Of a stretch of DNA of 59,075 bases, positions 1-59,075 are shown one piece after another (within the stretch, counting starts at the first letter, position 1; every line of letters begins with the position of its first letter). The notes under the pieces are model-generated. The model ran no database searches. It was not told the DNA's origin and saw only the letters and a list, made by a program, of their open reading frames with translations. Source of the stretch: Verrucomicrobiota bacterium (GTDB taxonomy: Bacteria > Verrucomicrobiota > Verrucomicrobiia > Limisphaerales > UBA11358); the NCBI GenBank assembly GCA_050015635.1, contig JBEKBA010000004.1, positions 1-59,075 of the forward strand, in the 5' to 3' direction. The position numbers and the translations under genes are program-made.

Positions 1-177
1 CGGATAAATCTGAATCTGATTTAGATTGAGATTCAACTGCTGTGACAGGGCGCGGGACGCGACATTCGTGAAAAAATCAATCGGACTGGCCGCAAAGAAG
101 TTTCGGGCGATTACTTCTTTTGTGATCAACATGACCAACACTGTGCCGACACTCAAAATTCGAAAAAAACGCTTCAT
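1..177 (-). CDS. 5' portion of a probable secreted hypothetical protein (runs off window edge)
   Basis: ATG at 177 opens MKRFFRILSVGTVLVMLITKEVIARNFFAASPIDFFTNVASRALSQQLNLNLNQIQIYP with no stop before base 1; signal-peptide-like N-terminus. Not in the ORF track. Confidence 0.6.
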   Translation of the reverse strand, partial: MKRFFRILSVGTVLVMLITKEVIARNFFAASPIDFFTNVASRALSQQLNLNLNQIQIYP

Positions 178-501
178 TCTGATTGCGGTGTGTTCGCTTC
201 CCAATTACGCGAACCGTTCGTGTGACTGCACCGTGAAACTCAACCCCAATATAATACCTGGATTTTGATTTATTCAAATGGCAAAATTAGCTTTTTCCGT
301 CATAATCACAACCGTAGGCTCGGAGTGACTGACTGAAAAAGTTGTTCGCAGACCCACTGCAGCCTCGCTGCCGCGCCGCTGCCGCAAGCCAAAAAGCAAA
401 GGCAAAAACGCATTAGTATCCTTCTTTTTTCAATTCCCTTGGTCGCGGGTCTTCTGCAAATTTCGGTGCAATGAAAATGTATTTAGCACGGTTCTCATTG
501 C

Positions 502-1338
502 TCATAGCCGATTCCACCAAATCCCGGTTGGTTTTGGAACGTCAAATTTCACGCGTTGTGCCGGGTTGGCCAGCGTGTAGATGGAATAGCTCGTCGGCTT
601 CAATGAAAAATGGCCGGCGGCGACGCGGCGCAAACGATGTTGCAAAATCCAAATGGGTTTGAGCGTTCGCACCCAGTGCGGAATCATGGCTACTGTTTCA
701 TTTCTTTCCCGAATGGCATTGGGTTTAAGATTCATATTTTCGCCGGTGTCGGCAAAGACGGACGTAAATGAATCGCAAACGGCCATGGGTACTTTGTTTT
801 TCATCAGCGCCAAAACCCAGTGAAAGTCACCGAGATCGCGCCAGTGCGTGTCAAAGAAAATTTCGCGCTCATGAATGACCCGACGGCGGATAAAAATCGA
901 ACTGGTTAAGGCTGAAAAACGAAACCAAACGTGTTGCGGATGCGGCGCCAGCGCATGGCGATGGCACATATAATTTCCAGTGCCGTCGGTCACAATGCTG
1001 CCGGCGAGCGCGACTTCGATTTTTGGATTCGCTTCAAAAAATTCGTGGACGGTTTTGAGCGCGCCGGGCAGATATTGTTCATCGCAGTTCAAGTAAGCGA
1101 GGATGTCCCCGCTTGCGCGGCGGTAGCCGCGATTCACCGCGTCATACATCCCGCCGTCTTTTTCAATGAACGCCTTGACGCGCCGGTCGTGCGGCAGCCA
1201 GTCCTGCGTGCCGTCGTCGGAACAGGAATCCTGCACCATGTGTTCGAGTTCGACCCCCTGCTGGTCGGCCACGGAGGCGATGCAGAGCTTCAGCCAGTTT
1301 GAATTGCGAAAGCTCGGCGTGATGATGGAAAATTTCAT
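502..1338 (-). CDS. Glycosyltransferase family 2
   Basis: MKFSIITPSF start, D..S.DGT, GMYDAVNRG and YLNCDE motifs of the GT-A/GT2 fold. Confidence 0.9.
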   Translation of the reverse strand: MKFSIITPSFRNSNWLKLCIASVADQQGVELEHMVQDSCSDDGTQDWLPHDRRVKAFIEKDGGMYDAVNRGYRRASGDILAYLNCDEQYLPGALKTVHEFFEANPKIEVALAGSIVTDGTGNYMCHRHALAPHPQHVWFRFSALTSSIFIRRRVIHEREIFFDTHWRDLGDFHWVLALMKNKVPMAVCDSFTSVFADTGENMNLKPNAIRERNETVAMIPHWVRTLKPIWILQHRLRRVAAGHFSLKPTSYSIYTLANPAQRVKFDVPKPTGIWWNRL

Positions 1339-1356
1339 GGCGTTTTCATTTGAACC

Positions 1357-2996
1357 TCATTGCGGCGTCCGAAAGCGCTGGGCGATGGGAATCCGCCGCC
1401 CCATGCCAAACGCCCGCGGCGAAATTTTCAACGCAGGCGCGGCCTGACGCCGTTTGTATTCGCTGAAATTGATTTTATTGATTACGTCGTTGACCACCGC
1501 CGCGTCAAAACCGCCGCGAATGATTTCCTCTTTGCTTGAATTTTTTACAACGTATAAATCCAGAATCGCGTCAAGTATTTCGTATTCAGGCAGTGAATCC
1601 TGATCCTTTTGGTCGGGCCGCAACTCCGCGCTCGGCGGTTTGGTGATTGATGCTTCGGGAATAATCATTTTTTCCCGGTTCACCCGCCGCGCGATTTTGT
1701 AAATGTCCGTTTTCAAAACGTCCGCCAGCGGCGCGAGCGCGCCGTCCATGTCTCCGTAAAGCGTGCAATAGCCGACGGCCATCTCCGATTTGTTGCCCGT
1801 CGTCAGCACCAGCGCGCCGAATTTGTTCGACAGCGCCATCAACGTCACGCCGCGCAGCCGCGACTGCATGTTTTCCTCCGCCTCGTTTGGCTTCGTTCCG
1901 TAAAAAACCTTTTCCAATTGTTTTTCCACCGACTGGAAAATGGATTCAATCGGCAAAACTTCGCAACGAATGCCAAGGTTTTTTGCGAGCAACCCGGCGT
2001 CAGTCAAACTGCCCGCGCTCGAATATCGCGCGGGCATCGCCACGCCCAAAACGTTGTCCGCGCCGAGCGCGTCCGCCGCGAGCACGGCGACCAGCGCCGA
2101 ATCAATGCCGCCGGATAAACCGACAATCGCCGATTTGAAACCGCATTTGTGAAGATAATCGCGGATACCGAGTGAAAGAGCGGAAAAAATTTGATCTTCC
2201 CGCACGGGCCATTCGATTTTTGGAGGCAGCGAATTTGTTCCCAAATCCGCCACCAGAATTTCCTCGGTGAATCCTTTGCCCAGCACCAGCGACTCGCCTT
2301 TGTGATTCAAAACGACGCTGTGGCCGTCAAAAATCAATTCGTCGTTCGCCCCGACCAGGTTGACTTGGGCCAGCGGCACGCGCTCGTCACGCGCGACACG
2401 CTGGAGCATTTCGAGCCGGGTTTTCTCCTTGCCGTCATGCCACGGCGAAGCGGCGATGTTAAGAATGATTTCCGCGCCTTGCGAAATGAGTTCCTTGATC
2501 GGGTCGCGCCGATAAAGCCGCTCCGGCCAGAAATCCTCGTCCAGATGTCCTCGCAAATCGTGATGCCGAGCTTGCGTCCATCGAATTCAAACGGCGCGAC
2601 GCTTTTGGCCGGCTCAAAATAACGGTCTTCGTCGAAAACATCGTAAGTCGGCAACAGGCTTTTGTGCGTGCGCCAGATGATTTTTCCATTTTGTAAAACT
2701 GCGGCGGAATTTCGCAGCGCGCGTCCGGGACGCTCTGAATTTTTGTCCACGAAGCCGGTGCACAATGGAATGGCCCCGACGCTTTTTGCCGTTTCCGCAA
2801 GCGCGACGAGATTAGCGTCAATGAAATCGGCGCGCAAAAGCAAATCGCGCGGCGGGTAGCCGCAGAGAAACATTTCCGGCGCGAGAATGAATTCCGCGCC
2901 GAGTACACGGGCTTTTTCGTAACCGGTGATGAGCTTTTCGCGATTCGCCGTGAAATCGCCGATGGTTGAATTTAGTTGGAGAACGCCTATTTTCAA
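1357..2996 (-). pseudogene. nadE: Glutamine-dependent NAD+ synthetase, frameshifted near 2540 (pseudogene or sequencing error)
   Basis: Nitrilase/glutaminase domain (PEMF, HKSLLPTYDVFDE, ICEDIW) in ORF 2334..2996 continues in another frame as EDFWPERLY; synthetase domain with GLSGGIDS, TGNKSE, KPPSAEL and EYKRRQ in 1357..2556. Confidence 0.9.
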
Positions 2997-3104
2997 GGAA
3001 AATCAAGGTAATTGGCGCGGGCGTTTTCGCAATGATTTTATTATCGGGTAATGTGTCATTTTCAATGGTGGCAACACCGCGCGGCGGTTCCTGCGGCTGG
3101 CCGT

Positions 3105-3131
3105 CACGGGCGGCGCAGCGCTGTCCCTGCC
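3105..3131. repeat. Degenerate REP-like element half (GCGCTGTCCCTGCC)
   Basis: Reverse complement closely matches GGTAGGGACAGCGC at 31699; intergenic. Confidence 0.4.
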
Positions 3132-3204
3132 TTCAAATTCAAGGACGGATTATTCATGGGCGGAAGTTTCCTTGCCTTGGTCGCGCAACCATTTCCTTTT
3201 GATT

Positions 3205-4350
3205 TCAGCGATGGTCATTTAGTTTTGCAACCAGACCCCGGATGGCTGTGATGCGTTCGGTGGTCAACTTGTCGAAAGTGAACTCGCTGGCGCGTGATAT
3301 TCCGCCGGCGCGCAGGCGGGCGGTCAGGGTTTCATCAGTGACGATTTTCCCCAGTGCGCCGGCCACGGCGGCGGTATCTTGATAATTGATGATAAGGGCG
3401 TGGCCGCCGGTAACTTCGCGCATGATGGGAATATCGTTGAGCACGCACGGTGTGCCACAAGCCAGCGCTTCGGTCACGCAGCGCCCGAAAGTTTCCTCAC
3501 GGCTGGCCAAACAAAAGGCGGCGGCATGACGATAGAGCGGAGCAAGCATGTCATCGTGAACCCAGCCGGGAAATTTTACATCGTTTTCGACGCCCAAGGA
3601 GCCTACTTGTTTGTTCGCCGTTTCCAGGCCATTGAGCCAGTTGCCGCCAACCATCATCAACGGATGCCGGCGTCTGATTTCCGGATCGAGCCGCGCGTAA
3701 CCGGCAATCAGAAGTTCGGCCTGTTTATAGGGATAAAAATTTGAAACCCAGAGAAAATAACCCGGCTCCAGACCGAATTGTTTTTTGAGGCGGGGCAGTT
3801 CATTATCGGTTGCCTTGGGATGAAAAATTTCATGCTGCACCCCTTCGTAACTGACCATCGTGCGATCATGAAATTCGGGATGAAGCGACAATATCTGCTT
3901 TTCCGTCCAGTGCGAATTGGTGATGACCAGGTCGGCGCGCGGCCAGCCGTATTTGATCATCGAATTCCGGTAGAGTTCGCGCAAGAAGCCCAGTTGATTG
4001 CTTTTGTCCAATGTTTGCAACGAAAGCACGTGCATCGCCGTGGGCAGACATTTGCGAATCGGAACGAAGCCCACGGTGATCAGCACGTCCGCGCCCCGCG
4101 CCCGCGCCACCGCCGGCGCTTGAAAATGATCGGCAAACAAGCGGCGATTGAGGCGGTTGTTTGCCGGAAAATCGCGCACCAATTCGACGCGCGGATCCGT
4201 TACCTTCCACTCTTGATCCGGCCCGGCAAAAATCAGCCAGGACACCTCGGGAAAAAGTTTCAATGCGCTGGCCACAAACCCGTTGAAAAACGTGCTTAAT
4301 CCGGTTTTACGCGCGGGATTTTCAGCGAGAATCGTGAGGGCTAGTTTCAT
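3205..4350 (-). CDS. Glycosyltransferase family 4 (GT-B)
   Basis: ETFGRCVTEALACGTP (E-x7-E motif), YPYKQ and FPGWV. Confidence 0.9.
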   Translation of the reverse strand: MKLALTILAENPARKTGLSTFFNGFVASALKLFPEVSWLIFAGPDQEWKVTDPRVELVRDFPANNRLNRRLFADHFQAPAVARARGADVLITVGFVPIRKCLPTAMHVLSLQTLDKSNQLGFLRELYRNSMIKYGWPRADLVITNSHWTEKQILSLHPEFHDRTMVSYEGVQHEIFHPKATDNELPRLKKQFGLEPGYFLWVSNFYPYKQAELLIAGYARLDPEIRRRHPLMMVGGNWLNGLETANKQVGSLGVENDVKFPGWVHDDMLAPLYRHAAAFCLASREETFGRCVTEALACGTPCVLNDIPIMREVTGGHALIINYQDTAAVAGALGKIVTDETLTARLRAGGISRASEFTFDKLTTERITAIRGLVAKLNDHR

Positions 4351-4478
4351 CGTTTCCGGCGCGGCTTGTGTCGCGTCCTCAAGCCCAAAACTTGGGCGAA
4401 GTTTAAGCCGAATGAAAGATTTTTTTGTGCGCGGGGTTTGGCTGGCATTTTAATTTTTACTCAATATGCTGAAATTTT

Positions 4479-5246
4479 ATGGCCATTGAACGTGTCAACG
4501 TCCTCGGTGTCGGCATCAGCGTGCTGAATTTGCAGGCCGCGCTGGCCGCCATCGCCGATGCCGTGCAGGCGCGGCGTAAAGGCTACATTTGCGTGACCGG
4601 CATTCATGGCGTGATGGAGGCGCAAACGGATGAAAACTTCCGGCGGATTTTGAATCGCGCGTTTCTCTGCACCCCGGACGGAATGCCGATGGTTTGGATG
4701 GGTAAATTAAAGGGTCATGCGAAAATGAGCCGCGTTTATGGCCCGGATTTGATGCTGGATGTCTGCGCGTGGAGCGAAGCCAATCCGTGCCGCCACTTTT
4801 TTTATGGTGGCGCACCGGGTACCGCCAAGGATTTGCGGGACAAACTACAAACGCAGTTTCCAAAATTGGAAATCGCCGGGACGTTCACGCCGCCATTCCG
4901 TCCGTTGAACCCGGAAGAAGAAAAGCAATTTATCGAAACGATTCGCGCGGCGCAGCCGGACATCCTGTGGGTCGGCTTGAGCACTCCCAAACAGGAAAAA
5001 TTCATGGCGGAATTTCTGCCGAAGTTGGACGCGACACTGATGATCGGCGTCGGCGCGGCGTTTGATTTTCACAGCGGGCGCGTCAAACAGGCCCCGCGCT
5101 GGATGCAAAGCAGCGGACTGGAATGGTTTTATCGTTTGTGCCGGGAGCCGCGGCGGCTGGCAAAGCGTTATTTCCGGAATAATCCTTTGTTTGCCGCGAA
5201 AATCTCCGCGCAGCTTGCCGGCTGGAAGAAGTATTCGTTGGAGTAA
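4479..5246 (+). CDS. WecB/TagA/CpsF family glycosyltransferase (GT26)
   Basis: TPDGMP, RVYGPDLM, VGLSTPKQE, GVGAAFDF and GLEWFYRL..EPRRL motifs. Confidence 0.93.
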   Translation: MAIERVNVLGVGISVLNLQAALAAIADAVQARRKGYICVTGIHGVMEAQTDENFRRILNRAFLCTPDGMPMVWMGKLKGHAKMSRVYGPDLMLDVCAWSEANPCRHFFYGGAPGTAKDLRDKLQTQFPKLEIAGTFTPPFRPLNPEEEKQFIETIRAAQPDILWVGLSTPKQEKFMAEFLPKLDATLMIGVGAAFDFHSGRVKQAPRWMQSSGLEWFYRLCREPRRLAKRYFRNNPLFAAKISAQLAGWKKYSLE

Positions 5247-5596
5247 ACGCCGCCTGCGAATGATTTTGTTTGAATAAATCCTTTGGTATGTCTATCTCAA
5301 GATTGGAAACACGTACGAATGAATAATTAAGAAGGCGGTTAAATTTCACGGATCCCCGGTGTAAAAGCTCGGAGCCGGCTTTCTTTATTGTTTGCCGGAG
5401 GTTTTCGGCCTTCATAAAATGCAGGTTTGTCGAACAACACCCCGATCTCGCCCGGATTCTCTAATGACTCAAGTCTAAAGGAAACGATGCAGTTTGTTCG
5501 GTTTGTGGCAGGATTTGCCCACCCGGCAGCGCACTGACAACAATTTATTTGAGTAAAAGGGGGATGTTTGTTATCTGAATATGGAAACAAACACGA

Positions 5597-6568
5597 ATGA
5601 ACGACCCTTCCATCAGTGAAACTCCGCGTGATTGGCGTGTGGATAGTGCCGGTTGCTGGCGTCAGTTGCCGAACAAGACATTTTTCTTCACCTTATTGGC
5701 GGCCTGGCTGGCGCTTTTCCAATTTTGGGGAAATTCTACCTTCGGCTATACTCGCAGTTCGTCGCTGTTTGACTGGATGTGGGCCGCGTATAATGGTGGC
5801 GGCATTTCCGGCGATGACGCGATTGGGATTTTGATTCCCTTTTTGGTGATTGGTTTGTTTTGGTGGAAACGCGGGGAATTATTGGAATTGCCCTTGAAAT
5901 TTTGGCCGCTGGCTTTGTTTTTTGTCATTTTGGGACTCCTCTTGCATGTCACCGGTTATTTGATTCAGGAAGCGCGCCTTTCCATCATCGCGTTCTTTGT
6001 GGGGATGTACGGATTGATGGGATTGGCTTGGGGACGCGAATGGTTGCGAAAAAGTTTCTTTCCGTTCTTTCTCTTTATTTTTTGCGTCCCATCCAGCATC
6101 CTGCTCCAGCCCATAACTTCTCCATTGCGAATTCTTGCTTCCCAACTGACCGAATGGGTGGCGCATTACATTCTCGGAATCGGGGTGATGCGCAGGGGCA
6201 CGGAATTGTTCGATCCGATGGGCACTTATCAATACGACGTCGCCGCGGCGTGCAGCGGCATCCGCAGCCTCGTGGCAATTTCCCTGCTCGCCACGATTTA
6301 CGGATTCATCACCTTTCGCTCGCCCTGGAAACGCCTGTTCATGATAGCGCTGGCCGTTCCGTTTGCCGTTTTGGGAAATCTTGTCCGAATGCTTTTGATC
6401 ATCGTCGCCGCGGCTATGGGCGGGCAGGAGTGGGGCAATTATGTGCATGAAGGCGGTCCATTTGGAATTATCAGTCTGTTGCCTTACCTGCCGGCCATGT
6501 TCGGACTGCTTTGGATCGGACGCTGGCTGGAAAAAAAATCCGGCCCGGATGAAAAGAAACAACCATGA
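5597..6568 (+). CDS. Exosortase family transpeptidase
   Basis: Multi-TM protein with catalytic Cys (DVAAACSGIRSL), Arg (NLVR) and His (YVHE); followed by an EpsI-like gene. Confidence 0.9.
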   Translation: MNDPSISETPRDWRVDSAGCWRQLPNKTFFFTLLAAWLALFQFWGNSTFGYTRSSSLFDWMWAAYNGGGISGDDAIGILIPFLVIGLFWWKRGELLELPLKFWPLALFFVILGLLLHVTGYLIQEARLSIIAFFVGMYGLMGLAWGREWLRKSFFPFFLFIFCVPSSILLQPITSPLRILASQLTEWVAHYILGIGVMRRGTELFDPMGTYQYDVAAACSGIRSLVAISLLATIYGFITFRSPWKRLFMIALAVPFAVLGNLVRMLLIIVAAAMGGQEWGNYVHEGGPFGIISLLPYLPAMFGLLWIGRWLEKKSGPDEKKQP

Positions 6569-7302
6569 AAAAATCCCAATGGCTGGTTCTTTTAATCGCG
6601 ATGGCGTTGTTTGCAGGCACGGCTGGTGCCCTGACCTGGCTCAAGCTGAATCAAAAATTGGGCAGGCCGGGCATCAGGGCCACGCCGGTTCCCGGCAGTG
6701 TGAAGATGACTTTCGATTTGCCGGCGCTTGCGCTCGACTTCGTTTCCACAAATGTGCCGGAAGATAAATCAGTTTTGGATACGCTGCCCGGGGACACCAG
6801 CTTCGCGCAACGGCATTACTTCGCGCCCGACGGTTTCTGGGTAAATGCCAACATCGTTTTGATGGGCATGGACCGGACCAGCATTCACAGACCTGAATTC
6901 TGCCTGCCGAGCCAGGGCTGGCGCATTGACCAGAGAACAACCATCGGCATTCCCATCGCAGACGTGCGTCCTTATCATTTGCAGGTCGCAAAATGGGTGA
7001 TGACAACTTTTCTTCCGGATTCCAATGGCCGGAAACAGGAAGTGCGCGGACTCTATGTGTTTTGGTTCGTGGCGCACGATGAGGAAACCGCCAGCCACTG
7101 GCAGCGCCTCTGGTGGCTGACGCGCGACTTGATGCAGACGGGCGTTTTGCAACGCTGGGCTTACGTTTCATATTTTACAGTCTGTCTTCCGGGTCAGGAA
7201 GATGCCACGTTCGAACGTGTGAAAAATTTGATCGCGGCTTCGGTGCCCGAATTTCAACCGGCCCCCGGCCAGAAATTCGCCGCGGCCACGATTGCACGTT
7301 AA
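6565..7302 (+). CDS. Exosortase-associated EpsI family protein
   Basis: SIHRPEFCLPSQGW motif and YVFWF; 4-bp overlap with the exosortase. Confidence 0.85.
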   Translation: MKKSQWLVLLIAMALFAGTAGALTWLKLNQKLGRPGIRATPVPGSVKMTFDLPALALDFVSTNVPEDKSVLDTLPGDTSFAQRHYFAPDGFWVNANIVLMGMDRTSIHRPEFCLPSQGWRIDQRTTIGIPIADVRPYHLQVAKWVMTTFLPDSNGRKQEVRGLYVFWFVAHDEETASHWQRLWWLTRDLMQTGVLQRWAYVSYFTVCLPGQEDATFERVKNLIAASVPEFQPAPGQKFAAATIAR

Positions 7303-7368
7303 TGGTTAAAATGCTGGTATTTGTAATTTTTCCCCTTACCCTTAAAGCCGTTTTTTAGTCGTAAAACC

Positions 7369-8760
7369 ATGTTGCAACGTGACCGTCAGATTCGGATACA
7401 AATCCAGCAGTTGGCCGATGCCTGCCTGTTTGCCGTAAGCCTCTCGATTGCGTATGCGCTGCGCTCCAACCCGCAAATCATTGCCTGGCTGAATCTGGTG
7501 CCCGCCAGCTCATTTGAAAGTTTTCGCTGGCTTTACGTCGTGTTGATTCCCGCCGCGCCGCTCATCCTTGAATCACAGGGATTTTACGACCGCACTGCCC
7601 CATGCCCGCGTAATGTCATTTTTTGGCCGTTGTTGAGAAGCTGCGTGTTGATCACGATGGGGCTGATCTTGACCCTGTATTTCTTCCACTTGACCGTGGC
7701 GCGCGGAATTTTGATCTGGTTCGGTTTCATCAGTTTTGGCGCGGTTGGTTTGAAGGAGGAATTACTGCGGCTGCTTTTCAAAAGCAAATTCGCCCAGCAG
7801 CAGTTTCACCGCCGCTTCATTCTCGCCGGCACGGAAACGGAAAACAAAAAAATGTGGCGGGATTTGGATCAACGAGCCGACCAAGGCATTAAAGTTGTGG
7901 CCAAGGTTGACCTCAATCAAATCGGCGCGGTGGAGCTTGTGGAAATGCTGCATGATCATTCGGCCAACGGCGTCATCCTGAACGCCAAACATGCTTACTT
8001 TGAGCAGGTGGAAAACATCATCAAAGCGTGCGAACTCGAAGGGGTCGAGGTCTGGCTGCTCGCCGACTTTTTCACAACGCAGATTTCGCGCACCAGCTTC
8101 GATGAATTGCTCGGTCGACCTCTGATCGTTTTTCGGACGGCCCCGGAGTCTTCCTGGCAGGGCGTGATCAAATGGGTCATGGATCGCGTCGGCGCGCTGA
8201 TCCTGTTGCTCTTGTTTTTGCCGCTGTTCCTGCTCATCGCCGTGGCCATCAAAATCGCCTCGTCCGGCCCCATCTTTTTCCACCAGCAGCGCTCCGGCCT
8301 TAACGGCGCACCCTTCACGCTTTACAAATTCCGTACGATGATCACCAACGCCGAGCAATTCAAACACGAGCTCGAAGCGATGAACGAAATGAGCGGTCCG
8401 GTTTTCAAAGTCACCAACGATCCGCGCGTCACGCGCACCGGAAAATTTCTTCGCCGCTACAGCCTCGACGAATTTCCGCAGCTCTTTAACGTCCTCCGCG
8501 GTGAGATGAGCCTGGTCGGCCCGCGCCCCTTGCCGGTGGGCGAAGTCAAGCGCTTCGACGACCTCGCACACCGTCGCCGCTTGAGCGTCAAACCCGGCCT
8601 CACCTGCCTCTGGCAAATCAGCGGACGCAATGAAATTCGCGATTTCAAGGATTGGGTGCGGCTCGACCTCGATTACATTGACCAGTGGTCGCTCTGGCTC
8701 GACTTGAAAATTTTGCTGCGCACCCCGGCCGCCGTCCTGCGCGGCACCGGTGCCAGGTGA
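7369..8760 (+). CDS. Undecaprenyl-phosphate sugar phosphotransferase (WcaJ/WbaP-like priming transferase)
   Basis: N-terminal TM helices; YKFRTM, DPRVT, SLDEFPQL, GEMSLVGPRP and KPGLTCLWQISGR. Confidence 0.93.
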   Translation: MLQRDRQIRIQIQQLADACLFAVSLSIAYALRSNPQIIAWLNLVPASSFESFRWLYVVLIPAAPLILESQGFYDRTAPCPRNVIFWPLLRSCVLITMGLILTLYFFHLTVARGILIWFGFISFGAVGLKEELLRLLFKSKFAQQQFHRRFILAGTETENKKMWRDLDQRADQGIKVVAKVDLNQIGAVELVEMLHDHSANGVILNAKHAYFEQVENIIKACELEGVEVWLLADFFTTQISRTSFDELLGRPLIVFRTAPESSWQGVIKWVMDRVGALILLLLFLPLFLLIAVAIKIASSGPIFFHQQRSGLNGAPFTLYKFRTMITNAEQFKHELEAMNEMSGPVFKVTNDPRVTRTGKFLRRYSLDEFPQLFNVLRGEMSLVGPRPLPVGEVKRFDDLAHRRRLSVKPGLTCLWQISGRNEIRDFKDWVRLDLDYIDQWSLWLDLKILLRTPAAVLRGTGAR

Positions 8761-8775
8761 AATGCCGGTCGTTTT

Positions 8776-8857
8776 AATCGTTGAATCATTGAACCGTTTT
8801 ACTACGCTTCAACCATTCGATCATGTAACCATGCAACGATTTAACGGTTCAATCATT
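8776..8857. repeat. Inverted array of 8-mer tandem repeats (intergenic hairpin)
   Basis: AATCGTTG AATCATTG AACCGTTT ... CAACCATT CGATCATG TAACCATG CAACGATT TAACGGTT CAATCATT; ATTGAACCGTT pairs with AACGGTTCAAT. Confidence 0.6.
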
Positions 8858-8865
8858 CGCCTTTG

Positions 8866-9810
8866 ATGAAGAAAAAACAACCTGTGTCCGTCGTCACCGG
8901 TGCCGCCGGCTTTCTCGGCTCCCATTTGACCGATTTGCTTCTGGCGCGCGGCCACAAAGTCATCGGCTTGGACAACTTCGTCACCGGCTCGGTGGACAAC
9001 ATTTCTCATCTGGGCGGCAACCCGGATTTTAAATTCATCCAGCAGGATGTGACCGAATTTATTTTTCTCGATACTCCCGTGGATTACGTCTGGCACTTCG
9101 CTTCGCCCGCCAGCCCGATTGATTATTTGGAGTTGCCCATTCAAACTCTCAAGGTCGGTTCGCTCGGCACGCACAAGGCGCTCGGCCTCGCCAAAAATAA
9201 AAAGGCGCGTTTTCTCATCGCCTCGACTTCGGAAATTTACGGCGACCCCCTCGTCCATCCGCAAACTGAAGAGTATTGGGGCAACGTGAATACCATCGGC
9301 CCGCGCGGCTGCTACGACGAAGCCAAGCGCTTTGCCGAGGCGATGACCATGGCCTATCACCGCGAACATAAAGTCGAAACGCGCATTGTGAGAATTTTCA
9401 ACACTTACGGCCCGCGTATGCGCATCAATGACGGTCGCGTCGTGCCCGCGTTCGTCAGCCAGGCGTTGAAAAATAAACCCGTCACCGTTTTTGGCGATGG
9501 CCGGCAGACGCGCAGCTTTTGTTACGTCTCGGATTTGATCGAGGGCATTTACCGGCTGATGATGAGTGATTACGATTTGCCCGTGAACATCGGCAACCCG
9601 ACGGAAATGACGATGCTCCAGTTCGCCCGGGAAATCATCCGCGCCGTTAAATCCGGGAGCAAAATCGTTTTCAAACCGCTGCCACAGGACGATCCCAAAC
9701 AGCGCAAGCCCGACATCACCAGGGCAAAAAGAATTCTGAAATGGGAACCAAAAGTTCCGCTCGCGCAAGGCCTCATCGAGACCATCACTTACTTCAGGCG
9801 AAAGGTTTGA
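8866..9810 (+). CDS. UDP-glucuronate decarboxylase (UDP-xylose synthase)-like SDR
   Basis: [43 protein letters not shown] and [10 protein letters not shown]. Confidence 0.9.
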
Positions 9811-9835
9811 GCGCCGCGTCCGCGCCGGCCAATAA

Positions 9836-10678
9836 ATGATCTTCCGCGCACGCCAGTTTGAATTCACTTTTCCGCGACCGGCCCTTGTCATGGGCGTCGT
9901 CAACGTCACGCCCGATTCCTTTTCCGACGGCGGAAAATTTCTGGATTCTGCCCAAGCCGTCGCTCACGCGCGGAAACTCGTCGAACAAGGCGCAGAAATT
10001 CTCGATATCGGCGGCGAGTCCTCGCGACCGGGCGCGGAACCGGTTGCTGAAAATGTGGAATTGCAACGCGTGATTCCCGTCATCGAACAACTCGTGACGA
10101 AAATTAAAATTCCGCTCTCGATTGATACCATGAAACCCGCCGTCGCCCGCGCCGCGCTGCAAACCGGCGCGAGCATCGTCAATGATGTCGCGGCCAATCG
10201 CGAAAACGACGCCATGTGGAAAGTTGTGTCGGAATTTCACGCCGGTTACATTTGCATGCACGCGCAAGGCGAACCGCGGACCATGCAAAAAAATCCGGTT
10301 TATGCCGACGTGGTTCGCACGATCGGTGATTTTTTTCAGGATCGACTGCGGCGATTGAACGCTTGCGGCATTGCGGCTGACCGGGCTGTTCTTGACGTGG
10401 GCATCGGCTTCGGCAAGACGCTCGAACATAATTTGCAGTTGCTCGCAAACCTGCGGAGTTTTACAACGTTGGCACGACCACTGCTGATTGGAGTCTCGCG
10501 CAAGTCGTTCATCGGAAAATTGCTCGGCGCCAATCTGAATGAACGCTTGCCCGCATCGCTCGCTTGCGCGAGTCTGGCCATCGAATCGGGCGCGCAAATC
10601 ATCCGGACGCACGACGTGATGGAAACGGTTCAGGCCGTTCGTATGACGGAAGCGATTCTCGCTCGGATAAAAAAATAA
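9836..10678 (+). CDS. folP: Dihydropteroate synthase
   Basis: MGVVNVTPDSFSDGG, DIGGESSRPGA, GIGFGK, SRKSF and RTHDV. Confidence 0.96.
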   Translation: MIFRARQFEFTFPRPALVMGVVNVTPDSFSDGGKFLDSAQAVAHARKLVEQGAEILDIGGESSRPGAEPVAENVELQRVIPVIEQLVTKIKIPLSIDTMKPAVARAALQTGASIVNDVAANRENDAMWKVVSEFHAGYICMHAQGEPRTMQKNPVYADVVRTIGDFFQDRLRRLNACGIAADRAVLDVGIGFGKTLEHNLQLLANLRSFTTLARPLLIGVSRKSFIGKLLGANLNERLPASLACASLAIESGAQIIRTHDVMETVQAVRMTEAILARIKK

Positions 10679-11559
10679 TGTGGACTTATCTTCAAGATGG
10701 TTGGCGGCCCGTGTTGGAAATTCTGATCCTCGCGGTGGTGATTTATTACACGTCGCGCTTCCTGCGGGGCACGCGCGGCTGGCCGGTCGTCATCGGCTTC
10801 GTTGTCGTGCTGGTGACCTTGTTCGCAGTGACGACGTTGCTCAAATTGCAGGTGTTGCGCTGGCTGCTCACCACCTTTTCCGCGTTTTTTGCCATTGCCG
10901 TTCTCATTATTTTTCAACCGGAACTGCGCCGCCTGCTGGCTGAACTTGGAAATATGCCGCTCTTTGCCAGCGCGCACGAACAGCGCGAGAACATCGAAGT
11001 CATCATCCAAACATGCGAACGTCTGGCTGAAGTGAAAATCGGCGCGCTCATCGCCATCGAACAATCCATCCAACTCCATGAAGTCGTCGAATCCGGGGTG
11101 CCGGTGGATTGCGAGGCCACGCCGGAAATGCTCGAAACCATTTTCTTTCCCAACAATGCGATCCACGATGGCGGTGTGATTTTGAAAGGCGACCGCATCG
11201 CCTATGCGGCTTGCATTTTTCCCCTGACCCAACGGCAGGATTTGAACAAATCTCTCGGCACGCGGCATCGCGCGGCCATCGGGTTGAGCGAGGAAACCGA
11301 TGCGGTCGTCGTTATCGTTTCAGAGGAAAACGGCGCGATTTCGCACGCTTACAAAGGCCAGCTCGTGCGCGGCGTGACGTTGGAGGAATTGCGCGCGTTC
11401 CTCACCTCCGTGATCGTGCAGCCGGCCAAGTCGCGTAATGCGGTCGCCTGGTTGCGCAAGCGGTTGGGTGAACAGTTCAAGCCCGGCCCGGCCGTCATCA
11501 CAAAAAACGAACCGCCGCCGCCGGCCAAACCTGCCGGCGATGGAATCAAACCTTCATAA
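10678..11559 (+). CDS. cdaA: Diadenylate cyclase CdaA
   Basis: 3 TM helices, IIFQPELRR, HDGG and GTRHRAA DAC motifs; ATG overlaps the folP stop (TAATG). Confidence 0.93.
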   Translation: MWTYLQDGWRPVLEILILAVVIYYTSRFLRGTRGWPVVIGFVVVLVTLFAVTTLLKLQVLRWLLTTFSAFFAIAVLIIFQPELRRLLAELGNMPLFASAHEQRENIEVIIQTCERLAEVKIGALIAIEQSIQLHEVVESGVPVDCEATPEMLETIFFPNNAIHDGGVILKGDRIAYAACIFPLTQRQDLNKSLGTRHRAAIGLSEETDAVVVIVSEENGAISHAYKGQLVRGVTLEELRAFLTSVIVQPAKSRNAVAWLRKRLGEQFKPGPAVITKNEPPPPAKPAGDGIKPS

Positions 11560-11561
11560 CT

Positions 11562-11987
11562 ATGCATGATCGGATTACCATAGATTTCGGCTGGAAATTG
11601 TTTTCCGTCATTTTGGCGGTGGTCCTCTGGCTCACCGTTCACAACATTTACGAAGAGCCAAAAGCCGTCTTCGCCCCGGACGCCGGTGATAAGGTGACTT
11701 ATGACAATTTGCCCGTCTTCGTCGTTTCCCGCGGTGCGAACGTGGGCGATTTCCGCGTCCTGCCCGGCACGGTTTCCGTCACCGTCGGCGGCCCGCCCGA
11801 TACCATGGCCACTTTGCAGGCCGACCAGATTCGCGCGGTCGTGGATCTCACCGACATCGCGTCCGCGCGCGATTTGCGCCTGCGCGTGGATGTTTCCACG
11901 CCACCCGGCGTGACGCTCCTGGGCGTTGACCCGCCCAGAGTGGGCGTGATCTTGCCGCCAAAAGCGTTGAATGATTTGCACCCATGA
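11562..11987 (+). CDS. cdaR: CdaR/YbbR-domain protein (single domain)
   Basis: WKLFSVILAVVLW anchor, P.TVSVTVGG and A.VDL YbbR pattern; lies between cdaA and glmM. Confidence 0.8.
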   Translation: MHDRITIDFGWKLFSVILAVVLWLTVHNIYEEPKAVFAPDAGDKVTYDNLPVFVVSRGANVGDFRVLPGTVSVTVGGPPDTMATLQADQIRAVVDLTDIASARDLRLRVDVSTPPGVTLLGVDPPRVGVILPPKALNDLHP

Positions 11988-13366
11988 GCTCTTCTAAAAA
12001 AATCTTTGGCACGGACGGCGTCCGGGGGACGGCCAACGTGGAACCCGTCACCGCCGAAACCGCGCTCAAACTCGGACGTGCCGCCGCCCACGTTTTCAAA
12101 AATCTCGAACGCCAGTCGCGCGGACGCGGCAAACACAAAATCGTCCTCGGCAAGGACACCCGGTTGTCCGGTTATATGCTCGAGAACGCGATTTCGTCCG
12201 GCATCCTTGCGATGGGTGTGGACGTGCTGTTCATCGGGCCGCTGCCCACGCCCGGAGTTGCTTACATTACGCGCAGCCTGCGCGCCGACGCCGGCATCGT
12301 CATCACCGCTTCGCACAATCCCTATGCCGACAACGGTATCAAATTTTTCCACGCCGACGGCTACAAGCTTGACGACCGGATTGAAACCGATATTGAAAAT
12401 CTGGTCTTCAGCGGCGAAATCGAAAACATCCGCCCCATCGCCGGTGAAATCGGCAAAGCTGTTCGCATTGACGACGCGCTTGGACGTTACATTGAATTTG
12501 CCAAGGCCGGTTTTCCGCGCGGCCTGACGCTCGAAGGCGTGCGCATCGTCGTGGATTGCGCGCACGGCGCCGCCTACAAATCCACCCCCTGCGTATTGCG
12601 CGAACTCGGCGCGAACGTCGTTGTTTTTGGCAACCAGCCCGACGGCGAAAACATCAATGAAAATTGCGGTTCCATGTTCCCGGAAAATCTTTGCGCCAAA
12701 GTTGTCGAACACCAGGCGCACATCGGCATCGCGCACGACGGCGATGCCGACCGCGTTTTACTCTGCGATGAAAAAGGCGGGTTGATTGACGGTGACGATA
12801 TCATGGCCATCGCCGCGCTCGATATGCTCGCGCAAAAAACACTCACTGAAAAAACTCTCGTCACCACCGTGATGAGCAATGCCGGTTTGGCAGCCGCCAT
12901 CAGCTCCGCCGGCGGCAAAATCATTCGCACCCCCGTCGGCGACAAAAACGTGATTGATGAAATGCGGCGCGGTGGATTCAACTTCGGCGGCGAGCAAAGC
13001 GGTCATTTGATTTTTCGCGACTTCAGCACGACCGGCGACGGCCTGGTCGCCGCGCTGCAAATTTTGCGGATCATGAAGGCGAAGGACACGCCGCTTTCAA
13101 AACTGGCGAAATGCTGGACGCGCTTCCCGCAACTCGTCACCAACGTCCGCGTGCGCGAGAAAAAACCGTTCGATCAGCTCGACGGCGTCCTCAAACTTGT
13201 CGCCCAGGCCGAAGCGGAGGTAAAACCCGCCGGCGGGCGCGTGCTGTTGCGTTATTCCGGCACGGAACCGAAGGCGCGGCTGCTGCTCGAAGGCCCCGAC
13301 ACGAAGGTTTTGGAAAAGTGGTCGCGAACAATTTGCGGCGCGATTCAAAAGCAAGTCGGCGCTTAA
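11984..13366 (+). CDS. glmM: Phosphoglucosamine mutase
   Basis: FGTDGVRG, ITASHNP, DGDADR, GGEQSGH and RYSGTEP. Confidence 0.96.
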   Translation: MSSSKKIFGTDGVRGTANVEPVTAETALKLGRAAAHVFKNLERQSRGRGKHKIVLGKDTRLSGYMLENAISSGILAMGVDVLFIGPLPTPGVAYITRSLRADAGIVITASHNPYADNGIKFFHADGYKLDDRIETDIENLVFSGEIENIRPIAGEIGKAVRIDDALGRYIEFAKAGFPRGLTLEGVRIVVDCAHGAAYKSTPCVLRELGANVVVFGNQPDGENINENCGSMFPENLCAKVVEHQAHIGIAHDGDADRVLLCDEKGGLIDGDDIMAIAALDMLAQKTLTEKTLVTTVMSNAGLAAAISSAGGKIIRTPVGDKNVIDEMRRGGFNFGGEQSGHLIFRDFSTTGDGLVAALQILRIMKAKDTPLSKLAKCWTRFPQLVTNVRVREKKPFDQLDGVLKLVAQAEAEVKPAGGRVLLRYSGTEPKARLLLEGPDTKVLEKWSRTICGAIQKQVGA

Positions 13367-13437
13367 TCTGAAATTTTGTTCCACCCGCTTCAAAATTGAT
13401 GCGTTCCTTTATCCGCTTAAATCGCATTTTGTTTTTG

Positions 13438-13500
13438 AGAGCCCCGGCGGAGCGACATCACCGGCAAAAAACCCCCGGAAGAAGTCGCCACTGACGATGC
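13438..13500. repeat. Degenerate REP-like palindromic element
   Basis: AGCCCCGGCGGAGCGACATC ... GAAGTCGCCACTGACG resembles AGCTCCGTCAGGAGCGAAATC at 31905. Confidence 0.4.
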
Positions 13501-13575
13501 CGCAAACCTTACTGCAGCAATGCTGCAACCCCGCTGCAGCGATGCTGCAGCGGGTCTGCCGAACGGCTGCAATTT

Positions 13576-14084
13576 AAACTGAACCACTACCGGATTTCTG
13601 ACCACGTTTGGAGCTTGGAAGAAATTGTCGCACTAATTACGCCTATATCACTTACTTTGACTAACTGGCATGAGTAGTGCGGCTGTTGCTCAATTCATCG
13701 AAGAATCATGACCAGACAAGACATTATTAACGAAATCACCTCAAAGATAGTCCCAATGGATTTTAGCGTATGGCGAATTGGCCTTACGCATGAGCCACAT
13801 GAACGCAGAAAGTATTGGAAAGACACAGAAAGAAAAGACGTGTCCTGTTGGACAAGTTGGCGGGCGGATTCATTGTCCGATGCCAAAGCCATTGAGAACT
13901 ACTTCGTCAGTGTGAGGGGCATGAAGTGCGCCATAAACGGCGACGATTTATTACATTCCAAGACGGTTTTTGCATACATTTTCTAGGCTGGCTTCATTCA
14001 GTCCACAATCTGGAAGAGTTTTACTGTTGTTTTTTTCGTAATTTACCGCATAAAACTTACTGAATTTCAAACTGAACCACTACC
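13576..14084. repeat. 16-bp direct repeat AAACTGAACCACTACC (13576-13591 and 14069-14084), IS-end-like
   Basis: Exact 16-nt match; reverse complement starts GGTAGTGG, like the ends of the element at 31982-33534. Confidence 0.75.
13708..13986 (+). CDS. Small hypothetical protein, possibly GIY-YIG-related
   Basis: 92-aa lower-GC ORF; WRIGLT...R...A.AIENYF...AYIF pattern. Confidence 0.6.
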   Translation: MTRQDIINEITSKIVPMDFSVWRIGLTHEPHERRKYWKDTERKDVSCWTSWRADSLSDAKAIENYFVSVRGMKCAINGDDLLHSKTVFAYIF

Positions 14085-14100
14085 CAAAACCATGGGCTAT

Positions 14101-15373
<1,273 letters not shown>

Positions 15374-15377
<4 letters not shown>

Positions 15378-17485
15378 GGATTCAATTGCACGCGGTAAAA
15401 CGCCTTGCCGGCTGGCGCGTGGGTGTCTTGCAACGTGATCGGCTGCACGTTCGTCGCGGTGAACGTGCTGATCGGCGTCCACGTCAGGAGGTTGACCGAG
15501 CGCTCCAGAGTTTCCGCGCAATTCGGCACCGGCGTGAATTGAAACGCGAAGCCGTTCGTGAGCGCTTGAATGCTCAACTGCGGCGGCACAATTTGCGACA
15601 CGACGAACGCCGAAAAATTCGTGATGCCCGCGACCAGAACCTCGTCGTTCGTCGGATTGAAAGTGAACGGCTGCGAGGTCCAGTTCGTGGAGTTCCATTG
15701 GAACACGCGCAAGTCGTTGCCGTTGCCGGTGTAACTGTCCCCCGCGCGCAAGCCGACACTCGCTTGAAACGTCACGGCATTGGTTCCGGTCACCGGTCGC
15801 GACATGATTTGATACGCGCTGGACACGTTGCCTTCGACCGGCGCGAACGACGAAAAGTCGTTCAAGCTGACGGTGCTGATTCTGGCGCTGTCGCTCACGG
15901 AATCAAAGTCAATGGCAATGAGGCTTTGACTGGTATCATCCGGTTTTTGGAAAACGAGACTCGTGATGCCGGAAGCCAGATTGCCCGGCGTGATGGAAAG
16001 CGCATCGCCCACGACCACCGGATCAACCGCCGCAATCGCGTCAATGACGGTGTAAGTGCCTGCGCCGGGTTGAACGCGGACGTATTGAATCCACGGCAGA
16101 CCGGACGCGTTCAAATTATAGCCGCTGCCGCCCGCCGCGCCGATAAATTGATCGAGACCGCTGGCAACGGATTGTCCGCCGAAGTTATTCGTATAAATGT
16201 AGGGATTGAGCGGCTTGGTCGGATTCATTTCCTCGTCCGTCCACGAGGCATTCGTGTCATCCCAGCGATAAGCCTCGTCCGGAAAAAGCGCCGGCGTGTT
16301 GCTGAAAACATACCAGTGGGTGCCGTCCTGGCTCACCGAAATCGTTGCGGAATGCCCAAAAAAACCGCTGCTTAACGTGGCGGCATTCAAATCCGTTCCG
16401 TCACCGATGGTTCCCGATGTGTCGGCTGCCGAAAAAAACGCGTAGCCATAAACAATCAAATCAATGCCGTAGGGATTATTGGGGTCGTTATAAACTTTGC
16501 GGCCGAGTTGCGCGGTGATTTGTCCGCCGCTTTTGATTTCGGTGATTACATCGCTGCCGTCCGGCGCCACATTGAAGGGCGGATCAATGAGGGTGACCCG
16601 GTCGGTGACATCGCCGTCGTAGGGATCGAAAAATTGTAAAGTGGGGCGGTTCAGAATCGCGGTCGGATTATTATAGGGGCTGTAGGGATCCACATTATTC
16701 GTGCTGACGATTTGAACCGCGAAGTCGTTCGTGTTGCAAACATAAGCCACATAAGTGCCGTCAGGCGACGGCGGAGCTTGTTCATCATAGTTGAAGGCAT
16801 AATAGGCGACGTCGTTGGTATTGGAATCGTATCCGGCCGCCGCCACCGAAAATCCAATCCACGAACCATTCGTCAGCGGCAAATCATCCAAACCATAATC
16901 GGCATACGCCCATTGGCCTTGATCCCCCGTGTCGGTATTCCAATAGACATTCGTTCCCCGATTTGGCGAAGCCTCAAAACCACCGTTGTCGCCCAGCTCA
17001 TTCCAAACTTGCCAGTTTGGCCCGAAATAACCGCCCCAGTATAAATCGCCGCCGTTGATCGCGTAGGCAGCATCTACGTTCACGGTGGCATCGGTAAGAA
17101 GACCGTTGGTGAAAAAATTGGTGCTGGTCCCGTCTGTGACACCGATAACGCCATTGCCATTAAGATTGTAGCCGATGCCTTCAATAAACGTGCCGTAGGT
17201 ATCATTATCCACTATGTATAATTTGGGGTCGGCGGCGGCGATGGCCTCGAGCATTTGCGTTCCCGTGACTGACCCGTTGAAACGGTAGCCCCATACGAGC
17301 GTTTTGTTCGCAACCGGAGCGGGAACAGTGGTGTAGTTGAATACTTCAGGCGTATTCCACTCAATGACCAGGGCGGCATAGTTGGTGCCGGAGCCGGTCC
17401 ACAGTTGGATGTCATTCAGCGAAATTGCCTGTGCTTTGGAAACGAGAAACAAGCCGGCCAATGCCAGCAAACGGATTTTTTTCAT
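15374..17485 (-). CDS. Secreted multidomain surface protein, candidate corrinoid-binding (BtuH-like domain)
   Basis: Signal peptide [20 protein letters not shown]; LVWGYRF...IAAADPKL domain; [29 protein letters not shown]...VSQDG..W...IQYVRV domain; C-terminal [10 protein letters not shown]...FYRV; directly downstream of a B12 riboswitch. Confidence 0.7.
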
Positions 17486-17711
17486 GGGCTGATCTTTCAA
17501 TTTTGTTCCGCTAAAAAATTCACGGAACGGTTTTTTAGTTGAGAGACCAGCGCGGAGTTTGATGATTTGAAAATAGAAAAACCTTCAAGCTCCGGCAAAA
17601 CGGGGAATGAAGGCATCCAACGAATCCCGCTGAAAACAGTTCAGCGGGCTGGCCTCATCCTTCTCTTTGCGGAGAAGTTGGCCGAATTGCTTCGACCACG
17701 ACGAGCGCAAA

Positions 17712-17860
17712 TCAAACCGGTATCCTGACTTCGGCTTCGAACCGCCTTCCGCCTTCCCGATTTCTCGGTGGCATTGGAATTTGTAGCCGTTACAGTGGCG
17801 CAACCGTCCCGGATTCACACCGGGTTCCCTGACATTTGACTGCCTGGCGAACAAGCAACC
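17712..17860 (-). ncRNA. Cobalamin riboswitch
   Basis: Minus strand reads AGGGAACCCGGTGTGAATCCGGGACGGTTGCGCCACTGTAA...GCCACCG...CGGGAAGGC...AGTCAGGATACC, the canonical B12-element motifs. Confidence 0.93.
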
Positions 17861-17949
17861 GCTTGTTCATTTCAAAGAACAATTCCGTTTTACGCTTAAA
17901 AAATGGGATGCCAAGCTATATTTTGTGAAATTTTTAGACCGTTCCGCGC

Positions 17950-17979
17950 TTGCGTGAAATCAAACGCGGCAATTATACT
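17950..17979 (+). promoter_or_regulatory. Putative sigma70 promoter of mdh
   Basis: TTGCGT-N18-TATACT. Confidence 0.5.
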
Positions 17980-17997
17980 CGCGCTCCATTTTATTTT

Positions 17998-18993
17998 ATG
18001 AGCAAAATTCCCGTTCGCGTTGCCATCACCGGCGCTGCCGGTCAGATCGGTTATTCACTCCTCTTCCGCATCGCCTCCGGTGCGATGTTCGGGCCGGAAC
18101 AGCCCGTCATCCTGCACCTCATCGAAGTGCCCGATGAAAAAGCCATGACCGCCCTCGGCGGCGTTTCCATGGAACTCGACGATTGCGCGTTTCCCCTGCT
18201 CAAAGGCATCGTGTCCACGTCGAGCCTCGACGAAGGATTCAAAGGCGTGAACTGGGCGTTGCTCGTCGGGGCCGTGCCGCGGAAGGCTGGCATGGAGCGA
18301 AAGGATTTGCTCGGCATCAACGGAAAAATTTTCACCGGTCAGGGTCAGGCCATCGCCAAAAATGCCGCCGGCGACGTGCGCGTGCTCGTCATCGGTAATC
18401 CGTGCAACACAAACTCGCTCATCGCCATGAACAATGCCAAAGGCGTTCCTTCCGACCGTTTCTTCGCCATGACGATGCTCGACGAGAATCGCGCCAAAAC
18501 ACAGCTCGCCAAAAAGGCTGGCGTGGAGGTCACCGCCGTCAGCAATCTGGCGATTTGGGGAAATCACAGCGCGACCATGTATCCCGATTTCTTCAACGCC
18601 AAAATCAACGGTCGTCCCTTGCCGGATGTCATCAAGGACGACGCATGGCTCAAGGGCGAATTTATTTCCACAATTCAGCAGCGCGGCGCGGCCATTATCA
18701 AGGCGCGCGGACTTTCGAGCGCGGCCAGCGCCGCCAACGCCGTCGTGGACACCGTCCGCAATCTCACCACCCCGACGAAACCCGGCGATTGGTTCAGCGT
18801 ATCCGTTTGCACCCCAGGCGATTATGACATCGGGAAAGGTCTCATTTTCAGTTACCCGGTTCGTACCGACGGCGGGAAATTGAAAATTGTTCAAAATGTT
18901 CCGCTCAACGATTTCAGCAAGGCGAAAATCGCCGCGACGGAAAATGAATTGAAGGAAGAACGTGCACTGGTCGCCGATTTGTTGCCGAAATAA
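17998..18993 (+). CDS. mdh: Malate dehydrogenase
   Basis: [42 protein letters not shown] and SSAASAA. Confidence 0.96.
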
Positions 18994-18995
18994 CA

Positions 18996-19280
18996 ATGAA
19001 AACCAAATCTAAAAAAATAATTGGCTGGCTGCTAATTCTTTTTGGGATTTTGGTTGTCGTTTTTAGCAACAAAATTGTTTTTCCCGGTTTGGAACGATTG
19101 ATTGGGATTGAAACTATTGTTGGTAAGGAGAATGTTTCTTATAATCCCGATGGTAGTTATTATTACACTAATCCCGGCGCAATGCTGCGTTGGATTGCTT
19201 CGGTTGCGGCCATTGGGATTTTGATTTTTTTTACAGGCGTTTGGTTATTAATTCGATCAAAAAAAAATCGTAAAGGTTAA
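18996..19280 (+). CDS. Small AT-rich two-TM membrane protein
   Basis: 94 aa with two hydrophobic helices; starts 2 nt after the mdh stop. Confidence 0.7.
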   Translation: MKTKSKKIIGWLLILFGILVVVFSNKIVFPGLERLIGIETIVGKENVSYNPDGSYYYTNPGAMLRWIASVAAIGILIFFTGVWLLIRSKKNRKG

Positions 19281-19335
19281 TTTTTCCTCGTATTGCACCG
19301 CGTTCTGATTCTGATAGTCTCACGCACGTGTGGCC
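19247..19335 (+). repeat. Left copy of ~88-bp direct repeat (other copy 25129-25215)
   Basis: ATTAATTCGATC(A)nTCGTAAAGGTTAATTTT(T)CCTCG(T/C)ATTGCACCGCGTTCTGATTCTG(A/T)TAGTCTCACGC(A/G)CGT(G/A)TGGCC; about 4 substitutions and 2 homopolymer indels between copies. Confidence 0.95.
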
Positions 19336-19472
19336 GCGATCTCGGGACCAGCGCCTTGCAAGCGTTTACGATTGGCGGACCGGCCGCACCATTTGTTGAC
19401 GTGTGCATGTTCCTCACGCAGTGATCTCATGGTTTCAATATCGGAACATAATCATAATTAAGGAGAACGATC

Positions 19473-21173
19473 ATGATTAAAATGGAAAACAGAGAAAATC
19501 AGACTAAATCAGTTGCCGCCCTGATTGTAGAGTGTCTGGAAAGCGAGGGCGTCGAATACGTATTTGGCATTCCAGGGGAAGAGAATATCCGACTCACCGA
19601 CTCGTTCAATGATTCGTCGATTCGATTCATCCTGGTTCGACACGAGCAGGCGGCGTCTTTCATGGCAGACATCTACGGACGTCTCACGGGCAAGGCGGGC
19701 GTCTGTGTGGCCACCTTGGGGCCGGGAGCCATCAACTTGCTGCTCGGTGTCGCCGACGCCCAAACCGATAGCGTGCCCTTGGTCGCCATTTCTGCCCAGG
19801 CCGGACTGAACCGCATTTACAAGGAATCCCACCAGGTCATCGATCTCGTTGCCATGTTCAAGCCGGCGACCAAATGGTCGGATATGGTGCTGACCCCGGC
19901 AGCCGTTCCCGAGATGGTTCGCAAGGCGTTCAAGGTGGCGCAGACCGAGCGCCCCGGCGCTGTTTACCTGGCCGTGCCGGAAGACGTCGAGGCAATGTCC
20001 GCCCCATTGGAAGCCAGGCCGCTGGCGGTAAATGTCGTGCGCGATGACGCCCCATCGCCCTCCCAGCTCGCCCGCGCCGCACAAGTGTTGTCGGCGGCAC
20101 AGAATCCGATCATTCTGGCGGGCCATGGAGCGGCTCGCAATCATGCCCAGGCGGCGCTGCTCCGATTTTCCGACAAGCTCAAAATCCCTGTCGCCACGAC
20201 GTTCCATGGCAAAGGCGTGTTTCCGGACAACCATCCCCATGCCTTGGGCGCGATGGGCTTTATGCGTCACGATTATGTCAACTTCGGCTTCGACCAGGCC
20301 GATGTGATCGTTGCCGTCGGTTATGACTTGCAGGAATTTCCGCCGGCTCGGATGAATCCCCGTGCGGACAAACAGATCATCCATATTCAGCGCTACCCGG
20401 CCGAAGTCGATGCCCATTACAACGTCGCCGTTGGCATCGAAAGCAGCATCCCGGCGGCGCTGGATGCGCTGGCCGACGCCGTACCGCCCGGGACCGACAT
20501 CCATCCTGATTCCTGTAAGATTCGCGCGCTGGTGCAGGCGGAAATCCAACGAGGCCGGGCCGATTCATCGTTCCCCGTCAAGCCGCAGCGACTGGTTGCC
20601 GATACCCGGGCCGCCTTGGGGCCGGACGACATCGCGCTCGTCGATACGGGGGCTCTCAAAATGTGGATGGCGCGGCTCTATCCCACGTATAAACCGAACA
20701 CTTGCCTGATTTCCAATGGTCTATCCACGATGGCGTTTTCCCTTCCGGGAGCGATCGCTGCGAAACTTGCCTGTCCGGGCCGGAAGGTGCTGGCGGTGAT
20801 GGGTGATGGCGCCTTCCTGATGAACTCCCAGGAAATCGAAACGGCACTCCGCGAGAAAATCCCTCTCGTGGTGTTGATCTGGGTTGACGGGAATTACGGC
20901 TTGATCAAGTGGAAGATGGAACTGGAATTGGGGCGGTCGAGCCATATTGCCTTCACCAATCCTGATTTTGTAAGGTACGCGGAGAGCTTTGGCGCCAGGG
21001 GTTACCTCATTCAAGCCGCAGACGAATTGCTCCCCACCCTCCAAAGCGCGCTGGCCGATAGCACGGTCTCGATCATCGCCTGTCCGGTTGACTACTCAGA
21101 GAACATTAAGCTCACCGATAAACTGGGCAGGTTCGAGTTCGTCGCCGGGCCGGCGAATGTGAACGGTTCATAA
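19473..21173 (+). CDS. ThDP-dependent enzyme, acetolactate-synthase-like; likely 2-oxoglutarate decarboxylase (OgdA-type)
   Basis: FGIPGEEN, RHEQAASFMAD.YGRLTGK, KMWMAR...PNTCLISNG and GDGAF...N; AAGGAG SD; no ilvN/ilvH partner; paired with SSADH. Confidence 0.8.
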   Translation: MIKMENRENQTKSVAALIVECLESEGVEYVFGIPGEENIRLTDSFNDSSIRFILVRHEQAASFMADIYGRLTGKAGVCVATLGPGAINLLLGVADAQTDSVPLVAISAQAGLNRIYKESHQVIDLVAMFKPATKWSDMVLTPAAVPEMVRKAFKVAQTERPGAVYLAVPEDVEAMSAPLEARPLAVNVVRDDAPSPSQLARAAQVLSAAQNPIILAGHGAARNHAQAALLRFSDKLKIPVATTFHGKGVFPDNHPHALGAMGFMRHDYVNFGFDQADVIVAVGYDLQEFPPARMNPRADKQIIHIQRYPAEVDAHYNVAVGIESSIPAALDALADAVPPGTDIHPDSCKIRALVQAEIQRGRADSSFPVKPQRLVADTRAALGPDDIALVDTGALKMWMARLYPTYKPNTCLISNGLSTMAFSLPGAIAAKLACPGRKVLAVMGDGAFLMNSQEIETALREKIPLVVLIWVDGNYGLIKWKMELELGRSSHIAFTNPDFVRYAESFGARGYLIQAADELLPTLQSALADSTVSIIACPVDYSENIKLTDKLGRFEFVAGPANVNGS

Positions 21174-21313
21174 CGACGGGATGATGGCCTTCTTTACCGG
21201 ATAACGTCGTCTTTACATCCAAAATTGAAATGACCTCATGAATACGATTAAAACCAATTTGACGGGGACCGATCTGCTATGTTACCGCTTTACAATCTTC
21301 ATTAGGAGAGCAC

Positions 21314-22693
21314 ATGAATTCGTCTAATTTTTCCACCGTAAACCCGGCCACCGGGGAGCAGATTGAAACATTCCCCTTTTTCACTGTTCAAGAAACAGAA
21401 GCCGCGCTCGTTCGCGCCGAAAAGAGCTTCAAGTCATACCGGACCTTGTCCGTGCATCAACGCGCACAACTACTCTCAAGCCTCGCCGCGACGTTACGGA
21501 AAAACAAGGCGCATTTGGCGAAAATAATCACCACGGAAATGGGAAAGATCCTTTCGGAGGCTGAGGCCGAGGTGGAGAAGTGCGCCTGGGTGGCAGACTG
21601 GTACGCCGGGCATGGACCGCAGATGTTTTCGGACGCGCCCGCCCCGACAGGCAAGGTCGAGGCATATGTTTCGTATCTGCCGCTTGGGCCGATACTTGGA
21701 ATCATGCCCTGGAACTTCCCACTGTGGCAGGCGATGCGGATGGGCATTCCGACGCTGCTGGCCGGCAACGTCGTCCTGGTAAAGCACTCGCCCAACACCC
21801 AGCGGAGTTCGCTCGAGCTTGAGCGCGTGATGCTTGAAGCCGGCTTTCCGGAAGGGGTATTTCAAAATCTAATCCTTAAGACCGAAGACATCGTTAACGT
21901 CATCAATGACGGGCGCGTCCAGGGTGTCTCCCTCACGGGAAGCGTGCGCGCCGGCTCTGCAGTCGCCTCCGGGGCCGGCAAAGTTATCAAGCCGTCCGTC
22001 CTGGAGTTGGGCGGCTCCGATGCTTTCATAGTGCTTGAAGACGCTGATATCCTTAAGGCAGTTGCGGCGGGTATCAAGGGACGCTTCAGCAACGCGGGTC
22101 AGATTTGCCTGGCTCCAAAACGGTTCATCCTGGTAGGGAGGATCGCCGACGAATTTGAGGAGCATTTCGTAAAGGTGGCGCAGGCGATCCATGTTGGTAA
22201 TCCAATGGATCCCGCAAACCAGATGGGGCCAATGGCGCGCGCTGACCTTCGCGATTCTCTGCACCAGCAGGTGAAGGGCAGCATTGCGGCCGGCGCACGT
22301 CTGCTATGTGGGGGCAAACCCGGGGAGGGCAAGGGTGCCTTCTACCTGCCCACGGTGCTAAATGGTGTGACTCGAGGGATGCCGGCCTTCGACGAGGAAA
22401 CGTTCGGCCCGGTTGCGGCAATCACCCGTGTCTCGGATGTCGATTCAGCCGTTGATGCTGCGAATGCAAGCCGGTTTGGATTGAGTGGCAATGTATGGAC
22501 CAGGGACGTTGCCCTGGCCCGTAAGCTGGCGCGCGACTTATATACAGGGGGTGTCTTCATCAACGGTGTGACCGCGTCGGACCCTCGCGTGCCCGTCGGC
22601 GGCGTCAAGAACAGCGGGTATGGCCGGGAGCTCTCGCATTTTGGCCCGCATACTTTTGTGAATGCCCAAACTGTCTGGATCGAGAACTCTTGA
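21314..22693 (+). CDS. NAD(P)-dependent succinate-semialdehyde dehydrogenase (Sad/SsaD type)
   Basis: IMPWNFP, TGSVRAG, LELGGSD, NAGQIC, EETFGP and GGVKNSGYGRE. Confidence 0.88.
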   Translation: MNSSNFSTVNPATGEQIETFPFFTVQETEAALVRAEKSFKSYRTLSVHQRAQLLSSLAATLRKNKAHLAKIITTEMGKILSEAEAEVEKCAWVADWYAGHGPQMFSDAPAPTGKVEAYVSYLPLGPILGIMPWNFPLWQAMRMGIPTLLAGNVVLVKHSPNTQRSSLELERVMLEAGFPEGVFQNLILKTEDIVNVINDGRVQGVSLTGSVRAGSAVASGAGKVIKPSVLELGGSDAFIVLEDADILKAVAAGIKGRFSNAGQICLAPKRFILVGRIADEFEEHFVKVAQAIHVGNPMDPANQMGPMARADLRDSLHQQVKGSIAAGARLLCGGKPGEGKGAFYLPTVLNGVTRGMPAFDEETFGPVAAITRVSDVDSAVDAANASRFGLSGNVWTRDVALARKLARDLYTGGVFINGVTASDPRVPVGGVKNSGYGRELSHFGPHTFVNAQTVWIENS

Positions 22694-22929
22694 GCGAACT
22701 TTGCGTGAACCGAACGGCGTTAATCATCTTGTCACCGATGGGATAAACTGTCTCTGTTCGAGTGGTTGCGAATTCAACGTCGCTCTCGTCGCAACAAAGC
22801 CGGCGCACAGCGGACGGGGCACTTCGGCAGCCGGGAAAAACTTTTTAGCTCCGGGGTGCTTAAAAACGCCGCTGTTAAAATTATTTTGAGAGAGACGATT
22901 CCGATTGTTGACAGTGACAGAAAGCCTAG

Positions 22930-24084
22930 TTACTCATCTAACTCTTCGTCTTCTATTGCAGCATCAGGCGCAGCTTCGTCGTAGTTAAATTCCACCATAC
23001 TCTGCCGAATTATTTCATCCATTACTTCACCTAGTTTGTCTGCTTTTTGAACTAGCTCAAACCGCCTTAAAAGTTCCGGCACATTTATTATTTCTTCAAT
23101 GCAATTCATGTAGCGTTCTACAATTTTTTCGACACCATAAGCAGCTTCCGCTTGTTTGCGAATAGCCTTTTTTAGATCCTCCTGCGATTCGCTGGTTTTA
23201 ATTACAAAAGTAAGTGGGAACTTCTGAAGTTTATCAAAATCCAAGAAATATTTACGGACATCAATTGTCTCGGTTACTTGAAAAAACCGACCTAATGGGC
23301 GCATGACGAAATCAATACCGCCATCATTCGCATTTGTCCGGCCGGTTTTGTAAAGCACCAACACCTCCTCATTCAAATCATCTCTTGTCCAGCCCCAAAA
23401 AATCGTTTTTTCGCTAAACGCAGCTTTCATTATCGCAAAGCTGACGATTTCAAAAATCCGTGCGTCAACATTTGGCTGTAACTGGCCAGATACAAAACGA
23501 ACCGCCGCCGCCATGTCGTTGCGGTCCAGTGCATTCAGTTTTGTGCATGCTTCGATAAAAGATTCAAAAGCGTTTTTTTTGGCAGCAGCGTATGCGTCGA
23601 TTATTCTAATTACGGACTTTGCGATACTTACTGAAGCCTTGTCACCAACGGGAACGTTCAAAAGTTTTTCGTTTATCCAATATTTGCGAGTCGGTAGATC
23701 GCGAATAATTGGTACCTGATCACTTGCGGGAAAAAACTTCCGAAACTCGTCGTTGCACCGATTATTTAGATGATGGTTTTGCAGTTTCCTGCCAAACGGC
23801 AATTCTCTTTGCCGCGCAAATAAGTCCGAAAAATTAGCTCCTTCGTAATCCTTGTATGCAATTTTCCCGTCGATGAAACCAGCTTTGATGTAATCCTCAA
23901 TGAGAACATAAATCGCGTAGTGGTTGCCGAAGGCACCGCGCGACTTCGATCCCTTATTCGCTGACTTTGTCTTTAGATTCAAATACTGGAGAAGCAGGCT
24001 CCGTTCAAAGACTTGAGCTGCATTGGCACCAAAATCCTCATTTAGAATTCGATTAATTGTGTCTGTGAATGCGTGTTTAATCAT
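22930..24084 (-). CDS. Putative type II restriction endonuclease
   Basis: AT-rich; 4-bp overlap downstream of a DNA MTase; GRTNANDGGIDF...FFQVTE PD-(D/E)xK-like core. Confidence 0.75.
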   Translation of the reverse strand: MIKHAFTDTINRILNEDFGANAAQVFERSLLLQYLNLKTKSANKGSKSRGAFGNHYAIYVLIEDYIKAGFIDGKIAYKDYEGANFSDLFARQRELPFGRKLQNHHLNNRCNDEFRKFFPASDQVPIIRDLPTRKYWINEKLLNVPVGDKASVSIAKSVIRIIDAYAAAKKNAFESFIEACTKLNALDRNDMAAAVRFVSGQLQPNVDARIFEIVSFAIMKAAFSEKTIFWGWTRDDLNEEVLVLYKTGRTNANDGGIDFVMRPLGRFFQVTETIDVRKYFLDFDKLQKFPLTFVIKTSESQEDLKKAIRKQAEAAYGVEKIVERYMNCIEEIINVPELLRRFELVQKADKLGEVMDEIIRQSMVEFNYDEAAPDAAIEDEELDE

Positions 24085-24953
24085 GATTTTTCAAAGAGTG
24101 TGAGCGTCTGGTCCTGTGCGGCATGAATTCCATTTTTACGCACGTAAGTTTTGTCTGCCCTTTCAAGGGCTTTACCTTTATAAGCTGACGCAATGCCTAA
24201 ACGGCGCAAACCGATCCGCAAATACTCTTCCTGGCTTTCAATGGAAATTGACTTCCTCTGTAATTTTTTTGCGACCGCTCCGGTGGTAAATGATCCAGCA
24301 AATGGGTCTAAAACCACATCTCCAATATGAGAACTGGCAAGGATGATTCGTTCCAGTAAAGCTTCGGGCTTTTGCGATGGATGTTCTTCGTACTCATCCA
24401 TCCGGTATCTAACTCGTGGCATCGTCCACAAATTCCCAGGAACTTTTGTTGTGTTGTAAAATGTTGGAACATCTTTGCGATAATCCACCAAACGCCGCAC
24501 AGCGCCGGTCTTTGCTTCGACTTTTATATTATCGGCGTTGAACGTGTATCTTTTCTCGTCTTTCACGCAAAATAAAATCGGCTCATAAAGCGAGCCAAAA
24601 TACTTGCGGGCTTGAACTCCAGAACTGTCGTAGTGCCAAATAATCCGGGATAAAATGGTAAGTTTTTTCCTGATGAACAAATCCAAATGCGGCATCGCCT
24701 GTGTGCTGGTCATCAGATATATGGTGCCCGTGGGTTTCAGTTTGGCTATGCAAAGTTCGATCCACCGATAACACCAGGCCGCGTAATCTTCGTCTGATTC
24801 CCAACGGTCACAAAAATTTGAGAATTGTTTGCCAATATTGTATGGCGGGTCTGCAAAAATCAGATCAACCGACGAATCCTTCACGTCAACCTGAAGCACT
24901 TTCATGGCATCCCCATGAAATATCGTATGATCGTCGTTTGAGAAACGTTCCAT
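24081..24953 (-). CDS. Beta-class adenine DNA methyltransferase, YhdJ-like
   Basis: DLIFADPPYNIG, YDSSGVQA, VPGNLW..PRVRY.MDEYE.HPSQKPEAL and DPFAGS; start taken at MERFSND. Confidence 0.92.
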   Translation of the reverse strand: MERFSNDDHTIFHGDAMKVLQVDVKDSSVDLIFADPPYNIGKQFSNFCDRWESDEDYAAWCYRWIELCIAKLKPTGTIYLMTSTQAMPHLDLFIRKKLTILSRIIWHYDSSGVQARKYFGSLYEPILFCVKDEKRYTFNADNIKVEAKTGAVRRLVDYRKDVPTFYNTTKVPGNLWTMPRVRYRMDEYEEHPSQKPEALLERIILASSHIGDVVLDPFAGSFTTGAVAKKLQRKSISIESQEEYLRIGLRRLGIASAYKGKALERADKTYVRKNGIHAAQDQTLTLFEKS

Positions 24954-25128
24954 ATTCTTCAATTCTGCGTCCCACCTGCAAATTGTGCAAGCGTAAGTGA
25001 CGAAACCTAGCTCGCGGAATGGAGCGTGGCCAGGACGAGCGGAGCAGTCGCGCACTCTGGTCGCGTGGGGTGGGGGGATTGATTGAGAGCCTGCGCTAAA
25101 CAGCCAAAGTGTAGGCGAGAATTGTCGA

Positions 25129-25215
25129 ATTAATTCGATCAAAAAAAATCGTAAAGGTTAATTTTCCTCGCATTGCACCGCGTTCTGATTCTGTTAGTCT
25201 CACGCGCGTATGGCC
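25129..25215 (+). repeat. Right copy of ~88-bp direct repeat, containing the putative ubiD promoter
   Basis: Matches 19247-19335; includes TTGCAC-N16-(TG-T)TAGTCT and the ubiD ATG at 25210. Confidence 0.95.
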
Positions 25216-26736
25216 TTTGATTCATTCCGCGATTTTGTCAACGCCCTCGACCGCGCCGGCGAACTGAAACGCATTTCCCAACCCGTCGCAACCGAACTCG
25301 AAATCACCGAGATCGCCGATCGCGAAATGAAATCGCCCGGCGGCGGCAAGGCGCTGCTGTTCGAGCAACCCACCGTCAACGGCGTCGTTTCGCCCTTTCC
25401 CGTCGCCATCAACACCATGGGTTCGCATAAACGCATGGCCATGAGCATGGGCGCGAATAGCGTGGACGAAGTCGCCGCCGAACTCGGCGCGCTGATGAAA
25501 GCCAAGCCGACGACGAGCTTCAAGGAAACCATCAAACTGCTCGGTCAGGCGCTCGATTTGCGCCATGCGAAACCGAAAATCGTCAAAAACGGCGCGTGCA
25601 AGGAAGTCATTCATAAATTTGATGCGCCCGCTCCCGCCAAAACCTGGCCGCCCGCGCCCGATTGGCGGAAAGGCACGTCGCCGGCTCCGCCGACGCTTTT
25701 GAATCTGCCCATTCAAAAATGCTGGCCGCTCGATGGCGGACGTTTCATCACCTTGCCCTGCGTCGTCACCAAAGACCCAGACACCGGCGAACGCAACGTC
25801 GGGATGTATCGCATCCAGATTTACGACGACCGCACGGTTGGAATGCACTGGCAGTTGCAAAAAGTCGGCGCGCGCCACGGACGCCACTATTACGAAACCG
25901 GCACGCGAATGCCCGTTTCCATTTTCATCGGTGGCGACCCGATGTTTCCCTTTGCCGCCACCGCACCCCTGCCCGACGGCTTGGATGAATTTCTCCTTGC
26001 CGGTTATCTCCGCAAAAAGTCCGTCGAACTCGTCAAATGCGAGACCAACGATTTGGAAGTTCCGGCAAATTCGGATTTTGTTATCGAAGGTTATGTTGAC
26101 CCGACCGAGCCCTTGCGCGACGAAGGCCCGTTCGGCGACCACACGGGCTATTACACGCTGCCCGAACCGTATCCGGTTTTTCACATCACCGCCCTCACGC
26201 ATCGCAAGGACGCGATGTATCCGGCAACGATTGTCGGCATTCCGCCGATGGAGGATTTTTACATCGGCGGCGCCAGCGTGAAATTGTTCCTGCCGGTCTT
26301 CAAAATGAATTTTCCCGAGATCGTGGACATCGCGCTGCCGGCGGAAGGCGTGTTCCACAACCTCGTATTTGTAGCAATCAAAAAGACCTACCCGATGCAG
26401 GCTTACAAAATCATGCACGGCCTCTGGGGCATGGGACAGATGATGTTCACCAAATACATCGTGGTGGTGGACGCCGGCGTGGACGTGCATAACACGAGCG
26501 AAGTGCTCTTTCACCTCACGGCCAACACCGATCCGCAGCGCGACAGCATCTTCACCAAAGGCCCGTCCGACGTGCTCGACCACGCCACCAGCGAAATCGC
26601 CATCGGCAGCAAACTCGGCATTGACGCGACCAAAAAATTGCCCGGTGAAGGCTTCAAACGCCCCTGGCCGCCGCTCATCAAGATGGATGAAAGCGTGAAG
26701 GCGAAGGTGGAGAAATTTTTCAATCTGGCCAAATAA
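25210..26736 (+). CDS. UbiD-family decarboxylase (menaquinone biosynthesis MqnL type)
   Basis: CWPLDGGRFITLP, RNVGMYR, EGPFGDHTGYY, GIPPMED, LWGMGQMMFTK and KLGIDAT. Confidence 0.93.
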   Translation: MAFDSFRDFVNALDRAGELKRISQPVATELEITEIADREMKSPGGGKALLFEQPTVNGVVSPFPVAINTMGSHKRMAMSMGANSVDEVAAELGALMKAKPTTSFKETIKLLGQALDLRHAKPKIVKNGACKEVIHKFDAPAPAKTWPPAPDWRKGTSPAPPTLLNLPIQKCWPLDGGRFITLPCVVTKDPDTGERNVGMYRIQIYDDRTVGMHWQLQKVGARHGRHYYETGTRMPVSIFIGGDPMFPFAATAPLPDGLDEFLLAGYLRKKSVELVKCETNDLEVPANSDFVIEGYVDPTEPLRDEGPFGDHTGYYTLPEPYPVFHITALTHRKDAMYPATIVGIPPMEDFYIGGASVKLFLPVFKMNFPEIVDIALPAEGVFHNLVFVAIKKTYPMQAYKIMHGLWGMGQMMFTKYIVVVDAGVDVHNTSEVLFHLTANTDPQRDSIFTKGPSDVLDHATSEIAIGSKLGIDATKKLPGEGFKRPWPPLIKMDESVKAKVEKFFNLAK

Positions 26737-26745
26737 AATTCAACC

Positions 26746-27516
26746 ATGACTAAAAAACATTGGCTCATTCTCGTCGCAGTGGTGGCCTCATGCGGACTGA
26801 TTGGCGGAGCGCTCGTGCTGGCGCTGACGCTCGGATTTTTCGGCGGACATGAGGAGACGACTGGCGCTGGCTTCAGCCTGCCGGTTTACACCCAGGGACA
26901 ACAATTGGCTTCATCGCACCCCGGATATTTCCACGATACGTTGACCGGCGGCGGTGAGGTTTACGTGAACGACTACGAGGAAGCCTGTCTGCAACTCACT
27001 CTTGCGGAACCGCAGACGGTCATCGGCCTCATGGGTTCCATCAGCCCCGCGAAAGTCGGCGCCATTCCCGGCCAGCCCGTCACCGCTTATATCGCGGTGG
27101 ATTGCGGCTCCGAAATGCCCGCGTATGTTCCCTACCGCAACATCAAGCAACCACCGTTCGACTGGCGCACCGCCACGTTCCGCCAAATGACCGCATCACG
27201 GCAATATAAATTTGGTCCGCTGGTCACCACCACCAACGCCGCGCTCATCGCCGAAGTCGTGCGCCTGTTGCGCGAAGGCACGCCCGTGGAATTAAATCCG
27301 TTTCCGTTCTCCGGCGCTACGAATCTCACCACCATCAACCTGACCAGCGACCAACTGCCCGGCATACTGTTTTGTCCGGCGCTGTGCTATTACGGCGACG
27401 GCAACATCTATCTCGCCGAAAGTTTGATACCGGATTTCACCGTCACGCCGCCGCAAGTCCGCGCCCGCTGGATTCCCGCCAGCCCGATGCTGACCCAATG
27501 GCTGAAAGGTCCATGA
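26746..27516 (+). CDS. Hypothetical membrane-anchored protein (cargo between duplicated ubiD ends)
   Basis: 256 aa with an N-terminal hydrophobic helix; host-like codon usage. Confidence 0.75.
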   Translation: MTKKHWLILVAVVASCGLIGGALVLALTLGFFGGHEETTGAGFSLPVYTQGQQLASSHPGYFHDTLTGGGEVYVNDYEEACLQLTLAEPQTVIGLMGSISPAKVGAIPGQPVTAYIAVDCGSEMPAYVPYRNIKQPPFDWRTATFRQMTASRQYKFGPLVTTTNAALIAEVVRLLREGTPVELNPFPFSGATNLTTINLTSDQLPGILFCPALCYYGDGNIYLAESLIPDFTVTPPQVRARWIPASPMLTQWLKGP

Positions 27517-27662
27517 AGCAAAATAAAATAGCCAGCGGCAGCAAACTCGGCATTGACGCAACAAAAAAATTGCCCGGCGAAGGCTTCAAACGTCCCTGGC
27601 CGCCGCTCATCAAGATGGATGAAAGCGTGAAGGCGAAAGTGGAGCAATTATTTAAAAAATGA
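27513..27662 (+). pseudogene. Duplicated 3' end of the ubiD-family gene
   Basis: 27526-27644 nearly identical to 26594-26712; encodes GSKLGIDATKKLPGEGFKRPWPPLIKMDESVKAKVE with a different terminal tail (QLFKK versus KFFNLAK). Confidence 0.92.
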
Positions 27663-27991
27663 ATCTGTTGATTCCAATTGAAGCATTCGACAATTTCAAA
27701 AAAGTAAAAGATTTTCCTATTGCGGATTTATCGCCGGACTTAATTCCTGCTCTAAAAAAACCGGATGAACGAGACGAATTTGAACCTTTCTTGCGTTCAA
27801 TTCTTACTGACACATCCCCAACACTACACGGTCCAGCCGAAATTGTGGATCCTTTCGCCTTCTCGCAAAATTGTCGGGCAATGCCATGCCTGTGCAGGAA
27901 AGTCGCCCACCCTTCGCAGAACTGGCTTCCAATCCGACATCACCGGGACATTGCGCGCAATATAAATGCACCCTTACATTTGCTGAATTAA
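27659..27991 (+). pseudogene. Truncated AT-rich gene fragment fused to unrelated sequence
   Basis: Overlaps the duplicated ubiD stop (ATGA); protein-like up to HGPAEIVD (~27850), then the sequence character changes. Confidence 0.45.
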
Positions 27992-28231
27992 GCGATGGTT
28001 CGAACCATACCACCCGCTCAAACGTTTACGCTAACCAGCGTTTTGATTTCAAAAACTAGATCTGTTTTCCCTTGAACCAAAAAGCGTCAAGGCTTATTCT
28101 CAAACACATTGTGGAAAAGCATATAGTTGCATCAGCTTTTGACCCTTGGGAAATAGTAGAACTTCGATTCGACAAAAAAGGTAAAGGAGATGTTATAAGA
28201 AAGGAATATTATCGTAGCCGGTTTTTGTTGT

Positions 28232-28322
28232 CTTGGCGTCTTGGCGGTTAAATCCCTTTTCGCGTTAATTCGTGAAATTCGCGTCTAAAAATGCCGCGTA
28301 TCAATTCGTGTAATTCGTGTCT
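28232..28322. repeat. Cluster of short tandem repeats
   Basis: CTTGGCGTCTTGGCGGTTA (identical at 31789-31807), TTCGCGTTAATTCGTGAAATTCGCGTC and AATTCGTGTAATTCGTGT. Confidence 0.6.
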
Positions 28323-28448
28323 CTTTTTTATGGTGGCCGCCCCGCAAGAGGCATCCGTTTCCATCCGCGTCCAAAAATCTCGCGAAATTGGCTGTTCAAA
28401 CTTGGAAATAAAATTTCTCTTGCATCTTACTTCATGTTGCGCTAATAC

Positions 28449-28464
28449 TTAACCATATGGTTAA
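28449..28464. promoter_or_regulatory. Putative ArsR autoregulatory operator
   Basis: Perfect 16-bp palindrome TTAACCATATGGTTAA overlapping the arsR ATG. Confidence 0.75.
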
Positions 28465-28813
28465 ATGTTCACCGCGTTTGTTGAACCGCACCTTTGCCGC
28501 GCTGGCCGACCCGACCCGCCGCCGCATTTTGGAGCATCTGGCTCACGGCGACCGCTGCGTCACGGATCTGGCGCGGCCATATTCCATGTCCCTGCCGGCG
28601 GTCTCGAAACATTTGCGCGTGCTGGAAAATGCGGGCTTGATTCGCCGCCACCGCTGCGGTCGCGTGCATTCGCTGAAATTGCAGGCCGCGCCAATGCAGC
28701 AGGCACAGCAATGGATTGAGGAATATCGCCGCTTTTGGGAACAGAGCTTTGACCGTTTGGACGAATATCTGAAAAAACTGCAAACCACGGAGAAAAAACA
28801 TGAGCACAAATAA
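28457..28813 (+). CDS. ArsR/SmtB family transcriptional regulator
   Basis: FAALADPTRRRIL, SLPAVSKHLRVLENAGL and YRRFW...DRLDEYL. Confidence 0.93.
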   Translation: MVKCSPRLLNRTFAALADPTRRRILEHLAHGDRCVTDLARPYSMSLPAVSKHLRVLENAGLIRRHRCGRVHSLKLQAAPMQQAQQWIEEYRRFWEQSFDRLDEYLKKLQTTEKKHEHK

Positions 28814-29288
28814 AACAATGGAGGAAAACAACATCAAACTGGAATTGTCCCGCGTTTTCGCTGCGCCGCGCGAACTGGTCTTCAAGGCGTGGACGGACGC
28901 GAACCAATTCAAGCAGTGGTTCGGTGCGGCGGCGTGCGACGGATCGTTGTTGCAATCAGTGAAGGTGGACGCGCGCGTCGGCGGCAAATATCGCATTCAG
29001 GTGCGGCGCGCCGACGGCGAATTTTTCACGACCGTCGGGATTTATCGCGAAGTGAAGCCGCCGGAACGTCTGGTCTTTACGTGGCAATTTGAAAAAGACG
29101 GCGGCGGCGGGGAATTCGGCGAGGTCGAGCCGTGCGAAATGCTCGTGACGCTCGAATTTCGCGCGCGCGGAAAACAAACTGAATTGATTTTGACGCACGA
29201 GAAGTTTGCGTCCGTCGAAAGCCGCGACCGCCACGAGCAGGGCTGGACTCGTTGCCTCAATGAACTTGGAAAATTCGTTGGAAAATAA
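28800..29288 (+). CDS. SRPBCC/AHSA1-like domain protein
   Basis: RVFAAPRELVFKAWTD, PPERLVFTW and HEQGW. Confidence 0.9.
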   Translation: MSTNKTMEENNIKLELSRVFAAPRELVFKAWTDANQFKQWFGAAACDGSLLQSVKVDARVGGKYRIQVRRADGEFFTTVGIYREVKPPERLVFTWQFEKDGGGGEFGEVEPCEMLVTLEFRARGKQTELILTHEKFASVESRDRHEQGWTRCLNELGKFVGK

Positions 29289-29292
29289 AAAT

Positions 29293-29772
29293 ATGACCGC
29301 GCAAACTGAAGGCAAACATTTGGTCGGAAAGGAATTTATCATCACGCGCGAATACGATGCGCCGCGCGATCTGGTGTTCAAAGCGTGGACTGACCCCAAA
29401 CATTTGGCGCAATGGTGGGGACCCAAGGGATTTACCAATCCGGTTTGCGAATGGGACGCGCGCCCCGGCGGAAAAATTTATGACGTGATGCGCGCGCCCA
29501 ACGGAATTGATTATCCGATGGGAGGCGTGTTTCGAGAAATTGTTATGCCTGAACGACTTATGTTCACAAGCGGTGCGCTGGATAAAAAGGGGGAGCTGTT
29601 GTTCGAGTTTTTGCACACCGCTACTTTCACTGAACAAAACGGTAAAACAACGCTCACTCTAAATTCACGCGTCATCATGACAACCGCCGGAGCTGACAAA
29701 TATATCGGCGGGTTTGAGGCGGGTATGACGCAAAGTTTGGAGCGGCTCGCCGGACATTTGACAAAAGCCTGA
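29293..29772 (+). CDS. SRPBCC/AHSA1-like domain protein
   Basis: ITREYDAPRDLVFKAWTD..WWGPKGF and QSLERL. Confidence 0.9.
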   Translation: MTAQTEGKHLVGKEFIITREYDAPRDLVFKAWTDPKHLAQWWGPKGFTNPVCEWDARPGGKIYDVMRAPNGIDYPMGGVFREIVMPERLMFTSGALDKKGELLFEFLHTATFTEQNGKTTLTLNSRVIMTTAGADKYIGGFEAGMTQSLERLAGHLTKA

Positions 29773-29791
29773 ATAAAAAGGAGTAAATTAT

Positions 29792-30315
29792 ATGCAAAAA
29801 ATCACTCCATGCTTGTGGTTCGATGACCGGGCCGAAGAGGCGGCGAATTTTTACGCCGCTATTTTCAAAAACTCAAAGATTAAAAGCATTGCCGCTATGG
29901 CGAAGCAGGCGCAAAGGTTTCGGGAAAATCAAAGGGAACGGTAATGACCGTTTTATTCCAGCTTGAAGGTCAGGAATTTCTGGCATTAAACGGCGGCCCG
30001 CAATTCACGTTTTCGCCGGCCATTTCACTCATCGTGAACTGCAGGACGCAGGCGGAAATTGACGCGTTGTGGAAGAAACTCTCCGTGGATGGAAAAGGAC
30101 AATGCGGATGGCTTAAAGACAAATATGGCCTGTCGTGGCAGATCGTTCCCGCGGTTGTGCGCGGGATGATGCAAAGCAAGGACTCTGACAAGTCGGAAAG
30201 AGTGATGAAGGCCATCCTTCAGATGGAAAAAATTGACATCAAAACGTTGCGGCGGGCATGCGGAAAAAACAGCCGGCGGAGGAAAAAACATGACATCAAA
30301 AAACAATCCAACTGA
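29792..30315 (+). pseudogene. VOC/PhnB family protein with a 1-nt frameshift at ~29892
   Basis: [28 protein letters not shown] from ATG 29792 (SD AAGGAG); ATT GCC GC TAT lacks one C of the expected IARYGE; continues as LNGGPQF...CGWLKDKYGLSWQIVP. Confidence 0.85.
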
Positions 30316-31195
30316 ACCGCTGGTCATCGAGCGGACTTTTAATGCGCCTGCGGCGCTGGTTTGGAAGGCCATCACGGACGTGGATGACATGAGGCGCTGG
30401 TATTTCGATTTGAAGCAATTCAAGCCGGAAGCGGGCTTTGAATTTCAGTTCGTCGTCAAGCACGAAGGCAACGTGCATGACCATCGCTGCAAAATCACCG
30501 GCGTGATTCCGCAAAAGAAAATCGCCTACACCTGGCGCTATGAAGGGCATGAAGGTGATTCGCTGGTCACGTTTGAATTGTTTGCCGAAGGAGACAAAAC
30601 AAGGTTGAAGCTGACGCATGAAGGTTTGGAAACATTTCCGAAACTTCCAGCGTATGCGCGCAAGAATTTCGCGCAAGGCTGGACATCGCTCATCGGTTCG
30701 TCCCTCAAAGACTTTGTGGAAAACGTAGACCGGGAAATCGTCATCACGCGTGTGTTCGATGCGCCGCGCGAGCTTGTGTGGCAGGCAATGACCGATTCGC
30801 AGCACGTGATTCATTGGTGGGGGCCGCGCGGTTTCACAACGACGATTGAGGAAATGGACGTGCGGCCGGGCGGCGTTTGGAAACACGTCATGCACGGCCC
30901 GGATGGCGCGAATTATCCGAACAAAAGTGTTTTCAAGGAAGTCGTGAAACCGGAGCGGATCGTCTTTTCCCACGGTGGCGAACGCGAGGGCGGTCCCGGC
31001 GCTCATTTTGAAGCGACCTGGACCTTTGACGTCGTGGACACCGGCAAAACCAGGGTGACCATCCGCATGGTCTTCCCGTCGGCGGCGGATCGTGACTTTG
31101 TGGTCAGGGAATTTGGCGCCATCGAGGGCGGCAAACAAACCCTTGAACGGCTGGCGGAGCATTTGCCGAAGATGAAACCCGCCCTGCCCGCTTGA
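30290..31195 (+). CDS. Tandem double SRPBCC domain protein
   Basis: Two domains: IERTFNAP..VWKAIT...FAQGW and ITRVFDAPRELVW...WWGPRGF. Confidence 0.9.
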   Translation: MTSKNNPTEPLVIERTFNAPAALVWKAITDVDDMRRWYFDLKQFKPEAGFEFQFVVKHEGNVHDHRCKITGVIPQKKIAYTWRYEGHEGDSLVTFELFAEGDKTRLKLTHEGLETFPKLPAYARKNFAQGWTSLIGSSLKDFVENVDREIVITRVFDAPRELVWQAMTDSQHVIHWWGPRGFTTTIEEMDVRPGGVWKHVMHGPDGANYPNKSVFKEVVKPERIVFSHGGEREGGPGAHFEATWTFDVVDTGKTRVTIRMVFPSAADRDFVVREFGAIEGGKQTLERLAEHLPKMKPALPA

Positions 31196-31266
31196 GATTC
31201 TCCCCGACCCGCGTTAGTCTCTCCGGCGTTGGAATGAATTCACGTTCCGGCCATTGAAAGGAAATT

Positions 31267-31692
31267 ATGAAACGCAAAGCATCGGCAGTCTGGCGCGGCG
31301 GTTTGAAGGACGGCAAAGGCAGCATCTCGACCGGGAGTGGTGTGCTCAATGAGACGCAATACTCCTTCAGCACGCGCTTCGAAAACGGCATCGGCACGAA
31401 TCCGGAGGAATTGATCGCGGCGGCGCACGCGGGCTGCTTCTCGATGGCGTTCTCGGCGGAACTCGGCAAGGCCGGTTTCACGCCCGCATCCATCCACACC
31501 ACGGCAACCATCACGTTGGAAAAGACTGATGCGGGTTTTACCGTCACGGAATCGCATCTGGACATGACGGCAAAAATTCCCGGTATTGATGAGGCGAAGT
31601 TCATCGCTATCGCGAACGGAGCCAAGGCCGGTTGCCCCATTTCCCGCCTGCTCAATACAAAAATTATTCTGGACGCGAAGCTGGAAGCGTGA
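31267..31692 (+). CDS. osmC: OsmC family peroxiredoxin
   Basis: GTNPEELIAAAHAGCFSM and AKAGCPIS. Confidence 0.93.
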   Translation: MKRKASAVWRGGLKDGKGSISTGSGVLNETQYSFSTRFENGIGTNPEELIAAAHAGCFSMAFSAELGKAGFTPASIHTTATITLEKTDAGFTVTESHLDMTAKIPGIDEAKFIAIANGAKAGCPISRLLNTKIILDAKLEA

Positions 31693-31698
31693 GCGGCA

Positions 31699-31973
31699 GG
31701 TAGGGACAGCGCGCCCCGGCCGCCATAGCGGAACGCGCGACGGCGACTGCGCTGTCCGTAATTGGGTTTGGTGGCCGTCCGCAAGGACCTTGGCGTCTTG
31801 GCGGTTACATCAGGGTCTTGGCCGCAGTGCTGCCGCTCAGCCCTAGCCACTTGTCGCGCCGTAGCTTTCAAGCGAAGGCAGATCAGGCGAAGGGGGATGC
31901 CGTAAGCTCCGTCAGGAGCGAAATCTTTGTAGAAAAAACGCGCCGTAAAATTCCCCGGCCCCATCAGGGGCGA
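31699..31973. repeat. Mosaic of REP-like palindromic elements
   Basis: GGACAGCGC...GCGCTGTCC hairpin (31705-31757), CTTGGCGTCTTGGCGGTTA, CCGTAGCTTTCAAGCGAAGGC and GCTCCGTCAGGAGC...GCCCCATCAGGGGC. Confidence 0.6.
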
Positions 31974-32017
31974 CCCCCTCCGGTAGTGCCTTACAAAACA
32001 TTGATACAAAAACCAAT

Positions 32018-32173
32018 ATGAGCAGACCGCAAAAAATCATTCCGCCCATCAAGGGCGGCTTCAATGAGATTCTCACCGCCGTTGCATTAGGCAAAGGAAG
32101 GGCGAAACAAGTTGCGCCTAAGGTTGGTGAAAAAGTGGGGGCAGTTCGTAAAAAAAAGACCGGAAAATCTTAA
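32018..32173 (+). CDS. Small basic protein following the transposase remnant
   Basis: MSRPQKIIPPIKGGFNEILTAVALGKG... 51 aa; ATGA overlap with the remnant stop. Confidence 0.5.
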   Translation: MSRPQKIIPPIKGGFNEILTAVALGKGRAKQVAPKVGEKVGAVRKKKTGKS

Positions 32174-32272
32174 AATCGTCGATTTTGTTGGTATTTTAGG
32201 GGTTGATTTTTAAGGATTACGGCGCACAATGCCGCATGTCGGCCTTGAGTTTTTATATGCATAAGGCATATT

Positions 32273-32623
32273 TTGGATATGGAAATACCAAAACCTGCAC
32301 CAAATCTTGCGGCTAAACCGGCGGCCAATCCGGTTCCCAAGTTTATTGCTCCTCAAATGGCTGGCTTCCCGTTGGCTGCGCTCATGCAACAACAAATGAT
32401 GCCGTCGTTTTATGCCAACGGATTTGAGATATCCGTATCCGGGGCCGATGTGTGTATTAAACTGTCTCAAAACAACAGACAGATTTGCACGCTCAATCTC
32501 TCATTCATTACCGCAAAGGGTTTGGGCGCCGGTTTATCTGGTGTCATTAAGGAATTTGAAGAAAGAACCCAAAACAAGGTTCCATCATTTGAAGAAGTGA
32601 TGAAAGCTATGGAGGCTCAATAA
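32273..32623 (+). CDS. Hypothetical protein, DUF3467-like
   Basis: Low-complexity N-terminus, then FYANGF.....DV.I...AK.L...L...IKEFE pattern. Confidence 0.65.
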   Translation: MDMEIPKPAPNLAAKPAANPVPKFIAPQMAGFPLAALMQQQMMPSFYANGFEISVSGADVCIKLSQNNRQICTLNLSFITAKGLGAGLSGVIKEFEERTQNKVPSFEEVMKAMEAQ

Positions 32624-32625
32624 AT

Positions 32626-33432
32626 ATGAATACGGATTCTATTAAATCCGCCATGTTGATGGAGATTTTCAATTTATTAAGTGCCAATAACACCGACGAA
32701 AAGATTTTAGATTTTGCGGATGTAACGCCGGGTTGGCATTTTGGGGAGGGAGCCACAATATCCGCTGCCGCAATCCGGGACGCTACAAAACTTCATGAAG
32801 CTTTTCTTTTGAATGGTTTTTATGAAACTGACGCATTTCCAGGACTTGCGGGGGAAATCCGTGTAACCGCATATCACGAAAATCAATATTTTGAATTTAC
32901 CAGAGAGATGAACGGGGGATGGTCTTATATTTGTGAGATAGATGGTGCTGTTGAAGAAGAACTCGAAAACCTCTCATTGGAACAGGTGCAAGGCATTATA
33001 AAAACAGCCTCTAATAACTTATGGAATATATACGATATTTCCCTAGGCAACATTGGGATTCAAGGCTCGGAAGATTTCAAAGTCTCGCCTTTAGACCATC
33101 AGACGACGGAGGAATTTCGGTCGTGGAACAGCCTTGCGCCACAGCCGGGCATTCACTATGTGAGCACCTCAGGATATTTTATCCCTCCGCAGGCGAGCCG
33201 CCAATTTTTTGGAGGTTCTCAGACGCCATATTACCAAACACCACATCAATCGTTGAATCGCCGAGTGATACAGGCGACACATGCCATAGGGACATCATCA
33301 ATATCTCCAACAAAGATTCCTCGAATATATTCAAAAAGTTCTGTGCTCAACCCGATGATATCGAAATCTGCGTGGGAAACGAGTCAAGACGCTTCAGCCC
33401 TTCAGACATGTCTACGGTTTGAGGCGGATTAA
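32626..33432 (+). CDS. Hypothetical protein, candidate antitoxin; acidic globular N-half and S/T/P/Q-rich C-half
   Basis: Starts 2 nt after the previous stop; GWHFGEG and AFP...GEI motifs. Confidence 0.7.
   Translation: MNTDSIKSAMLMEIFNLLSANNTDEKILDFADVTPGWHFGEGATISAAAIRDATKLHEAFLLNGFYETDAFPGLAGEIRVTAYHENQYFEFTREMNGGWSYICEIDGAVEEELENLSLEQVQGIIKTASNNLWNIYDISLGNIGIQGSEDFKVSPLDHQTTEEFRSWNSLAPQPGIHYVSTSGYFIPPQASRQFFGGSQTPYYQTPHQSLNRRVIQATHAIGTSSISPTKIPRIYSKSSVLNPMISKSAWETSQDASALQTCLRFEAD
33021..33422 (+). CDS. Nested alternative-frame ORF, candidate ADP-ribosyltransferase-fold toxin
   Basis: YIR...SLAFRPS.DGGISV...H.DI pattern; 133 aa open in AT-rich DNA. Confidence 0.6.
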   Translation: MEYIRYFPRQHWDSRLGRFQSLAFRPSDDGGISVVEQPCATAGHSLCEHLRIFYPSAGEPPIFWRFSDAILPNTTSIVESPSDTGDTCHRDIINISNKDSSNIFKKFCAQPDDIEICVGNESRRFSPSDMSTV

Positions 33433-33549
33433 GTTAGTATTCGGTCACAACCTGTTGATTTTCGGCTTCTTTCAGCCTCTTTCGGTCTTTTTCAGGGTAA
33501 CATTGCATATAAATCCCCAAATTATGCCACCACCCCGCCTCCGGGTCAG

Positions 33550-33578
33550 TTGACGCGCGTTGACGGAAATTCTATTCT
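33550..33578 (+). promoter_or_regulatory. Putative leaderless sigma70 promoter of pgl
   Basis: TTGACG-N17-TATTCT-N6-ATG. Confidence 0.7.
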
Positions 33579-33584
33579 CCGCGC

Positions 33585-34715
33585 ATGAATCCTGGACGTC
33601 TTGTCGTCGCCGTCATCGCCGTGTTCGTCGGAGCCGCCGCAATCAATTCCGCCGGCGAATCTTTGGTTTATTTCGGCACCTATACCGGCGCGAAGAGCCA
33701 GGGAATTTACGTATCCCGATTTGACCCGGCGACCGGAGGATTGAGCGCGCCGGAACTTGCCGCCACGACCCGAAACCCGACCTTCCTCGCCGTCCATCCC
33801 GGCGGGCGTTGCCTTTACGCCGTCAATGAAGTGGGCGACGCCGGCACCGTGAGCGCCTTCGCGATTGATGCCGAAACCGGCAAACTGACTCTGCTGAACC
33901 GGCAGGGTTCCGGTGGCGGCGGGCCATGCCATCTCTCCGTGGACGCTACCGGCAGGTGCCTCCTCGTCGCGAACTACAACTCCGGCAGCATCGCCGCGCT
34001 GCCCATTCATGCCGACGGCAGCCTGGGTGAAGCGACGACCACCATCCAGCACACCGGTTCCAGCGTGAATCCCGCGCGCCAGACCGGGCCGCACGCGCAT
34101 TTCATCTGTCCCTCGCCCGATGACCGCTTTGCGCTCAATTGCGACCTCGGCCTGGACAAGGTGTTCGTCTATCGCCTCGACGCCGATGCCGCCCGACTGT
34201 CGCCGGGCGACCCGCCGTTCGCGACCGTTGCGCCCGGCTCCGGCCCGCGCCATCTGACTTTTTCCCCCGACGGCAGATTCGTTTATGTCATCAACGAAAT
34301 GGGCGGCACGATCAATGTGTTCAGCTACAACGCCGCGAACGCGGCGTTGACCGGAGTGCAGACCATTTCCACGCTGCCTGCGGATTTTTCCGGGAAAAAC
34401 ACCGCCGCCGAAATTGCCCTGACTCCATCGGGAAAATTCCTTTACGCCTCGAATCGCGGGGACGACAGCCTCGCCGTATTCGCGGTGGATCGGAAATCCG
34501 GCAGACTCACACTGGTCGAACATCAATCCACGCAAGGCCGCACGCCGCGCCACTTCGTCATTGACCCGACCGGACACTGGCTGCTCGCGGAAAATCAGGC
34601 GTCTGATTCGGTCGTCGTGTTCGCCCTGGATCCCGATACCGGTAGGTTGAAACCGACCGGACAAACCGTTGCCATCGGCGCGCCAGTATGCGCCGTTTTT
34701 GTGGATGAAAAGTAA
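33585..34715 (+). CDS. Lactonase family 7-bladed beta-propeller (6-phosphogluconolactonase-like), with signal peptide
   Basis: YFGTYT, GPCH, VANY, PHAH, DLGLD, GSGPRH, YASNRG and TPRHF. Confidence 0.92.
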   Translation: MNPGRLVVAVIAVFVGAAAINSAGESLVYFGTYTGAKSQGIYVSRFDPATGGLSAPELAATTRNPTFLAVHPGGRCLYAVNEVGDAGTVSAFAIDAETGKLTLLNRQGSGGGGPCHLSVDATGRCLLVANYNSGSIAALPIHADGSLGEATTTIQHTGSSVNPARQTGPHAHFICPSPDDRFALNCDLGLDKVFVYRLDADAARLSPGDPPFATVAPGSGPRHLTFSPDGRFVYVINEMGGTINVFSYNAANAALTGVQTISTLPADFSGKNTAAEIALTPSGKFLYASNRGDDSLAVFAVDRKSGRLTLVEHQSTQGRTPRHFVIDPTGHWLLAENQASDSVVVFALDPDTGRLKPTGQTVAIGAPVCAVFVDEK

Positions 34716-34769
34716 AAAGGCCTCGCACTGGCGCAAACTTCGGCGACACAAAGATTTCGCCCGCTCTTT

Positions 34770-36311
34770 TTAATTCGCCGGCGTGAATTTGTAGAGTTCA
34801 ACGCTGTGAGCGGCAACTGTCACTTTGAAGGGTTCGCCGTATGCGCCAGCCATATCCGGCAAATCCTGTTGCCGCCACAAGTCGCGCACGTGATCACGTC
34901 CGCCGACGCCGATGTAAGCGAGTTTGTTGAATTCAATGCTTTCGGAAACGGAACCGCGATTGAAGAACGCAACGGCTTTTCCGCCGTCTTCCAATTCCTT
35001 CAAATAAACATCAATCGAACCAACGGTCGCCACGCGGACGGCCTGTTTGCCGAGGGCGTCCTGATCAATCGCCAGCACTTCATCGTTGGAAAGCAAATTC
35101 AGTGTGAACGGATCGAGCCGTTCCAAATCGCAGCCGATGAGCAGCGGCGCGGACAACATGCACCACATGGTGATGTGCGTGTATTGTTCATCCGGTGTGA
35201 GGTGCGAGGGATGGGGATTTCCCCAACCAACGTCGCCGACGACGAGCATGTCAGGATCGTTCCAATGTCCCGGCCCGGCGAATGGCGCCCAGCGGTCTTG
35301 TGAGAAGCCGATTTCCGAAACGGTAAATTGATAGCGTTGCCCGTGCTCCGACCAACTGTCGAAAATGTCGCCGGTCGTGCGCCAGCAATTCGCCCAGCGC
35401 GCCCAGTCAACCGCGTGATTGAATGGCGCATTGTTCGACAAACTGAAAACGAGGTCGCGTCCTGATTTTCGCAGTGCCTGGCTCATGGCTTTCGTGTGTG
35501 GAACGTCCAGTGGGTCCCAATCGTATTTCAAATAATCGAAACCCCAGGCGGCGTATTGTTTCGCGTCCGCATCAATAAAATTATATTTTCCAAAACGTTT
35601 TGCGTCCTGAAGGGCTTTCGTCCACGCACCTTCAGGGTTGTCGCTCGATTCGCCGGGATAACGGCCGTAAGAAGAAATCCATGGCGTCGAATAAATGCCC
35701 GCCTTCAATCCGAGTCCATGAATCTCATCGCACAGTCCTTTCATGTCGGGAAATCTTTCGTTGCCCTGCAACGCGTGGTCTGCGCCGGTGCGTTGTCCCT
35801 GCCACGTGTCGTCAATGTTGATGTAAGTCCAGCCATGATTGATGAGGCCGGATGTGACCATCGCACGCGCCGAGCGCAACACCTTGTCGGCGCTTACCGT
35901 CCACGCCCAGCAATTCCAACTGTTCCAGCCCATCGGCGGCGTCAGCGCAATTTTTTCGCCGACGACGATGCGAAATTTTTTCTGGTCTTCACCTTTCGCA
36001 TTTTTCACATGAAAAACGACGGCGTATTCACGTTTCGATTCAAGCGAGCCGGTGATTTGACCGTTGGTTGAATTCAAACTCAAACCGTCCGGCAGGTTTT
36101 CGACGCTGAACGTCATCGGGCGGTCGCCGGTCGCCGGAATCGTATAAACAAACGGCGAATCGGGCCGAACGCCGAAAATCGTCGGGCCGTTGATGCGCGG
36201 TGTGGCCGGCGCGGGCGGCGTGCGGATGAACGCAGAATAATCCGGTGCGTCCGCGGCCCGGAGGTTAAGGGACGCCAATAATAGCAGGACGGAAAGCAAT
36301 CGTGAGTTCAT
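34770..36311 (-). CDS. GH27 alpha-galactosidase with N-terminal Ig-like domain
   Basis: TPPMGWNSWN, NIDDTWQ, DYLKYDW, WRTTGDI and WNDPDML. Confidence 0.92.
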   Translation of the reverse strand: MNSRLLSVLLLLASLNLRAADAPDYSAFIRTPPAPATPRINGPTIFGVRPDSPFVYTIPATGDRPMTFSVENLPDGLSLNSTNGQITGSLESKREYAVVFHVKNAKGEDQKKFRIVVGEKIALTPPMGWNSWNCWAWTVSADKVLRSARAMVTSGLINHGWTYINIDDTWQGQRTGADHALQGNERFPDMKGLCDEIHGLGLKAGIYSTPWISSYGRYPGESSDNPEGAWTKALQDAKRFGKYNFIDADAKQYAAWGFDYLKYDWDPLDVPHTKAMSQALRKSGRDLVFSLSNNAPFNHAVDWARWANCWRTTGDIFDSWSEHGQRYQFTVSEIGFSQDRWAPFAGPGHWNDPDMLVVGDVGWGNPHPSHLTPDEQYTHITMWCMLSAPLLIGCDLERLDPFTLNLLSNDEVLAIDQDALGKQAVRVATVGSIDVYLKELEDGGKAVAFFNRGSVSESIEFNKLAYIGVGGRDHVRDLWRQQDLPDMAGAYGEPFKVTVAAHSVELYKFTPAN

Positions 36312-36380
36312 GCGCACGAGTGAAATCTCCAGGCGCCGCGAAGTCAAGCATCAGGCAAAAAATTTGCTGCGGTGCATGGC

Positions 36381-36409
36381 TTGACGCCGCCACGCGTTCG
36401 TTCTAGCTT
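36381..36409 (+). promoter_or_regulatory. Putative sigma70 promoter of the TPP riboswitch-thiC unit
   Basis: TTGACG-N17-TAGCTT. Confidence 0.65.
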
Positions 36410-36413
36410 TCAA

Positions 36414-38549
<2,136 letters not shown>

Positions 38550-38933
38550 CTTGCGGATGAGCAAGCTAACTCTTCAACAACTCGATACTGGTAACTCGTC
38601 AGAAATGAAACGTACAATGCGTGGAAGAAAATTCGACTCGGCGACCCAATTATTTTTCCTCCCGCTTCACCAGCACGCGCTCGATGCGGTGGTCGGGTAG
38701 ATTATTGATTTTAATTGTCATAAATCCCACACTCCGGCGGTCTAAACAGGCATGGCCTTCAACCTCTGAATCGGACGAAGTCCTTGTAACGAAAGGCGCG
38801 GTGCGGCGGCATCAATCATGGATTTTCAATCTCGTGTTGCGCATGATCTGGCTAAAGCCGTTTATGCTTGAGTAGCCAGTAAAATCAGGCGCTATTTGTG
38901 GAGCAAAAACAGGCTAGAACAGGCAAATACAAC

Positions 38934-39338
38934 TCACGGTTGGCTAGTGATTTTCTGCCAACTTACACCTTGCGCACCGGCGTAAATCGCAAAGGCTTTT
39001 TCATTTTGAATCAGCACGGCGCGAACCACGCTCGAATCATCCGCGCGACCGAGTTCCAGAACGTTTTCGGGAATAATGCCCATCTTTTTGTGCGCGTAGA
39101 GGAGTGCGAACACCGCCTGCGCGAGCGCCGCGTACGGCATTTCCTTGTAAGCGCCTTCTACCGCGTCCTCAACCGCGTCGGCGAGAAATTCAAGCTGGTC
39201 CACAAGGTGTGGAAATTTCGGCGCGTTGATCTGGGTGAACTCAAGTTTCCATTGCGGCAATTGGCGCAAAACTTTTTCTGCGACGGCCGGTGTGATGCTC
39301 ATAGAGCCGTTGTTGACGAACTTCGCGATTTCGGACAT
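38934..39338 (-). CDS. YkvA/DUF1232-like hypothetical protein
   Basis: FALLY....IIPE...LGRADD pattern; TACATT-N6-ATG. Confidence 0.7.
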   Translation of the reverse strand: MSEIAKFVNNGSMSITPAVAEKVLRQLPQWKLEFTQINAPKFPHLVDQLEFLADAVEDAVEGAYKEMPYAALAQAVFALLYAHKKMGIIPENVLELGRADDSSVVRAVLIQNEKAFAIYAGAQGVSWQKITSQP

Positions 39339-39432
39339 GTCCGTAATGTAGAAAAACCGCTGCGCCAGCGAAAGTGAAATCGTTGTTACAAACGCGCTTT
39401 CATTCGTCCGGTTTCTTGCTAGAAATACGTCC

Positions 39433-40308
39433 GTGCAAGATTTAATCGCCAAAGCCGAGACATTGCTCGAAGCGCTGCCTTACATCCAGAAATTCAGCCG
39501 CGCGACCTTCGTCGTCAAATACGGCGGTAGTTTCATGGATTCGCCCGACGCGAACGTCCGCAACGGCGTGGCGCGCGACGTCGTATTTCTCGAAGCCGTC
39601 GGTATCAATCCCGTCGTTGTTCACGGCGGCGGCAAAGCCATCACACGGGCAATGGAAGCCGCCGGTCTCCAGACAAATTTCATCCAAGGTCAGCGTGTTA
39701 CCGACGCTGCAACGGTGGATGTGGTTGATATGGTTTTGTCGCGCGAAATCAATCCTGAAATTGTAAAAACCATCGGCGAACTCGGCGGCAAGGCGCGGGG
39801 ATTTTCCGGTGCGGACATTTTCAAGTGTCGCAAGCTGCTGCTCAAAGGTCCAGCGGGCGAAGACCTTGACCTCGGCTTCGTCGGCGAAGTAACGGCGGTG
39901 AATGTTGATCCGTTGCGCGAATGTATCCGGCGCGGCATCACGCCGGTCATCAGTCCAACAGCGTTGGGCCAAGACGGGAAAATTTACAATTGCAACGCTG
40001 ACATCGCTGCGGCACAGGTGGCCATGGCGCTCAAGGCCAGGCGGCTCGTGTTCATGAGCGACGTGCCGGGACTCTTACGAAACTCTCAAAATCCCGATTC
40101 GGTCGTTCCGCATTTGAAAGCCACCGGAGTGGACGAGCTGAAGAAAGCGGGCATCATTGACAAGGGCATGATACCAAAAGTGGACAGCGCCGTGGCCGCA
40201 ATCAAATCCGGCGTGGAAAAAGTTTCGTTCGTGGATGGACGCGTTCAGCATTCCGTGTTGCTGGAAATTTTCACCGACGAAGGTATCGGCACAGAAATTG
40301 TTTTATGA
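39433..40308 (+). CDS. argB: Acetylglutamate kinase
   Basis: VVKYGG, VVHGGG, YNCNAD and GMIPKV. Confidence 0.95.
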   Translation: MQDLIAKAETLLEALPYIQKFSRATFVVKYGGSFMDSPDANVRNGVARDVVFLEAVGINPVVVHGGGKAITRAMEAAGLQTNFIQGQRVTDAATVDVVDMVLSREINPEIVKTIGELGGKARGFSGADIFKCRKLLLKGPAGEDLDLGFVGEVTAVNVDPLRECIRRGITPVISPTALGQDGKIYNCNADIAAAQVAMALKARRLVFMSDVPGLLRNSQNPDSVVPHLKATGVDELKKAGIIDKGMIPKVDSAVAAIKSGVEKVSFVDGRVQHSVLLEIFTDEGIGTEIVL

Positions 40309-40346
40309 TTTTTTCACTTAGCGTCTCTGCAGTTTAATTCAGCCCG

Positions 40347-41636
40347 ATGAAAGAAATTTTTCCAACGCTGCCACCGATCGTGCGGAACGAGTTTGAGTCT
40401 GTGCGCGAGCTGTTCAGCAAAAACGTCGTGCCGAGCTACGGACGCTTTGACCTCGTGTTCAAGCGCGGGACAGGCAGCCATCTTTTTGATGTCACGGGGA
40501 AAAAATATCTCGACCTCGGCGGCGGCATCGCGGTTTGCTGCCTCGGTCACGCACATGCAGCCATCACCGAGGCGCTCGTCGAGCAATCAAAAAAATTGAT
40601 TCATGTTTCAAATTTATACTTCACCGAACCGCAGGGCCGCCTCGCTGCCGAACTCGTGAAACGTCTCGGCGTGGGCAAATGCTTTTTCGCCAACAGCGGC
40701 GCGGAAGCCAACGAAGGGCTATTCAAGCTTGCGCGGAAATTCGGCCACGACGAGGGGCGGTTTGAAATTCTGACCGCGATAAATTCATTTCATGGACGCA
40801 CGATGGCCGGCATCGCGGCGACCGGTCAGGACAAAGTTAAAAAAGGTTTCGAGCCGATGATGCCGGGTTTCCGCCATATGCCGTTCAACGATCTGGCCGC
40901 GACGCGCGCGGCAATTTCGCCCGCGACGGTCGCCATCATGATTGAGGGCGTGCAAGGCGAAGGCGGTGTCACGCCTGCCACGCCGGAATACCTGCTCGGC
41001 CTGCGTGTGTTGTGCGACGAGAAAAAGCTGCTGCTGTTCATGGACGGCGTGCAATGCGGACATTACCGCACCGGAAAATTCCAGAGTTTCCAACGCATTC
41101 TCGAAAATGTTCCCGGCGGCGAAAAATTTCTGCCCGATGGTCTTTCAATGGCCAAGTCGCTCGGCGGCGGATTTCCCATCGGCGCATTCTGGGTGCGCGC
41201 ACCGTTTGCCGATTTACTTGGGCCGGGCACGCACGCCTCAACATTTGGCGGCACGCCGCTTGCCTGCGCCGTCGCGCTGAAAATTTTGGAAGTCATCGAA
41301 CGCGAACGGCTTGATGAAAACGCCCGCAAGCTCGGCAACTGGCTGAAAACGGAATTGGAACGGCTCGCCAAAACTTATCCCCACGTCATCAAACACGCGC
41401 GCGGTTTTGGCTTCATGCTCGGACTTGAATTGGTCGAGAAGGAAAAAATTCCGGCGTTCGCCACAAGCGACATGCCGTCGGCGATTCAATTTGTCAACCG
41501 GCTGCATAGGGCAGGTGTTTTAACAATTCCCGCCGGAACACAAATCATCCGCCTGTTGCCGCCGCTGAATTTGAAACCGCAGGAAGCGGGCGAAGGCATT
41601 TCCAAAATCGAGGAAGTCGTCAAATCGCTTGCCTGA
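40347..41636 (+). CDS. argD: Acetylornithine aminotransferase
   Basis: NSGAEANE, SFHGRT, QGEGG and AKSLGGG; arg operon context. Confidence 0.92.
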   Translation: MKEIFPTLPPIVRNEFESVRELFSKNVVPSYGRFDLVFKRGTGSHLFDVTGKKYLDLGGGIAVCCLGHAHAAITEALVEQSKKLIHVSNLYFTEPQGRLAAELVKRLGVGKCFFANSGAEANEGLFKLARKFGHDEGRFEILTAINSFHGRTMAGIAATGQDKVKKGFEPMMPGFRHMPFNDLAATRAAISPATVAIMIEGVQGEGGVTPATPEYLLGLRVLCDEKKLLLFMDGVQCGHYRTGKFQSFQRILENVPGGEKFLPDGLSMAKSLGGGFPIGAFWVRAPFADLLGPGTHASTFGGTPLACAVALKILEVIERERLDENARKLGNWLKTELERLAKTYPHVIKHARGFGFMLGLELVEKEKIPAFATSDMPSAIQFVNRLHRAGVLTIPAGTQIIRLLPPLNLKPQEAGEGISKIEEVVKSLA

Positions 41637-41643
41637 TTTTCGC

Positions 41644-42267
41644 ATGACTCCTGCAGCCCACAAACATCTCAAGAAGCACGATCCGATTTTCCGGCGGCTG
41701 ATTCGTGAACACGGGAAATGCGCGCTCGTGCCGGAAAAGCGCCGCTCGCCGTTCCAATCGCTCGTACAAGCGGTCGCGCACCAGCAACTCAACGGCACGG
41801 CGGCGAATACGATCCTGCAGCGATTCATAAGATTATTTCCCGGACGAAAATTTCCGCGACCGGAAGATTTGGCGAACGTGACGGATGACCAAATCCGCGC
41901 CTGCGGGTTTTCCTTCGCCAAAATCAAATCCATCCGCGACATTGCGGAAAAAACCTTGTCCGGGGTTGTGCCCGCCTCGCGGCAAATCATGAAGTTGAGC
42001 GATGACGAAATCATCGCGCGTTTGACGGAGGTTCGCGGTGTCGGGCGCTGGACGGTCGAAATGCTTTTGATTTTTCAACTGGGACGTCAGGATGTTTTGC
42101 CTGCGGACGATTTTGGCGTTCGCACCGGTTTTCGCGTCGCCTACCAAAAGCGTGATTTGCCGAAGCCAAAGGAATTGCTCGCGTTCGGCGAAAAGTGGAA
42201 ACCGCATCGAACGACCGCCGCATGGTTTCTCTGGTGTGCGGCGGACGCGGCGAAGAAAAAGAAGTGA
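41644..42267 (+). CDS. DNA-3-methyladenine glycosylase II (AlkA/HhH-GPD family)
   Basis: QQL..A, RGVGRWTVEM, LPADD and W.PHRT.A. Confidence 0.9.
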   Translation: MTPAAHKHLKKHDPIFRRLIREHGKCALVPEKRRSPFQSLVQAVAHQQLNGTAANTILQRFIRLFPGRKFPRPEDLANVTDDQIRACGFSFAKIKSIRDIAEKTLSGVVPASRQIMKLSDDEIIARLTEVRGVGRWTVEMLLIFQLGRQDVLPADDFGVRTGFRVAYQKRDLPKPKELLAFGEKWKPHRTTAAWFLWCAADAAKKKK

Positions 42268-42326
42268 CGGCGCGGGTTGTTTTGGTTACAAAATTTCCTT
42301 TGGGCGAAAATTCCGAAAACGCAAAA

Positions 42327-43223
42327 ATGAAACATTTATTGTCATTGGAAAAATTGCCGGTCGCGGATTTCGAAAAAATCCTGCGCGACTCCGCGATTTT
42401 CAAACGCGAACGAACCCGAGTTGACCGGCTGCCGCTGGGCGGACAAATCTGGGCGATCATGTTCTCCAAGTCCTCCACACGCACGCGGGTTTCGTTCGAG
42501 GTGGGCATCCGCGAACTCGGCGGAAAAGTGATTTTTCTCAACGCGAATGACATTCAACTCGGTCGCGGCGAGCCGATCAGGGATACCGCGCGCGCGCTGA
42601 AACGGATGATTCATGGCGCGGTCATCCGCACGTTCGCGCAGAGCGATGTCGAGGAGTTCGCGGAATTTTCAAAAATCCCGACCATCAACGCGCTGACCGA
42701 CGACGAACATCCATGCCAGATTCTTGCGGACATTTTCACATTCAAGGAAAAGCTCGGGCCGATTTCCGGCAAAGTCGTCACGTTCGTCGGAGACGGCGCG
42801 TGCAACGTCCCGCTGTCGTGGATTTTTGCGGCGGCAAAATTAAATTTTGAATTGCGGATTGCCGCGCCGAAAAAATTCCAGCCGTCCGCGGAAATTCTGA
42901 AACGCGCGGGCGGAAAAATTATTTGCACCGATGATTTGAAAGCCGCCGCCAAAGGCGCGGATTTGCTTTACACCGACGTTTGGGTTTCAATGGGTAAGGA
43001 AGTGGAATCCGCCGAGCGTCTGAAAATTTTAAGCGGCTATCAAATCAACCAAAAACTGGTGAAGCTGGCAAAACCGGGCGCGCTGGTGATGCACTGTCTG
43101 CCCGCGCATCACGGCAAGGAGATTGACGAGGAAACGTTTGAGGCCAATGCCGACATGATTTTCACGCAGGCAGAAAACCGGCTGCACGTGCAGAAGGCGA
43201 TATTAAATTGGGCGGTGAGTTGA
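42327..43223 (+). CDS. argF: Ornithine carbamoyltransferase
   Basis: STRTRVSF, HPCQ, DVWVSMG, HCLPA and QAENR. Confidence 0.96.
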   Translation: MKHLLSLEKLPVADFEKILRDSAIFKRERTRVDRLPLGGQIWAIMFSKSSTRTRVSFEVGIRELGGKVIFLNANDIQLGRGEPIRDTARALKRMIHGAVIRTFAQSDVEEFAEFSKIPTINALTDDEHPCQILADIFTFKEKLGPISGKVVTFVGDGACNVPLSWIFAAAKLNFELRIAAPKKFQPSAEILKRAGGKIICTDDLKAAAKGADLLYTDVWVSMGKEVESAERLKILSGYQINQKLVKLAKPGALVMHCLPAHHGKEIDEETFEANADMIFTQAENRLHVQKAILNWAVS

Positions 43224-43251
43224 CCGCCAGGACCCCAAGTGCGCCAGAAAA

Positions 43252-44055
43252 TTATTTCGCAAACTGCCGCAGGTATTTTACCGCAACTTTCAAATCCTTC
43301 GGCCACGGCGCAGTGATGGTCAAAACTTTATCCATGATTGGATATGGTAGCGTCAGTTGTTCGGCGTGGAGCGCAACGCGCGAAATCAGTGGACGTTCGG
43401 TTTTTCCTTCTTTCAATCTGTAATCGGATTTCAAACGCGAAAGCCAGAGCGGTTTGCCGCCGTAAAGTTCGTCGCCGACAATTTTCAAACCGGCGTGGCT
43501 CGCGTGAACACGAATCTGGTGGGCGCGTTCGGCAAGCGGTTCACACTTCAGCAGCGCGTAACCGCAGCGCGGGAAATTTTCCAGTACTTCAAATTTCGTT
43601 TTCGATTGCTTGCCGTTTTTTTGGTCAACGTGCATCAAGCCGATTTTGACCGGATGCGGCACGAGTCTGACATCCACTTCAAATTGGCTTTCCAGCGGTT
43701 CGCCGCGCACGAGCGCGAGATATTTTTTCTGCGGTTTTTCCGAACTGAATAAATTGGCGAGTGCAATGAGCGCGGGCTTGTTTTTCGCGAGTAGAATCAC
43801 GCCGCTTGTCTCCAAATCCAGTCGGTGCGCGTTGCTCAAGTAAGTGAGATTGCGTTCGCGCGCCCACATTTTGGAGCCGGCTATTCCGGCATGAAGCAAT
43901 TTCATCAGGCTCGGGCGATTTGCGTCATGGCGGTCGGGTGAAGTCAAAAGTTCGGCGGGTTTGTCGAGCGCGAGCAGGTGCTCGTCCTCGAAGAGAACGG
44001 GGATTTCCCAAAACTCGCGCGTGGCGGGCGAGGAAAGTTTGATGACCGCACTCAC
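43252..44055 (-). CDS. RluA family RNA pseudouridine synthase
   Basis: LDKP, HRLDLETSG, HQIRVH and LHA. Confidence 0.9.
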   Translation of the reverse strand: MSAVIKLSSPATREFWEIPVLFEDEHLLALDKPAELLTSPDRHDANRPSLMKLLHAGIAGSKMWARERNLTYLSNAHRLDLETSGVILLAKNKPALIALANLFSSEKPQKKYLALVRGEPLESQFEVDVRLVPHPVKIGLMHVDQKNGKQSKTKFEVLENFPRCGYALLKCEPLAERAHQIRVHASHAGLKIVGDELYGGKPLWLSRLKSDYRLKEGKTERPLISRVALHAEQLTLPYPIMDKVLTITAPWPKDLKVAVKYLRQFAK

Positions 44056-44059
44056 ACGG

Positions 44060-45748
44060 CTATTGGGCGGGCGCGGCACCCGTTGCGGCTGGCTGGCTGA
44101 AAATCGGCGTGTCCTTCAGCGACCGGTTGGCTTCGCGCATCAGCCACTCGTTAAATGCTTCGCTTTGACGCCTTTGGCGCAGCTCAGCGGCGAATTGCGG
44201 CATATCCGATTCCATTATGGTTTCGTCGACCGGTAGTTGTAATTGGACAAAGACGATGAAACCGCCGTCGTCCGTTTCCTGAAAACCACTGGCATCACCA
44301 ACCAGCGTCGCGAACGCGGTCTGCTTGAGTTGGCTCAATTCAGCGCGGTCACCGAGTTCGGATAATTCGCGCGTGTCCCGGGAAAAGGACGGTAGAATTT
44401 CCGGCTTGAAGCCGGCGGCAAGGCATGTTGGCGCAAAACTTTTTCCGTCGGCCAGAGCACTTGTAAGCGTGTGAACGAAATTGGCTCCGGCACGTTGTGC
44501 GAGCAGAGTCGCTGCATGTAATTGAAAATCCTGCGTGACGCGGGCGCTGATTTGTTCGAGCGAAGGAATTTCGCTGGGCAGTTGTCCGGCAAAGGCGATC
44601 ACATACACGCCGTCCGGTCCGACGATTGGACTGGAAAACGGCTCGTCCGTCGAAAGTCCAAAGGCAGTTTTGGTGAAACCTTCCGGCGCGGTGAACTCCG
44701 CCGGGCCGTATTGGCTGTCGAACGGCGCGGTGACATGAACGGCCAATCCTTTTTGTTTGGCGACAATGGCGAGGTTCTCCGGTTTGGCCGGGTCTAAATT
44801 GAAAACGGCGTTGGCAAATTCATCCGCCTGCGTGCGCGCGGCGGCCAGGGCGTGCTGCCGGATCAAAATTTCACGGATTTTGGCCTTCGCGGCCTCGGGC
44901 GTTTTCTCCTCTGGAAAAGCCTGCGCGCCGTATTGGTTGTAAACCGCGTCAACCTGTTCATCGAAATTTGTCTTTGCCCATTCCGCCTTCGATTGCGCGA
45001 GAAAATTTGTGATGTTGAACTCGACGTAACTGACCTGCACACGGTCCGGCAAACGGTAGGCCGCCAGGTAATTCGTGTAAAACTGTGCGACGGCGTCGGG
45101 CGTGATGGCGACTTGCGACAAATAGTTCGACGCAGAGAAGAAAACGATTTGCGCGGAAAGTTCCTGATGCTCGCGCCGGTAAGCCATGGCGGCTTCCTGC
45201 GGCGTGACCAATTCGCCGGTCAGCCCCATCGCTTGTTGCAACTGCTCGATGACCAGGTCGTGCCGGGCAAAATTTTCAAAGTCAGCCGCATCCAGACCTT
45301 CCGGTTGCAGAACCTGTTTCACAAAAGTGTCAAGCGGCACGCTTTCGCCGTTGAACCTTAACGCGCGAATCAGTTCTGGCGAATCCAGAATTCTATTGGC
45401 CGCCGTCACCACCGCATCGTCGGTGACGTAAATGTCCAAGTCATCCGCCTTTTGGATGAGCATCAGGCGTGCATAAATCTGGCGCTCCAGATTTTCCTCG
45501 GAAAAATTCGGATCCTGGTCCGGCCACGCACCGTAATTAAAAAGGTGGTAAATATAAACTTCGTGTCGCATATCGGTATAGGCGGTCGGTGTGACTTTTA
45601 TTCCGTTGATTGAACCCAAATCATCGGGGCTACGCGCACCACCGCTGCCCATGCGCGAACTGGGCGAGAAGAAGAATAAAAATGAAATAACCGTGAGACT
45701 TAAGGCGACGATCAAAATCCAATTGTGCTTTCTAAAAAATCTAAACAT
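44060..45748 (-). CDS. SurA N-terminal domain / PpiD-like periplasmic chaperone
   Basis: MF.FFRKH + TM anchor, G.ING.K and Y.LPDRVQVSYV PpiD-like layout. Confidence 0.75.
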   Translation of the reverse strand: MFRFFRKHNWILIVALSLTVISFLFFFSPSSRMGSGGARSPDDLGSINGIKVTPTAYTDMRHEVYIYHLFNYGAWPDQDPNFSEENLERQIYARLMLIQKADDLDIYVTDDAVVTAANRILDSPELIRALRFNGESVPLDTFVKQVLQPEGLDAADFENFARHDLVIEQLQQAMGLTGELVTPQEAAMAYRREHQELSAQIVFFSASNYLSQVAITPDAVAQFYTNYLAAYRLPDRVQVSYVEFNITNFLAQSKAEWAKTNFDEQVDAVYNQYGAQAFPEEKTPEAAKAKIREILIRQHALAAARTQADEFANAVFNLDPAKPENLAIVAKQKGLAVHVTAPFDSQYGPAEFTAPEGFTKTAFGLSTDEPFSSPIVGPDGVYVIAFAGQLPSEIPSLEQISARVTQDFQLHAATLLAQRAGANFVHTLTSALADGKSFAPTCLAAGFKPEILPSFSRDTRELSELGDRAELSQLKQTAFATLVGDASGFQETDDGGFIVFVQLQLPVDETIMESDMPQFAAELRQRRQSEAFNEWLMREANRSLKDTPIFSQPAATGAAPAQ

Positions 45749-45811
45749 AAATTTGAGAAAGTGTAGCGTAACCAGCCCCGCCAATCAGGGTCAAACCAAA
45801 AGCGTGGAACT

Positions 45812-46804
45812 TCAGCCCGCCTTCAGCCACTTCGCCGCGTCCGCCGCCGCGTAAGTGATTAAAATGTCCGCGCCCGCCCTCCTCATCGCCAGCAAACTTT
45901 CCAGCGTCACCGCGCGTTCGTCAATCCAGTCGCGCGCCGCCGCCGCTTTGATCATCGCGTGTTCCGCGCTCACGGCGTAAGCAGCGGTAGGATGGCCGAA
46001 TTCGGTTTTGACGCGATGAATCAAATCAAGATACGCCAGCGCCGGTTTGACCATCACGATGTCTGCGCCTTCCTGAATGTCCAGCGCGACCTCGCGCAAC
46101 GCCTCGCGCGCGTTCGCCGCGTCCATCTGGTAACTGCGCCGGTCGCCGAATTTTGGCGCGGACTCGGCGGCTTCGCGGAATGGCCCGTAAAATGCCGACG
46201 CAAATTTTGCTGCATAAGACATGAGCGGCGTTTCCGAAAAACCATTCTTGTCCAACGCTGTGCGAATCGCGCGCACGCGACCATCCATCATATCGCTCGG
46301 CGCGACGATGTCCGCGCCCGCCTCGGCGTGGCTCAAAGCTGTTTGCGCAAGAAGTTTCAATGTCGGATCGTTTAAAATTTTTCCGCGCGAAACGACGCCG
46401 CAATGCCCGTGCTCCATGTATGCGCACAGGCAAACGTCCGTGATGACGAGCAGCGACGGCAATTCCTTTTTCAGCAGCCGCACGGTTTGCTGTACGACAC
46501 CGTTTTTTGCGAACGCGCCGTTGGCCTTTGCGTCTTTTTTGTCGGGTATGCCAAAAAGCAAAACCGCCGGAACGCCGAGCGCGTGGACGCGCGCGGCCTC
46601 GCGCAAAAGTTCGTCGGGCGAAAGTTGGAAAACCCCCGGCATGGAATTGATGGGATGGCGCAATTTTTTCCCGGGGCGAACAAACAGCGGCAAAACGAGT
46701 TGCTCAACGCTCAAATGCGTTTCGGAAACAAGTTTCCGCAGCGCCGCCGATTGCCGCAAACGGCGAGGGCGACACACCGGGAATTGTCCGACGTGCAAAT
46801 TCAC
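45812..46804 (-). CDS. hemB: Porphobilinogen synthase
   Basis: RPRRLR, DVCLC.Y..HGHCG, PSDMMDGR, SAFYGPFR and MVKPA. Confidence 0.96.
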   Translation of the reverse strand: MNLHVGQFPVCRPRRLRQSAALRKLVSETHLSVEQLVLPLFVRPGKKLRHPINSMPGVFQLSPDELLREAARVHALGVPAVLLFGIPDKKDAKANGAFAKNGVVQQTVRLLKKELPSLLVITDVCLCAYMEHGHCGVVSRGKILNDPTLKLLAQTALSHAEAGADIVAPSDMMDGRVRAIRTALDKNGFSETPLMSYAAKFASAFYGPFREAAESAPKFGDRRSYQMDAANAREALREVALDIQEGADIVMVKPALAYLDLIHRVKTEFGHPTAAYAVSAEHAMIKAAAARDWIDERAVTLESLLAMRRAGADILITYAAADAAKWLKAG

Positions 46805-46950
46805 GAACCTATTCTAGTTTCAAAGCCGAAAGTGCAAAGCGCAAAGTAGTAATAAGAGATCGTTTAATCGTGGAACACTTTGTCGTGAAATATTATTGGA
46901 GTCACAATTTTTGACTCTGCGCTTGTCAAAAAAACTATCCAGAAAAGTTA

Positions 46951-46990
46951 AACACGGATTCAATCGGTGAAAATCCGTGCAATTCGCGTC
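46951..46990. repeat. 9-10-mer tandem/inverted repeat element
   Basis: CACGGATT...AATCGGTGAAAATCCGTGCAATTCGCGTC; related to 28260-28320 and 48946-49006. Confidence 0.5.
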
Positions 46991-47038
46991 AAAATTCTTC
47001 CGGCTTTGCATTTAGCGGAATTAAATTACATTTCCGCC

Positions 47039-47665
47039 ATGCGGCGGTTGAAGCAGATTTTCTGGCTGGCGGCGACGCTCTTTATTTTCTTTATGGGTGT
47101 CTGGCTCGGCTTCAAGTTGATGCATTGGACGGAATTAGGTTCGGGTTTGCATGAGGAAAATACCGCGACGGTCGTCGAGCAGATTCAAACATTGTCGGAT
47201 CTGGTTACGGTCAAATACGTCCTCGAAAAGGTCGTCGTGCTTGAAGACACGAAATGGTATGGCGAGAACCGCGTGCTGCTGCTCGCGCACGGCATCGTGA
47301 AGGCAGGCATTGATTTGCAACGGCTCAAGCCGGAGGACGTGACCATAGCCGGCAAAAAGATCACCATTCATCTGCCGCCACCGCAAATCACCGATGCGTA
47401 TCTGGACGACCAGCAAACGCGCGTGATTGACCATACGACGGGCTTGTTGCGCTCATTTGACAAAGACCTTGAGCAGACCGCACGTGCCAATGCTGTGGAC
47501 GACATTCGCCGCGCGGCGCGGTTGAACGGAATTTTGAAGGACGCGGATGAGCGGGCGCAATTGGAGCTCGCCCTGTTTCTGCGCCAGGCGGGCTTTGAGC
47601 GCGTGGAATTCACCGGAATAAATCCGTCCCCACTTCTGAATCCCACGCGCGAAGGCGTGCCCTAA
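47039..47665 (+). CDS. DUF4230-like membrane-anchored protein
   Basis: N-terminal TM helix, G.VKAGIDL and LPPPQI. Confidence 0.85.
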   Translation: MRRLKQIFWLAATLFIFFMGVWLGFKLMHWTELGSGLHEENTATVVEQIQTLSDLVTVKYVLEKVVVLEDTKWYGENRVLLLAHGIVKAGIDLQRLKPEDVTIAGKKITIHLPPPQITDAYLDDQQTRVIDHTTGLLRSFDKDLEQTARANAVDDIRRAARLNGILKDADERAQLELALFLRQAGFERVEFTGINPSPLLNPTREGVP

Positions 47666-47667
47666 TT

Positions 47668-47889
47668 TTAGTCAGCGTGTGTGATTTTGATGGGCTGCGG
47701 GATTTCGGCCTTTGCATCACGTTGAACGGTGACGTGCAGCCGCTGCCGCGCCGCGGAGATTTTCAAGCCGTGCGCGCGCATCTGCATCAAATAGAGCGCG
47801 CTCCCCTGCGGCGCCGGTTGCCGGTGGGGTATGGGCGCGTTGTTCCGGATTTCCTGCGAGATTTTTTGGGCGTTTATATTCTTGGCCAT
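47668..47889 (-). CDS. Small basic hypothetical protein (73 aa) with a sigma54-type promoter
   Basis: MAKNINAQKISQEI...YLMQMRAHGL; consensus -24/-12 element immediately upstream. Confidence 0.6.
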   Translation of the reverse strand: MAKNINAQKISQEIRNNAPIPHRQPAPQGSALYLMQMRAHGLKISAARQRLHVTVQRDAKAEIPQPIKITHAD

Positions 47890-47900
47890 GAAATGAACAC

Positions 47901-47916
47901 TGCAATTCATGTGCCA
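47901..47916 (-). promoter_or_regulatory. Sigma54 (-24/-12) promoter
   Basis: Minus strand TGGCAC-ATGAA-TTGCA, an exact consensus with correct spacing. Confidence 0.8.
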
Positions 47917-47953
47917 GAAAACGATCGTTTTGCGCGTATGGGAATGACCCGGC

Positions 47954-48922
47954 CTAATCCAACCCGCCGGCCTTGCGCGCCCGCTGCAAAACTGTTTGGG
48001 CCAATGTTCGGGCTTTGATTGCGCCATCGGCGAGGACATCGTTTACATAATCCAAATTCGCCACGAGTTCCGCGCGTTTTTTACGCTGATTTTCAAAACA
48101 ACCCCAGTAGCATTCAAAAAGAGCTGTTTTCAAACTGCCGTAACCAAGTTCACTGCCGTTACGCAAACGATTTTCCCACTCATTTGCGAGACTCGATGGA
48201 GCGACGAGTTTCAGGAGTTGCAATACGATATTTTTTTCCGCATCAGGTTTTGGCTCGACTGGCGGACGCGAGTCCGTCTTGATGCCCATGATTTTTTTGC
48301 GAATGGCTTTTTCGTCGCCGAAAATTTCAATCGTGTTGCCGTAACTTTTGCTCATTTTCTGACCGTCCGTACCGGGCACAACAGCGACTTCATCGCGGAT
48401 TTGCGGTTCAGGAATCACAAATGTCTGGCCGTATTGCTCATTGAACTTGATGGCGATGTCGCGCGTCATCTCGACATGTTGTTTCTGGTCGCGCCCGACG
48501 GGAACAATGTTGGAGTCGTAAATCAAAATGTCCGCCGCCATCAAAACCGGATACGCGAACAGGCCGTGGCTTGGCGCGATGCCCTTGGTGGTTTTGTCTT
48601 TGTAGCTGTGCGCGCGTTCAAGCAAACCCATCGGCGTGACAGTCGAGAGCAACCACGAAAGTTCCGTGACTTCCGGCACGTCGGATTGTTTGAAGAAAAC
48701 GGATTTCTTCGGATCAAGGCCGCACGCGAGAAAGTCCAGCGCCACGTCCAGGGTGTTTTTGCGACGTTCGCCCGCGTCAAACAGTGACGTCATCGAATGA
48801 TAATCCGCGATGAAATAAAACGCCTCGCCCTTTTCCTGAAGCTCGATGGCCGGACGCATCATCCCGAAATAATTTCCAAGATGCAGCGCGCCTGAAGGTT
48901 GGATGCCTGACAAAATTCGCAT
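47954..48922 (-). CDS. trpS: Tryptophan--tRNA ligase
   Basis: SGIQPSG.LHLGNY, YPVLMAADIL, VPVG.DQ and KMSKS. Confidence 0.97.
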   Translation of the reverse strand: MRILSGIQPSGALHLGNYFGMMRPAIELQEKGEAFYFIADYHSMTSLFDAGERRKNTLDVALDFLACGLDPKKSVFFKQSDVPEVTELSWLLSTVTPMGLLERAHSYKDKTTKGIAPSHGLFAYPVLMAADILIYDSNIVPVGRDQKQHVEMTRDIAIKFNEQYGQTFVIPEPQIRDEVAVVPGTDGQKMSKSYGNTIEIFGDEKAIRKKIMGIKTDSRPPVEPKPDAEKNIVLQLLKLVAPSSLANEWENRLRNGSELGYGSLKTALFECYWGCFENQRKKRAELVANLDYVNDVLADGAIKARTLAQTVLQRARKAGGLD

Positions 48923-48945
48923 GGGCAAAAGATAAAAAAAATGGG

Positions 48946-49006
48946 CACGGATTGCACTGATTTTTGCGGATTCAAATTTCCGTCCGTGTTAGTCTGTGAA
49001 ATCAGT
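48946..49006. repeat. Inverted 9-mer repeat hairpin
   Basis: CACGGATTG CACTGATTT ... TCCGTGTTA GTCTGTGAA ATCAGTG; CACTGATTT pairs with AAATCAGTG. Confidence 0.55.
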
Positions 49007-50078
49007 GTCTCAACAAAATTCCCGCTTTTACTTCCCAACGCTGCAAATCCTTTCCAAGTTCACCCGGCCAGTTTTCCTCGGTGGCGGTCATAAAGACTTG
49101 CCCGCTCGTTTTGCGCGTGTGCTCGAGCAAAGGCAAAAATCCACCACGGCGCTTCAAATCCAGTTCACCCATCACGTCGTCAATCAGCAAAATTGGTGGC
49201 GAGCCATGAATGCCGGCAAGATATTCCGCCTGCGCCATTTTCAACGCGATGGCCAGCGTGCGTTTCTGGCCTTCACTGCCGAACTGCGCGGCGGATTTTT
49301 CGTTGAGCAGCAACTGCAAATCGTCGCGGTGCGGGCCGACGAGCGTGGAGCGGAAAGTTCTTTCCCGTGTCCGTGACTGCGCCAGTTCCACCGCAAAATC
49401 ATTTTTCACGCTTGGTTGATATTCGATTCTCAATTCCTCAGCGTCATTGGAAATGCGGCGATACGCCAATCGCGCGAGCGGTGAAAATTTCGGCGCCAGC
49501 TCACGGCGCGTGCGGATGATTTCATTGCCGGCATGGACGAGTTCGCGCGAAAAACTGTCGAGCGTGGCTTCATCGGTGGACCGTTGCTTGAGCAGCGCGT
49601 TGCGGGCGCGAACGGTGTGCATGTAACGCTGGAGCAGCGGTAGATAACCTGGCTGCGTCTGCGCGAGCAGCAAATCAAGAAACCGCCGCCGCGCGCGCGC
49701 CGCGCCTTTGACGAGCTGCAAATCTTCCGTGCAAAAAACAACCGTTCGCAGCGTTCCGAGATAATCCGCCAGCTTTTTCACCGGCTGGCCATCGAGCGAA
49801 AGATTCCGTTCGCGCGCCGACCAGTACATTTTGATTTTATATCCGCCCTGGCCGGTGACGTTGCCGCCGACGAAATATCCGCGCTGGCCGTGCCGGACCA
49901 TCTGTGCACCGCCGACACCCCGAAACGACCGCAGCGTGGCCATGAGATAAATCGCTTCAAGAATGTTCGTCTTGCCCTGCGCGTTGTCACCGAGCAGCAG
50001 ATGAAGACCGGGCGCAAAATCCGCGTCCAACCGCGCGTGATTGCGGAAGTCCCGGAGCCGCAGATGGGCCAGATGCAC
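49002..50078 (-). CDS. recF: DNA replication/repair protein RecF
   Basis: FRN, GDNAQGKTNILEA, GPHRDD, SEGQ and LLIDDV. Confidence 0.95.
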   Translation of the reverse strand: MHLAHLRLRDFRNHARLDADFAPGLHLLLGDNAQGKTNILEAIYLMATLRSFRGVGGAQMVRHGQRGYFVGGNVTGQGGYKIKMYWSARERNLSLDGQPVKKLADYLGTLRTVVFCTEDLQLVKGAARARRRFLDLLLAQTQPGYLPLLQRYMHTVRARNALLKQRSTDEATLDSFSRELVHAGNEIIRTRRELAPKFSPLARLAYRRISNDAEELRIEYQPSVKNDFAVELAQSRTRERTFRSTLVGPHRDDLQLLLNEKSAAQFGSEGQKRTLAIALKMAQAEYLAGIHGSPPILLIDDVMGELDLKRRGGFLPLLEHTRKTSGQVFMTATEENWPGELGKDLQRWEVKAGILLRH

Positions 50079-50180
50079 GCGTAGAAAATGAATTGTAAAA
50101 AATCCGTCGGCGAGTTTTTTCGGAAAAATCAAATTGCCGCCGACGTGTTGTGATTCCCGCTTTCATTTGGGCGTTGAAAA

Positions 50181-51785
50181 ATGTTTCATCTGCCAATGGT
50201 TCCGTGTGTGATTTTTGAAGACGAGCATTTACTGGTGGTTCACAAGCCAGCCGGTTGGAACACGCACGCGCCTGGTCCGCAAGCCGGTGAGGGTATTTAT
50301 GACTGGCTGCGGCATCGTGAACCGCGCTGGGACTCGCTGGCCATTCTGCACCGGCTCGATAAGGAAACCAGCGGCGTGCTGGTCTTCGGCAAAACGTCGC
50401 TCGCCAACCGCTCGCTCACGGAACAATTCACGGAACGACGCGTCCGCAAAAAATATCTTCTGCTCACCGACCACGATGCGCCGAAAAAAGAATTCACGGT
50501 TAAAACCGTGCTGGTGCGCGTTGGTGAAAAATATGTGAGCCGTCCGCCGCACGCGGGCGGGGAAATCGCGGAAACAAGATTTCAACTCGCGCCGGATTCA
50601 AAACTCAAAACCGTGATTGCGGAGCCGTTCACTGGCCGCACGCACCAAATCCGCGTTCACGCGGCGGAGAGCGGATTTCCGATTCTAGGCGACACACTTT
50701 ACGGCGGCGCACCGGCGGCGCGCGTATTTTTGCACGCGGCGGAAATTTCCTTCGCGCATCCGATCACAGGCAATCCGGTGACGTTTCACGCGCCCGCAAA
50801 TTTCGAAGCCGATTCACGCGTTGCTTTGCGCACGGCCATCATCGAGCCAGACGCCATGAATGCCTTCCGTCTGATTCACGCCGCGGGCGACGGCTGGCCG
50901 GGATGGTATGTCGAGCGGCTCGGTGATTTTCTGCTCTCACAATCCGAATCGCCTTTGAGCGCAAAGCAGAGCAAAGAATTGTCGCGGCTCGCAAAAAACT
51001 TTTCCGCGCGCGGTATATATCACAAAATTCTGTCGCGCCAGGTCCGCCGTTCCACCACGACCGAATCTTCACCGCAACTTGTTTCTGGTGAAGCCGCGCC
51101 GGAGCGGTTTGAAATTTGCGAGAACGGCGTCCGGTTCGAAACGAGCTTCAACGAAGGCTATTCCGTCGGCTTGTTTTTGGATCAACGCGACAATCGCCGC
51201 CGTTTTCTCACCGGTCACATTGCCGCCGGTTTTCCTTTGCTCAATTCCCAGACCCCGGACAGCAGTCCCGAACTCCTAAATTGTTTTGCCTACACCTGCG
51301 GTTTCTCGGTTTGCGCGGCAAAAGCGGGCGCGCGGACGACGAGCCTCGACCTCTCGAAAAAATATCTCGAATGGGGAAAACGCAACTTTGCGCTGAACGG
51401 CCTCGACCCGGCGGCGCACGATTTCATTTACGGCGACGCTTTCGACTGGCTACGGCGGCTGGCGAAGAAAGGCCGCGCGTTCGACGCCGTGGTGCTCGAC
51501 CCGCCGACGTTTTCACAATCGAAGGAACACGGCGCGTTTCGCGCTGAAAAAGATTACGGCAAACTCATGGCCGCCGCGCTGCCGCTGGTGAAGCCGGGCG
51601 GAGTTTTATTCGCCTCGACGAATGCGGCGGACTGGCCGCCAGAGAAATTTCTCGCGGACGTGGAAGCGGCGGTTCATGCCGCTAAACGGAAAATTCTGCA
51701 ACGACATTACGTCCCGCAACCGCCGGATTTCCCCATCAGCCGCGCCGAGCCAGCGTATTTGAAAACGGTGTGGTTAAGAGTTTGA
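50181..51785 (+). CDS. Fusion: RluA-type pseudouridine synthase + RlmI/RlmK-like SAM methyltransferase
   Basis: HRLDKETSG and GRTHQIRVH, then GLFLDQRDNR, LNCFAYTCGFS, DLS and LDPPTF; start may be 50196. Confidence 0.88.
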   Translation: MFHLPMVPCVIFEDEHLLVVHKPAGWNTHAPGPQAGEGIYDWLRHREPRWDSLAILHRLDKETSGVLVFGKTSLANRSLTEQFTERRVRKKYLLLTDHDAPKKEFTVKTVLVRVGEKYVSRPPHAGGEIAETRFQLAPDSKLKTVIAEPFTGRTHQIRVHAAESGFPILGDTLYGGAPAARVFLHAAEISFAHPITGNPVTFHAPANFEADSRVALRTAIIEPDAMNAFRLIHAAGDGWPGWYVERLGDFLLSQSESPLSAKQSKELSRLAKNFSARGIYHKILSRQVRRSTTTESSPQLVSGEAAPERFEICENGVRFETSFNEGYSVGLFLDQRDNRRRFLTGHIAAGFPLLNSQTPDSSPELLNCFAYTCGFSVCAAKAGARTTSLDLSKKYLEWGKRNFALNGLDPAAHDFIYGDAFDWLRRLAKKGRAFDAVVLDPPTFSQSKEHGAFRAEKDYGKLMAAALPLVKPGGVLFASTNAADWPPEKFLADVEAAVHAAKRKILQRHYVPQPPDFPISRAEPAYLKTVWLRV

Positions 51786-51829
51786 AATCGTGCTGACAAA
51801 TTTTCAGAACGAGTTAGGCTCAATTCAAC

Positions 51830-52108
51830 ATGAACACCTCTGAAATTATTCAACTCATTAAATCAGCGGGCTTCTATCCGATTCAGGTCGAATGGAATAG
51901 TAACCGTAATGAGAATTCAGACTTACGATTTGCAGGGTCTTTGGAAGATTTTTTTCCGGCAGCAAAGGCGTTGGGAGCTACAATAGTATTTTTCTTTGTT
52001 TGGAAATTAGAAGAAGATTTTCTTTACGATTCAGATTATGAAGAAGACGGTGATGAAAATTCTGATGAAGAAGAAACGGATTCTGATAAATCTGCTGGAA
52101 ATAAGTAG
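51830..52108 (+). CDS. AT-rich acidic hypothetical protein, possibly truncated
   Basis: 92-aa ORF with a D/E-rich tail ending 6 nt from the convergent mfd stop. Confidence 0.55.
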   Translation: MNTSEIIQLIKSAGFYPIQVEWNSNRNENSDLRFAGSLEDFFPAAKALGATIVFFFVWKLEEDFLYDSDYEEDGDENSDEEETDSDKSAGNK

Positions 52109-52114
52109 GCCCGC

Positions 52115-55100
52115 TCAAATTGCCAGCAACAGCCGTTTGATTTCCTTCAATCGCGCCTTGGCTTCTTTTTTTGTGACGCGCGGAAATTTTCCGCCGAGCG
52201 TGATGAAATCGTTGTGGCGCGTGAGTTTCAGTTTGTCTTCCTCGACTTCGATGGCAGTCACGGCCTTTTCGCTGGCGAGAATTTTCAGTTCGCCCACGGC
52301 CAACAGTAATTCCACCGCTGGAGGCAGCGGGCCGAAACGGTCGCGCAATTCCTTCTGCAAATTATCCAGCGCGGATTTTTCATTCGCCTGCGCAAGCTTG
52401 CGGTAGATTTCGATGCGATGATGCGGTTCGGTGACATAGCTTTCCGGCAAGTTGCAGGCGTCGCGGAGAAAATCCAGCGCAACGCGGACTTCAACACGCG
52501 GTTTTACTTTTTCACCTTTGAGCGTGCTGACACTTTGCTTGAGTAACTGGCAATAAAGTTCAAAACCAACGGCGGTGATATGTCCGCTTTGTTCCGCGCC
52601 GAGCAGGTTGCCCGCGCCACGGATTTCGAGGTCGCGCATGGCGATTTTGAATCCGCTGCCAAGCGTGGAGTATTGCCTCATGGCGCTGATACGTTTACGC
52701 ACATCGGTGAGCAGGCTCGCGTGGCGCGGCAACAGGAGATACGCGTAAGCCTGATGTTTATAACGTCCGACGCGCCCGCGAAGCTGATACAAATCGCTTA
52801 AACCAAAGCGGTCGGCGCGGTCAATGATGATTGTGTTCGCGGCCGGGATGTCGAGGCCGCTCTCGATGATCGTCGTCGAAAGCAAAACGTCCGCCTCACC
52901 ATTGACGAACCTGGTCATCACGTCTTCAAGTTCATCGGAATTCATTTGTCCATGGCCGACAACAATGCGCGCCGACGGAACAAGCGATTGCAATTTCGCG
53001 CGCATCGTTTCAATCGTCGTCACGCGATTGTGCAGGAAAAAAACCTGTCCGCCGCGACTCAACTCGCGCTGGATGGCTTCGCGGATGGTGCGTTCGTCAT
53101 ATTGCGTGGCAATTGTCTCGACGGGCAGGCGGTCTTGCGGCGGCGTTTGAATCGTGCTCATGTCACGCGCGCCGGTGAGCGCAAGGTAAAGCGTGCGCGG
53201 AATCGGCGTGGCGCTTAACGTCAGCACGTCCACAAGCGTACGCAGGCGCTTGAATTTCTCCTTGTGCAACACGCCGAAGCGCTGCTCCTCGTCAATCACG
53301 ACGAGGCCAAGTTCTTTGAACCCGATGTCTTCCTGCACGATGCGATGCGTGCCGATGACGATATCAACCGCGCCCGCTGCCAAATCTTTCACGACACGCG
53401 CCTGCTCGCGCTTGGTGCGAAAGCGTGAGAGCAGCTCCACGCGAATTGGATAATCGGCCATGCGTTCGCGGAAATTATTGAAATGTTGCTGCGCCAGAAC
53501 CGTCGTCGGCACGAGAATAGCAACTTGCTTTCCATCCATGACGGCTTTGAACGCGGCGCGGATGGCGACTTCCGTTTTTCCAAAACCAACGTCGCCACAA
53601 ATCAAGCGATCCATCGGCTTCGGTTTTTCCATGTCGGCTTTGGTTTCGGCAATCGCGCGCACTTGGTCGGTGGTTTCCTCGTAGATGAACGCGCTCTCAA
53701 ATTCGCGCTGCCAGGTCACGTCCGGCGGAAATGCATGGCCGGCTTGTGATTCGCGCACGGCCTGGATTCGCAAAAGTTCGGAGGCGACATCGCGGACGGC
53801 ACGTTCGGCGTGTTCCTTCGCCTTGTGCCAGCGAATGCCACCGAGCGTATTGAGCGGCGGACGCAGCTTGCCGACGCCGACGTATTTACTGACGAGATGC
53901 GCCTCGGTGACGGGAACATAAAGTTTCGGTGCAGGTTGCGTCGGATCGCCGGAAGCGTATTCAATGACAAGGCACTCCGTGCCAGTTGAGGGTTGAGAGT
54001 GGAGCGTCGATGGATGACGGCTGTTGCCAATCGGCATTAATTTCAAGCCAAGATAACGACCGATGCCGTGTTGCAGATGCACCACATAATCGCTTTCTTC
54101 CAAGTCGGTGAAATCAATGTCGAGCGCGGAACGCGTAGCTTGCGCGTGCAACGATTTTTGACGACGTGGCCGCTGAATTTTGTAACGGCCAAAAATTTCC
54201 GCATCGGTGACGACGACCAACTTTGCCTCATCACAAATGAAACCGCAGGCGAGTGCGCCAATTTGGATGGAAAGACGGCTTTCTTGAGTGAAGCCGTGTT
54301 CTTTCCAAATTTCCAAAAATCGCTGACCCTCGCCGCCGTTGTTGCAAAAAACGTGAACGGCATAATCCTGACGCAGCCAACGATGTAGTTGGTTGAAAAA
54401 TTCGCGCCGGCGCGACTCTGCGATTTGCGGTTCGGGCATCCGGTCAGCCAGCGGACGGTAAGCATCAAGGTTTATGAAAAGCGAAGTGTCGCCTTCATCC
54501 AATTCAAGTCGTGTTTTGCCGGTACTATCGAGCTTGGCGAGAAACTCCTGCCACGAGATTAAGAATGGATCATTGGCGGGAACTTGTAGTTCGTATTCAC
54601 GGGCGCGAAGAGCGAGTTGCTCGGGTTCGTAAAGTAGAAAAATGGTTTCGCGTGGCAGATAATCAAGGAGCGCGGCCATTTTTGGCGCGGAACTCGCGTC
54701 CACGCTCCTCTTCAAAAACCCAAGTTCGCCAGCGGGCGGGAGCGTGACGTTGATTGTTTCTTCGCGCGAAATTTGTGTGAGCGGATCAAAGTGACGGAGC
54801 GATTCGAGTTCGTCACCAAAAAATTCAAGGCGTACCGGCCAGGGATCTGTGAGCGGCCAAACATCGAGAATGCCGCCGCGCAAGGCGATTTCGCCTTTTT
54901 GGGAAACTTGAGCTTCCGGTTCGTAGCCTTGTTCTTCCAGCCATTCGATCAAGTCGAGCGGCGCGATTTTGTCGCCGCGTTGAAGCGTGCGCATGCGCTT
55001 TTGAATTTGGCCGGGCGCATAAGTTTTTTGAAGCAACGCAGTGACACTCGTCACCACAAGTTTTGAACTTTGAGTTTTGAACTTTGAATCGCCAGCAAGT

Positions 55101-55450
55101 GAAACGAGTGTTTGCAATCGGTCGCTGATGGTGTCGGCGTGGGGGAGTTTGCCTTCGTGCGGAAAAATCTCCCACGCTGGATAAAAGAGCGGTGATGAAC
55201 CGAGCCAGGTTTCGAGGTCCTGTTGAAAATTTTCCTGTGTCTTGAGGTCGGGCGTAACAACGATGATTGGCCGGCTTGGGAAAATTTGTTTTAGTAGCGC
55301 GGCGAAAAATGGCTGTGCGGACGCGCAAATACCGGCGCAAGACGATGCTCCGCCATTCTCCAGTCGCCGCGCAAGGGATTGCACGGCGGGAGTTCTGGCG
55401 ATGTCAGCGAACAATTTGCCTGCCGCTGACGACGATGCGTTTTGCGCCAA
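52115..55450 (-). CDS. mfd: Transcription-repair coupling factor
   Basis: UvrB-homology module, CarD-like VVHLQHGIG, GDVGFGKT, DEEQ, SATPIPRT and QLRGRVGR, TRCF tail. Confidence 0.97.
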   Translation of the reverse strand: MAQNASSSAAGKLFADIARTPAVQSLARRLENGGASSCAGICASAQPFFAALLKQIFPSRPIIVVTPDLKTQENFQQDLETWLGSSPLFYPAWEIFPHEGKLPHADTISDRLQTLVSLAGDSKFKTQSSKLVVTSVTALLQKTYAPGQIQKRMRTLQRGDKIAPLDLIEWLEEQGYEPEAQVSQKGEIALRGGILDVWPLTDPWPVRLEFFGDELESLRHFDPLTQISREETINVTLPPAGELGFLKRSVDASSAPKMAALLDYLPRETIFLLYEPEQLALRAREYELQVPANDPFLISWQEFLAKLDSTGKTRLELDEGDTSLFINLDAYRPLADRMPEPQIAESRRREFFNQLHRWLRQDYAVHVFCNNGGEGQRFLEIWKEHGFTQESRLSIQIGALACGFICDEAKLVVVTDAEIFGRYKIQRPRRQKSLHAQATRSALDIDFTDLEESDYVVHLQHGIGRYLGLKLMPIGNSRHPSTLHSQPSTGTECLVIEYASGDPTQPAPKLYVPVTEAHLVSKYVGVGKLRPPLNTLGGIRWHKAKEHAERAVRDVASELLRIQAVRESQAGHAFPPDVTWQREFESAFIYEETTDQVRAIAETKADMEKPKPMDRLICGDVGFGKTEVAIRAAFKAVMDGKQVAILVPTTVLAQQHFNNFRERMADYPIRVELLSRFRTKREQARVVKDLAAGAVDIVIGTHRIVQEDIGFKELGLVVIDEEQRFGVLHKEKFKRLRTLVDVLTLSATPIPRTLYLALTGARDMSTIQTPPQDRLPVETIATQYDERTIREAIQRELSRGGQVFFLHNRVTTIETMRAKLQSLVPSARIVVGHGQMNSDELEDVMTRFVNGEADVLLSTTIIESGLDIPAANTIIIDRADRFGLSDLYQLRGRVGRYKHQAYAYLLLPRHASLLTDVRKRISAMRQYSTLGSGFKIAMRDLEIRGAGNLLGAEQSGHITAVGFELYCQLLKQSVSTLKGEKVKPRVEVRVALDFLRDACNLPESYVTEPHHRIEIYRKLAQANEKSALDNLQKELRDRFGPLPPAVELLLAVGELKILASEKAVTAIEVEEDKLKLTRHNDFITLGGKFPRVTKKEAKARLKEIKRLLLAI

Positions 55451-55562
55451 GCGCTGTAAACTTTGCAGCGGTTTTATTTTCCGTCAAGCGGGCAAATCGG
55501 CAAAAAATGAAAGCGCCATTTTAGTTTGACCCTTTTTCACCGGCTCGCGCAATCTTGCCTGC

Positions 55563-56822
55563 ATGATTGCACCCAATCCATGGATGACTCTGCCTTTCGC
55601 GCTGTTGCTCGCCGCAATCGCCATCGGGCCGCTGCTCGCGGCGAATTGGTGGCTGCGGCATTACGCGAAAATTTCCTTCGGACTTGGTATCATTACGCTC
55701 GGCTATTATTTTTTTTGGTTGCAGGCACCGGGAAAAATCCTGCACGCCGCGCACGAATACGTCAGTTTTATCGCGCTCATCGGCTCGCTTTTTGTCGTTT
55801 CCGGCGGCATTCACATCAGCGTCAAAGGCAAAGCCACGCCGCGGGCGAACGTAATTTTTCTGCTGCTGGGCGCCATCACCGCAAATTTTTTAGGCACGAC
55901 CGGCGCGGCGATGCTTTTGATTCGCCCGTGGATTCGGATGAACCAATATCGAATCACCCCACATCACATCGCTTTCTTCATTTTCATCGTTGCCAATGTC
56001 GGTGGCTGCCTCACGCCCATCGGCGATCCGCCGCTATTTCTTGGTTATCTGCAGGGCGTGCCGTTTTGGTGGGTGGCAAAAAATTGCTGGCCGATGTGGG
56101 CAACCGGCGTTGGCATTCTGCTCGCGCTGTTTTACGTTGTGGACAAGATCAATTTTGTCCGCACGCCGCAGGCAATTCGTGAAAAAGCAACGGCGCATGA
56201 AGTCTGGAAGTTTGACGGACTGCCAAATTTATTTTTCCTGGCCGCCATTCTCGGCGCGGTTTTTGTGAAGGTAATTTTTGTACGCGAAACGTTGATGCTT
56301 GCCGCCGCACTCGGCTCGTATTTCACGACCAAAAAATCCGTCCACGCGGTGAACCATTTCAATTTTCACCCGGTTTCGGAAGTCGCCATTTTATTCGCCG
56401 GAATTTTCGCGACGATGATACCCGCGCTCGACTGGTTGAATCAGAACGCGCAAGAAATCCTCGGCGCGAATCCGTCGCCGGGAATTTTTTTCTGGGGCGC
56501 GGGCGGTTTGTCTAGTGTGCTTGATAATGCGCCGACATATCTCGGTTTCTTGAGCGCGCTTTTTGGAACGACCGGCGCAAAGGAAATTTCCGAACTGCTG
56601 GCTCACAATGCCCCGGTCGTTTCGGCCATCAGTGTCGGCGCGGTGTTTTTCGGTGCGGCGACGTACGTTGGCAACGGGCCGAATTTCATGGTCAAAGCCA
56701 TCGCCGACCAGCAGAAGATCCGCACGCCGACTTTTTTCAGTTTTATTTTGAAATTCACGCTGCCATTTCTGTTGCCGATGCTGACCGTCGTGTGGCTGGT
56801 TTTCTTTCGCGGCGGAAAATGA
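55563..56822 (+). CDS. Putative sodium:proton antiporter / ion transporter superfamily protein
   Basis: Multi-TM; GTTGAAM, ANVGGCLTPIGDPPL, LDNAPTY and TYVGNGPN. Confidence 0.85.
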   Translation: MIAPNPWMTLPFALLLAAIAIGPLLAANWWLRHYAKISFGLGIITLGYYFFWLQAPGKILHAAHEYVSFIALIGSLFVVSGGIHISVKGKATPRANVIFLLLGAITANFLGTTGAAMLLIRPWIRMNQYRITPHHIAFFIFIVANVGGCLTPIGDPPLFLGYLQGVPFWWVAKNCWPMWATGVGILLALFYVVDKINFVRTPQAIREKATAHEVWKFDGLPNLFFLAAILGAVFVKVIFVRETLMLAAALGSYFTTKKSVHAVNHFNFHPVSEVAILFAGIFATMIPALDWLNQNAQEILGANPSPGIFFWGAGGLSSVLDNAPTYLGFLSALFGTTGAKEISELLAHNAPVVSAISVGAVFFGAATYVGNGPNFMVKAIADQQKIRTPTFFSFILKFTLPFLLPMLTVVWLVFFRGGK

Positions 56823-56896
56823 ACCGACGGAAACATTTTCTTTGCGCGTGACGCCGTTTTTCGGAACAGTGAAGCCTGTTCAATTTTGAAATCAGA

Positions 56897-58225
56897 GTGC
56901 GCACACTTTACAACATCCTGTTCGCGATTTTTTTCTGGCTGTCTTCACCGTATTATTTTGTGCGAATGTGGCGGCGCGGCAACTGGCTGGCAGGTTTTCC
57001 GGAGCGTTTCGGACATTATGACCGTAAACTCAAGCAGGCACTCACCAACCGTCAGGTGCTCTGGCTGCACGCCGTCAGCGTCGGCGAAGTCAATCTTTGC
57101 ACGCAGTTCATCCGCGCGCTGGAACCGCGTTTGCCAAACCTCAAAATCGTCGTGTCCACGACCACGACGACCGGCATGGCCGAATTGCAACGCCGATTGC
57201 CAACGCATGTCAGCAAAATTTATTATCCGGTTGACCTGCGGAAATCCGTCGCCCGCGCGCTGGCCGTCATTCATCCCAAAGCCATTGTGCTTGTTGAAGC
57301 GGAAATCTGGCCGAATTTCATCTGGCGCGCGAATCAACTTGGCATTCCCCTGTTTCTGGTCAACGCGCGAATGTCTGCACGCTCATTTCCGCGCTACAAA
57401 AAATTTAGCTTTCTGTTCGGACCGCTGTTCGCGTCATTCACCGGCATCGGCGCGCAAAACGAAGAGGACGCGGCGCGTCTGCGCGAGATCGGTTGCCGCG
57501 CCGGTGCCATTCGCACCGTCGGCAATTTGAAATTTGACGCGGCGAAACTGGATGAACGGCATCCGTTTGATGTGGGCGCGATCCTGCGCCAACTTGACGT
57601 TCCGGCGGACGCACAAATTTTGGTCGCCGGCAGCACGCATGACGGCGAGGAAAAAATTCTAGCGGACGCAGCACGGCGGTTGCGCGCGCGGTTTCCGAAA
57701 CTCTTTCTCGTGCTTGTGCCGCGGCATTTTGAGCGGTGCAGGGAAGTCGGGCAGCAATTACGAGAACTCGGCGTGAAGTTTGTTTATCGCAATGAAATTT
57801 CCGCACGCACGCAATTGCGCGCGGGTGAAGTGGAATGTTTGTTGGTCAACACGACGGGCGAGTTGAAATTTTTCTACGAATGTGCGACAGTAGTATTCGT
57901 CGGCAAAAGTCTGACGGCCACCGGCGGGCAAAACCCGATTGAGCCGGGCGCGTTGGGTAAGCCGATGGTGTTCGGACCGAACATGCAAAATTTTGGGGAT
58001 GTCACACGGAACTTTCTTCGGCAAGGCGGCGCGCTTCAAGTGCGAGGCCCGGAAGAATTGGAGAAAGTACTCGGCGAATTGCTGGCGGACGAAAAACTGC
58101 GCGCGGAACTGGGCCGCAATGCGCTGAAAGTCGTCCGCGAAAACTTGGGCGCGGTCGAGCGCACAGTGGAAATGATTCTGGAAAATCTGAAAGGCAGCGG
58201 GATTTATTTTGCGCCGGAAAAATGA
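56897..58225 (+). CDS. waaA: 3-deoxy-D-manno-octulosonic acid transferase
   Basis: WLHAVSVGE, EAEIWPN, GNLKFD, AGSTH.GE, VPRHFER and GGQNPIEP. Confidence 0.95.
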   Translation: MRTLYNILFAIFFWLSSPYYFVRMWRRGNWLAGFPERFGHYDRKLKQALTNRQVLWLHAVSVGEVNLCTQFIRALEPRLPNLKIVVSTTTTTGMAELQRRLPTHVSKIYYPVDLRKSVARALAVIHPKAIVLVEAEIWPNFIWRANQLGIPLFLVNARMSARSFPRYKKFSFLFGPLFASFTGIGAQNEEDAARLREIGCRAGAIRTVGNLKFDAAKLDERHPFDVGAILRQLDVPADAQILVAGSTHDGEEKILADAARRLRARFPKLFLVLVPRHFERCREVGQQLRELGVKFVYRNEISARTQLRAGEVECLLVNTTGELKFFYECATVVFVGKSLTATGGQNPIEPGALGKPMVFGPNMQNFGDVTRNFLRQGGALQVRGPEELEKVLGELLADEKLRAELGRNALKVVRENLGAVERTVEMILENLKGSGIYFAPEK

Positions 58226-58247
58226 TTGTGCCATGATGTTTCGCCGC

Positions 58248-58276
58248 TTGACGAATTTACACGGGATTCACATATT
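58248..58276 (+). promoter_or_regulatory. Putative sigma70 promoter of rpoD
   Basis: TTGACG-N17-CATATT. Confidence 0.55.
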
Positions 58277-58315
58277 CCCGCCCGCTTTCGGTTGTGGCCG
58301 GAAGTTTTAAGTTGT

Positions 58316-59075
58316 ATGCCAAAATCGAAGGTTCGCAAAACCGACGCGAATGCGCGCCTGAAAAAAGGAAAGCGTGAATCTGCGGCTTCATTGGCAGCGC
58401 CTCTTCAATCCGTCCCTAAATCCGCCAATGGCGTTTTGCAAAACGGCTCGACCTCCGAACTCGCGGAAAAAATCAAGGAATTGGTCCGGCTTGCGCAGGA
58501 ACAGGGGCGTCTAACCTACAACGACATCAACGACGTATTGCCGGAAAATGAAGTCACGCCGGAGAAATTGGACGAGGTTTTTGCCAAACTGCGCAGCCTC
58601 GACATCGAAATCGTGGATCAGGCGGAGGTGGATCGTGTCAAAACTCCTGAAACCGAGGAAGACGACACGTCACGGCTCGACATTCTCGACGATCCGGTGC
58701 GGATGTATCTGAAGCAGATGGGGCAGGTGGCGTTGCTGACGCGCGAACAGGAAGTGGAGATTTCCAAACGCATTGAGGCCGCCGAAACTGAAATCCGCAA
58801 AATCATTTACAGCCTCGGTTTCGCCGGCAAGGAACACATCGCGTTGGCGGAAAAACTACTAGCCGATCCGCCGCGCGAGCGTTTTGACCGTGTCATCCTC
58901 GAAAAAAAGGTGGACAGCCGCGACGCACACCTGCGGGCGCTCCGCAAACTTGTCACGCAAGTCCGAGAAATTGATCAGCATGTGGATGACAAATACAACG
59001 CTTGGCGGAGTGCCCAATACCGGTCTAAAAATCAGGCACCGGCGGCGTTTAAACACGCCGATCACAAGCTGCAAG
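58316..59075 (+). CDS. rpoD: RNA polymerase primary sigma factor, 5' part (runs off window)
   Basis: Translated by hand: region 1.1 LAQEQGRLTYNDIND and region 1.2 LDDPVRMYLKQMGQVALLTREQEVEISKRIE; absent from the ORF track because there is no stop in the window. Confidence 0.93.
   Translation, partial: MPKSKVRKTDANARLKKGKRESAASLAAPLQSVPKSANGVLQNGSTSELAEKIKELVRLAQEQGRLTYNDINDVLPENEVTPEKLDEVFAKLRSLDIEIVDQAEVDRVKTPETEEDDTSRLDILDDPVRMYLKQMGQVALLTREQEVEISKRIEAAETEIRKIIYSLGFAGKEHIALAEKLLADPPRERFDRVILEKKVDSRDAHLRALRKLVTQVREIDQHVDDKYNAWRSAQYRSKNQAPAAFKHADHKLQ

Follow-up and report, generated by a model that had tools for sequence, protein, structure and literature searches.

It is rare for two sizeable bacterial genes to overlap over a long distance on one strand in different frames, and such cases are commonly set aside as artefacts of annotation. 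In the Rz/Rz1 spanins of phage lambda, which are lysis proteins, one gene is embedded in the +1 frame of its partner and the two products form a complex, and the genes of type II toxin-antitoxin operons usually meet at junctions of 1–8 nt. Among the "genes-in-genes" of Synechocystis 6803 (slr0489, slr1079 and slr1082), the pair Slr0489L/S is described as including a reading frame of 112 aa that lies out of frame within another gene, where both frames are translated, the products bind each other and one neutralizes the toxicity of the other (bioRxiv 10.64898/2025.12.20.695498). PDC-M32 is a two-gene phage defense candidate listed in PADLOC-DB v2 and one of 145 untested "guilt-by-embedding" candidates (bioRxiv 10.1101/2024.01.29.577857).

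The locus analyzed here comes from a Verrucomicrobiota bacterium (GCA_050015635.1, contig JBEKBA010000004.1, positions 1 to 59,075 of the forward strand; this whole stretch of 59,075 nt is referred to as the window) and holds an outer gene, A, inside which an inner gene, B, is fully nested. The interpretation that we prefer, at a probability of roughly 60%, is that the locus is a three-gene cassette in which A and B would form a toxin-antitoxin-like or anti-phage pair, with the long overlap serving the control of expression.

The cassette and its site of insertion

The features of the locus, in window coordinates, are:

31267–31692: OsmC-like gene, flank of the insertion
31700..33547, no strand: low-GC insertion carrying the cassette, 1848 bp, delimited by comparison with same-genus genomes and by GC
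32273..32623, + strand: orf116, first gene of the cassette, ending 2 nt 5' of the outer ATG
32626–33432, + strand: outer ORF (A gene), ATG at 32626, stop at 33430–33432, 268 aa
32626..33039, + strand: folded N-domain of the outer protein, residues 1 to ~138
33021–33422, + strand: inner ORF (B gene), ATG at 33021, stop at 33420–33422, 133 aa, Cys/His-rich, putative effector
33040..33432, + strand: tail of the outer frame, residues ~139–268 plus stop, +1 frame over B, S/T/P/Q-rich, predicted disordered
33585–34715: lactonase-like gene, flank of the insertion on the other side

The nesting had been noticed in an earlier reading made from the letters of the window (the sequence-only reading), and its coordinates proved exact, with 33021–33422 (133 aa) lying inside 32626–33432 on the same strand in a different frame. 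Over a shared stretch of about 400 bases, the outer ORF is read in the +1 frame with respect to the inner one. Two consecutive stops (TAA TAA, 33012–33017) close the inner frame immediately 5' of the ATG of B, and the third frame of the + strand contains 7 stops between 33044 and 33356.

As judged from the comparison of genomes, the cassette is most probably a horizontally acquired three-gene unit consisting of orf116 (DUF3467-like), A (outer) and B (inner). GC content is 40–49% within the insertion vs. 58–66% in the flanks, and in two genomes of the same genus (G002 and G022) the OsmC-like and lactonase-like genes lie side by side, 0 to ~48 nt apart, with no cassette between them. The distribution is sporadic, the cassette being present in 2 of 401 genomes of the phylum with the window's own counted. 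No tRNA adjoining the island was found, scans of the cassette for promoters and terminators gave results at chance level, and a search of viral contigs and plasmid collections returned no relatives. Candidate inverted repeats flank the cassette at 32245–32261 and 33504–33520; they are short and imperfect, and nothing is claimed from them.

The first gene, orf116, encodes a small protein with a core of ~75 aa that is distantly DUF3467-like, and in 14 of 23 loci a homologue of it is located directly 5' of A. The match to DUF3467 (PF11950) is weak and was obtained for 3 of 13 members (best E 0.0023), the window copy giving none; a literature search on DUF3467 returned nothing useful.

Both overlapping frames encode conserved proteins

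The inner gene is a genuine coding gene with its own conserved start codon, and its product is a compact, confidently folded protein of 133 residues rich in Cys and His. Four homologues were found at 43–44% identity (E down to 7.5e-26), the B loci number 27 (14 from genomes and 13 from metagenomes) in many phyla, and the family comprises 56 protein clusters. Nucleotide identity between homologues shows the codon periodicity of the inner frame (position 2 > 1 > 3) inside as well as outside the overlap. Conservation of the protein starts at residue 1–2, the start codon is aligned across loci, and in 12 of 23 loci, the window included, the inner frame opens no more than 24 nt upstream of it. An SD-like tetramer precedes the start in only 10 of 21 loci. 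Broken or fused copies of B are recurrent (L011, L026, P0070, P0156 and P0136), and when longer fused forms were sought there was no polymorphic-toxin fusion, only P0156, which is a frame switch between the A tail and B.

The position of B in the −1 frame relative to A raises the question of a programmed −1 ribosomal frameshift that would produce an A-B fusion, the tail of A then being merely the non-shifted product, and some proteins (P0156, 310 aa; P0070, 270 aa; P0136) do switch from an A tail into the B frame. Such a mechanism is very unlikely, however, and we reject it: B has an aligned start with its frame opening close upstream in the loci counted above and is conserved from its first residues onward, the fused forms join at different B residues (~46 and ~80), as indels would, and no slippery heptamer was seen by reading at the junction in the window. 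A frameshift would also leave the downstream openness of the A frame unexplained.

The AlphaFold model of B has a pLDDT of 93.5 and a pTM of 0.86, obtained from only 17 sequences, and its elements run in the order strand, short helix, strand, helices, three strands, helix, two strands. Across 58 sequences the residues S33, Y54, C88, H89 and C117 are invariant, and the conserved residues S82, G85, D86, C88 and H89 gather near strand 5. The sequence-only reading had taken the inner protein, from its layout of R, S and H, to be a toxin of the ADP-ribosyltransferase (ART) fold and the outer protein to be its antitoxin. In our view, both the succession of secondary-structure elements and the places of S33 and H89 are compatible with an ART-like core (Tse2-like, R-S-E clade); S33, in strand 2 (residues 32–36), and H89, at the start of strand 5, are both among the invariant residues, and the gene context resembles that of a toxin-antitoxin or defense pair. 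Against this, there was no sequence match to any ART family in Pfam, NCBIfam or PDB sequences, R5 is less than 90% conserved in the 58 sequences (it is Leu in L003 and L005), no catalytic Glu was found before or in strand 5 and B has no conserved Glu, and the Atlas structure search gave only unnamed clusters (TM 0.63–0.64) and no ART family. On this evidence an ART toxin seems unlikely. Separately, the Atlas offered DUF6098 as a lead for B (score 0.93), with no Pfam support in 17 members and no literature found.

The outer gene is also a genuine protein-coding gene, whose product has a compact domain of ~138 residues and, after it, a tail predicted to be disordered. A phmmer search retrieved 1176 cluster representatives of the family at E ≤ 1e-3, of which 461 reach E ≤ 1e-10, and the N-domain carries the motifs GWHxGEG and DAFPGxxGE. 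AlphaFold gives a pLDDT of 95–98 for residues 21–130, and the last helix of the domain (118–138) covers the first 6 codons of B. From residue 141 on, the means of 10-residue blocks are 41–60 and secondary structure is absent. Over 20 loci the S/T/P/Q/G/N content is 45% in the tails vs. 31% in the N-domains; the change of character that had been pointed out in the outer protein where the inner ORF begins is thus apparent both in the model and in composition. Neither A nor B had a significant family match in Pfam, NCBIfam or PHROGs, PDB sequence searches with the profiles A2, A7, A4 and A6 gave no match, and no DNA-binding domain was recognized in A.

Both frames are thus real, conserved proteins, as the sequence-only reading had supposed. 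The near invisibility of the putative effector family (56 clusters vs. 1176 partner representatives, which come from different kinds of search) may stem from nested genes going uncalled by gene finders. For B, a confidently folded family, there is no counterpart among the curated families of Pfam or NCBIfam, and most of it escapes gene calling; homology surveys of defense or toxin-antitoxin systems may likewise miss effectors hidden beneath the reading frames of their partners.

Extent and openness of the overlap

A and B are obligate neighbors: all 23 loci, the window included, have an A homologue directly 5' of B and co-directional with it, and it is in the +1 frame relative to B in 22 of them, the exception being the degraded L026; a locus found via the A profile (L036) also carries B in the same frame relation. 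Among the 22 related loci other than the window, the B frame is intact in 20, and A runs into B in 20, for 21–128 codons with a median of 78 (20 distinct loci). L009 is the sole outer homologue of the 22 that stops at the junction, before the ATG of B, and the overlap in L015 is just 21 codons. Of the best-scoring A homologues, 92 of 94 end past the start of B, with a median length of ~208 aa; the list of the best 150 A homologues is biased to long tails resembling the query. The near-full-length form is kept in P0006 (63% identity, 270 aa) and P0007 (43% identity, 279 aa). The A genes of this subfamily lack a stop at the end of the domain; their reading continues, +1 relative to B, past the start codon of B and through the 5' portion of that gene, and in the window through all of it.

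These counts bear on what had been said of the nesting beforehand. Interruption of the inner frame in homologues, and outer homologues stopping near 33025, had both been named as grounds for doubt, and the related loci provide little of either, with the inner frame intact in 20 of 22 and a stop at the junction in L009 only. The idea that overlap and both frames recur in homologous loci is borne out; what has to be narrowed is the nesting itself, since full nesting is only the extreme and the conserved state is a partial overlap of 21–128 codons. That position at the extreme of the distribution would agree with a stop lost in this copy only, the nesting then being a local accident or an assembly error. 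We find this highly improbable, and a copy-specific lost stop and a sequencing artefact were both rejected: the overlap is present in related loci as well, P0006 and P0007 share the long form, and the region is reproduced exactly, with no variants, in independent contigs from DNA and from RNA. The RNA-library contigs, from two studies, are identical to 32258–32492, 33033–33222, 33181–33397 and 33300–33450; DNA carry-over is possible in them, and they do not tell apart which frame is translated.

The DNA of the cassette copies is 50–68% identical, which is too diverged for dN/dS, and codon-position and stop-placement tests were used instead. Identity at synonymous sites of the inner gene is 40.8% within the overlap vs. 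40.9% outside, so there is no extra conservation, and third positions at invariant B residues vary freely. The residues of the tail look to be under no constraint of their own, with only the openness of the frame being maintained, and overprinting, in the sense of selection at the residue level on both frames, did not hold up.

The openness of the +1 frame was compared with several null models. When the synonymous codons of B in the window were permuted, the +1 frame was fully open in 0.9% of 4000 shuffles, ~3 stops being expected. For the 20 loci without the window, synonymous shuffles gave a Fisher p of 2e-5 for the +1 frame vs. 0.015 for the control +2 frame, +1 stops per codon amount to 0.0137 before the first stop vs. 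0.0368 after it (p = 8e-5), and tails of more than 60 codons occur in 12 of 20 loci vs. 11% expected. In the control +2 frame early stops are also fewer (p = 0.015 and 0.008), and under a stricter shuffle that keeps codon context the openness is not significant (p = 0.22). The +1 frame is open for longer than most null models predict, but selection for openness is not secure; the earlier assertion that two such open frames are unlikely by chance agrees with the synonymous shuffle of the window.

With this in mind, a neutral account has to be considered, in which both genes are real, the long tail is functionless read-through and the full nesting in the window is a lucky extreme; the +1 frame of B would be stop-poor because of the conserved amino-acid composition of B, and A would have no nearby stop. 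The unconstrained residues and variable length (21–128 codons) of the tail are in agreement with this account, as are the stop 5' of the ATG of B in L009, the outcome of the context-preserving shuffle, the reduced early stops in the control frame, and the absence of such tails from the PDC-M32 relatives, whatever function, if any, these have. On the other hand, the +1 frame deviates far more than the control does, tails of more than 60 codons are in clear excess over expectation, a stop at the junction would easily evolve and yet is present in only 1 of 22 loci, and near-full-length forms persist at 63% and 43% identity. We regard neutral read-through as rather unlikely. A selected "entanglement" of the two genes, in which a whole subfamily would encode the disordered C-terminal tail of the neutralizer +1 to the effector frame, with ribosomes on the neutralizer traversing and occluding the effector start site and keeping the effector-to-neutralizer ratio low, is put forward tentatively and is likewise rather doubtful; if true, deletions or frameshifts in the effector gene would alter the neutralizer too.

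Proposed function and relation to known systems

In the interpretation that we prefer, A and B would have the part proposed for PDC-M32A and PDC-M32B, that of a pair acting against phages or in the manner of a toxin-antitoxin system. B would be an effector enzyme using the invariant S33 and H89 together with D86, and its four Cys may hold a zinc ion, while the domain of A would be the binding partner and neutralizer of B. The long overlap would control expression, in that ribosomes on A would pass through the initiation site of B; there would then be no termination-reinitiation coupling, and the synthesis of B would be held low in comparison with that of A. A further role of the tail may be to provide A with an intrinsic disordered end that proteases can reach.

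The roles may instead be reversed or non-toxic, with A (or orf116) active or sensing and B neutralizing or assisting, or with a function unrelated to toxicity. In Slr0489L/S, the one nested pair of this type known to have been studied, toxicity resides in the outer protein and is neutralized by the inner one (bioRxiv 10.64898/2025.12.20.695498), and the present data would fit either partner as the harmful one. Natural copies, however, are repeatedly broken or fused in B and not in A, the invariant polar, Cys and His residues of B are of the sort that an enzyme would have, and the A domain is also the C-terminal module of the larger PDC-M32A proteins. We consider such a reversal decidedly unlikely.

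In a family of more than 1000 sequence clusters, the overlap is met again in many phyla, and the locus may serve as a natural case of an overlap that governs the expression ratio of a putative toxin-neutralizer pair. The likeness to Slr0489L/S is one of concept, the neutralization within a nested gene pair that is proposed here. There the outer protein is the toxic one and the family is small, whereas here the overlap forms the disordered tail of a domain protein, varies in length and extends over more than 1000 clusters. Unlike in Rz/Rz1, where both frames are functional sequence, residue-level constraint in the present overlap is seen for one frame only. With type II toxin-antitoxin operons the cassette has in common a small, co-directional and adjacent pair whose upstream partner is presumed to be the neutralizer, an upstream protein with a disordered C-terminal end, and a mobile or sporadic distribution across many phyla; it differs in that A has no recognized DNA-binding domain and no known toxin family matches B.

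The closest kinship is to PDC-M32, of which the A-B pair is, by profile comparison, most probably a distant relative. The PDC-M32A profile matches 51 of 95 A-family members (best E 3.9e-9) over the C-terminal ~100 residues only, and the A protein of the window matches at E 0.0038 over profile positions 269–362 of 384, short of a full-length match (376–384 positions). For B, the PDC-M32B profile matches 1 of 17 members (E 0.035) and leaves the window copy without a match, hhalign of B with a single PDC-M32B sequence gives E 7e-4, and the B alignment (A2) against five PDC-M32B sequences reaches a probability of 80% and E 1.4e-5 over only 40 N-terminal columns. Genuine PDC-M32 loci consist of A followed by a protein of ~125 aa with the N-terminal motif of B.

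The two systems are alike in having A and then B on one strand, an order also seen in the PDC-M32 loci L037 and L040–L043, in the N-terminal motif R..G+..S.aF.P...G.lSV common to B and PDC-M32B, and in the His at the start of strand 5, which appears to be conserved in both when the alignments are read by eye. They differ in that PDC-M32A, at 376–384 residues, has a large N-terminal part that is missing from A here, PDC-M32B does not have the four conserved Cys of B, and an orf116-type first gene was not seen there, L037 having an AAA_21 ATPase upstream instead. The junctions differ as well, ranging from a 16-nt overlap to a 19-nt gap in five PDC-M32-like loci, as compared to overlaps of 21–136 codons here. 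Given these ordinary junctions, and L009 with no overlap, the two genes are not inseparable in general, and the description of them as physically inseparable in the sequence-only reading has to be given up. Through this locus, the defense candidate PDC-M32 is connected with a far larger group of minimal cassettes.

Two nested reading frames and their products

The two reading frames lie on one strand at exactly the coordinates that the sequence-only reading had assigned to them, with the shorter fully inside the longer and in another frame:

32626-33432, + strand: outer ORF (gene A), 268 aa, in frame +1 relative to the inner ORF
33021-33422, + strand: inner ORF (gene B), 133 aa

Two stops at 33012-33017 close the inner frame directly 5' of its ATG, and the third frame of the + strand carries 7 stops over the same stretch, which lies in a low-GC island with a GC content of 40-49% against 58-66% in the flanks. 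Permuting the codons of the inner gene synonymously left the +1 frame fully open in 0.9% of 4000 permutations, with approximately 3 stops expected. Two open frames here are thus a real and uncommon feature, in keeping with the earlier view that they are unlikely to arise by chance.

It is clear that the inner ORF is a genuine gene. Four database proteins are homologous to it (43-44% identity, E values of 7.5e-26 to 6.4e-17), and a pattern scan for further loci gave 56 candidate stretches in species genomes, 14 of them confirmed, and 54 in metagenomes, 13 of them confirmed, with taxa that include Lamprocystis, Verrucomicrobiae, Chthoniobacterales, Helicobacteraceae, Alphaproteobacteria, Hydrogenedentota, Binatia, Nitrospirales, Acidobacteriota, Blastocatellia and Heliobacteriaceae, among others. 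A search with the inner-family profile returned 56 protein clusters, mostly on short contigs, none of which carries a Pfam family and for which the sole name given is “hypothetical protein”. Across 58 aligned sequences S33, Y54, C88, H89 and C117 are invariant, and conservation reaches 90% or more at M1, F19, F24, G31, C39, C47, H49, P60, W64, S82, G85 and D86. AlphaFold models the protein with a pLDDT of 93.5 and a pTM of 0.86 from just 17 sequences.

With S33, Y54 and H89 invariant and D86 nearly so, B would be an enzyme-like effector, and the pattern of its four conserved cysteines (39, 47, 88, 117) leads us to guess that it might hold zinc. The sequence-only reading had proposed more specifically a toxin of the ADP-ribosyltransferase (ART) fold, and its secondary-structure elements come in an order that would be consistent with such a fold; however, a sequence match to any ART family is absent, R5 is not invariant and the inner family lacks a conserved Glu, which weakens the proposal. 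Broken or fused B recurs in natural copies (loci L011 and L026, proteins P0070, P0156 and P0136), as would fit a costly effector. The proteins P0156 (310 aa), P0070 (270 aa) and P0136 (246 aa) each begin with the outer protein and its tail and continue in the inner frame, with differing switch points, and are presumably the outcome of indels by which the inner protein became fused and truncated.

The outer ORF is likewise a genuine gene, with 1176 proteins matched at E ≤ 1e-3 and 461 at E ≤ 1e-10 in a phmmer search of its 268-aa product against 1.84 billion representatives. Its model is very confident over residues 21-130 (pLDDT 95-98), comprising three helices, a five-stranded sheet and a final helix at 118-138. 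From residue 141 on, where the protein is read in the +1 frame over B, the mean pLDDT is 41-60 in every 10-residue block without any secondary structure, and the tail is predicted to be disordered. The switch to S/T/P/Q-rich low complexity described from the sequence is borne out in the family, whose tails hold 45% S/T/P/Q/G/N and 15% charged residues vs. 31% and 25% in the N-terminal domains.

The overlap across related loci

We compared 22 loci besides the window (L002-L015, L017, L019-L021 and L023-L026), having dropped five before the count: L016 (no upstream DNA), L018 (identical to L017) and the fragments L022, L027 and L028. An outer homologue stands directly upstream of the inner homologue in 22/22, in the +1 frame in 21/22 (the exception being the degraded L026), and its ORF enters the inner gene in 20/22, L026 being broken. 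Outer homologues stopping near the inner start, for which the sequence-only reading had suggested looking, amount to one of the 22 (L009, 5 nt before the ATG). L036, which was reached via the outer profile, has the same arrangement. Among the best-scoring 94 outer homologues (median length approximately 208 aa), 92 end past the inner-start position and 88 do so by at least 33 codons, with positions mapped from a MAFFT alignment and a ranking by score that favours query-like tails; a near-full-length form is kept in P0006 (63% identity, 270 aa) and P0007 (43% identity, 279 aa). The overlap is thus a family trait and not peculiar to the window copy. This would explain the poor representation of the inner family, with 56 clusters set against 1176 cluster representatives of its partner (from different kinds of search), the longer outer ORF presumably being what gene finders annotate at the expense of the ORF nested in it.

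Identity between homologues tracks the codon periodicity of the inner frame inside the overlap (0.51, 0.59 and 0.35 at inner codon positions 1, 2 and 3) as well as outside it (0.44, 0.53 and 0.29). Where two sequences agree on the inner amino acid, the bases at the third inner position match in 40.8% of cases within the overlap vs. 40.9% beyond it; this position falls on the second position of outer-frame codons, and all four bases turn up there even at residues that never vary in the inner protein (G31, S33, P60, P72 and G85, for example). Constraint of their own on the outer-tail residues is therefore not detectable, and the seeming motifs of the tail are shadows of inner-frame conservation (e.g., W/C where the inner ATG lies and “..ATHAIGT..” opposite SDTGDxCH).

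The stop tests used 20 distinct loci, excluding the window, with L011 (a close relative of L013) and L026 also set aside; the overlap in these is 0-128 codons (median 78), which makes the 133 codons of the window an extreme. Against synonymous-codon shuffles the first +1 stop comes late (Fisher p = 2e-5), later than the null median in 17/20 loci, and a null that scatters the stops of each gene uniformly gives p = 4e-7. Stops in the +1 frame rise from 0.0137 per codon before the first stop to 0.0368 after it (p = 8e-5), and tails of more than 60 codons are observed in 12/20 loci vs. 11% expected at the latter rate. The control +2 frame deviates too, less strongly (p = 0.015, 0.043 and 0.008), so composition accounts for some of the effect. 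When codons were exchanged only between positions followed by the same base, a shuffle that is imperfect and has little freedom, the result was not significant (p = 0.22; 12 loci above the null median, 1 below, 7 ties). We regard this as moderate evidence that termination near the A/B junction is disfavoured.

A mechanism can be proposed in which the A domain (residues 1 to approximately 138) neutralises B. Read-through of A across B would keep B synthesis uncoupled from, and lower than, that of A, and it may also give A a disordered end.

A mobile three-gene cassette

The pair belongs to a mobile cassette of orf116, A and B:

31700-33547: insertion; the OsmC-like and lactonase-like genes are adjacent in the same-genus genomes G002 and G022
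32273-32623: orf116, directly upstream of the outer gene in 14/23 loci and the sole other conserved neighbour

Three of 13 orf116 members are weakly DUF3467-like. The cassette occurs in 2 of 401 sampled genomes of the phylum, the window's own included, and was not found in viral and plasmid collections. In the RNA libraries of two studies there are contigs identical to parts of orf116 and of the overlap, weak evidence that the region is transcribed, DNA carry-over being a possible source of these contigs.

The insertion also holds a short interspersed repeat at 31700-31790, with 6 more copies of 85-95% identity elsewhere in the same genome, on other contigs, and a second at approximately 31900-31975, with many copies across same-genus genomes. 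Both 31698-31758 and 31904-31939 are sites at which many contigs from public runs terminate or branch. A basic 51-aa ORF, orf51 (32018-32173), which lies after the second repeat and before the cassette, has no homologue in the related loci and no family match and is unlikely to be a gene. The three genes are flanked by an inverted repeat of 17 nt (32245-32261 / 33504-33520) that is imperfect, with 82% complementarity, and could be due to chance.

Comparison with known systems

As judged from sequence homology, the A/B pair is a distant relative of PDC-M32, a two-gene phage defence candidate in PADLOC (PDC-M32A and PDC-M32B) and the nearest system by this measure. PDC-M32A profiles match 51/95 outer-family members (best E 3.9e-9), the window protein aligning to the last ~100 of 384 profile positions. 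The inner family aligns by hhalign with the N-terminal motif of one PDC-M32B sequence at E 7e-4, and with five such sequences at 80% probability and E 1.4e-5 over 40 columns. Full-length PDC-M32A genes stand elsewhere in two cassette-holding genomes. A full PDC-M32 locus (L037, G443:C45, minus strand 1097-3706) encodes an AAA_21/ABC-type ATPase (362 aa), PDC-M32A (379 aa) and then a true PDC-M32B (126 aa, E 4e-50) with 4-nt overlaps, and since its genome also carries cassette copy L002, the long and minimal forms coexist in one genome. In five PDC-M32-like loci A and B overlap by at most 16 nt and lie at most 19 nt apart, which makes the long overlap a trait derived within the cassette's subfamily. 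At another locus (L042, G538:C3) a short PDC-M32-like A/B pair is adjoined by an ORF of 155 aa and by two small ones, 84 and 110 aa long (1107-1574, 1807-2390); the impression from their size and sequences is that they may be a HicA/HicB-like toxin-antitoxin pair, a hint of a defence or toxin-antitoxin island. The source preprint lists the PDC systems as 145 untested candidates (bioRxiv 10.1101/2024.01.29.577857).

A literature search, which did not extend to the PADLOC preprint supplements where PDC-M32 is possibly covered, found no paper on the A/B family or its overlap. The cassette holds a minimal PDC-M32-like pair in which the tail of one partner systematically runs over the putative effector gene of the other. 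Rz/Rz1 of phage lambda, which the Synechocystis preprint named below also cites, is comparable to this overlap. The nearest system by concept is the Synechocystis slr0489 family, in which a protein nested out of frame binds and neutralises the toxic outer protein (bioRxiv 10.64898/2025.12.20.695498).
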